A DNA stretch of 64,000 nt. Source: Sminthopsis crassicaudata (lineage: Eukaryota). The stretch's first letter is position 1. Every line of letters begins with the position of its first letter. The DNA is taken from NCBI RefSeq assembly GCF_048593235.1, contig NC_133620.1, positions 117,988,852 to 118,052,851 on the forward strand. The letters run 5' to 3'. Under the pieces are notes generated by a model. The model did no database searches. It saw only the letters and a program-made list of their open reading frames with translations, and had not been told where the DNA came from. This document shows, piece by piece, positions 1-64,000 of this stretch. The translations under genes and the position numbers were made by a program.

Positions 1-817
1 GCATACCCAGACACATAAAAAGCTACAAGGGATCTTAGAAATGTCATCTAAAAAACATAGCTATGAAAATAGGCACAAATGTATCTGTAAAACACTGTTG
101 GTGGAACTAGATTAATTCGACCACTGTGTTAAGCAACTTGAAATTATGTTTAAAATATGTTTAAAATGTGACTTAAAATGTCCAGACTCTTTTATAGATC
201 TCCCTGCTAGGTTTCCATTCCAAAGAAGTCAAAGACAGAAAGGGCCCAAATATTTCCAATATATTCATGATAGTACCTTTTATGATGTCAAGAAACTGAA
301 ATAAAACAGATGCCTATTGATTGGGGAACAACTAAAGAAGTTACAGTATGTGAATGTAATGATTAATAAGAAATTAGTAAGAAATAATATGAATTCAGAG
401 AAGCATGGGAAATTTTTTTTATGAACTGTGGGAAAGTAAAATAAGTAGAACCAGTAAGATAATGCACACAGAAATTATTACAATGTAAATGACAGAAAAA
501 AAAAAAAGTTGAATTCTATCTTTGAGATTGTAAATTCCTAAGGATAGGGACTATCTCTTTCCTTTTTCTGTAAGCACTTAGCAACAGTGCTTGGCACATG
601 ATGGCTATTTAATGTTGTTTGAATGATCTGATTGGAAACTTGAGTGGAAGAAGTTAACAGCATGGAAACAGAATAGTTATTCCCCCAAGAAGTTCCCCAC
701 AATCTTCATCAAACTTTCCCCAACTCAGGTCCCGAAAGAAGAAAATCTTTTCAACCTCATCTTTATGGTATTCACTTAGGTTTTTAGTGAGATAAGCCAA
801 CTATTTGATCCCCTTAC

Positions 818-3374
818 CTCAGTAGAACTGAGCTGCTGGTCACCAACAAAAGCAGCATGAAGGTGATAACCCGACAGGCCGAGGGCACTCATATGCACAG
901 TGTGGGTGACCTGAGGAGTGCAGGTTAGCAAGTTAATGGAGAGCTCTGCTCTTCCTTACCATTCAAGGAATCCCTTAACATAACACATCTATGAAGGTCA
1001 TACTGATTTGCAATTCCTAAATTGCATTCTGCATCCACTACTCCCTCCCCACTGGGAAGATACCAGTACCACTTTGAATAAAAAAGTAAAAGGATACAGG
1101 ACTTGCAGGGTTTCATCCTTCTATTTCAAATCATGCAGCCTTGCTAGAGGCTAGAAATAGGAGGTGGCTTGGAAAGACTTAAATCAACTGTTGCTGAGTG
1201 AAAGGAGCTGAACCAGAAGATCACTATACACTTCAACAACAATACTGTATGAGGATGTATTCTGATGGAAGTGGAAATCTTCAACATAAAGAAGATCCAG
1301 CTCACTTCCAGTTGATCAATGATGGACAGAAATAACTACACCCAGAGAAGGAACACTGGGAAGTGAATGTAAATTGTTAGCACTACTGTCTATCTACCCA
1401 GGTTGCTTATACCTTCGGAAGCTAATAATTAATGTGCAACAAGAAAATGGTATTTACACACATATATTGTATCTAGGTTATATTGTAACACATGTAAAAT
1501 GTATGGGATTACCTGTCATTGGGGGGAGGGAGTGGAGGGAGGGAGGGGATAATTTGGAAAAATGAATTAAAAAAAAAAAAGAAATAGGAGGTGGTAGAAT
1601 GGAGGGATTCAGAAATAGACTGGAACAAAGGAGTGGTGGTCTGGGGGTCTCTATAGAAAAATGAGAACACCTGGAAGTGGCTGCTCAGAACCTTGTTGAC
1701 AATGAATTTCACTCCCTCCATCTGTGCCGGAAATACATCTAAAATACAGGAATAAAAGAAAAGATAAGTCTAGACTTGGGCCCTCTAATCACAAGGAAAC
1801 CTCCTCCCAAAGAGAAAAAAATTATTTCTTGAAGGCTATTACTCTCTCCTTAAACCTTGGACTGTGACCTAATACTCCTGAGAATATTCACTCAGATTTT
1901 AGGAAATTATCTCATCAATTTTACCTCTGTCACTTCAGGTCATTTCTTTGTTCCTGTTGACACCTTTCAATAGAGGTCTCTCATTATGATTCAGTGACAC
2001 TACCATCCTAGTTTCCTAACAGATGTTCCCCATTTCTAGTCTCTCTTCCATTCCAATATATCCTTCGTGCTACAATAAAAATATTCTTCCATATGCTCCT
2101 CTTCTAAACTCTTTCAATGATTCCCTACTACCTAAATAAAGAATTGCATAAATGCCTGTCATTTAAAGCCCTCAACAAGCTAGTGCCATTTTATCTCAAG
2201 CCAATCCCTTTATATAGTCTAGACTCTAACCGAACCGGACTACTCTATCCCCAGAATACACCCTAATCTTCCTAACCTCCATGCCTGGGGTCATGCTGTT
2301 CTGTATACCTGAAAAGTCTCCCCTCTCTTTATCCCCTCCCTTAAAAGCCCTAGGAGGGGTCAGACACAAGGCACAGGGCTAGTGAGCAGATAAGGCCCTT
2401 TCCCAAAAAAGTCTCAAAAGACATTTGTTATTATTATTATTATTATATCTGCTTGCCCCAGGTGATCCCTGGATAGTCTTCTTGATTATTTATCCTTCCA
2501 TCCCTACCCTTGGAGGTTCAGGTTCAAGCTGGAGTGGAGTTTGAGGCAAACCCTGCTTCCTCTAAGAAATTTCTGAGTCCTTCTTTTACCCTTTCCCTTT
2601 TAGACCTCATAGACACTTCTCTAATGTACTTAAAAGGCATCATCACTTATTATAGTCTTCATACTTTTTACACCTCTCTACCACATCTCTCTACAACTCA
2701 GCTATGAGGGCCTATTTGCTTCCTCTTGCCCAAGATTCTCCATCTCTGCACAGAATAATACTCTCCCTTCTCATCTTCATTTTCGGGCTCCCTCTGAGGT
2801 TCAGCTCAATCCCCATCTTCTGCCGGAGAACTTCTCCAGAAGACACTCCCCCCTGCCTCCTGCCCACCAAGAAAACCTTCCATTTACATTGTATCTATTG
2901 CAGGTTACACAGTTTGTTAGCACTGTCCATTTACATTGTATCTATTGAATGTTACTCAGTTTGCACGTAGACCATTTACATTGTATCTACTGAATGTTAC
3001 ACATTTGTTTGCACGTTGTTCACACGATTAAATGTGAGCTCACAGAAGTCAGGGCTGCATTTGCCTTTCTCTGAATCCCCCGCACTTCGTCCAGTTCTTG
3101 GAATACAATAAGAGCTTACTTAATAAGTTACCTGGATAGGATTCTAATTTCCAAACTAGACGAAAATGATTGATATCCCTCCTGGCTAAGACGTGCAGGA
3201 CTTGGCAAACAATTGGTGCTCAATCAATGACTAAGAGAGTTTTCTGCAAGAATTCCCACCTTTGCAGAGTCGATGCAATTCATCGAAACTCCCCGGATTG
3301 GGCAGCGGCTCCTCCCGACGGGCGCCTCGGCGGGGCAGAGCTCCCAGAGGAGCCAGACCCAACATGTTCCCCAT
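818..3374 (-). CDS. TOMM40L: TOMM40L (mitochondrial import receptor TOM40B), 5' partial; the gene continues off the left edge of the window
   Basis: Coding exons 3374-3260 (MGNMLGLAPLGALPRRGARREEPLPNPGSFDELHRLCK), 1738-1671 (DVFPAQMEGVKFIVNKVLSSHFQ) and 910-818 (VTHTVHMSALGLSGYHLHAAFVGDQQLSSTE). All have GT-AG boundaries and compatible phases (115/68/93 nt). The peptide matches the recalled TOMM40L N-terminus. Confidence 0.96.
1168..1579 (+). mobile_element. 5'-truncated young LINE-1 (3' UTR + polyA) in a TOMM40L intron
   Basis: Near-identical to the 3' UTR of the L1 at 14946-15831. Has an A-tail and a perfect 15-bp TSD AGAAATAGGAGGTGG at 1153-1167 and 1580-1594. Confidence 0.92.
2353..2551 (+). 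pseudogene. Inverted duplicated fragment of late TOMM40L exons (end of one exon + intron + start of next)
   Basis: 2372-2389 encodes HRASEQ and is followed by a degenerate donor ATAAG. After about 130 bp of intron-like sequence, 2516-2551 encodes VQVQAGVEFEAN. TOMM40L reads ...HRANEQ|VQVGVEFEAN... across an intron (recalled). Confidence 0.75.
2880..3016. repeat. Three-copy 45-47 bp tandem repeat, core CCATTTACATTGTATCTA(T/C)TG
   Basis: Units start at 2880, 2927 and 2972, within L2-like sequence. Confidence 0.85.
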
Positions 3375-3763
3375 CTCAGCCTGGGGGAGGGGTGGGGGTG
3401 GGGTCCAGGAGAGGGGTCGCTACTGACCTCCCCAGCCCCCGCCGACCCCACCCCCAGCTACCCAGCACCCCAACCCCAGGTGCCTCGACATGCTCGGACC
3501 CTGCAGCTGGAATGGAGGAGGGGAGTGGAGGAAGAGAGAGATATCAGTGGGACAGACGGGCAATGTATATCCCCTTTGCACCCTACCTGTCGCCCCCAAA
3601 TCATGCCCAGCCCCAGCATGTACCCTCCAAGGGGCTCCCTCGCCCCGCCCGCCGCCCCCGGATCCTGCAGCCTTAAAAAGCCCACCCCTCCATCCTCCTT
3701 TGCTTTCTCCGCTGTGTCCAGAGGGCCCCGAGTCCAGCCTGGCTCTGCATCCACGGCCCTTAC

Positions 3764-4420
3764 CTGCTCAGGCCACCGCGCCACCCTTCTACCCCCGGCA
3801 CACCCCGGTCATCTTGATGGGGGCGGCCATCTTGAGTAAGGGCAGAGCCCCGGCTTCACAGTGCCCTCCTAGCGCGGCCGCGAGCGCCATCTTGGACCCT
3901 GGCAGCGAGGGGAGGAAAATACCACCTGGGCATTAGGTGCCACCTCCCATCCTTATTTCACCAATGAGGGAGAGGATCGCTATGTTCCAGAGGCCAATTA
4001 GAAGAAAGAAAATCGTGGCGTGGAGGGCTGGGAGAAGGGAGATTCCAGTACTGTGAGCTTGAATGGGTCCTGGGAATTGATCTACGCTGAAACCCATTCT
4101 TCCAAAGCTACGGGGAGAATCCCGAGGATGCCCACCCTCTAATCGTACTCCCTCTTCTGCGCCAGGCACGCAGCGCAGAATGTGCCATGCCTGGTTCCCC
4201 GGGAGTTTGCATGAGTCTGAGGGACTTCATCCCCCCCTTTTAAAGGCATATATTGGGATTTCGTAAGTGTATTGAACTTACAGTGTAGAAACACTTCCCA
4301 CCCACGCGCCTTGGCAACCCCTCTCTGAATTAGAGCTGTCCGGGGCTTCGAAGGGTGGGAACGATTTGAACGTGGTTTTTCTAAGACAGCATCTTCCCGA
4401 CCTTGATACCACCAATAAAG
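3764..4420 (-). promoter_or_regulatory. TOMM40L CpG-rich promoter and non-coding first exon
   Basis: Minus-strand donor CAG|GTAAG with the exon ending at 3764; acceptor of the next exon at 3381-3382. CpG-rich. YY1-type GCCATCTT motifs at about 3823-3834 and 3884-3895. Confidence 0.7.
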
Positions 4421-6160
4421 GACGACTCTGGACTTCACAGACCTGCAACAAGTGTTTATTATGCGAGTTCTAGGTACAGACACTGCAAAGCGTTAAGGAT
4501 ACCAAGAAAAGGAAGGAGGACGAAGAGGGGAACATATAGTCTAAAGGGGGAGATAACGTGCAAACAATTATGTACAAACAAAATATACGGGCTAAATTAG
4601 AGTCAGTCAGAAAGGTGCAAGCATTAAGGGAAATCGAGAAAGGCTTTTTGCAGAAGGTGCCAACTTAGGGGGACTTGAGGAAACCTTGGAGATGAGGAGG
4701 AAGAAATTTCCAAGCATGCGGGACAGCCAGTGAAGATCCAGAAGTTGAGAGCTGGAGTTATGTTGTAGAAACTTGTAGTGACAGTATCAGTTCCTACTCA
4801 AGGGTTTCGTTTATAGCTATTGCTGTTCAGTCATTTTCAATTCTGTAGGACTCTTGATGACTAATTTTTTGGTAAAGGAATTGGAGTTATTTGCCATTTC
4901 CCTCTCCAGTTCATTTTACACATGAGGAAACAAAGGCGATCTGCGGTAAGTGACCTGCCAAGGATTACATGGCTAGGATAGGGCAGGGCTATTTCCAGAA
5001 TGCATTAAAAATCAACTTAGTTTTCTTGTTTGTGTAGAGGGAGGTAGAGTAGAGTTAGATGGGAAAGGAATATGGAAATTAGAAAAATATAGCAATTTCC
5101 TTTACAAGAATGCCATTTTTTTTTAATAGTTCAACTCTTCCTCCAGAAAAACCCATAAGAAAAGCAGGGTAACAGAATCTTGCAGTCCTCACTCCCACTT
5201 TTCTCTATTCCTCAACCCACAAGCCTGTTAGGATCAGTAAAGGTGCCTTCCAGCAACTTGTTTTGAGAGAGGGAAAAAATAGGAATAGATTCCCTAAATC
5301 TTTAGTTGTTTTTCCCAGTGAATATCATATATTTACAGGATTATATGCTGGAGTCAGAACAAATAAGCCCCTACCCCTCAAAACAATTCTGATCCCCAGT
5401 CAGCTCCCTAGGCCCTAAGCAGTCTCTCACCCCATGGTCAATTCTGTGAAACTTGCTGACTCAGGCTCTGCTGACCAGCTACAATTTGCAGCAGATTAGA
5501 TAATCAAATGACTGGAAGACCTTTAACCTTACAGCACTCTGAATCCCCCAATCAGTCTCTCTCCCAATCTCTGTTTCCAGAGCCATTCACTTGGTGGGGA
5601 GTAAAGCAATCCTAATTATTTTGGTTGGAGGCTGGGCAAGTCATTGATTATCCATCCCCCAAAAGAACACACATTCTGATCTTCCAAATTCCATTACATA
5701 TTAACCTACAGAAAAGGCAAAAACAACAATCTTTACCCTCTGACCCCAAATCTCAAATATCCCCATCCTCCAAGGCTCATTTCTGTACTTACCTTATAGA
5801 CTTCCTCCCTGACCCACACCCCACTGTCTTTAAAGGTTTCCCCAAAATTGCAATTTAGAGAAGAGGGAGAAAAGGTTCCCTCAATAAGAGATGACAAAAC
5901 TGAGAGCCAGAGGAATATATGAAAGACTTTCCAGAGAAGGATTCGGGAATTCTGGTCCTTTCTACCTTTCCAATCTATTTATTCTACTGGGATCTAAATG
6001 CTCCATAACATCTTTGCACTAATAGGTGTTCCTCCATGCTGGAGTTCTCTCCTTCCAACCTCTGATTCTTAGAATACTTAATTTATAAGACTCAGCTCAA
6101 TTTCTCTAGGAGGACTTTCTTGTTCCTGCTCATTCCTTCTATTTAATGGGTGCTCGCTTG

Positions 6161-6178
6161 CACACACACACACACACA

Positions 6179-6213
<35 letters not shown>
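6161..6213. repeat. (CA)n microsatellite
   Basis: Seen directly; one interruption. Confidence 0.97.
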
Positions 6214-6218
<5 letters not shown>

Positions 6219-6268
6219 CTACCCCATTAGAATGAGTTTCTAGAGAACAAAAGCTCTTTCTTTCTTTT

Positions 6269-6435
6269 NNNNNNNNNNNNNNNNNNNNNNNNNNNNNNNN
6301 NNNNNNNNNNNNNNNNNNNNNNNNNNNNNNNNNNNNNNNNNNNNNNNNNNNNNNNNNNNNNNNNNNNNNNNNNNNNNNNNNNNNNNNNNNNNNNNNNNNN
6401 NNNNNNNNNNNNNNNNNNNNNNNNNNNNNNNNNNN
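6269..6435. other. Assembly gap (N run); other gaps at 24506-24781, 25425-25693 and 35030-35163
   Basis: N characters. Confidence 1.
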
Positions 6436-6649
6436 TACAATACCCATATAAAATGGCAAATGTAAATACTTAATATATGTTTATTGGTTGATTGATTTTG
6501 GTCCTCTGTACTTTTTTGTCGGGACCCCTAATTCCTCTGAGAATAGGTCCAAATTAATCTCTCTCTACTATTACTTAATCTCTTCACCTCTCCAATCGCT
6601 GTGATGTTTACCCTAACCATGATCCCTGACCCACAGGGTCTTGTCACAA

Positions 6650-6744
6650 ACTTGGTCACCTGATGGAGGGCAGGGAAATAGGTAGGTATATAAGTCTTTA
6701 TCTCTTCCACAGATTCATACAGCCATCAACCTGACGGGGACAAG
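6650..6744 (+). promoter_or_regulatory. APOA2 proximal promoter and non-coding exon 1
   Basis: E-box GTCACCTGA at 6655-6663 and TATATAA at 6687-6693. Donor AAG|GTAGGA at 6744/6745; next acceptor CCCCTAG ends at 6908. Confidence 0.8.
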
Positions 6745-6935
6745 GTAGGATGAAATCTGGGGGTATTAGAGCTATGATCCTAGGAAGGGAAGGGAATGAA
6801 ATGGACTGGAGGGCTAGAGAGTTCTGAAAAGAGACTCAAGAGAAGTGGTCCTGGAGCTATGACTGCCTATTGCCTACTGAATTTCCTTCCTAATCCTTTT
6901 GCCCCTAGACTGTTCAATACTCACTTGCCATCACC

Positions 6936-7839
6936 ATGAAGCTGCTTACCCTGACTGTTCTGCTCCTGACCATCTGCTCCCTGGAAGGTATGTGCTGGGG
7001 ACAAGGGCAAACGAATCCTGGACAGGCAGACCACCACAGTGGTCCTCTCTCTTTGCAGACTTGGTCCTAGGAGGAAGGTTTCCTGGGTCTTTCCCCATTT
7101 CCCCTAATCCAGTAATCTGGTTCTTTAAAGAAGCAAGGAGCCTGAGACCTGGGTTTGGGCTATTTCTGGAGAGTAAGTCTCTGAACCAGACACCTGGGTT
7201 GAGACTGTGCTTGTTGTGTGGGTCTGCCCAGGAGCCCTGGTTCGGAGACAGGCAACAGAACCGGAGGTGACTGACTTCTTCACTCAATACATTCGGAAGC
7301 TGGCAGATATAGGCAAGGATGTAGCAGAGAAAGTTCAAGTCCCAGAGGTGCAGTCCCAAGTTCAGTAAGTATGGAAAAGGGAAATGGGCTTTGGGAGTTG
7401 GAAGGCCTGCCAGTAGGGATAAAGGGATTAAGGTTGAGGGACAATGGAGTTGGAGAGCAGTATCCTTTAGTAATTCCCATTGCCATTCAATATTTTTTGG
7501 CCATAGGCAAGAGCAGTGACAATGAGAACCTTGTAATTCATGTATATATTTCTAAGAAGGTTCCCTCTTTCCTCTTCCCCCAGCCAAAGCTAGACTAGAG
7601 TTTGATAATCTGGGCCAGTCTGACCTAACACATTCATACATTCCTGCCTCACCTCCCCTTCCCACCCTCCCCACAGTTTCTATACCCATTCATATTGATT
7701 CTTGTATTTTTCTATTCCTAGGGCTTATCTTGAAAAGTCACATGAACAAGTGATCCCACTGGCCAAGAAGGCCTTAACAGACACGATAACCTTTTTCAGC
7801 TCTCTTGTGGAGTCAGGCAAGAAGGCTGCCGACCAATAG
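6936..7839 (+). CDS. APOA2: Apolipoprotein A-II precursor, 100 aa
   Basis: Exons 6936-6987 (MKLLTLTVLLLTICSLE), 7232-7364 (GALVRRQATEPEVTDFFTQYIRKLADIGKDVAEKVQVPEVQSQV) and 7722-7839 (QAYLEKSHEQVIPLAKKALTDTITFFSSLVESGKKAADQ*). Total 52+133+118=303 nt. Has the ALVRR propeptide and fits synteny. Confidence 0.97.
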
Positions 7840-7971
7840 GATTTTTCCTATCTTCAGTTTGTCTTTGGACACACATTTTATAAACTTCAGCTCAATCTCC
7901 CCAAACCCTTTCAGACCAGTCTTCAAGCTGTCCTTTTCCTTCCCAATCCCTGAAAATCCCCTATTTTCTAC

Positions 7972-7977
7972 AATAAA
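7972..7977 (+). terminator. APOA2 polyadenylation signal AATAAA
   Basis: First AATAAA, about 130 nt after the stop codon. Confidence 0.8.
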
Positions 7978-9983
7978 CGCTAAATGAGCTATACTCTGTG
8001 TCTGATGCATTTCTGAAATCTCAAATAGGCAAGGAGTCCTATAATGGGGAAGGAAGAAGGACAAAGGAAGAGGGCAGGTAGGAGTGTTTTCAAAGAGAAA
8101 TGGAGCATTATGATTTGGTGTTTAGGATACAAGGCTGTTTTCCCCAATCAACTAATGATCTGTGTTGGGAGGAAGTTTAACCCAGAGAAGGGTGTTAAGA
8201 GCTAAAAGAACAAAGTGAGAACAAAAAAATTAGGGAAATCCCTCTGCAGGATGGAAGGAGAATGTCATGGTAAAGAACAAGGGCTTACTTGGAGACCTCG
8301 GTGAGAGTATATATTTGAGGAACTCTCTAGAATGGGGGAGACACACAAATTACCCATGATTAAATGTCAAAATATTGATTCCAAAAGGTGTCACCCAGAT
8401 CCTACACAACCTCCAGAATCCCTCCCCCCCACCACACACAAAAAAAACCTCTGATATTTCCTCCCTATTCATTCGTCCAACCTCACCCAATTCTTTAACC
8501 CCTCCTTTTAGAACCTACCACCATCTACTAACCAGGCCCCTTTCCAGGGAAGGCCAAATTCCACCCCATTACTATCCTAGGTCATTAGTGTATTTGGGGT
8601 ATAACCCAGAGTTGATGAAATTTAAAATCCTGGGATGTAGGGCAGGAGGGAAGAAGAAGAAGAAGAATAAAAAGAATAAATAAAATAATCCCAATTTACC
8701 TTTAAAACAACTATTTCTACTAGCTTCCATGTTTATCTAATGACCTTGCTTCCTCTGTTCAGAGATCTTACTATCTCCCAGATAAATTGAGCCTTAGCTC
8801 AACCTCCTCTACATAGCTTTCATGACTCTTCACCAACTAAGTTCACTTTTTTTGCAGGTATCTTATTGGGGAAGGGAAAGATAGTGAAAAAAAAAAATTA
8901 GGAATCTGGGTGCCTGAGTTGGTGCCCTGTATTCTTGTTCTGGTTCTACTAGAAACTGTGACTTCAGGGAAATCACTTGTCAAGAGAAGTCTCTTGCTTC
9001 ATGCTTGGCTTCCTCATTTACAAAATTAAAATACTTACCAGACATAAGTCATGATACAGAATGGGAGTTCATTGAAGGCCTAAGTAAAAGTATCTATTTG
9101 TAAATACAAAAGACATGAAGAATTTGAAGAGCTCTAGATAAGTATAGTGGGATAGAGAGCTAGGCCTGGAGTCAAGAATCTAGCTCTAATCTAGCTTCAG
9201 ATACTAGCTATCTGTCCCTAGGAAAGTTTTATATACATATTTATCTAATACATATGTACATATATACATGCATATATATTGATAGATATAGGCAATATAC
9301 CTATAAATATATAATACAATATATATATGCACACACATAACATTGTGCATATATGGTATTTGTATAGTGCTTACTGTGTGTTACAATGTACAAATTATTT
9401 TATAAATATTATCTTATTTGATCTTCACAATAACCCTGGGAGGTAGGTGCTATGATTATCCCCAATTTTGCAGATAAGGGAACAGACAAATAGAAGTTAA
9501 TTGATTTACCCAAAGTTGTATAACTAAAGCTCAATTTAAACTCATTTTCCTTGCCACTAACTGGTGAGGTAGCATTGAATTTTTATACCCATTTTATAGA
9601 AAGGAAAGTGAGGCATTTGTCCAAGGATATACAACTAGTTAGAGTCAGTCAGGAATAGAACCCAAGTTTCTTGCCTCTAAGTCCTGAACTCTCTTCACTA
9701 CATCCTATACATGTTGGATAAGGTTGTCAGAGGGAATTGCTAAGGCTTGCCAAGACTCCTGGCCCAGTCTACTGAGAGAGACAGATTGCTGTGGGTGATA
9801 GATGGACCTTGGGACTGACTCAGGATGATATTTATATCCCCTAAATGACTTAATATTATATTACCCAACTTTGCTGCCCCTATTTCCCAGTCTCATATAT
9901 GGCTCGAATGATAGATTCTGTAGATCCTGATCAAGGTCAATATTCAATGTCCAGCAGAACAGCAAACTCCAGCCCATGGCAGT

Positions 9984-9989
9984 TTTATT
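9984..9989 (-). terminator. FCER1G polyadenylation signal
   Basis: Minus-strand context CAATAAAACTGCCATGG, which I recall also ends the human FCER1G 3' UTR. A second AATAAA is at 10279-10284. Confidence 0.7.
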
Positions 9990-10387
9990 GAGGGATGAGC
10001 CCCAACCTTCAAAACACCATAATTATCAGAGGAAAGAAAGGGCAGAGAAGGGGATGACATATAGAAAGGTTCAGGAGACCCTTTAATAACATGGAGTGGT
10101 CAAGGGTCAGTATGTGAATGTTAACAAGGGTCATTGACATATTTGCATATTAATGAAGAGTAGTTATATTGAATTGAGCAGGTGGGATTATGTATTAATA
10201 AAGGGGTGTAACCAGCTGATTATCCAAGAAGTGACATCATATCATATTAATGAGGATGGGGATACTTCATGTATTGAGTTTATTGGGCAGTGGTTAGGAT
10301 GATGAAGGGTGCTCAGGTGGTAGAGGGAGTTGGGACTGAGAGATGAAACCCATTGTGTCCATGGGGGCTCTCTTCTTAGTTCCTCTT

Positions 10388-13300
10388 CTACTGTGGTGGC
10401 TTTTCATACTTCAGTGTCTCATAAGTCTCCTGGCTCCTGGTACTCAGGCCCTGGGACAGTGAGTTAGGGATTCATCAGGGGACCAAGACCATCATTCCAA
10501 TCTAAAGTAAGCTTCCCATTCCCCAATTCTCTTGCCTCCAAAATGACCATAGCCCTCCCAACAGCCATCCAGTCAGCTACCTTTAACCACACTCTTTTCC
10601 AACTCTTACTTTTTCTTGATCATTTTCAAGATTCTCAATTTCTTAAAGGAACTGAACCTTTTAACAATCCAGTGGTCCTCAAACTTTTTAAATAGGGGGC
10701 CAGTTCATTGTCCCTCAGACTATTGGAGGGTCCAATTATAGTAAAAACAAAAGCTCACACCCTGCCCCTCAGCCCATTTGCCATAACCTGGTAGGCCCAT
10801 AAATGTCCTCCGTAGGCGCATCTGGCCCACAGGCCGTAGTTTGAGAACCTCTGCAGTTTAACCCATTCCCATGGCAAACCATAATGGCAAGGACCACTAA
10901 GTGTCACTTACTGTGTAGACTTCCTCAGATTTCTGTGAAAACAAAGGATATGGAAAATGAGAAATCCAAAATCCTAGAAATCTCCTTACTTTCTATTTCC
11001 CACCCCTTTATGACTCATGGGTAAATCTGGGATCTTGGTATGGAAGATTTTCCCCCTCCCTAGCGACTGTCAAATCCTTTCACTAAGGTAGTAACCAGGA
11101 CAGGGTGACACAATAGATAACAGGCTGAGTCTGGAGCCAGGAAGATTCATCTTCATGAGTTCAAATATGGTCTCAGATACTTACTAGCTGTGTGACCCTG
11201 AACAAGTCACTTAATTTTGTTTGTCTCAGGTTCTCCATGTGTAAAATGAGCCAAAGAAAGAAATTGACAAGAAAACCCCAAATGGGGTTATGAAGAGTCT
11301 AACATGACTGAAAAAAATATTTAAACCAGGATAGATTCTAAATGCTTCAGCAGAGAGGGATTTTACTTTGTGAATGGGAAATATTCAAAGCTCAGAGCTG
11401 CATCATATTAGCTCTGGGGGGATTAAACATGGGTTTGCTCAGCAAATGCCTAGCACTCAATTGCACACACCCCTGCTCATTTGAGACCTTTGAGGACAAT
11501 AAGCACAACTTCCTTCACCTTATGTTCATTTGCCACATCTGATTTGCTGATCATGAGAATATCAGGAGCTATAGTCACATTGTAATCCCAATACCTATAG
11601 ATAACTTTTTCTCTAACAGGACCTTAAACATCCTTCCCTTTTGAGTTTTCAAACTCTGAAGCTTCCAGCTTCACTGCAGCTAAGAGTTAATAAAGCCAAT
11701 AATAGTTCCCAGGTATTGAGAAGTGAAGGATTGTAGAGTTGGTCCATACCTCAAATCTAGCTGCTGTCTTTCGCACCTGGATCTGAGGGAAGGGAAAAAG
11801 AAAGCCATCAGTGTAGAAAAGCAATGCCCTCTTCCACATAGCCACCTAACCTCCTTCTAGGTAAAACTGATTTCCCTTCCCCTTGCCTCCTACATGATCC
11901 CACCCCTTTCTGTGGCCCCCAGTACCTTGAGGCGGCAGTAGAGTAGGGTGAGGACGATGCCATAGGTGAATAGCACAGCATCCAGAATGTAACAGAGCTG
12001 GGGCTCAGACAGAGCCACTGAAAAGGGAAAGTCAGAAAGTTAGAGAGCTTAGGGGACAGAGGGACAATAGATAGGGTCTTGAGGGGAGGAGCAGAGGGTA
12101 GAGAAAGGAGACTTGCTCCTTCTTTAACAGTGTGCAAGTCTCACTATCATTCTACAGCCCCTGAGGATGGGTTGGGGAATGCGTAGGAGAGCAAGCCTTT
12201 GACTTGATCCAGGAGTCTCTAGTCTTGGCTTTTGTGAAAGACTGCTTCTTCTTGTTTCTTCAATAATTAATCATATTCCTCCCATTAGTAGACCATATGA
12301 GCACTTATATACTATTATCACTACACTATATCTTATTATATTGTTATGCTATATTAGATATACTATGTTATTATATTACACTATATCATTACTATTTATT
12401 ATCTTCATTTCTTTCTTGTGATAGTTGTTGTTCAGTTGTGCCCAATTCTTCATGACCTTTGTACCATAGAACATCAAAATATCCATAAAGTTTTCTCAGC
12501 AAAGATACTGTGGGTTTTGCAATTTTCTTCTCCAGCTCTTTTTACAAACTGAGGAAACAGAATTAAGTCACTTGCCCAGGATCACACAGCTAATAAGTAC
12601 CTGGGGCTGGATTTGAACTCAGGTCTTCCTGACCTCAGATGTAGCACTCTATGCACCATGTAGCTGCCCTTTTCTCTTGATAGTCTCATTTATTCCCTTG
12701 GATTCATTTTATAAACATTTTTCTTAAAATTTTTTTTATATCTTTTCACTACAATTATTTCCCAATATAACAACATCAACAACCATAAAAATTGAGCAAG
12801 ACCAATTAAGCAGAAAGAATGATGGCTTAAATTCAAATTCTAGCTTTGACACAACACTTCTGTGATTTTTGACAAATTACTTAACCTCTCTGAGCTTCAG
12901 CTTCCTCTTCTGTAAAATAAAAGGGTCTTCTAGATCGCAACTTCTTAAACTGTGGCTCATGAACCCATATGGATTCTCATAATTGAAGGTGAAGTTGGCC
13001 AAATTATAATTTATTATTAATAAGTGTTTGATTTGTATGCCTGTTTTATATAATTATATATCTGGCATCACATAAAAATTTCTCGGATAAAAAGAGATTA
13101 TGAATGGAAAAGTTTAAGCTGTGCTCTAGATGACTTCTGGGGTCTATTCCAGCTCTACATCTGTGATTTGGTTCAAGACAGGATGTACAATATCCTATAC
13201 CCTTAGAGGAGAATGTGTTCCATCTGTTCTCCATCCCAAGATTAGTGAACTCTGATTTTAAAAATTAGAGTTCAATATATTTTTGATTGTATATGCTATT

Positions 13301-16300
13301 CTTTTGATTTATTTATATCGTTCTGCATCAGAATACATTTGTCTTTCCCTATCTCTCTGAATTCCTTATGTTCGTGTCTTCCATTATATTTATGGATTAC
13401 CTTTTGCTTAGCTGTCCTCAATTGATTGCTGCTTTCAAATTATATTAATTTATCCCCAATTTATCTGCCAAATTCTAATTTTACATTTCTTTTCATTTTA
13501 ATAGTTTTTATTTTATTTTATTTTTCCAAATATATGCAACATTTCAACATTTACCTTTGCAAAACCATGTGTTCCAAAATTTTCTTCCCTTCCCCTTCCC
13601 CAAGACAGCAAGCAATCTGATATAGGTTAAAATATTTGCTGTAATTTTTTCTAAGACAATGCTGGATATCTCTATATGAATGTTCTTCTAGCACTTTGAA
13701 GTCAACATGTCTAAAACTGAACTTATTGCCTTCTTTCCCCAAATTTGTCCTCACTCCTAACTTACCCATTTCTTTATGATGCCATTATCTAGTGAACCAA
13801 ACAAAATCTGAGTCATCATTAATTCTTCTTTCTCCCTTCTCAGTAGATTCTAAGGTTCTGCGGTTCTAAATCTATGACATATTATAGACATATTTCCTCT
13901 TATATGATCAATCACCAAATGTTATTGACTTTATTTCCATAATATTTCTTTCATAAGTTTAGGTTCACAATGATGCCCATCACTTAACCCTGGTACATTT
14001 CTTGAGTGAAAATACATTTATTAGGTGTGATGAGTAAATTGATTATGTCCTCTTAGGTCCATTTAAAGCCATTTATCCAGTGGAAAATAAAGATTCAACT
14101 GAGAAGCAAGAGAGGAGAAAATGTTCCAATCAAATTCTTGAGAAAGAAAAAGAAAATCTCTACAAATGTAAAGGATTCAATGTTTATTCCACTGAAACAA
14201 TTCTACATGTAGTATATGAGCATATGCTCTAGGGCTTCTTTTCCAAATTTCAATCCACACTGGCAGGGTGAATTCCCCATTAAGGCTTGTTCCACATTTG
14301 TTTCCTCAGGATTATCCCCATAGTAAGGATAGCCTTGTAGCATGAAAGTATCTTTCTAATACCCTCATCAATGCTCCTCCCATTATGTTGTCAGACAATA
14401 ACAATCAATCAGATATACTCAATTAGTTTTCAGAAATATGCATTCAATTATTGTTCTGTAAGAAATGACCAGCAGGATGATTTCAGAAAGGCCTGGAGAG
14501 ACGTACATGAACTGATGCTGAGTGAAATGAGCAGGACCAAATCATTATATACTTCAACAACAATACTATATGATGATCAATTCTGATGGACATGGCTCTC
14601 TTCAACAATGAGATGAACCAAATCAGTTCCAATTGTTAAGTAGTAAAGAGAACCAGCTACATCCAGAGAAAGAATTCTGGGAAATTAGTGTGAACCACTA
14701 CATAGCATTTCCAATCCCTCTGTTTTTGTCCGCCTGAATTTTTTATTTCCTATACAGGTTAATTGTACACTATTTCAAAGTCTGATTCTTCTTGTGCAGC
14801 AAAATAATTATGGATATGTATACATATATTGTATTTAACATATACTTTAACATACTTAACATGTATTGATCTACCTGCCATCTGGGGAAGGAGGTGAGAG
14901 GAAGGAAGGGAAAAAATTGGAGCAAAAGGTTTTGCAATTGTCAATTAAGACAACTCTGAGATACCACTACACACCTGTCAGATTGGCTAAGATAACAGGA
15001 ACAAATAATGATGAATGTTGGAGGGGATATGGGAAAACTGGGACACTAATACATTGTTGGTGGAGTTGTGAAAGAATCCAGCCATTCTGGAGAGCAATTT
15101 GGAACTATGCCCAAAAAGTTATCAAACTGTGCATACCCTTTGATCCAGCATTGCTGCTGTTGGGCTTATATCCCAAAGAAATATTGAGGAGGGGAAAGGG
15201 ACCTGTATGTGCCAAAATGTTTGTGGCATCTCTTTTCGTAGTGACTAGAAACTGGAAGATGAATGGATGTCCATCAATTGGAGAATGGTTGGGTAAATTA
15301 TGGTATATGAATGTTATAGAATATTATTGCTCTGTAAGAAATGATCAGCAGGAGGAATACAGACAGGCTTGGAGACACTTACATCAATTGATGCTGAGTA
15401 AAATGAATAGAACCAGAAGATCGCTGTACACTTCAATGTGGTATGAAAATGTATTCTGATGGAAGTGGATATCTTCAACATAAAGAAGATCCAACTCACT
15501 TCCAGTTGATCAATGATGGACAGAAACAACTACACCCAGAGAAGGAAGACTGGGAAATGAATGTAAATTGTTAGCACTAGTGTCTATCTACCCAGGTTAC
15601 TTATACCTTCGGAATCTAATACTTAATGTGCAACAAGAAAATGGTATTTACACACATATATTGTATCTAGGTTATATTGTAACATATGTAAAATGTATGG
15701 GATTGCCTGTCATCAAGGGGAGGTAGTAGAGGGAGGGAGGGGATAATTTGGAAAAATGAATACAAGGGATAATATTATAAAAAAATTACTCATGCATATA
15801 TACTGTGAAAAAAATTATAAATAAAATAAAAAAAAGGTTTTGCAATTGTCAATGCTGAAAAATTACCCATGCATATATCTTGTAAATAAAAAGCTATAAT
15901 AAAAAAAGAAATATGCATTCACCAAAAGACTATAGATAATATAATGCAATCCCCCCAAAATCTGTGACACATTTTTCCACCAAAACATGCAAAGTCCAAG
16001 AGAAAGTAGGCTCAAGCTGGAGATCCACGTATAACAAGGCAGTCACATAGGTTCTAGAAATTCTGTTGATAGAATAGTCAAGATATTCCCCTTAAATGTG
16101 GGATAGATTTTCTGATGGACTCTTTGTAGAGCCTTGAATCTGCTTTCCACATATCTTCCAGAATGTAAACACTGCCACCAGCTATTTAAAGAACATTCCT
16201 AGGCTGCCAAAGAAAAATTTCAAATCCTTCAGTTTTTTTTAAGTTCCCAAGGTCTTCCTCCAACCAAAAGGGATAGGAGTTTAAGGGAGGAGCCTGAAAC

Positions 16301-19300
16301 CAAGATGCTCTCCTGCTACCAAATGATTCTTTCCCAGGGGTTTGGTTAGAACATCTTCTCCCTGAAGGAAAGCATTTATGTTCTACAGTACGGTATGAAA
16401 TGCAAAATGGGTAATTTTGATTATATTACATTTAAAAGTTTTCATGCAAACAACATCAATGCAGACAAGATTTGAGGGGAAGCAGAAAACTGGGGGGGAA
16501 ATATTTATATCCAAGAGATTTAATAATGGCCTATTTTTTAAATATACAGAGAATTGACTCAAATTTAAAAGAATATAAGCCATTTTCCAATTGATAAATG
16601 GTTGAAGTATATGGACAGATAATTTTCAAATGAAGAAATTAAACCATTTCTAGTCATATGAAAAATGCTCTAAATCACTATTGATCAGCGAAATATAAAT
16701 TAAGACAACTCTGAGGAACCACTACATATCTCTCAGAGTGGCTAAGGTGACAGGAAAAGATGATAGGAAAAATAGGGCACTTATACATTGTTGGTGAAGT
16801 TGTGAACATTCTGGAAAGCAATTTGGAACTCTGACCAAAGGGCTATCAAATTGCATATACCCTTTGATCCAACAGTGTTTCTACTGGGTCTGTATGCCAA
16901 AGAGAGCATAAAAAAGGGAGGAAAGGATCCACATATGCAAAAATGTTTGTAGCAGTCCTTTTTTTCTTTCTTTTTTTTTTTTAAATTAATTAAAGCTTTT
17001 TATTTACAAAACATATGCATGGGTAATTTTTCAACATTGATCCTTGCAAAACTTTTTGTTCCAAATTTTTCCTTCTTTCCCCCTGCTCTCTCCTCTAGAT
17101 GGTAGGTAGTGCAATACATGTTAAATATGTTAAAATATATGTTAAATACAATATATATGTATACATATCCATAGTTATCTTGGTGCACAAGAAAAATCAG
17201 ATCTAGAAAGAAAAAAAAACCTGAGAAGGAAAACAAAATGCAAGCAAACATCAACAGAAAGCATGAAAATGCTATTTTGTGGTCCACACTCAGTTCTTAC
17301 AGGTCTCTCTCTGGGGTATATGGCTTTCTTCATCACTGAACAATTGGAACTGTTTGAATCATTTCATTGTTGAAGAAAGTCACATCCATCAGAATTGATC
17401 ATTGTATAGTCTTGTTGTTGCTGTGTATAATGATCTTCTGGTTCCCGCTCATTTCACTTAGCATCAGTTCATATAAGTCTCTCCAGGACTCTCTGAAATC
17501 ATACTGTTGGTCATTTCTTACAGAACAAAAATATGCCATAACATTCATATATTCAGCCATTCTCCAACTGATGGGCACCTATTCAGTTTCCACTTTCTAA
17601 CCACTACGAAAAGGACTGCCACAAACATTTTTGCATACATGGGTCCCTATCTCTCCTTTAAGATCTCTTTGGGATATAAGCCCAATAGAAACACTGCTGG
17701 ATAAAAGGGTATGCACAGTTTGATAACTTTTTAAACATAGTTTCAAATTGCTTTCCAGAATGGTTGGATCAGTTCACAGTTCCACCAACAATGTATCAGT
17801 GTCCCAGTTTTCCCACATCGCCTCCAACATTCATCATTACCTTTTTCTGTCATCTTAGCCAATCTGACAGGTGTGTAGTGGTATCTCAGAATTGTCTTAA
17901 TTTGCATTTCTCTGATCAATAATGATTTGGAGTACCTAGAAATAGTTTCAATTTCTTCATCTGAAATTGTCTGTTCATATTCTTTTACCATTTATCAATT
18001 GGAGAATCGCTTGAATTCTTATAAACTTGAGTTAATTCTCTATTTATTTTAGAAATGAGGCCTTTATAAGGTCCTTTGGATATAAAAATGTTTTCCCAGT
18101 TTATTGCTTCCCTTCTAATCTTGTCTGCATTGGTTTTGTTTGTACAAAAACTTTTTAACTTAGTATAACCAAAAATTATCTATTTTGGGATCAACAATGA
18201 GTTCTAGTTCCTCCTCCACAGATCCGAAAGGTAAACTATTCTATGTTCTTCTAATTTAAATATATCATCATTCTTTATGACTAGATCATGAATCCATTTC
18301 GACCTTATCTTGGTATACAGTATTAGGTGTGTGTCAGTGCCTAGTTTCTGCCATACTAGTTTCCAATTTTTCCAGCAGTACAGCTAGCCACCTTCATTTG
18401 CTTTTCTCTTCATTGATTCCATTGAAATTCTTGATCTTTTGTTCTTCCAGATTAATTTTGTCATTTTTTCTAGGTCAGTGAAATAATTTCTTGGGAGTTT
18501 GATTGGTATAGCACTAAATAAATAGATTAGTTTAGGGATTATTGTCATCTTTATTATATTTGCTCTTTCCTATTTAAAAGCACTTGATGTTTTTCCAATT
18601 GCTTAGGTCTGACTTTATTTGCATAGAAAGTGTTTTGTAGTTGTGTTCATATAGTTCCTGACTTTCCTTTGGCAGAGTAGATTCTCAAATATTTTATACT
18701 ATTGACATCTTACTTTATTTTTAAGTTAATTTTATAATTATAACTTTTTTGACAGTACATATGCATGGGTAATTTTTTATAACATTATCCCTTGCATTCA
18801 CTTCTGTTCCGAATTTTCCCCTCCTTCCCTCCACCTCCTCCCCTAGACGGCAGGCAGTCTCATACATGTTAAATATGTTATATCGACAATTATTTTAAAT
18901 GGAATTTCTCTTTGTATTTCTTGCTATTGGATTTTGTTAGTGATGTATAAAAATGCTGATGATTTATGTGGATTTATTTTGTATCCTGAAACTTTGCTAA
19001 AGCAGTGAATTATTTCTAATGGTTTTTTAGTACAATCTTTGGGGTTCTCTAAGTATACCATTATATCATCTGCAAAGAGTGATAATTTGGTTTCCTTATT
19101 ACCTACTCTAATTCATTTAATCTCTTTTTCTTCTCTCATTGCCAAAGCTAGCATTTTTAATACAATATTGAATAGTCATGGTGATAGAGGGCAAACTTGT
19201 TTCACCCCTGTTCTTATTGGGAATAGTTCCAGTTTATCGATGCTTGCTGAAATTTTTAAATAGATGTCTAGCAGCCCTTTTTGTAGTGGCAAGGAACTGG

Positions 19301-22300
19301 AAACTTAGTGGATGGAGAATGGCTGAATAAGTTGTGGTATGAATTTTATGGGATATTATTGTTCTATAAGAAACAATCAGCAGCATAATTTCCAAAAGGC
19401 CTGGAGAGCCTTACATGAACTGATGCTGAATGAAATGAGCATAACCAGGAGATCATTATATTCAGCAACAAGATTATGTGATTACCAGTTCTGATGGATG
19501 TGGTTCAACAATGAGGTGATTCAAACCAGATCCAAAAGACTTGTGGTGGAGAGAGCCATCTGTATCCAGAGAGAGGACATTGGGAACTGAATGTGGATCA
19601 CAAAATAGTATTTTCACTTTTGTTGTTGTTGTTTGCTTGTTTTTTGTTTTCTTTCTCGTTTTTTCCCTCTTTCATCTGATTTTTCTTGTGCAGCATGATA
19701 ATTGTGGAAGCATGTATAGAAGAATTGTATATGTTTAACATGTATTGGATTCCTTGCTGTCTAAGGGAGGAGATAGGGAGAAGGGAGGGAGAAAAATTTG
19801 AAACACAAGGCTTTGCAAGGGTAAATGTTGGAAACTATCTTTGCATGTATTTTAAAAATAAAACTTAAAAAAAAATTAAAAAAAAAAAAAAGAACATCTC
19901 CTTGCTGGCTCATCTAAATACATTGAGTTCTGAGTGAGCTCTTGGTTTTATCTCCCTGCTTCCACCCCAAAACATAACAAAGTTCATTAACCAAGTCAAA
20001 TATCTCCTATCATACCTAGGGAAGTGTTTACACCTAGTAATCAAAATGTGTTCCCTCCTGTTTAGGTTGTGAGCTTTTTTAAACATTCTTACCTCTTTTT
20101 GTATGCCCAGTGCTTAATATAGTGCCACAGTAAGCCCTTAGTTAGTATTAATTACCTGACTGAAATATAACATAGCTAAGTGGGGTGAAAAGATTTGGAC
20201 TCCAGCCTTCTACTTGTATCTGTAAGATATTTCCCTTTCATATGTGGACATTTTTGATTGCTGAAAGGAACAGAACAACATTTGTGCTGGAAAACAGATC
20301 AAATCAGGTTGATAAGAAAGTGGTTTTGAAATTTCTTTTCTAAACAGAAATCTATTTTCTTTTCCTCCTTCCCTCCCTCCCAATGAGAAAATAAAATAAA
20401 AATGAAATCTCTGTAACAAAAGTATAGTCAGAAAAAGGAAATTTGTTCATTGGTCATGTTTCCCATATGTATGTCTATACTCCTCCTTAGTAAAATGTAC
20501 TGAAAGGACCTATTTGAAGGCAGAGAGCTGATTGAGGAAACAAAGACAATTGGGAACCATGGTTCATAAACTCATCCATGCCTTTGTTTTCAGAGTTTTG
20601 AACCATGTAGCTGATAAACTTATAAATTAATTAACTGTTTGGGGATTATAAGAAAATTACATATGGATTGTTAAACAGAAAGATGAAATTTTTTTGAGAT
20701 TCAAGTTAATAACTTAGAAATGGTCTCTGCTTATAAGGAGATCTTTATTTGAGGCATCAGAAGACAAGAGGAGCAGAAGATTGAAGGAACCAGACATAAC
20801 TGGTTGAAGACAGAAGAAAGGGGGAAACTTGACCTCAACAGTCTGGGACAGAAGGCACAGGTGAAAATGAGAGGAGCTGCTTGCAGAAGACAGAATACAG
20901 TCAAGGATTAAAATTGACAGGTTGCAGAAACCATGCTAATTAGTTAAGTAGCATAGTTTGTTTTAGTGAGAGCTAATTGGCTGGAGGAAGGCAAAATTGT
21001 CCAGCGAACAGAGTACAAGCTTCTTAATGGTTTTCCTGTGTTGCCTTTGACTGTTCTTTCTATCTTGAGCAAGAACAAACCCATCTATTTTGCATCTTTT
21101 TTGTTGTGAGAATAAGCATGGTTTTAGTGAGGTCTAATTGGGCAAAACAGAATAACTGCTATTTGAAGAGCTGGCTGGGAAAAGGCTGCTTACTTTTATC
21201 ATTATCTACAATTTGAGAGTGAGGAACTACCCAGGACCCCAGATCTAAAAAGAAGTGTAGCAGTTCTCTATCTTGAGAACTACTTGTTACGGATGGAGTT
21301 TAATTTTCTTAGCACTGTGCCAAGAGTGGCTGTTTGCTAAATGTTCTTCTCATCACATTAGCAACTTGAGAGTAGAAAAGAAATAGCTTTTGCTCAGTAA
21401 GTGACTCATGGTGCAAATTATTCTCTAAAAGACCCTGGACATTAAATCCCAAATTACAGAATTGGAGACATGGCTTTTCCTACTCATATGCCTCTCTCCT
21501 CAATTTCTATAAGCAAATGTTGACTTTCCCTTATATGTGCACATCCCTCCATATGTAAGACTCAAATTCATGTATGAACCATTATAATTTGATAACACCC
21601 GCTCTAATCTCTGTCCCAAATCCCATTAATATAAAACTTTCTCCCTATTGATAGAAATAAAGGCACTTCATTATGTGAGGGATAAGGTGGAATTGTCAAA
21701 AGATAAGAACTTCAGTTCTCAGGAAGTACCCCTTTTGGATTCTCCAAGAAAGAGTCCCCATTGAATCCACCTTCCGAATTTTTCAAGGGAAAGTTTTCCC
21801 TTTAGGGACTTATCAAGGGAATCATCAAGCTTCAATTCTTTTTCTAGCACTGAGTTACTTCATGTATTTCTGAAGCCTTACAGTTTAGAGGGAAAAGATA
21901 GAAGATCTCAATTCCACTTCAGATTGCTGAAAGAAAAGATTCTGAGAAGACATGAGAAGAGATAAAAGTTTTCATCATTCCCTATTTCCAGATTCTAGAA
22001 ACTTTGGGGAGCTTTTCTTTGGGCGAAATCCAGGTTGGTTGAGATGAGTCAAGTTGATTCTAATAGGAGAGATCTTTTACTCTATGTCATCTGATATATT
22101 TTCCTAAGTATTCCCTCCCTGATTTCTATTCTGCTAAGATGTGTATAAATGCATTTCTTTGCCATTTGTTCATTGTTCAATGGGGAACTAGTATTTGGTG
22201 GAAAAGGGGGTCTAGTCTTGAATAGAGAGCTTGGGTTTCTCTTCCCTACAAAATGACGAAGCAATCAAAAGTCAGCTTAAACTTGACCATATTCCCCTAG

Positions 22301-25300
22301 ACAAATAATATTTAACAATATTGACTTTTAGTATAGTACTCCCTCTCTCTGAAGAGAGCAGAGTGCTGATCTCTGGCCCCAACTTCCTACTTTCCCTTCT
22401 GACAGTAATGAAAGTCTCCTTTGGAGAAAGTTATGGAGAAAAGAGCTAGAAATGTCTATTCTGCCACCTTATTAGCCACATATGACAGTCTCCTACCTTT
22501 TTATTCTGCTACACTGCTTTTGCTTTCTATTGAGTAAAAGTTATCATTATCCTTTCGCCATCTGTTGTATAGATGTTATGACTTCCTACTCTTGCTTTTT
22601 TCCCCTACTTCTGTCTTTATCAAGTCTCCTTCAACATTCTGTTCTTCTTCTTGTCTTCTGATGCTCTGAATTAGTCTACTCATAAGCAGTGACCTTTTTA
22701 AATTTATGTATGAGACTCAAAAAAGTCCATCTTTCTATCAGCCTGAGCAAAACAATCCTTATATATAATTTCCTATTAGTCCTCAAACAGCTATTTGATT
22801 TATAGTTTATCAGCCATGGCCTTTGACACTTGGAAAACAATTATATGGAAAGAAGCCTTTGAAGCACACTAACCCATAATCATCATTTCCCCAGTCTACA
22901 TTTTTCCTTCAGCCAGATTCTCTCAGTATATTTATCTGAGAAGTTCTTTTTCAAGTGTTCAGAACAATCTGAGGGAAGCCAAAATGATGGATTAGGGACA
23001 GTCATCCATCCAACTCTTCCAACATTCCCCTCTAAGCAACTTTAAAATAACACCTTAAATAAAATTTAGGAGTAGCACAGCCAACAAAAGGTAGAGGTAA
23101 GAGATTTTTCTGGCCTGTGATAACTCAAGAGAATGGCAGAAATCTTTTTTTGTTTGTTTGTTTGTTTTTTCCTTTTTTATTGTTTTTTTTTTCTGATTAT
23201 ACATGTACATTAATTGTTTTAAATACACATTTCTTCATGAATCATGCTGGGAGAGAAAAATCAGAACAAAAGGGAAAAATCATGAGAGAAAAAAAAAAAA
23301 AAAAAGGAAAAAGAAAGTAAACATGCCATGTGTTGACTTACAGTCAGTCTCATAGTTCTCTCTCTGGGTGCAGATGGCATTTTCTATCCAAAGTTTATTG
23401 GAATTGCCTTGGATCATTGAACCTCTGAGAACAATCAATCTATCAAAGCTGATCATCACACAATCTTGCTTTTACTGTGTATACTGTATTCCTGATTCTA
23501 CTTGTTTGCTCAGCACCAGTTCATATAAATCTTTCCTGGCCTTTTAAAAATCAACTTGTTTATCATTTTTAAACAACGATAATATCCCATTACTTTCATA
23601 TACCATAACTTATTCCCCCATTCCCCAGTTGATGGGCATCTACTCAATTTCCAATTCTTAACTACCACATAAAGCTGCTACAAACATTTTTGCACATGAG
23701 GGTTATTTTCCCTCCTTTATGATTTCCTTGGGAAATAATACTGCTAAATAAAAAAGTATCCAGTCCTTAAATTCCTAAGCCTGTCTGGAATCCACACAAG
23801 TGGCGGTGGCAAAATACTAGCAGCAGCAGCAGCTTTGAGTTCTCTCAATTCAGATGGGAAGGCAGTTAAACAACTGATCAGAAGAGATTACAAGGACCCT
23901 TTGCTGTCCCTGTATCCTGTACATCTGTGTACTAGGTACATATGGTGTTGACTAGCAACTCTTGCAAATTCCAGGACAGAGAGAAGTGCTGGTAGTTGGT
24001 CTCAAAAGAAGCAGGAGCTCTGGTCACAGTTCCAAAACAAAGAGGAGCACTAGTACTTGTTGCTTCAAGGGATGAAGGGCTCTTGTTGGATAAAGAACAA
24101 GGACCATACCTCTCCTGGGCTCACACTACTTTGTAAATACTTGAAAATTTCCAAACCCCAAGAACTATTTCTGAAAACAGCAGTACAAAAAAAAGCTTGA
24201 AGCTTGGCACAGTGCCTTATCATCTATCTCCTAGTAAGCAGAGGCCAATTTTAAAATAAAGTTCAAAGTCAAGAAATAGGCTGAAAAATAAGTAAAATGC
24301 AAAAAAAAGAATTTGACTATCAAAAACTACTATGGTGACAGGAAAGAAAGAAATAAAAGGAAGGAAGGAAGGAAGGAAGGAAGGAAGGAAGGAAGGAAGG
24401 AAGGAAGGAAGGAAGGAAGGAAGGAAGGAAGGAAGGAAGTTCAAAGTCAAGAAATAGGCTGAAAAATAAGTAAAATGCAAAAAAAGAATTTGACCATCAA
24501 AAACTNNNNNNNNNNNNNNNNNNNNNNNNNNNNNNNNNNNNNNNNNNNNNNNNNNNNNNNNNNNNNNNNNNNNNNNNNNNNNNNNNNNNNNNNNNNNNNN
24601 NNNNNNNNNNNNNNNNNNNNNNNNNNNNNNNNNNNNNNNNNNNNNNNNNNNNNNNNNNNNNNNNNNNNNNNNNNNNNNNNNNNNNNNNNNNNNNNNNNNN
24701 NNNNNNNNNNNNNNNNNNNNNNNNNNNNNNNNNNNNNNNNNNNNNNNNNNNNNNNNNNNNNNNNNNNNNNNNNNNNNNNNNCCAATTGATTAAAAGAAAA
24801 CAACACAACATTAGATAAACTGATTTCTAAATGGATGAAAATTTAGGAACTTTCCAAGTTGGGAGGGGAAGAGCAAACAGGTACAATTCCCTGAATTCAG
24901 AAAAAAAAAGTATCTATAAACAAAGGAACTTGGAAACAATGACTGATTGATCACTTGCCTCACTGAGATACACAATTGTGAGAAATTCTTTGTTTCAGTC
25001 TTTGGATCTGACCAGTTTTCTGATTAGTAAAACTTGTGTCCTTAGTTAAGCATCACTAAACACCAGGTAGAGATAGTCAAGTTTCCCAGTCATACAAGGT
25101 TATGCTGAAACAATTCAATAAAGTTTTCCTTTCAATTCCCATAATTGAATAAAGTTTTCTCATAAAACATAATATGAACTAGACCCATAATTGAATAGGA
25201 AGGAATTGAACTATTTCCAGAATTAAATCACAAGATGGAGTCAGTGTGGCTCGCTTAATACTTACAATTAACCACATGCTATTTTAATCCTTTCAATTTC

Positions 25301-28300
25301 CTCAGTATTAGTTTTCCCCTAGGGCAGCTGGATGTGGGCAGTAGATTTGAACCTAAATTCACATCCAGCCTCAATCACTTAACACTTAGGAGCTGTGTGA
25401 CCCTAAATGGGGAGGGGAGGGGAGNNNNNNNNNNNNNNNNNNNNNNNNNNNNNNNNNNNNNNNNNNNNNNNNNNNNNNNNNNNNNNNNNNNNNNNNNNNN
25501 NNNNNNNNNNNNNNNNNNNNNNNNNNNNNNNNNNNNNNNNNNNNNNNNNNNNNNNNNNNNNNNNNNNNNNNNNNNNNNNNNNNNNNNNNNNNNNNNNNNN
25601 NNNNNNNNNNNNNNNNNNNNNNNNNNNNNNNNNNNNNNNNNNNNNNNNNNNNNNNNNNNNNNNNNNNNNNNNNNNNNNNNNNNNNNNNNNNNNGCTTATC
25701 CCATAGAGAAATGGGAAGTGAAGGGGATAAAATAAAGAAGGAGAAGGATGAAAGGGAGGACAGATTAAGGGAGGCTGTGGTTAGAAGGGAAAATTGACTT
25801 TTTAGAAGAGACAAGATAAAAGAGACAAAGAAGAAATAAGAAAACAGAATAATAATCATAATTGTGAATGTGAATGGGATCAGCTCAACCATAAAACAGA
25901 AGTAGATAGCAAAACTGATTAGAAACAAGAATCTAATAATATATTGTTTACAAGAGACATACTTGAAACAGAAAGATACCCACAAAGTTAAAATAAAGGG
26001 AAACTGAGAAACTAATATGCTTCAGACAAAGCAAAAGCAAAAGTAGGTCTAATTAAAAGAAATAATCAGAGAAATCACGTTTTGCTAAATAAAAGCATAG
26101 AGAATGAAATAATATCAAAACATTTTAAAGCATGTTTTTCTACTAAAGGTCTAGTTTCTCAAACATATGCTCAGTATAGAACTGTGCCAAGTTTATAAAG
26201 AGACATTCCCAATTGATAAACGGTCAAAAGATATAAACACAATTCTCAAAAGAAGAAATCAAAGCTCTTTATAACTTTGACAAATGTTGAAGAGGAGAGA
26301 AAAATAGGACACTAAAGAACTGCTGGTAGAATAGTGAACTGGTATGTAATGTAATGTCTGGGTTAGCTTTCTCGAGGGTCTTTGGATGGTCTTAGCAAGA
26401 GAGTTACCACAAGGATGCTCAGGGATAGGGTCTGGAGTCTGACTGAAGTCTGGAGTCTGAGCCTGAACTCATACACACTCGAGTCTCCTTATTTCAAGTC
26501 CTCTCAGCCCTTAAATATCTTAGTATAATTACATCATTACAGCACACTGAGCATGTGCCAACTGTAGAACCATTCCATCACCATACTAAGTACTATGTAT
26601 ATGAGAACTATTATTTCATCAATCACATTGCATAAACCCCCTGCTGTAAATATCTTTGCTTCAATTATATTTTTCTCAGAGTTCCCCAATATCTGCAGTC
26701 CTCTATAGTAGCCAACCTTTCTGGAGAATAATTTGGAGACCCAAAAAGCTATCAAACTCTGCATACATACCCTTTGACCAGACATTACCATTACTAATTC
26801 TATATCCTAAAGAGATCAAGTGACAAAGAAAATGGACCCATGTGGACAAAAATATTTATAGCAACTCTTTTTTTGTGATGGCAAAGAATTGGAAATTGAG
26901 GTGATGCTCATCATTTGGGGAATGGCTGAATAACTTGTACTATATGATTGTGATGAAATACTATTGTGTTATAAGAAATGATGAAGGTGGTTTCAGTAAA
27001 AACATGACAAGGCTTAAATGAACGGATGCAAACTGAAGTGAGAGGAGTCATAACATCAACATGCACAGTAACAGCAATGTTGTAATGATGTAATGACCAA
27101 CTGTGAAAGACTTGGATATTCTGATCGATAAAATGATCCCAGACAATTCCAAAAGACTCATGGTAAAAAAAAAATCCTATCCAACATCAGAGAAAGAACT
27201 GATGAATTCTAAGTGCAAAAATGAAGTATAATTTTCTCATTTTCTTTATTTTTCTTGCTATAAAAAAGGGCTACTTATGAAGTAGGTTTTGCATGATTTT
27301 ATACATATGATTGATATGAGATTGCTTATCTTCTCAGATGTTGGGGAAGAGATGAGAATTTGGAACTCAAAATGTTAATGAAAAGAAGGTTAAAAAATAA
27401 ATTTGTGTATATACACATACATACATACATATATGTGTGTGTGTATTGTTCTCTCAGAACTTTATCTAAAAAGGTCATGTGTTTTCTTAAGCTGAGATCG
27501 GTTTCTTCACACAAATATTCTTTATATTCCTCTGTCAATCTGAAGAAAAACCAGACTATATACCTTTTTTCAACATCAAAATGTCCCTATACACAAGGGA
27601 GAATACCTTCTACACAGTCATTTCCTCAATTTAAATTTCCTTTATTCAAGGCAAGTTCTTAACTCTCTCTTTGCTATTATAGTAACTTTCTAAATGGTCT
27701 CTCTCTAAGATTTTCTCTTTCCCAGTTCATCTTTCACAAATGTGCTAAAATGATCTTTCAAATATTTTATGTCAATTATATTAGTCTTTTTTCAAAAGCT
27801 CCAGAGGTTCCCCTCCTCCCCCTTTTTTTTTTAGCCCATCCAGTGAAATACAAGCCTGGCATTTGAGAACCTCCCTAACCTGGCTTCAACCTGCCTTTCC
27901 AGCCTTATTTCAAAAACTTCATTCACTCTGATATTGTATCCTTTTCCCTCGGTGTATTTCATTATGCTCCTAATGCCAAGATACACTCCTTCTCATCTTT
28001 GACCATTAATAGGAGCTATTTATGCAGCACTTTAAAAGTTTGCAAAGCATTGTTCATACATTATCTCATTTGCTGTTCACATTCATCTTTATGAGATAAA
28101 AGCTATAGATATCATCTCCATTTTACAAATGAAGAAATTGAAATTGAAAAGATTAAGGGACTTGATCTTAGGTGTCAGAGACTGGTTTTATCATTTTAAG
28201 TTTCCCTTGACTTGAAAAATCAAATATTATAACCTTCCTGTTACACTCTCTCTCAACTTAAGTGTTACCTTTCATAGGATGCCTTCCTTAATCCTCCCTA

Positions 28301-28626
28301 ATGACAAGTGATTTCTAACCCTCCTCATATTCACTTAGAACTCTTTCTGGATCTTTCCTTTAGCCATGTAGTAGTAATTTGCCTTTTGTAAGTTCTGCTT
28401 TGAGAACTTCCCCTCTGAAACCTGAGGAAATGGTTGTGATCTCTTTGAAAAGGTAGCAGCAAATGCAATGTTGAGAAAAAAAGAGGTTAGCAGGTAGAAT
28501 TGGTAGGTGAGAAGTGATTGGATGTGAAGCCCCTTTTGGAGTGAGTCAGAGAGGTATGTGTTTAACATGTCTGAGGATCTTTCGAAGGTTTGTATTGAAG
28601 GTGTTTTTCTCTACAGAGTCAAAGAA

Positions 28627-28686
<60 letters not shown>

Positions 28687-31600
28687 TTGCTTTTTTTTTT
28701 TTAACTTTTTATTTAGAAGTATCTTCTTGATAAACCGTGGAAAGATTATGAAAACAGCTGGAAAGACAGTTCTTGTCACTGCTGAAATGAAGTTGAAGAA
28801 AATACACCCAGGAAGAAAGACATGAAGAGATTTTTTATGAAGAAGCAGTTTAAGAAATTATCTTATGAAGATAATTTAAAGAAGAAACAACATATGTTTT
28901 GAGAAGCTTTGAGTAAAGAAGTACTAAGTTTTCAGAGAAGTGAACTGTTGATATTTTTAGAGTTTGAAATGACTCTGAAGTATATGTATAAGACAATTTA
29001 ATATATATATAGCATATATGAATATACAATATAATATAATATATAAGACAATGTAATATACTAATGTAATTTTATAATGTAATATAGTATATAATTATGA
29101 TAAATGCAAATAAATATATGATGCTGATAAAACACATTAGCATATTTTTATTAGTATGATATATAGTATATAATATATTGTTCATAATTAACTATCTAAA
29201 TATATAATACACATATTATAGAGCACTGTTATATTAAGTATATTAATATGATTTTCAAAAGTATATAATTATTTGATTTATTATATCATTATATGTTAAA
29301 CCCTATAACATGTATATATCATAAATAATATTCAATGTATCAATATGAACACATATATACATGTATACTTGTACATTATATGTACATGCTTATATCTATA
29401 GTTGTATGTAGCTATATATGTGTCTTTATGATTTTTGTCAATTCTATTCCTTAATAAATTATATATTTACTCACTTTAAGCTATATTTAAATATGAATGA
29501 AGAAGCAATTATTTAGAGAAAGGTTTCTCTAGTTCATTGAACAAATAATATTTAATGTATCAATGAGAAACTTGAACTAATTAAAATTAACTAAGTTAGA
29601 AGAGATTTCAAATTTATTGAAGAGAAGTAAATTAGCCAACATATCATTAGATTTATATGGAGCTAAGGATTAACAAATTAAATAAATAGCAATAAATCAA
29701 ACTGCAGGATGGAATTGGATGACCTCAATGAGTATGTGTGGTCAGGTCCCAGAAATCTATAACTGTTATTATCATTAGTCATTATCATTACTATCATCAA
29801 CATTATCAACATAATCTCAGTCCTAGAATATATACTTTTTGGTATGTATACCTTATTTAAAGAAATATTAAAGAAAATAGGATTATTGTTGGGGCAGGGG
29901 AGGAATGAGATAAATTTGCATATTAATTACATAAATTACATAATTACATGAGGAAACTCAAGAGCCAAAGAGGGGAAATATGACTCAAAATATCAGGGTA
30001 AAGGTCAAGGAAGGGAGAAAGAGAAATGATGTCACTGGAGTACACTACAAATCATTTAGAAAGAGGAAATACATGAAGAGTTGGGAAAAACAGATCACAA
30101 GTCTAGTTGAAAGGCATGAGACTATAGTGATGAAAATTTCAATTTTCCAGATAGGTAAATGAGGGGAATTCTTTTCCCTTAGATTTTAGCAAAGTTTAAA
30201 ATATCTTATTTCCCCTTTTAAAAAGATGGAGAGAAATGGATTAGTGATAATATAATCAGATGGATTCATTCACATCTGGTTGGATGGCAGAACTAAAAAT
30301 GTGGTTAACATTTATCAATAACAGCATAGATAGTTCATCTAATTTGCAACTGACAAACTCAGAAGAGAGAGCTAGCACACTGACAGAACTGGTATTTTCA
30401 TAGGCTCAAGCATTGGGCTGAAAATAAGAAGATGAAATTCAACAGTGATAAATGTAAAGTCTTCTGATTTGGGTACACAAAAAATCAACTTCACAAGTAT
30501 AAGATGGGGGGAGACCTGAGATCTTGGATTAGTATGAATCAACAATGGAATGGAGCAATCAAAAAGGTCAATGTGATGTGCTTCCTGGAGGAACTTTCAG
30601 GTTTGTCTTCCAGAAAGAGGATTGTAATAGTTTCACTGTGCTCAGCCTTCATTAGACTTCATATGAAGCACTGTGTTCACTAATGAGCACTGGAGAGGAT
30701 CCAGAAAGTAGCCACAAACAACCTTGAGTATATGACATCCGCTAAAGGAACCCGACATATTAACTTTGAGAGAAGGCTCAGAAGGAACATAATAGCTGTC
30801 CATAAGAATCTGAAGAGCTGCCTGGTAGAAAAGGGATTAGGCTTAATTAGGAAAGGTAGAGGCAGGAGCAATGGGTCTAAATGACAAAGAAGCTCATTTA
30901 GACTTGATATGAAGAAATAGAGTTGTGCAAAAGTGGAATGGTCTTTCTCAAGAGGTGAGGAGTTCCTTCTCCTTGATAATCTTAGCAGAGCTTGTGGGGT
31001 ATTTCATAATTGAGGGGGGAGGGTTGGATGTAGATCTCTCCCAACTCTCAAATTCTGTGATTATATCAATGTCTACATTAAAATTCTGTGTATACTTCAT
31101 TATGTCATATTATTTATCATTAATTATTGCTTTCATATATATGAAATATATATATGTGTGTATTTCATACATTGTGCTTTGAATTCTATTTCTAGGCACT
31201 TATACACATATTATCTCAGGAACGATGAGCAGGGATTTTGTTTTGGTTAGATACACATGATTTTATCAATGTGTAAAATTTTCTCATCAATTACAGGTCA
31301 GTAATTCCTCTGTGATGTATGGTCTTAAGAGAGTTGCCTGGATCACTGAGAAATTGATGTGCCTGTGGTCACAAAGCCAGGATATGCCAAAAGCTGGACT
31401 CTAATCTACTATGACACAAGCTGCTTCTGAATCATGTCCATTTTTAAAAATTGTCTTTTATTTCAAACTTAAACACCAAAAAAAAAAATAAAAAAATTAG
31501 TATTTCCATTTATCCAGTTCTGTTCTCTTTCCTGAACTTCAATCTACATTGCTAACTAACTGGTTATTAAACATTTAAAATTGGATATTCTATAGGCATT

Positions 31601-34252
31601 TCAAACTCAATATATCTAACGCTGAACTTCTTTTTCCCACAAATTACTCTTTTCTGTTAAGGGCATACTCGTGCAAATCCTCAGCATCATCTTCAGTCTC
31701 TCGCTCCAAATATGTAGTGTCTACCACCACTATTTCTTACATCCATCCTCTTTTACTACCAGTTTAGACCCTTATCACTTTAACTATTAAAATGGCTTCC
31801 TAATTGTGTTCCCATTTCAGGTCTCCCACTCTAATCTATCCTCCACACAGCCACTAAATGAACTTTCCTAAAACATGGACTGACCACGTCACTCTCCAAG
31901 GCAAAACATTGCATTATTATATCCAGGTCCAAATTTGAATTTCTCTGCTTGCCACTGAAAGCTTTTCACAATCTGCTTCCAACCTATTTCCAGGCTTCTT
32001 ACACATTATTCCCCTTCACATATTCTTTGTTCCAACCAAATTAGGTTTTTAACTCTTCCTCATGCATGAATAGTCCATTTTCCATTTCCGTGGCCTTGGC
32101 ACTGGCTGTCCCCATTGCCAGGAAAGCACTCATCATTTCCACTTCTTGGAATCCGTGCTTTTCCTTCAAGACTCATCTTAAATGAGAACACCTACATGAA
32201 GCCTTTCCCGATTCCTACCTCCTCCCTTGTCTTCACAGACACTGCGGCCCTCCCCCCCAAACCTGCCTTGTAAATTTTGCAACTCATACATGTACATATG
32301 ACTCCTGATAGAATATAAGCTATTAAGACAGAGATTGTTTCACTTTTGTCTTTTTTATACGTAATACTTAGCACAGTGCCTGGCACGAAGCGGTCCTTAA
32401 TAAATTCCAGTTGCTTGATTACCAGGTTGCAAAGTTTGGGAACCTCAGTCATGGCTTTTGGAAATAATCTCTCTGCCTCCTGCTTGTGGGCTGTTATCAG
32501 CATTTTATATTCATTTTACTTTCTAAATTTATTTTTTCTTTATCCACTGGGGGGAAAAACAAGTCTAAAACCATTTCTGTCAAATTTGATAACGTAAGTA
32601 ATTTATAGAGGGAGGGGGAACTAAAGTTCTCTCCTGAATCCCCAGGCTTTCCCCTGGATCTTTTCCTTCTTACAAATGGTGGAATTCTAAGGCATCATTG
32701 AGCACAATTCTCCCCCAGGGACTCATCAGTGTTCACTGGGCTGAGACCCAAAACCTCAGCTCAGAAGGGTAGGGCTAGAGAAAGGCAGCGACAGCTTCAG
32801 CTTAGAAACCACAGGAGTATTTCTTACTAAGTCCTGTGACCTGTGGCTGATGTGGCTGGACAGGAAGGATATGTGTATGGGGGCTAGGGCTAGGGCTAGG
32901 GAGGGAGCAATTTGTCTATTATTGTTCATCTTCTATCCTTGACTTCATTGCTTCCCTCTAAATAGGCATCATAACAGGGAACAAAAACTAATTTCCTGTC
33001 TCTAATCCTTGGGGCTCCCCAGACCCCAGTACCAGAATGGATGAACATTAGATGAGTGACAGAGCCAGGACTCGGAGAAATGGGTAATTGCAACGAAATT
33101 GCAACAATCTACTAATACCAAGTGCTTAAATTTTGTAACATATATACCCAATCTGGTTTGAACTTCAAAACCATCCTGTGAGGTACTCTTCTTATGTTGT
33201 ACCCATTCTACAGATGAGAAAGCAGGTTGAGAATATGTAACTTGTCTAAGCTCATCAGTTCTTAGAATTCTGAAGCCATCTTCCTGACCCAAGAGCATCT
33301 GTCCTCTTTGTCACAAAGTCCTCAACATTTCAGCTAGATGGTATGTTAATTTACAAAGCAATGGAAAGTACCATGGCTAGGTACCATTTCCCCAGGGGTT
33401 GGAGCCACCGCTGATACTCAGGGAAGGAAAGCTGAACATCCACCTGCTGACATAAACTAGGCAACAGGACTGATCTGAGCTTCCTCCTTACTCTCTCATC
33501 ATTTTCCACTTTCCTTGATAAATTAAAAAATCATTGGATACCTGAGGCTTTCTGGCTTCCTTCTCGTCTACAATGGCCACCACTACTACTCTAACCTTCC
33601 CCGACGTAGACATCTCGATGATGTTAAACATGACAAAGGACCCTCAGGGTCCCTGAGCACAGAAGAGTCTGAGATGTTTGCTAAAGGTTCTCCTCCACTC
33701 CAGCTTCCCAACAGAAGCTGTTGTCTCCACATTTTGCCCCATGGTGATCACCAGGGCTGCGGGAGGTGAGAGGCCCTTTTACCATCCACTCCTTTGCTCC
33801 AAATGCCAATCACGAAATCATGGAGCTCACCACCTCGCTCGCTGCCCCAGTAACTCTCCATCACAGACATCAGGGTGGCTCGTCCCCTCCTGTGGGGCGT
33901 TCAGACCAAAGCAAAGGCAGGGTAACATAGGGAGGCATGTTGGGGGGTATAGGGAGGACTCTTGGTCCTTGAAACCCAGGGGAGAAGGAGGCACGGAATG
34001 CAAGAACCCAGATAAGGATCTGAGATAGACCAGAACAGACAAAGGCCAAAAAACCTCCCTCAGAGGCACAGGTACTCCCTCCTCAGAGATGCTCAGAGAC
34101 GCTCACGTCCATTACCCGTACAGACTTGGTGAACTGATCCATTTTCTCCAGACTTCAGAGGCCCATGCCCTTCCCCTCATCCCCCCACCAGCCTTTAACT
34201 CACTGGCTTCTTGAATCAGAAGCAGCACCAGCAACAGCACCAAAGAGATCAT
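10388..34252 (-). CDS. FCER1G: Fc epsilon receptor gamma chain (FcR-gamma), 85 aa
   Basis: Exons 34252-34204 ([16 protein letters not shown]), 12017-11926 ([31 protein letters not shown]), 11782-11750 ([11 protein letters not shown]), 10932-10912 (KSEEVYT) and 10450-10388 ([20 protein letters not shown]). Total 49+92+33+21+63=258 nt, all GT-AG. Transmembrane Cys and Asp and the ITAM (YTGL...YETL) are intact. Confidence 0.95.
10670..10853. mobile_element. Non-autonomous hAT/Charlie MITE, OC1 (OposCharlie1)-like, in FCER1G intron 4
   Basis: Terminal inverted repeats CAGTGGTCCTCAAACT / AGTTTGAGAACCTCTG match at 14 of 16 positions. The 5' internal sequence TTTTAAATAGGGGGCCAGTTCATTGTCCCTCAGAC resembles the recalled OC1-family consensus. 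No clean 8-bp TSD seen. Confidence 0.8.
11095..11310 (+). mobile_element. MIR/Mar-type CORE SINE (one of many; others near 9140-9230, 9395-9560, 12420-12670, 36850-36990, 57195-57380, 61460-61560)
   Basis: tRNA-like head followed by GTTCAAAT...CTCAGATACTTACTAGCTGTGTGACCCTG...AAGTCACTTAA and CORE-like sequence. Confidence 0.75.
12937..13128. mobile_element. hAT-type MITE; a related copy lies in the opposite orientation at about 56975-57160
   Basis: CTTCTTAAACTGTGG...CCATATGG is the reverse complement of CCATATGG...AGTTTAAGAAG near 57125-57160. TCTAGA-like flanks. Confidence 0.55.
14447..15906 (+). mobile_element. Older 5'-truncated LINE-1 hosting a nested younger L1
   Basis: ORF2 C-terminus and 3' UTR sequence. 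Perfect 15-bp TSD AGAAATATGCATTCA at 14432-14446 and 15907-15921. Confidence 0.9.
14946..15831 (+). mobile_element. Young 5'-truncated LINE-1 with an open ORF2 C-terminal segment
   Basis: Frame [15 protein letters not shown]...[19 protein letters not shown]...[12 protein letters not shown] is the L1 ORF2 Cys-rich C-terminal domain. A-rich tail. TSD AAAAGGTTTTGCAATTGTCAAT at 14924-14945 and 15832-15853. Confidence 0.93.
16357..19890 (+). mobile_element. LINE-1 3' portion interrupted by an antisense L1
   Basis: ORF2 3' sequence at 16390-16962 resumes at 19269 and ends in polyA at 19890. Candidate TSD AGAACATCT at 16348-16356 and 19891-19899. Confidence 0.8.
16963..19268 (-). mobile_element. 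About 2.3 kb 5'-truncated LINE-1, itself carrying a short L1 3'-tail insertion at about 18710-18885
   Basis: PolyT at the left end. ORF2 remnant [17 protein letters not shown]...[18 protein letters not shown] on the minus strand. TSD TAGCAG(T/C)CCTTTT at 16950-16962 and 19269-19281. Confidence 0.88.
23130..23740 (-). mobile_element. LINE-1 3' end fragment
   Basis: T-rich left end and similarity to the minus-strand L1 3' UTR/ORF2 end at 16963-17750. Confidence 0.7.
24357..24437. repeat. (GGAA)n microsatellite, about 20 units
   Basis: Seen directly. Confidence 0.97.
25322..25410 (+). mobile_element. WSINE1-like marsupial SINE (partial)
   Basis: GGGCAGCTGG...CCAGCCTCAATCACTTAACACTTAGGAGCTGTGTGACCCT resembles the recalled WSINE1 consensus. 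Confidence 0.55.
26345..26707. mobile_element. About 360 bp LTR-like insertion splitting L1 ORF2
   Basis: L1 sequence GTGAACTGG|...|CCAACCTTTCTGGAGA is interrupted by non-L1 sequence starting TGTAAT. TSD unclear. Confidence 0.5.
28630..28682. repeat. (TG)n microsatellite
   Basis: Seen directly. Confidence 0.97.
28980..29480. repeat. Extremely AT-rich, (TA)-like low-complexity tract
   Basis: Seen directly. Confidence 0.85.
30250..30985 (+). mobile_element. CR1/L3-type LINE 3' fragment
   Basis: Degenerate motifs (AAGATGAAATTCAACAGTGATAAATGTAAAGTC; CTGGAGAGGATCCAG; AAGTGGAATGGTCTTTCTCAAGAGGTG) typical of the CR1 RT 3' end. Confidence 0.7.
31510..32420 (+). mobile_element. LINE-2 3' fragment (other L2 pieces near 1830-2340, 13600-13960, 27560-28000, 49200-49840, 54660-55310)
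   Basis: CATTTCAAACTCAATATATCTAACGCTGAAC and the terminal CTTAGCACAGTGCCTGGCAC...CTTAATAAAT. Confidence 0.75.
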
Positions 34253-34445
34253 CTCAGGCAGTGGATCAGGGACCAGAGGCTGGGATCCGGACGCTCACTT
34301 GGTTTGATGGCTCCCCACAGCTGTGCTCAGCAACTCCCTGACCACAGTTTCCCCCCTTCCTGCCCCGCCTCCCCCACCAGCTTCGGCCCCTTCCCCTTCC
34401 TGCAGTAAAGGCTGGGCAGCTCCCGGAAGGGCCAAATCGGACAGA
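34253..34445 (-). promoter_or_regulatory. FCER1G promoter and 5' UTR
   Basis: TATA-less. GC box GGAGGCGGGGCA (about 34361-34372) and ETS cores CAGGAAG (about 34396-34402) and CCGGAAG (about 34422-34428). Consistent with the known Sp1/GABP/Elf-1 control of mammalian FCER1G. Confidence 0.65.
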
Positions 34446-34997
34446 AAGGTTGCCTGAGTGGGGTCCATCTATGAACCTGAGACCCTGAAGACCCCAAACC
34501 CTCTAACCCCAGGAGCGAACCCTCTCAACCACAGGGAAAAGACTGGCCCCAGCTTTCTCTGTCCACTCCAGCGCAGCATCGAATTCTGTGTACCGCAGGG
34601 GGACACATGCCTTGGGCTATATATAGATGGTCCCCAAGGGTGTATCACATCCCTTCTCCCTGCATTTCCTGCACCTACCCAAGGCTTAGGGCATGGGAGT
34701 TACAAGAATGGAAATTCATGGTAGGAGGCTAAAGCAGCTCTGCAACGACAGGAGAGAAAAGGGGAACAACAGAGAAGACAGGGAAAGAAGAAGTGGAAAG
34801 AACATGTGGTAGGGGCAAGGGTGGTAACAGATCTGAGGCTGATGATGGGTAGGAAGGAGGGGTTGAAAATGCCCGAGCCCTCTCCCTGTCCTTCCTCCCT
34901 GGGATATTGGAAAAACCCATTAGTTTCATAAGCAAAATAAAGTAAAGAATAGAAGAACAGAAAGGGAAGCTGGACACAGGGACCGCAGAGCGGCTAA

Positions 34998-35003
34998 TTT
35001 ATT
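34998..35003 (-). terminator. NDUFS2 polyadenylation signal AATAAA
   Basis: TTTATT on the plus strand about 225 nt past the stop. The 3' UTR spans a gap. Confidence 0.7.
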
Positions 35004-35228
35004 GTCATTTCCTTTTTCTTAGCAGAAGCNNNNNNNNNNNNNNNNNNNNNNNNNNNNNNNNNNNNNNNNNNNNNNNNNNNNNNNNNNNNNNNNNNNNNNN
35101 NNNNNNNNNNNNNNNNNNNNNNNNNNNNNNNNNNNNNNNNNNNNNNNNNNNNNNNNNNNNNNNTCCCATTTCCCTCAGGAGATGGTAATCAGTGAGGATA
35201 TAGCAGACAGAAGTTGTTGCTCTCCTGC

Positions 35229-42382
<7,154 letters not shown>

Positions 42383-42660
42383 CTTGCTGCCGCTGCAGGC
42401 CCGTAGGAAGGAGAACCGGGCGGAAGTAGACCCTACACGTCACTCCCTTGGCTTCTCATCACGGTTGGACACTGTGTAGACGCCATCTTGAAAGTGGGCA
42501 AAAGCTTCGACGAGTGTCCGGGTACATCCGGGTTCCGGGACTTGGCTTCATTGCATGAATCCGCTACGAGCACCTTCCATTTTAACTGTGGGCAAGAATC
42601 TTGGGTCTTTGAAATACGCCCCCTGGTGTTGCAACGAGGGCGCCATCTCCGAGAGTCAAG
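42383..42660 (-). promoter_or_regulatory. NDUFS2 CpG-island core promoter
   Basis: CGGAAGT (GABP/ETS) at 42421-42427, CRE-like ACACGTCA near 42436, YY1 CGCCATCTTG at 42481-42490. The ATG sits in a CAAGATGGCGGC context. These are typical of nuclear-encoded respiratory gene promoters. Confidence 0.75.
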
Positions 42661-45600
42661 CCAATAGGGGATGGAAAAGGGAGGAGCATCTTTGGCTTAT
42701 AGGTACCATAGTACACAGTATAAACCGGGATGTTGGAGGAGCTCTCTCTGCTTCTAGGCCACAGCTGCTGGGGAGGCGCATCCCCATCCCGGACAGTTGT
42801 CAGAAGCTCCCCCCGCCCAGTCTCTCTCCATCTGGCTCCTTTCCCTGTGAGGGCCTGCTGCCCAAATGCGTCGGAGCCCTTGCACATCTGGGCCCCATTC
42901 GGGGGAGCCCTGGGCGCTCCCCATCCCCTCCCCCATCGCTGGGTCGAAGGCTGCCGGAGCCTGGGAAGCTCCCTCCCCCACCCGATTCCCAGATGTTCTG
43001 AATAGGGATGGGGGAGCCCAAATGGGGAGGGGCTGGGGGTTCCCCGCCAAATACAAATCAAAACTGGAGCGCGAGCCAAGGCCACCGGCATTGGGAAAGA
43101 AGGGGAACCTGGGGCTGAGACAGCAGCTACACCCAGCCTGGGAAAGGAGAGTGGGGGAGGGGGGATGCATCCTCTGAGTGACACCGTTCGTCCGCTCCCA
43201 CACCGCCCTTCCCAGACTGGGCCCTCTCTCGTGCTCCCGGCGGTGCCCTGCAGCCTCTGCTCCGCGGGCGGGAGATTGTCGGGAATCGAACCCTAATCCC
43301 GGTGCCAGAGAAAACGGGGAACTTCCTTCCTAACCATCGGGAGGCCACACCCGCCCCTTCCCCCTCCCGGAGCTGGGCCACCCTTTAAGTCTGGCGCTCC
43401 AGCCCCAGCCACCGTGGGAGTGGGAGAGGAGAGTTACCCAGACGGGGATCTCGGGGCCCGGCCCACCGGCAGCGCAGAACGCGTGGGGTGGGAGTGAGGA
43501 GAAACCGAGGCACTGGAGCCCGAGGGGATCTGGGGGAGGGGAGGCCTCGTGGTAGGGGGTCCCAGTACAGTCGGGGAGCTCCTTCCAGAACTGCGTGAAT
43601 GGAGGGGGTGGCCGCAGGGGAGAGGCCAGACTACTGCCTACGAACTGACCTAATAGGAAACGTTCCAAAGGGTGGGGCCAGAGCCCGTGGCTATGGGAAA
43701 TGGCCTAGGCCTGGATCTGAGCTGGGAGGGTGGCTCCTGCTGAGCCAGAGCGAGAGATGATCTTCCCGCTAAATGCACTACGAGCCCGTGTCTGGGACTC
43801 CAACACCTCCTAAAGGAAACTTTACTCTTCAGAACGGGAGGGACGGGCACGGGGAAGGGAAGAACGCGGGCAGTGGGGCGGGAAGGGACGGCAAATAAAG
43901 AGATCGCTCTGTTTCTTGTCCGCGTTGGGCTCAGGAGAGATGGGGGTTAGCATCTGCGCGCACTAGCCCGGGAGGGCGGATTGAGCTCGGGCGGGGGCAG
44001 GGATCCTAGGGGGGCTGCCCGGGACACTGAATCTTTTGTGCCATACCCAGGCTGCCACCACCCGCTCCCCCTGCCATTCTGAGGCCCTTTGTCTCCAGCT
44101 GCTTTGTCACCCCCTTTGTCCTCCTCTCATGTTAAAGGAGTGGGGGTGGGGGGCCTCTGGGGATAGCTCCTCTTGCTCCAACCCCTTTCTGCCTCAGAAC
44201 TTAGCCTTCTCTCAGCCCAGGCTCCCTCCTTCTGCTTTTACCCCAGAGTCTCCCATTCCCAACATCATCAGTTTGGTGTATCAGGCAAAGGAAGGAAACT
44301 ATGGCTCATCAATGATACAGGGTTGGGGTCCAGGAGGTGGTAGGCAAAATGGGCAGGTACTGGCGGCCTATAGGGTGGAAGGGGAAGAGGATAAAGGAAA
44401 TGGCAGGGCAGGATGTGAGGTGAGGAGCAGGAGATGACTGGGAAGAGAGAATTAGGGGTATGAATGGGAGGGAGGGAGGGGGTGTCTTGCTCCTGGGAAG
44501 GGGGAGGGATCAGTTGGCAGCTCAATCTTTCCTGGGGATTTCCTGGGGAAAGGAGTGGTCAGAGGGTGGGGGTGAGAGTAGGATTGCCCCAAGTCCAGAC
44601 TTCCAATGAGCCTGCTCTCAGGTTAGAAGTGGCCTTTTCCTAGACTTCTCCCCTCCCCCAGGCCCTCCATCCCCGTACTACCACTATTATACAAAGTTCC
44701 TGCCTTTCCCTCTGTGACAATTTCCCCATATGTACAATGGAGATATCCTCTGGAGGGTAAAAAAAAGGAGAAGCCAATAATGATTAGGAGGCCATGCGTT
44801 CCCAGGGTAAGGGTGGGAGGATGGAAACGTTAGAAGCAGAGTCTTACGGAGCTGAGGATGTATGAGAATAGATCTCTTGAGGGATGGCTGAGAAAGGCAG
44901 TGTGGAAAAAATATTGGACCCAGGGTCATGTTAGACTCCAGTTGGGTTGGAGTCCCTGCTCGGGTACTTGGCAGCTGTGTGACCTTCGATAAATGGCATC
45001 CTCTCGGGTAGCCTCAGTTTATGATCTCTGAGGTCTCTCCAATAGGCTCAAACGAATTCTGTTAGGAGACAAGCAAACCAGAGAGAGATTGGGCTTGGCT
45101 GGGGGTGTGGGATCAGAAAAAGATGAGATAGAAAGTCTCAGGAGGTTAGGACAGGGACCCATGCTTCTGGGAGAGAGCAGGAGTGGGGCCAGGAGCCCTA
45201 GGGGAATTGACTGGGAGTCAGGCCAAGAGAAGGGGGAGCCAGGAAGTAGGGGGAGGACGAGAATTGAGGAGGGGGAGCCCTGGGGGAGAACGGAGGCGGA
45301 ATGGCTGTTCCGGGTATGTATTGTGGGAAGGAGGGAAGCTAAGGAAAGGAAAGCCTGAGGGAGGGGGGGATGGTAAGGGAGAGGAGGTGGTTTCTGGCAC
45401 AGGAACCCCTGCCCAGGCCCAGGCTGGATCCTCCTTGTACAAAAGGAAAAGTCATTAACTCCTCTTGTACTGCCCTGCATCCCCAACCCCTGCTCCAGGC
45501 ATAATTATCCTACTTTCAAATTTTAAACTCCCTGGTCTGCCTAGTCCTATCCCTTCCCATTCATCCTCCCCACCATCCCAGGTGGACCATTCAGCATCCC

Positions 45601-45879
45601 TGCACTCACTTCCCTACTCTCTGGAACTTCTCGTGTGTTCCTCCCTCCAAGTATTTCTTTTGTTCTTCCTCCTTCATCCAGCCACTCATTCATCTTCCTC
45701 AGCTCTGAGACCCAGCTCCTGGGGAACAAGGGTCATCTTTAGGGAGTCCTTCATCCCCTCTAGGATTAGGAATAAGAGATTTAAATGAGCTCTTCTCTGG
45801 GTTTTGTTATTATTTTGTTCATACTCGAGTCAGGAGTAGTGTTATCCCCCAATTCCACTTTCCCCCACCCCCAGCCAGA

Positions 45880-46691
45880 GCTGTGATAAACTCCCAGAAA
45901 AGGAAAGAAACAGCTGAAGAGTTTGGAGTCAAATTTAGGAAAAGAGCTGTGTCATCAGCTGGTCAAGTGCCAGGGAATCTGACTGCTGGGGATTCCCCTC
46001 CCCCTACCCCACCCCCAATTTCCTTTGAAAACCTGGATTTTTGGAAGTAATGAGACACCCCATCTGCCTTCCCACCAAAGACCTCAAGCTCCAGCCTGAG
46101 TGGCTCTGCCAGCTCAGCCAATCCCTGCTCTTCACTGTACTTAAAGGCGCTGGCGGGGAGAGCCCGCTAAGGAGAATCCAACTGGGAGAGGGCTGGGGAG
46201 ACACCGAGAGATAGAGACAGGGAATCGAGAGACAAAGACCCAGAGAGAGCTGGAGGGAGGCAGGGAAATCCACACAGACAGAAAGTAAGGCAGAAAGTCA
46301 GAGAAAGGGAGAGAGGACAGAAAGAGCCATAGAAACAAAAGAAAGACACAGAAACAAAAGAGAGAGAGAGAGAGACAGGGAAGCCAAGGCATACAGAGAT
46401 AGGGAAGGGCAGAGGGAGAACGAAGAACAGGGGAAACCTCTGAGGAGTCAGTTCTCAGCTGAGGGGGTGTATTTGGGGAGGTGGCTCTCAGACTTGCCTC
46501 TCAACTCTTTGGGGGGAATTTCCTCTATTTCTTTGGAAGCTCCCTGGTTCCTGTGCCAATCCTGCATCCTCCTCTGGCACAGGTCAAAACCCACAGGGGA
46601 TTCCTGCTGAGAGGATCCTCCAAGAACCAGGCAAAGAGAGTAACTGGAGCCTCGAAAATCCTCACTTTCTTCTAGCTCCTGCTGCAGTGCC
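45880..46691 (+). promoter_or_regulatory. ADAMTS4 promoter and purine-rich 5' UTR
   Basis: kB-consensus GGGGATTCCC at 45988-45997, CCAAT box near 46118, TATA-like CTTAAA near 46140, GA-rich tract 46200-46380. Confidence 0.6.
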
Positions 46692-49600
46692 ATGTCCCAG
46701 GCACACACAGGTCCCAGGAGGGACTTAGGGAGAACTCAGCCCAGCCCTCTGCTTCCCACTCGATCTCAGCCATTTTCAAGGCTGCTACTTCTGATGTGTC
46801 TGCTACTAGATTTCTCCTTGTCTCTTGCCCAGCTGATGGGCCTCTCCACTCAGGAGGAGGAGATCGTGTTTCCCGAGAGACTCAATGGCAGCATCTTTCC
46901 TGGCCCCGGTTCTCAGGGGCTCCTGTTATATCGGCTGCCAGCCTTTGGGGAGACGCTGCTGTTGGAGCTGGAGCAGGACCCTGGTGTTCGGGTTGAGGGA
47001 TTGACTGTGCAGTACCTGGGCCAGGCACCTTCGATGCTAGGTGGGGCTGAAGTGGGCACATATCTGACGGGCACCATCAACGGGGATCCCGAGTCTGTGG
47101 CATCTCTGCATTGGGATGGGGGAGCCCTGCTGGGTGTCCTACAGTACCGGGGGACAGAGCTCCACCTTCAGCCCCTAGAAGAGGGTGCTCCCAACTCTGC
47201 TGGGGGGAAAGGGGCCCACATCTTACGCCGAAAGAGCCCCACCAGAGACCAAGGGCCCATGTGCAACGTTGGGGCCCCACTTGGGAGCCCAGGCCCCAGC
47301 CCTCGAAGAGCCAAGGTAGGCAGCTTCAGAGCCCCTGCTGCATCCGCTCCGCTCTGTCTGTCCCACTGACCTCCATTCATCCTTTCCCCACCCACCTCCG
47401 TCCCTGCCTGCTCCATTTTCCCCTCTCCCTTTTATTTTTTCTATTTCTACTTGCCTTTCTCTTAGGGTTCACCAGTCTTTCAGTTTGCCAACTAGGCCCT
47501 GGGTGAGGACCCTTGGTATTCTTTTCATGTCAGTCTGCTGACTTGTTTGCCTCCCCTCCAAAGCTCCCCAGACTCTTGGCTAGAAGGCGGCTGAGTCCAG
47601 CTGGTGAATTTGCAGCAGTCATGGAAACTAGGGCTGGAAAGTAACCACACCTCCCCATAACTGGCCCTCAGGGCCCTTCTCTCCAGCATGGGGGAGTCCC
47701 AAATGGACTGTCACTTTTGTCCCAGAACTTTAAGAGTTTTTTTTGCTAGTACTGAAGAGGAATCTGAGACTGGCTCTTCTGTGCAAACCCCGCTTCAGAA
47801 ACTGGAAGGACATCTATGACCTCTGTTAGGTTGTCCCCTTCTCAACCTGGTAGACACTTGGTCTGCCTTTCTTTTCTTCCTAACTACCCTTTTCCCTCTC
47901 TCCCTCCCTCCCTCCCTCCCTTCCACCCTCCCTCCCTCTTTCTCTTTCTCCTTCTAATCCAGACCAGACGCTTTCTCTAAACCCAGCCACTGCCGGATAT
48001 CTGGCCCAGCCCTGGCTGCTGACAGACTTGTTCCCCCACCACCACATAACACAGACACGTTGCAACTCAACCTTCTACTCCACTGCTTTCAGATCCTTCT
48101 CACAAACAGGGGGAGCCCCCCCCACATCTCCCCTTTCAGGCACTCTCAGCTGTTCTTTCCCCCTGAGGCCCACGTGGCAGGGGACGTGGCACCCCCTTCC
48201 CCTCCCTTCCCTAAACCGACAGCTGATGTCTCTGAGTAACTACAGGAACCCCTTGGAGTTGGCTCGAGGAAGGAAGGAAGGAGAAAATCAAGATAAGAGC
48301 AGGGACTCAGTGGGGTCAGATGGGTCCCAATCTAGTTCTTCTAACCTTCAATCCCTAGAGGAAAAGGGGTAGGAATGGGGTGAGGGGGGAGGAAGAAAAA
48401 CCGGTGTGTCAGGATTAAATCTTTCTTTGCTCTGCTTGTCTTCATAGCGCTTTGCCTCAGTAAGTCGTTTTGTGGAGACTTTGGTAGTGGCGGATGACAA
48501 GATGGCGGCATTTCATGGCGCTGGACTGAAGAGATACCTACTGACTGTTATGGCAGCCGCCGCCAAGGCTTTCCGCCACCCAAGTCTTCGTAATCCGGTC
48601 AGTCTGGTAGTAACCAGGCTGGTCGTACTGGGGCCTGGCGAGGAAGGGCCTCAGGTGGGCCCCAGTGCTGCTCAGACTCTGCGCAGCTTCTGCACCTGGC
48701 AGCAAGGACTCAACATTCCTGAGGACAGCCACCCTGACCATTTTGATACGGCCATTCTGTTTACTCGACAGGTGAGGGCTCCCCCCCACTTCTCATTTCC
48801 CCAAGCCCTCCTGTCCATTACCCAGGCCTTTTATACTCCTAAGCTTCCAGCATCCTGATACTCTAATATTTTAGACTAGCGCCCATAGTTGTGGAGCTTG
48901 GTTTCCCGGCTCCTAAGGCATCTTCTGTATTGCCCTAGGACCTATGCGGTGTCTCCACATGTGACACGCTTGGCATGGCAGATGTGGGCACTGTGTGTGA
49001 CTCAGCCAGAAGTTGTGCCATTGTGGAGGATGATGGACTCCAGTCGGCCTTCACTGCTGCTCATGAGCTAGGTAAGACACTCTAGAGATACCCCCTATGA
49101 GTAGTGCACCTTTAGGCCCTGGTTTAAGGCCTTCTTTTTCCTTTCCGTACTTGCTTACTTGATGACCTTGTCAGTTCTCATAGGTTCAGTTATCATCCAG
49201 CAGCTAAATCCCAGCTGCTCTCTTTCCTAAGCTCCACCCTAGCATCATCCACATGCCTATTGGACATTTAAACTTATTAGAGACAACTCTCCCTCTCCTC
49301 CCGAATCCATCCCTCTTTCAAATTTCCACATTACTGTTGAGAGCATCATTATTTTCCCAGTCACACCGACTTGCACACTGAATATTCTCTTCCTCACCAG
49401 CCATGTAGCCAATTAGCCACCAAATCTTGCCATTTCTTACCATCTCTCACATCCTTATGCTTGTCCCCTTCTCATCCTTCACCCAGCCACTGCCCGACCT
49501 CAGGTTCTCACTCCCCTGGAGCCTCTCACCTGGACTATATTATAATGGCCTCCCAGCCTCAGCTCTCCTTTTTTTAATCCATCTTGAACAAAGTGATTTT

Positions 49601-52600
49601 CCCAAGTTGCAGAGCTAACCATCTCACTCCTCTACTCCATAAACTCCTATTACCTCTAGGATCAAATTTAAACTCCTTTGAGGCGTGTCACACCTATTTT
49701 CCCAGGCTTTTTCCACATGGTTCTCTCCCCATGTTCTTCCCTCCAGTAATACTGACTCACTCACTTTTCTTCCTATGTGACCTCCCGTTTCCCATTTCTG
49801 CACCTTGTGCCTGGGATGCGCTCCTTCTTCCCCACTAAGTTGCCATTACCCAAACTGATGGATGCTACATTGTCAGGACGGCCACACCGGAACAGATGGG
49901 GAAAGTAGCCACATTTCTGTCTCCACAGGCCATGTCTTTAACATGCTTCATGACAACTCCAAGCCTTGCGTGAGTCTGAATGGCCCTGGGAGCTCTTCCC
50001 GTCATGTCATGGCCCCAGTGATGGCACATGTGGACCCTGAGGAACCCTGGTCCCCCTGCAGCGCCCGCTTCATCACCGATTTCCTCGACAATGGCCACGG
50101 TCAGAGCCCCACAGGGACCCTTGACCCCCATGGGCGAAAACCTGTGCCCCCCATCTCCTCTCAGCCCCTCCTGGTTAATCCCTATTTCTTGAAAGAGGCC
50201 CCTCCTTTGCAGTCTGCGGCTAGCAGAAAGCAGGGCTGTCCTGAGCTCCCGTTTGCTGGGCTTGTCCTATTCAGCGCACCCTAAGAAGCTGAACATCCCC
50301 AGTCTCCCAGCTCCCCCCCATCCTGACAACTCCTTCTTCCCTTCCTTCCCCAGGACACTGTCTCTTAGACAAGCCCTCAGCCCCTCTGCACCTGCCTGTG
50401 ACCTTCCCCGGCAGGGACTATGATGCTGACCGGCAATGCCAGCTGACTTTCGGGCCTGATTCCAGACACTGCCCCCAGCTCCCCCCGCCCTGTGCTGCCC
50501 TGTGGTGCTCTGGCCGCCTCAATGGCCACGCCATGTGCCAAACTAAGCATTCCCCGTGGGCCGATGGCACCCCCTGTGGGCCCAACCAGGCCTGCATGAG
50601 CGGCCGCTGCCTCCAGAGCGCCCAGCTGCAGGACTTCAATGTAAGAGCAGGTGTGGGAAGGGGGTGGCCTCTGAGGACAGGCGGGAGGGCTGAGGCAGAG
50701 GGAGGCGGCCTGGCTGAGCCTTGTTTTTCCAATCTCTTCGGCAGATCCCACAGGCAGGGGGCTGGGGCTCGTGGGGACCTTGGGGGGACTGTTCCCGGAC
50801 CTGTGGAGGGGGTGTCCAGTTCTCCTCCCGGGACTGCACTAGTCCTGTCCCCCGGAATGGTGGCAAATACTGTGAGGGCCGCCGGACACGTTTCCGCTCC
50901 TGCCACACCCAGGACTGCCCCACAGGCACAGGTAAGGGGTGCCCTAGGGGCCCCAGAGACTGGGGGATAGCCTCGTTCTGTGAAGAATGCCCTATAGAAT
51001 TCTGAAAGGAAAGGGGGAAGGTACAGGAGAGATGTGGGGATGAGAGAGATGAAGGGGAAAGGAAGCCCCAGGCCTGTGCCATGGGTGCTGGGGGTGCTGA
51101 TGGCAGAAACCATGGAGTCTCAAACTCTGACACGTGTGTCCCTGAAGGTTGTGGGTGATGGGGGTGAGGATGGGATCGGAAATAGTATTGGGAAGCAGAT
51201 GGAGGCCAGGGATGGGGGTAAAACTAATCATTTGTCCTGTGTCTTGGTATGCTCCAGCCCTGACCTTTCGTGAGGAGCAATGCGCTGCTTACAACCTCCG
51301 CTCTGATCTCTTCAAGAACTTCCCAGGGCCCATGGATTGGGTCCCACGATACAGCGGCGTGGCTCCCCAGGACCAGTGCAAGCTCACCTGCCAGGCCCGG
51401 GCCCTTGGCTACTACTATGTCCTGGAACCTCGGGTGAGGAAAGGGCAACAGAGAGCCTCAAGTCCCTGACCTCCTACCTCACCCTAATAAATGTTATCCT
51501 ACCCTATTTTCTGAGAGCTGAAAGGAAAAATCAGCATCTTGGGCAGGCCATCTCTTGCCAGCAATATCTATTTATAGCTGCTTGGAGAAATAAGCCACAA
51601 AGTATTGAGAACTGCTGCTCACAAACATCTATCAGGCTTTGTAGCCCCAGCCCTCAACTGAGGAACCTCATGTTTCCTTTGTTTCTTCTCTGCTCCTGGC
51701 TCTTCCAACAGCCTCCACAATATGGAGGGCTGGTCTCAGTTATCTTAGTGTTGTTGGTACCAAGTAAAGCAGAATCCCCACTAACCTTTACCCTCTTTTT
51801 ATCACTAAAATTTAATATTTATGAAGCTCTTAGAGCAGTGCCTGGCACATAGGAGGCAATATATGAATGCCAGGTATTGTTATTATCACTTTGTTGGCAT
51901 GTTGGGCTCCTTCTCTGATTGCCAAGACCTTAGAACATGTCCTTCTTGAAGTACTTCTGGGTTCCTGTTCTTTTCCCATCCTGGAGCCTCTCCTTCAGTC
52001 GCCAGGGCCCCTTTCCCTCATTCTATTCCTTTTTCTCAGGTTGTAGATGGGACCCCCTGTTCACTGGACAGCACATCAGTCTGTGTTCAGGGCCGCTGCA
52101 TCCATGCTGGCTGTGACCGGATTATTGGCTCTAAGAAAAAGTTTGACAAGTGCATGGAATGTGGCGGTGATGGCTCGGGCTGCAGCAAGCAATCTGGCTC
52201 CTTCAAGAAGTTCAGGTATAGTAAGGTGCCTTTTCTACCCTGGCCCCCGACTTCATAATAGGGAGGTGGGATGGGGCAACAGTCGAAGTGAAACCTCTGT
52301 TTTTGTTCCCTCGCTTTCCCTAACTCTCCTCTTGTATCCTTGCCCAGGTATGGATACAACGATGTGGTCACCATCCCTTCAGGCGCTACCCACATTTTAG
52401 TGCGGCAACAGGGGGATTCTGGTCCCCACAGCATTTACCTGGCGCTGAAGCTTCAAGATGGCTCCTATGCCCTCAATGGGGACTACACACTGCTCCCATC
52501 TCCAAGTGATGTGGTTCTGCCTGGAGGTGCCAGCCTCCGATACAGTGGCGCCACTGCAGCCTCAGAGACCCTAACAGGCCATGGACCGCTGTCCCAGCCC

Positions 52601-52774
52601 CTAACCTTGCAGGCCCTGGTAGTGGGCAACCCTCAGAATCCTCGCCTCCGTTACAGCTTTTTTGTACCCCGGCCTGCCCCTCCAGCCCCCCGCCCCACCC
52701 CAAAGGACTGGCTCCGACAGCGGGCACAAATCCTGGAGATTCTCCGGCGGCGCCATTGGGTGGGCAAGAAATAA
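46692..52774 (+). CDS. ADAMTS4: ADAMTS4 / aggrecanase-1, 834 aa
   Basis: Exons 46692-47315, 48448-48771, 48939-49071, 49929-50099, 50354-50640, 50745-50931, 51258-51433, 52040-52215, 52348-52774, total 2505 nt in frame. Cys switch PMCNV, furin site RRAKR|FAS, zinc motif [12 protein letters not shown], one TSR ([17 protein letters not shown]), Cys-rich and spacer domains, no C-terminal TSR. Confidence 0.98.
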
Positions 52775-53335
52775 CCTCACTCTCCCAGGGGAGCAGCCCT
52801 GGGCAGAGTGGGGGCACACAAATGACTGCAAAGAGGGGGCTCTGAGGAGCTGCCTCCTACAGGGCACAATAGGGAAGTGGTAATGAAGGCAGGACCTACC
52901 CTTTCCCCCATGTTGCAGGCTGGTCCTGCCCTGGGCTACCTGACTGAGAGAGGCAGCCTGGCTACTATGTGACTGGGGGCTAGTAAGTCCAAGATGGAAG
53001 AGAGTCCCTCAGTACCCACCTGTTCCCTCTCCGAAGCTGGTCATAGGAGCTGGGGAGTTGCAGGGTGGGCCCCAATTGTATTTATTTGATATTTATTCAT
53101 TGGTTTGTGAAGGGTTGGTACCAAGGGACAGTAGGGAGGGAGGGTAGAAATTTGTCCCTCTACCCACAACATTTGCCCTAGCCAGGGGTTCAAGTGTTAG
53201 TGGTGACAGGTATGAGAGGTATGTTTGTATGTGTGTGTCTGTGTGTCTGTGTATGTTTGTGTTTATTCCTGAACCACACCTTCTGTCTCCTAAAGGGGAT
53301 GACAGGAATATGTGGCATGAATTATCATGTTTCCT

Positions 53336-53341
53336 AATAAA
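53336..53341 (+). terminator. Candidate ADAMTS4 polyadenylation signal
   Basis: First AATAAA after the stop. AU-rich ATTTA motifs at 53080 and 53091. Further AATAAA near 53837. Confidence 0.5.
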
Positions 53342-53994
53342 TTTAACTTCATTATTTATTCACTGGGCAGCTCCTTTGGGGAGCTGAGGGCTACCACCCC
53401 TTCCTCTATTATGTCTGGAATTCATGGGGTCTAGGACTTAAGGCCGGCAAGGTCTAGGCTGTGGCCCCTTTCTTGCCCTCTTCCCCTCCCAAGGGGACTA
53501 CAAAGCCACAGAATACTAGTATTCCACCATGTTTCCCTTTAGTTACCACTACCACTAATTATTACCCCTTCCTTGCTACTCCCCAGCTCTTCCTGTGGGG
53601 AAAAGCCCTGTCCTGGATGCTGAGGATGAATCCAGAGGGAGCAGAATCTGTGTATAGATTTAAAGTAGGAAGGGACTCAACATTTGGTACAAAAACATGA
53701 TGATAAACATAGTTTATGGGAAATGCCAATTCAGTCATAAAAACTGATACCAACGATACAAAGATACACCCAGGGGTTAAAAAGAATTGACTCAGGGGAG
53801 TTGAAAGAAGGCTTCCTCAGTAATTTATAAGCATGAAATAAATAAGAAAAGCCAGCATTCAGGAGGCAGTGGAGGAATTAGAGAAGAAAGGATGAAAGAA
53901 GAGTGGGGAAATAAATTGGCCAGGACATAGTAAATTTAAGAATATATGGAGTGAAAGAAATGGGTTAGTAGTACTCAGACTATGATTCTAGGGC

Positions 53995-54196
53995 AGGGGT
54001 TCTTAACCTGGAATCTGTGAACTTATTTTGTTTTTATTTTAATATTTTGATAACTGTATTTCAATATAACTGGTTTCCTTTGTAATGGATGTATTTTATT
54101 TTGTACATTTTAAAATATTATTCTGAGAAGACCAAAGGCTTTCCCAGACTGCCAAAAAGACTCATGACACACCAAAGAGTAAGACCTGTTGTCCTC
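53995..54196. mobile_element. Old Charlie/MER-like hAT MITE; a related copy is near 56738-56965
   Basis: CAGGGGTTCTTAACCT terminus, TCTAG-like flanks, degenerate right end. Confidence 0.55.
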
Positions 54197-57100
54197 TAGA
54201 GGTGGGAATAGGGAAGGTTGACTGGAGAGATTTCAGAAAAGGCAGCAACCTAGTAGCAAACTGTTTTCTTGTATCAGTATCAACAAGTATCATTCATCTG
54301 ATACAAATGGAAACAGAAACAGAACAGAAATATATGCAATCTTAGGTTCCTTGATGCATGGTAATATAAATTGGTTGGATGGTACTGTGTACATGATGAG
54401 TGAAGGGAGGAGAAATAAAGAAATTATTTGTGTGGGAGGTGGGGGGGCAATTGGATTCAAGTGACTTGTACAAGGTCACATGGCCAGTAAACACCCAGAG
54501 GCCCAAATAGTTACCTTGCTCCAAAGGAACCTATGGAGAGGTGATATAATGTATGCATACAAAGATAAAGACTAATATTGTAATAACCAAACTTACAGAA
54601 TGAGGTTTGATGTTCTCACAATTACGCCATAAGGCAGTCCTGTAAATAGTGGACTTGTGTTCCCTGTTTCCTTATCTTTTCATTCCTCTTTTATCTTCCT
54701 CCCTTCCACACACTCTATGATCCAGACATGTCTCCGTGACTTTCCACAGGCTCTTCCACATGCCTAGAATACTCTGCCCCACCCGCACCCCCGCCTCCAG
54801 CTCCTTAGCCTGGCTTCAAGCCTCAGCCCAGAGTCCATCTGCTGCAGGAATCCTTTCCCATTCCCTACAGCTCATAATGCCTTCCCTCTTCAGATTGCCT
54901 TTCATCTATTCTGTATAGATCATGTACATAGATCATGTTCATAACTATTTATTTACATGTTTCCCTCATGAGAATATACTAATAATCCACAGTAGGGATT
55001 ATTATTATTATTATTTTGGCTTTTCTTTGTATCCCTAGCACTTAGCCTGGTGGCTGGTATGTAGTTAGCCCCTGAAAAGTTGAGGACTGTCCATATGACT
55101 GCTACATGATGAACGATCTATTTTTCAGAGCACCTTGTATATCTCTCAATCACTTATTATTTCTTTATATTGGTGCACATGTTTTATCTGCTCTCCCAGA
55201 TCTATAAGTTCCACGAAGACAGAGACATATTGTATTACTCTCTTACCTACTACAGCATCTAAAGCAACCCTTGCACATAGTGAGTCCTCAATAAATGAGT
55301 ACTAAATAAACATTAGAATTCAGAAAACGGAGAGATCACTGTAGCCTATTGTGGTCGAGGAACTTGTCTTGAAGATTGGAATAATTTAGGAAAAAGGTTT
55401 TATCCAGGAAAGGAGATGAAGGCCAAATCTGTAAACTGCCTTGAGGAAAAGGAGTTTCTTTACATGGAACTCCAGAAGCAACAACTGAAACAAGGGGACT
55501 AGGAAAGAATGCCAGGACATGATACCGGGAACCTATCAAGCCACAACCACATGAGTTTCCCCAAAAAAGTAAGTCTCTTCTCTGGAAGTATCTTCAGTCT
55601 TGTTTTCCACCCATCTTCCTGGGCTTGAACCAGAGAAAAACTTCTACCTTATATCCTATAGCTGAAAATCTAACTAGGACCCCCCTGCCACAGTTAGGTC
55701 CAAACAAGATGGCTAAAGGCCCAAACTCAGTACTCCTCATCTCTCAGACTCAAAGAGGGATGAACTCTCCTCCCCACTCCAGGGAATTCTTGTCCCACGT
55801 TGAACCCCAGAAGAGCCCCAAGCTTGTGAGGAATCTGGGAGAGGCAGCTGAAACACAACTAGATAGTTTTAGTAAGTGAACCCATTGATCCCCAATTAAG
55901 AGGTGGAAGGAGAACATAATGAAGGGATGAAAATTGTTGAGAGTATCTGAAGTAAGTGGGAATACTTCAGAGGGAATTTTTTCATTATTCAGCATGGGTT
56001 GGGGAGGGAGAAGTGATAAATAGGAGGGAATGATTGTAAGGGCAACATCAGGAAAGTTGTTTTGAAGGAGAACTTCCATTTCTATTATCCATTTGCAGTT
56101 CTATTTCCACACCATTTGTAGGCTCGTTCTCAGCTCCTTGGTTTAGATTCAAATAAGATCATTGTTGGGTTTTTTTTTTTTTCCATTTTCCCTATAATAC
56201 CAGTGTTGGCCATCAATGACATAATAAGTTTTGCACTGGTCTGGAGAAAATCTCTAAGATGACATCTGACTGGCCCAGAAAAACTTCCAAACAGATGACT
56301 GCAACGTCCTTCTTAGATGTGGCTGGGGAAAGCCAAGATCTAAGGCAGAACAGGGAAGTGAGGAATAACCAGCTGAAAGGGTTTAGGGAAAGCACTGTTC
56401 CTAAAACAGGAGGAAAGAAAGATTAACAAACAGTATTAAACAAATTCCCCAGGGAAAACCTTATATGGGGATAGGGGCAGAGAATTTAAGGGAGCCTAAG
56501 GAAGAGAAGGATTAAGAAGTAACTGTCAGCTCTGTGGAAAACTAGTCACAGACCAGATACCCATTGTGCAATATGCAAAACAATATACATAACTATTTAT
56601 GTGCACACATGCTGCCTCCTCATCATATATACAGATACAACAAGACAAAGGGAAAACACTGGATTTGAGAATCAGAAGATCTGGATTACTGTACAAGTCT
56701 AAGTATCCTTTTCTATAAAATGAAGGGTTGGATTAGATATAGGGTTCTTATTTTTTGTGTGTCATGAACTCTAGTCATCTGGGGAAATCTATGAACCCCT
56801 TCTCAGAATAATTTATTTTCTTTTAAGAAAATTTATTAAGAAAACACTAGATTTTAGTTAGAAATTAAAGAAAATATATAATTCCTCCCCATATAAATTC
56901 ACACACCTTCTGAAATCTACCACGGATCCCTTGGGAAATCTGTGGGCCCACATTAAGAACACATTGATCATTGGGGTTTCTTAAATTTTTCATTCATGAC
57001 CCCTTTTTACCCAAGAAATTTTGATGTGACTCTGGTTACATAGATATATAAAATACATATACAAATCAAACATATACTGATAATAAATAAAAATTTCATA

Positions 57101-57592
57101 ATTCCCCACTTCAGTTACTCAACCCCATATGGAGTCTCAATTCATAGTTTAAGAAGCTTTGGATTACATGACCTCAAAAATACTTTTCTAAAGCAGGTAG
57201 GTGATGCAGTGGATAAAGTACCTTGTCTGGAGTTAGAAAGACCCGAATTCAAATGTGACCCTAAGCAAGTCAATTCTATTTACCTCAGTTTCTTTATCTG
57301 TAAAATGAGCTGGTGAAGGAAATGGCAAACAACTCCCAAATGGGATCACAAAGACTCAGACATGATTGAAAACTGAACAACAAAGCTCCTTCAAGATCCC
57401 AAAGCTATAGGAGATGAATATGGTATTATTTAGATATGTAACTAATGTTTGAAAAGGGTACCCAAAACAGACTATTTTCTGAACTGCCAATCTACCCCTT
57501 AGAGTCTGGGAGATGATGGCAGCTAGGAAACTGAATGGAATATTTCTGAATTGTCATTTTCCATATTATTACCTGAAATGTAGAACTGCCCT

Positions 57593-58224
57593 TGATGTGA
57601 TTTAGGAGGGCAATTGCTGATTCCAAATGATTTGTTTGGGGTTCAGCGCCAAATGAAGAGAGTGATGTAGGCACCAAATGTTGGGTTTAATCATGTGAGC
57701 AATTCATAATGACTATTCTCTTTTGGCAAAAGGTAGGTTTATTTATGAAAAGAGGTTGCAAAATGAAAAGATACAATAGACCCCAGGAATGGTAAATATG
57801 AAATAGAGTTAGAGAGAACATATAATTAACAAGGAAAGGAATCTTAACAATTAATGATGAAAAGACAAGTTCTCCATTAGAACTCACAATTAGCTAGGAG
57901 AAAGGAAACACCCTATACGATTGCAATATGCCCTTAGCTGGCAGGCTAAATCCTAACATTTAGAGCCCTAAAAGAGTTAGTTAGCTATAAGAAGGAAGAA
58001 AAATTAGAGGCATGGTGGGGGCTGAGAGAAGAGATACCAAGTGGCATGAGGGAGCAGGGAAGAGAAAGATACCACAAAGCAGAGTACAGTGGCATCTATA
58101 ACTCCAAAAGGGACTCAGAAAATTTGGATAGTGTGATCCATAGACAGAGGTTTGACATAACTTGGATTTCTGACTGGATGACCTCCACAAAGGTGAGCTG
58201 ATAAGGTTAAACTGAACCCCATCA
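57593..58224 (-). mobile_element. Solo ERV LTR, 632 bp
   Basis: TGATG...CATCA termini. Internal minus-strand AATAAA near 57735-57740. Imperfect flanks (tgccct / atgcct). Confidence 0.7.
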
Positions 58225-59087
58225 ATGCCTTTCCCTGCTTGCTTCAGGGAGCTATTCCATCAATACTTCAGTCTTTCTCTGACAATTCTGCTTCCTTGCT
58301 CAGAACCTCATCACCTCCTAGTACCTTTCAAAGGTTGGGAGGAATATGAACTTTTAAGAAACAGAAGGCTGTGTGAGAGGACAAACAGTAATTTAAAAAA
58401 TAAATTGATTGGCTGCCTTCCCCTTCCTCCCATTTGCCCTGCAGATTTTCATTTTTCCTTCCTAAATCATACAGAGAAAGGTAACATTTAGCTATATAAC
58501 TGGGTGAAGCCAGGATGGGTGACTACTAGGTGAGAAAGCAGCAACTAACTGACTATGGGAATTAAAACTGCTGGATTGAGTGGTCAAGGCAGCTGCTGCC
58601 CCATGTTCTTCCTAAGAAGCTATTTGGGAGAAGGATGTAAAGTTCAGTAGCTGGGATTGGGAGGTTCTTGTCCATCATATAGCTCCTGGGACCTGCCTTC
58701 TGCGAGTGGCAGCAAGAAAGACAGGCTAGACTGGGAGAAGAGTTGAATGGGGAGCTAGTCTAGGGGGATTATGTGTAGATTGAGAGGAAAACCAAAGCAA
58801 ATTTCAAAAATCTCAGCTGCTGGTGATAAAAATATTATAGCACAACCTCTCTACTTCCTAAGCCCTAACTGTTCCCCTTTTCTCATGTTTTTTATTCTTC
58901 CATTTCAGGAACCAGTGAGTAGCTCTGGACCCTAGCATTGCCCTTTATTCCCTTTCTGTAACAAAGTGGAGGAGGAAGTTCAAGAATCTATTAATATAGG
59001 CACAAGGAAATTCTTATATTTTTGATATGCTAATTAAACTCAACAGCCACTAAATATTCTTTGTTTAAGTCTTATAAGTGTAGTTGC

Positions 59088-59352
59088 ACTATCTACCCAG
59101 GTTACTTATACCTTCAGAATCCAATACTTAACGTGCAACAAGAAAATTGGATTTACACACATATATTATATCTAGGTTATACTGTAACACATGTAAAATG
59201 TATGAGATTGCCTCTCATCTAGGGGAGGGAGTAGAGGGAGGGAGGGGAAAATCTGGAAAAATGTTATAAAAAATTACTCATGCATATATACTGTCAAAAA
59301 TGTATAATTATAAAATTAATAATATATATATATACATATATATATATATAAA
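59088..59352 (+). mobile_element. Very short young L1 3' UTR insertion with a (TA)n tail
   Basis: Same family as 1168-1579. Perfect 14-bp TSD ATAAGTGTAGTTGC at 59074-59087 and 59353-59366. Confidence 0.92.
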
Positions 59353-59389
59353 ATAAGTGTAGTTGCTAGCAAACAAAAAAACAAATTTT

Positions 59390-60018
59390 CCAGAGGCATG
59401 GTAAAGGACAAGAGCCATAGATTCTATATTAACATCTGAAAATGATGTGCCAGCACCATGGCAGGAAACGGAATCATTTCCATTGAAATTATCTTAAGAA
59501 GATTTTGAAGATCACCTGGCAGGACAAAATACCAAACACTGAGATCCTTTCTCGAACTAAACTGCCAAGAATTCCAACTCTACTGTAGAGAATGCAGCTC
59601 CATTGGGCTGGCCACACCATAGAAATGTACACTTGCTAAAAAAGATTACTTTATAAAGAACTCACACAGGGCAAGATTCACAAGGTGGTCAGAAAAAGTG
59701 ATACAAGGAACCTCTTAAGAACTTCAGAATTGATTTTATGACATAGAAGACACTGGCACAGGATTGCCCAGCATGGCATATCCTCATCAGAGAAGATGCT
59801 GTGACTTAGGAGCAAAGCAGAATTGAATTAGCCCAACAGAAATGTGAGATGCGTAAAATTAGAGGAACCATCTCAAATGTTCAAATGGATTATTTGTGTC
59901 TGACCTGTGACAGAGCATTCCTAGCTCATATTGGTCACAGTCTGATACACTGTAACTCAACTCTAACATAGTGACAGCATTTTGGTCCTCTTAGAGAATG
60001 AAGGGCAACAACCAACTA
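59390..60018 (+). mobile_element. RTE-clade LINE 3' fragment
   Basis: Degenerate frame LKKILKITWQDKIPNTEILSRTKLPRIPTLL*RMQLHWAGH, typical of the RTE ORF C-terminus. Ends GAGAATGAAGGGCAACAACCAAC. Confidence 0.75.
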
Positions 60019-61723
60019 ATGTTTCATGTTCTAGTGGAAATTCAGAACCTGAAATTTTATCTTTTCCCAGTTCTTTGAAGAGACAGCTAGATTGGACATG
60101 CTCATTAGCATGATGATATAATGGACTAGACTACATAAAATGATAGCTCTTTCTTTGAAGGATACTAGGAAGATGCTTCTAGAATTATAATGTCACATAA
60201 GGGAAGTTCCTAGGGAAGACTGGAACCTGAGTAGATTTTCTATAGCTGGTTTCAGTTAGCTAAGCAAGTGTTGAAGAGCTCTTTGATTAGTTGTGGAAGC
60301 AGCCTTACTCATTTCTTTAAGATCTAAATGATTCTTTCATTCATGGAATCCAATAAATAGAATGAAGTCTCTGATATTGGGAGCTTTAAAATGTCAGGAG
60401 AGTCAAGTCACAAGAAATTGGGGGTCTGAGCTGAGGCTGGGTTTCTCCTGATGCTGCAGCAATAAGAAACTGCCATCAGGAACTACTTTCAGGACTCCAA
60501 TCCAGTGGAAGGATTCATCCAAAAGTCAGACAGCATCAGAATATAAGCTTAATGGGACCAAGTCAACAAGTCAACAAACATTTATTTAGAGCTTATTCTG
60601 TGTCAAGCAGTCCTGGAAATACAAATGCAAGCAGAGAGAAAGTCCATGTCCTCAAGAAGCTTACATTCTAATGGGGGAAGCCAACATATCAAAGAAAATT
60701 GAAAAGTTATGGAGAGACCAATGCTTTGTATTTTGTAAGCTAAGTTTTTTACCTACTCTCACAGAAATCAAGGGGTATTGGAGGAAATGTCTGTATACTC
60801 ATCTTTGCTATATCCTTGAAGTAAATATTCCTTTGTAAAAGTGACCTGATGGCAAGTGACTAAATGGAACTGGGGATGGTATGGCTCTCTGACAACAAAG
60901 GAGAATACAGCAAGTGTGGCCTCAAGCTAATGGCAATAGAGGAAAAGCCACCCACAAGCCCTTCAGTGAACCCTAGAATTCTGAGTTCCTGGTTCCAGGA
61001 GAGAGATCCAGAACACACTTGCTACAATGAAAATCAGTCATCCAACACACAGCTCATGTGCTACATTCAGCCTGCAGCAATCCCAATTGTGGCAGAAATA
61101 GATTAAAATGCAATTGGAAAATATTTAGGAAGATCATAAAACATATATATGAAATATTATACTTTAAAACTGAGTCAAGAGGAGGCTTACAGGTATCCTT
61201 ACATACAGTTAGGGAATCCCATTTTTATTTCACTTTGCCATCACTGATTTAGCACTTGTCAAAGGAATCTTAAGTGAGTAACTGGGTTGGTGAATGGAGT
61301 AGAGCACCACCTAATGAGCAAAATTACAAATTACATTCACATTGAATGATCTTGTAGGCTCACTCTTGTAGTATGACAAGTTTTATCTGGCACACCTATA
61401 GAATATACACCCAACCTGCTCCTGCATCATAAAAATAAATATTAGAAGCTGCTGATCCTCACCAAGGATTAGGCCATAGAGTAATAGGATCTGAGTTCAA
61501 ATTTGACCTCAGATACTTAACTAGCCCTGTGATTGAGCAAATCACTTAACCTTGATTGCCTCCTTCTCCCCCAAAGGAAAATATAGAAAACAAATGAATA
61601 AAGAAATTTTTAGACAAAAAGGCATAACGGTGGATTATAAACTCCCTGAAGAAAGAGACTTCTCTCTCTTTTTTTTTTTTTTTTTTGGTCTTTATATGTC
61701 TAGAGTTGAGCACAATATCTTGT

Positions 61724-62247
61724 GTCAAGAGGGTGGATCAGGAAGCCAGATGGCAAACAGAGAAGCCAATCAAGATAGTCTGGGAAAGATTAACATCTTA
61801 ACTTATGGTAATAAGATAGTCTGAGAAAACTAAATTTCTATCAAGGTTTTAATAGTTATCTATTAAGCACACTACCAGCTTAGTTTCTCCTAAAGATCTG
61901 CTTATGATAAAAACCTTTGCTAAATTCTCTTCAGGATCAAGCCCACTATGAGGGACTCTCTCTCCCTCTTAGTGCCTTCCCTCTAAAAGCACCGTTCTCC
62001 TTATTCTATCGAACTCTAGACAATGCTAGACAATAGTTTTCTTCTACCTCATAGAATACTTCCTTTCTTCTGGTTAATTATCAGTTCCCCCAAGAAACTT
62101 GTCCTTTTTCCTTTTCTAACTATATATTCTTCCAACTCTATTTCATACTTAGAATTCCTGGTGTCTATTGTATTCCTTCATTTTGACTGAAACCCCTTCC
62201 CCTAAATAAATCTACCTTTTGTCAAAGAAAAAAAAAAAAAAAAAAAG
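61724..62247 (+). mobile_element. LTR-derived sequence related to 57593-58224, ending in a polyA tail
   Basis: 62060-62227 aligns by eye to the reverse complement of about 57715-57900. AATAAA at about 62206 is followed about 17 nt later by an A run of about 20. The 5' boundary is uncertain. Confidence 0.6.
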
Positions 62248-62809
62248 ACTGACAAATTGACAAGAGTACTGAACTCGGTGTCAGAAAACCTGTATTTAAA
62301 TTATGACTTCTTATTGATCTGTTTAAAGAAGGCTTTCAACCAAAAATGCATAAAAAAAAAAAAATGCAGAACAAATAAATAAATAAATAAATAATCTACA
62401 TATAATTACTAATTGGAAGGATTAGACGTATTCTGCTTGGCTCCAAAGGGGCCTTAAGACTTAACAGATGGTAGGAGTTATAGGAAGATAGATTTAATTT
62501 AATTGGACAAGACTTTCATGCCAATTTTACTGGTTTATTCCTAAACTGATGGTGGAACCTGCAGGCTGGTTTTCAAAATGGATACTCCTGATCAGAATAT
62601 AAATTTTAGAAGTGGTGTTTGGAGCTTAAGTTCCTTCAGGAGTAAAGCCAGAATCCCCAATCAGTTTCTTCATTCAAAATGGGGATAATAAGAGTGCTAT
62701 TTATCTCATAGGAGTGCCCTTTGTAAATTACAAAAGGATATTTCATTGTGAGATATCCAAAGAAAGAGGGTATAGTTGATGAGGTTCGACGCAGGGCAGG
62801 GCAGGGAGT

Positions 62810-63401
62810 TGTGGGAACCCCCTTCTGGTCGGCGGTGGTCCTTTATAAATAAATTTAGGAACCCGAAAAGTTAAACTGGCAAAAGAAGTTTATTATTAGA
62901 ACTGAGAAGTCAGCTTTTGAAGGCTGACTTCCTTAGTGGCAGGGTCCCAACAGAGAAGTAAAGATCTAGCAGAGAAATCCTGACAAAGGGATATAAAGTC
63001 TTGTTAGGGAAATAGGTGAGAGAGATAAAGAGGGAGTAACGTTGAAAAGAGAATGTCTTTTCAGCAGGCAGAGGGTCTCAGCTGTGCCAAGGAGGGAGAG
63101 AGGTTCCTTGGCATGATTCCTGTTTTTGGCCCTCTGCAAGAAATTGAGCTGAAGGAAGCTTGTTTTATGGGGAGCTCTTGTTGGGGGCTGGGAGCAGTTT
63201 GAGTTGAAATCAGAATAGAGAATCTTCAAATTGAATGAATGTCCCCGACTAATCTCCAGCTCAGTAGAGGTCCATATCTAGCTCTAAATAGGAGTGGTTC
63301 TGGACTCAACTAGTTCCACCCAGATAACAGAATGAAACCACTTTATCTTGATTCCCTGAGGTGGGTCTCTCTGGGGAGAAATTCTCTGAGGGAATTTCTC
63401 A
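62810..63401. mobile_element. LTR-like element
   Basis: TG...CA bounded segment with ERV-LTR-like composition and a minus-strand AATAAA near 62888-62893. No TSD found. Confidence 0.4.
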
Positions 63402-63459
63402 AGCATTCCCCCCAAAGTCAGAGAGAAAGTAAGTGAGTTTCAAGGCTACCCTCATCATT

Positions 63460-63900
63460 TCGATATGTACAAAAAATTCATACTGCATTTTTTTTTTTAA
63501 TTGTAGCAAAGAATTGGAATGTAAGATGAGGTAAGACAAAAATTGGGGAGTGGCTGAATAAAACATGGCATAGGAATGCAATAGGAATGTTATGGCATTG
63601 TAAAAGATTATTCTGAAAAACCTGAGCAGGCTTGTATGATCTGATGCAGAGGGAACTGAGCAGAATCAAGAGAATAATTTATATAGTAACTAAAATATTT
63701 AAAAAAAAAAAAAAAAAAAAAGGCAACTCTAAAATACCTAAGAACATTGGACCAGAGGATTGACCAACTTCCTGGAGCACAGATGATGAAATATGCTTCT
63801 AATCTTCTGATAGAGAGAAGATAAACTAGAAATAGAGAATGAAACATACATTTTCAGATATGGACATTGCTTCATAATACTCTTTGTTATAAGAAAGGAG
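63460..63900 (+). mobile_element. Old LINE-1 3' fragment
   Basis: GTAGCAAAGAATTGGAA...TTGGGGAGTGGCTGAATAAA...CTGATGCAGAGGGAACTGAGCAGAATCAAGAG resembles the other L1 ORF2 ends in this window. Confidence 0.65.
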
Positions 63901-64000
63901 TTTTAAAACTAGCAGTGTGAGAATTGGGGAAAGGAGGGCTAGCGATTCATTTATTCATCAAATAATTAGTAGTGATTCCCCCCCTAAAAAAGTAAAAGAA

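Follow-up and report, generated by a model that had tools for sequence, protein, structure and literature searches.

In the dunnart Sminthopsis crassicaudata the first coding intron of TOMM40L contains a 183-nt inverted DNA copy of the gene's own exon-intron-exon junction, made up of the tail of coding exon 7, the complete intron that follows it and the head of coding exon 8. The copy reads in the sense direction on the plus strand and is thus antisense in the TOMM40L pre-mRNA, in which it and its source are the complementary arms of a stable predicted duplex. Based on the alignment of the two arms, their pattern of divergence and the predicted folds, we think it probable that a template-switch origin, an age of tens of millions of years, subsequent neutral decay and at most a minor effect jointly explain this structure.

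The host gene and the source junction

The window, by which we mean the whole 64-kb stretch of S. crassicaudata DNA that was analyzed (GCA_048593235.1), carries TOMM40L on its minus strand, as recognized from splice junctions and exon peptides (Table 1). Its coding exons are numbered 1 to 9, which makes the intron between exons 7 and 8 the second-to-last coding intron, and all exons after coding exon 3 lie beyond the left end of the window. The exons were searched singly, each as a separate query. We obtained the missing 3' part of the gene via the neighboring APOA2 gene: a stop-free frame over an APOA2 exon (window 7177-7365) matches one protein, the S. crassicaudata apolipoprotein A-II, with 100% identity, and leads to a locus of the same species (L003; GCA_048593235.1, CM109184.1) whose coordinates are those of the window plus 3065. 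The two sequences are identical where compared, with L003 9334-9500, the counterpart of the N run of the window, left out of the comparison. TOMM40L is intact, the annotation of L003 giving a called Porin_3 gene on the minus strand with a normal protein of 308 residues. As for protein-level searches, the open frame of TOMM40L exon 3 recovered only eutherian fragments among protein cluster representatives and no candidate among proteins of similar length; no marsupial was present among the at least 120 matches listed for a 275-residue eutherian TOM40B query, and exact look-ups of three open frames of the window returned no record.

With L003 read in the sense direction, 1936 is the last base of exon 7, the source intron occupies 1935-1804 (132 nt) and runs from GTGAGG to CAG, and exon 8 starts at 1803; a transcript retaining this intron would meet an in-frame stop. 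The first-pass annotation, which was made from the letters of the window, had placed an intron at this junction of TOMM40L, and an intron is indeed found at the same position and in phase 0 between coding exons 7 and 8 in the dunnart, the dugong (231 nt) and the echidna (82 nt).

Anatomy of the inverted copy

In a blastn search of 4.7 kb, window positions 2372-2554 on the plus strand aligned with L003 1953-1771 on the minus strand (E = 1e-25), so that the source corresponds to window coordinates -1112 to -1294, outside the window itself. In the pre-mRNA the copy precedes the source by 3,483 nt, in opposite orientation within the same locus, and its distances to the splice sites of the host intron are 705 nt on the 5' side and 633 nt on the 3' side. 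Intron 1 can be removed before the source, 3.5 kb downstream, gets transcribed.

MAFFT and global alignments agree on 138 identities over 168 aligned bases, with 30 gap columns distributed over three gaps. Two of these represent surpluses of 14 nt and 1 nt in the copy around a (TTA)6 microsatellite (2428-2446), and the third is a 15-nt deletion in the copy after position 2486. As the alignment passes unbroken through the spacer between the two exonic parts, matching it base for base with the 132-nt intron, the spacer is the real TOMM40L intron. This copied intron keeps the pyrimidine tract and the terminal CAG; its donor has decayed from the GTGAGG of the source to ATAAGG, with loss of the GT.

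The first-pass annotation had noticed on the plus strand, antisense to TOMM40L, the peptide HRASEQ followed by ATAAG, and the letters are as described, with ATAAGG directly after the peptide, but its reading of the details has to be amended in three respects. The limits that it gave for the copy, 2353-2551, were shifted by blastn and by shuffling of the flanks, which exclude 2353-2371 and add 2552-2554. The supposed two-residue insertion is absent; positions 2516-2521 are the counterpart of the final six bases of the intron, and the part copied from exon 8 begins only at 2522. Finally, the degenerate donor had been taken for a GTAAG with a single G>A change, whereas comparison with the source reveals two transitions. 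The 36-mer at 2516-2551, which encodes VQVQAGVEFEAN, has a single occurrence in the window against 0 expected by chance. Beyond the copied segment, the 100-nt flanks of copy and source show no similarity to each other, with 848 of 2000 and 1404 of 2000 shuffles scoring equally well. Since the similarity ends sharply although the source continues as a conserved exon, the copied piece must have measured about 183 nt from the outset.

Table 1. Coordinates of the inverted copy, its parts and the TOMM40L features within the window
Feature	Position in window	Strand	Remarks
Inverted copy of coding exon 7 tail, intron and exon 8 head, 183 nt	2372-2554	+	blastn E = 1e-25
Part copied from coding exon 7, its last 18 nt	2372-2389	+	HRASEQ versus real HRANEQ; 16/18 identical
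Copy of the whole intron, 132 nt in copy and source alike	2390-2521	+	92 identities over 117 aligned bases, K2P 0.257
Part copied from coding exon 8, its first 33 nt	2522-2554	+	VQAGVEFEANP versus real VQVGVEFEANT; 30/33 identical
TOMM40L coding exon 1	3374-3260	-	ATG at 3374; start of the called 308-residue Porin_3 gene in L003
TOMM40L first coding intron, host of the copy	1739-3259 (1,521 nt)	-	splice junctions
TOMM40L coding exon 2	from 1738 downward	-	splice junctions, exon peptides
TOMM40L coding exon 3	910-818	-	splice junctions, exon peptides

Origin of the copy

The copy occurs once in the 64-kb window and constitutes the strongest self-match of the whole TOMM40L gene (window 1668-1705 was left out or masked in this analysis, as in the folding of the whole interval described below). 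No similar copy is present in the TOMM40L genes of the dugong and the echidna, and no Rfam family matches it. We found neither a poly(A) tract nor a target-site duplication, the 30-nt flanks containing no direct repeats of at least 5 nt, and saw no untemplated tail at the ends of the copy. Nothing convincing in the way of junction microhomology was seen either; a stretch of 2-8 nt would be erased by decay of about 10% per lineage.

Several classes of element were considered and rejected on these observations. A processed (retro) pseudogene fragment is incompatible with the presence of an alignable intron and with the lack of poly(A) and target-site duplication, and an L1-mediated insertion with junctions that are devoid of the same two hallmarks. 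An interspersed repeat or transposable element does not agree with a single copy in 64 kb whose only match is the gene's own junction, and a known RNA family is not indicated by Rfam. Derivation from the paralogue TOMM40 was discarded as well, as the copied intron aligns with that of TOMM40L and the TOMM40 intron differs. A retrocopy, a transposon and a known RNA gene are thus all excluded for a segment that retains an intron, lacks a tail or direct repeats, is single-copy in the window and has no Rfam match. The segment is an intron-containing duplicate on the opposite strand, in keeping with the first-pass proposal of a DNA-level, non-retro inverted micro-duplication, and its best match is TOMM40L's own junction and not an unrelated repeat, an outcome that would have spoken against that proposal.

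In light of the above, we propose that the copy arose through a single template-switch or templated-insertion event of the FoSTeS/MMBIR type in the course of replication or break repair, in which the polymerase would have copied a short stretch of the opposite strand a few kilobases away and then gone back to its original template.

Age and mode of divergence

The exonic parts of the copy are identical to the source at 46 of 51 bases (~90%, K2P 0.106) and the intron part at about 79% (~21% diverged); altogether, copy and source differ by 19 transitions and 11 transversions. Comparison with the dugong gives these changes a direction. At all five exonic differences, two in exon 7 and three in exon 8, the dugong carries the state of the dunnart source, so that all five arose in the copy. 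Conversely, five sites distinguish the dunnart source from the dugong, and the copy agrees with the source at every one of them (5/5), which places its making on the marsupial lineage. The intron-to-exon ratio of divergence of about 2.4 to 1 fits neutral decay, as differences in the exonic parts would accumulate freely along one lineage, that of the copy, and those in the intron along two.

Per-lineage divergence amounts to approximately 0.10-0.13. At the general mammalian rate of 2.2e-9 per site per year this corresponds to about 45-60 Myr. At the rate of 1.37e-9 that has been used for Antechinus (PMC9290055), it corresponds to about 75-95 Myr. With only 168 bases and a correspondingly large error, we put the age no closer than tens of millions of years. 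Hence, we infer that the event took place tens of millions of years ago and later than the marsupial-eutherian split, and it is probably older than the genus.

The changes can further be examined for their effect on pairing between copy and source. The 19 transitions have left 10 G-U wobble pairs and 9 A-C mismatches, which is the chance expectation, and as wobble-keeping changes are not in excess, there is no sign of selection for pairing. On these grounds and in view of the lost donor GT, with 168 aligned bases from one species to go by, we infer that the copy is decaying neutrally.

The predicted pre-mRNA duplex and its possible effects

Cofolding of the two arms yielded a gain of -141 kcal/mol relative to the arms folded separately (shuffled arms, -8.4 +/- 3.7). 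The predicted structure has 141 intermolecular pairs, with uninterrupted helices of 34, 19, 16 and 15 bp. In the minimum-energy fold of the whole 3.95-kb interval (1668-1705 masked), the source is the only partner of the copy and engages 143 of its 183 bases. The predicted duplex spans both splice sites of the source intron together with its pyrimidine tract and extends over the first 33 nt of exon 8, and the best branch-point-like motif is looped out from it, as this motif sits in the 15 nt that are missing from the copy. The capacity to pair with both splice sites of the downstream intron, which the first-pass annotation had suggested, is therefore reproduced by folding, with about 141-143 predicted pairs and both sites inside the duplex. 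The predicted helix lengths would in principle suffice for an ADAR substrate.

If intron 1 were still present when the polymerase reached coding exon 8, an imperfect duplex of about 140 bp could form, inside which the two splice sites of the real intron and its pyrimidine tract would be buried. The consequence would at most concern a minor fraction of transcripts, in the form of some intron retention, exon skipping or A-to-I editing. We accordingly expect the copy to be a tolerated relic with at most a minor effect, and do not expect it to be a selected regulator.

Alternative explanations

We give next to no credence to the view that the segment is no real duplication at all and represents a chance match, an interspersed repeat, a TOMM40 fragment or an assembly artefact. 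The protein-level match is admittedly weak (tblastn E ~0.01-0.1 on a 4-kb target), but the DNA alignment through the intron has an E-value of 1e-25, and the window and Rfam respectively hold no second copy and no matching family. An assembly artefact is ruled out by the 18% divergence and the indels between copy and source, which cannot result from a chimeric read or a collapsed assembly; furthermore, of the words sampled from window 1-6000, a fraction of 0.99 is present in sequencing runs from two samples and a fraction of 0.5-0.7 in those of three further studies. A rather improbable variant of the origin of the copy would invoke RNA as the template, with nascent unspliced TOMM40L pre-mRNA being reverse-transcribed to patch a double-strand break in the same, closely positioned gene. 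An insertion from unspliced pre-mRNA would yield the same product, namely a short copy from the transcribed strand of the same gene, with the intron included as in nascent RNA, with sharp ends and with no flanking duplication. Nonetheless, no feature of the sequence requires an RNA intermediate, poly(A), target-site duplication and untemplated tail all being missing, and the route that is documented more often is local inverted insertion templated by nearby DNA (PMC8756506, PMC11724301).

A different kind of alternative concerns function, i.e. that the antisense copy has been kept since its long-range duplex with the real junction tunes TOMM40L output, and this we consider unlikely. Such tuning could operate via masked splice sites, leading to retention with the in-frame stop, exon skipping or nonsense-mediated decay, via ADAR recruitment or, alternatively, by bringing the exon 7 donor near the exon 2 acceptor to yield a circular RNA of coding exons 2-7. 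The strength of the predicted duplex, its appearance in the global fold, its coverage of both splice sites with the branch-point-like motif looped out and the persistence of the copy for tens of millions of years would all be compatible with this, and the survival of so strong a predicted duplex in a gene that looks essential could indicate that its usefulness is what makes it tolerated. There is precedent too: long-range RNA pairing is known to block splice sites, and editing sites are enriched in such pairs (PMC8052449), and an inverted duplication in human CHM leads to exon skipping (PMC8756506). However, pair-preserving changes show no excess (10 wobbles against 9 mismatches among the 19 transitions), divergence in the intron part is roughly double that of the exonic parts, as in free sequence, the arm is broken by two 15-nt indels and a growing microsatellite, and intron 1 may be spliced before the source, 3.5 kb downstream, is transcribed. 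Very doubtful in our estimation is a model in which the copy would be a marsupial-specific selected cis-regulator acting as a kinetic switch, with both splice sites hidden and the branch region kept in a loop. In that case, the speed of intron 1 removal relative to transcription would set the output of TOMM40L, and ADAR editing or the circular RNA of coding exons 2-7 would be by-products of the switch. We hold to the reading of a templated insertion that has decayed neutrally as a tolerated relic.

Implications and relationship to known systems

The locus provides a clean, natural and old case of a gene with an antisense copy of its own splice junction, and suggests that slips of replication or repair can build a predicted kilobase-range pre-mRNA duplex over two active splice sites. 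It also advises caution in annotation, as exon-like and splice-like signals occur here on the strand opposite to TOMM40L. The dunnart has by now become a laboratory marsupial for which cell lines, genome editing and transcriptomes are available (PMC12527288; bioRxiv 10.1101/2023.11.16.567318). Given these resources, the copy lends itself to testing how much a remote antisense arm within an intron matters under co-transcriptional splicing.

The first-pass annotation knew of no description of such an arrangement. This holds for TOMM40L, for which we found no literature linking the gene with such a structure, and the structure is new for this gene; it does not hold for the kind, since an intragenic inverted duplication with a predicted pre-mRNA hairpin is already known from human CHM (PMC8756506).

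Some of the likenesses are to structures of other origin. Inverted pairs of intronic repeats, such as Alu and other SINE elements, form dsRNA, serve as ADAR substrates and drive exon circularization. The dunnart pair resembles them in the length of its arms (~180 nt), in their identity (~80-85%) and in their kilobase-scale spacing, and the same consequences are conceivable. Unlike those repeats, its arms are not transposons and one of them is a functional exon-intron-exon junction; as one arm is the junction itself, the duplex would hide splice sites and not merely flank exons. Inverted duplication of gene fragments has, furthermore, given rise to hairpin RNA loci, as in the origins of plant microRNAs and the endo-siRNA hairpins of mouse oocytes, and in the dunnart as well an inverted genic duplicate results in a transcript with self-complementary arms. 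In hairpin RNA loci, though, the arms are close and the small RNAs act in trans, whereas in the dunnart they are 3.5 kb apart inside a protein-coding pre-mRNA, and one of them is removed with intron 1.

With the PCCRs of Kalmykova et al. 2021 (PMC8052449), the dunnart structure shares intramolecular pairing over kilobases within one gene and the obstruction of any splice sites taken up in the pairing. Conservation is the defining feature of PCCRs, most of which measure only tens of nt and in which active splice sites are depleted (PMC8052449), while the predicted dunnart pairing is much longer, lies over two active splice sites and is known from one species. As to the mode of origin, FoSTeS/MMBIR events and the foldback insertions of yeast (PMC11724301) likewise consist of a short inverted stretch from a nearby template without the hallmarks of transposons. 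The yeast insertions are mostly 5-34 bp in length (PMC11724301), as compared with 183 nt in the dunnart, where the junctions can no longer be read for the microhomology by which the class is defined.

The closest counterpart to be set beside the dunnart copy is the intragenic inverted duplication of human CHM, published in 2021, for which a predicted pre-mRNA hairpin and exon skipping have been reported (PMC8756506). In both, an inverted copy of the gene's own exonic and intronic sequence lies within an intron of the same gene, both are attributed to a replication error of the FoSTeS/MMBIR type, and in each case the pre-mRNA hairpin predicted between copy and real exon would disturb the splicing of that exon. 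The CHM allele is recent, perfect, 1.75 kb long and pathogenic; some 0.3 kb separates it from its source, its junction microhomology can still be read and its exon skipping has been demonstrated (PMC8756506). The dunnart copy, in contrast, is 183 nt long, 82% identical, old and 3.5 kb upstream of its source, its effect is a predicted one, and it comprises an exon-intron-exon junction and not a whole exon, within the reference genome of a healthy species. Taken together, the two cases suggest that an allele of a kind that causes disease in human CHM can elsewhere be fixed and tolerated for tens of millions of years.

Differences between the inverted copy and its source

A (TTA)6 microsatellite explains the 15-nt surplus of the inverted copy, which lies in TOMM40L intron 1, relative to its source, the gene's own exon 7-intron-exon 8 junction; expansion of the microsatellite therefore postdates the duplication. 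Another 15 nt of the source intron are absent from the copy by deletion and include CUCAC, the best branch-point-like motif of the real intron, so that the branch region would be unpaired in the duplex predicted between copy and source in the TOMM40L pre-mRNA. We consider this overlap of deletion and motif to be probably coincidental.

Features of TOMM40L and its neighbourhood (L003, dunnart locus containing the 3' part of TOMM40L; L001, echidna)
Feature	Coordinates	Strand	Location or details
(TTA)6 microsatellite	window 2428-2446		intron part of inverted copy
Nucleotides deleted from copy	L003 1853-1839		source intron, off window; 15 nt
Tandem repeat	window 2879-3014		TOMM40L intron 1; 47-bp unit x3, 79% matches
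Weak inverted match	window 577-631 vs L003 1582-1634		74.5% over 55 nt, E = 6e-4
Weak direct match	window 2837-2885 vs L003 1185-1231		73% over 49 nt, E = 0.001
APOA2	window 6936-7839	+	100 residues, three coding exons
FCER1G	window from ~10388	-	next gene after APOA2
Echidna TOMM40L	L001 3100-9200		introns dense with short-repeat copies, both orientations

Other repeats and self-matches of TOMM40L

The weak inverted match, between the introns following coding exons 3 and 8, is probably an old interspersed repeat. The weak direct match links intron 1 to sequence directly beyond the stop codon. The tandem repeat, which is separated from the inverted copy by ~325 nt, has no relation to that copy. 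The introns of echidna TOMM40L are filled by one or two short repeat families, whose copies form dozens of inverted pairs within the gene; the exon 7-8 junction takes part in none of these.

Orthologs and gene neighborhood

No marsupial TOM40B was present among the 120 matches listed in the protein search, which included monotreme, bird, reptile and amphibian proteins; nevertheless, the dunnart assembly contains a called 308-residue TOMM40L gene, and the missing marsupial TOM40B is a search gap rather than a biological one. TOMM40L and APOA2 are arranged head to head, ~3.5 kb apart, and the dunnart order of TOMM40L, APOA2 and FCER1G is the same as that at the dugong locus, where TOMM40L and NR1I3 lie tail to tail.
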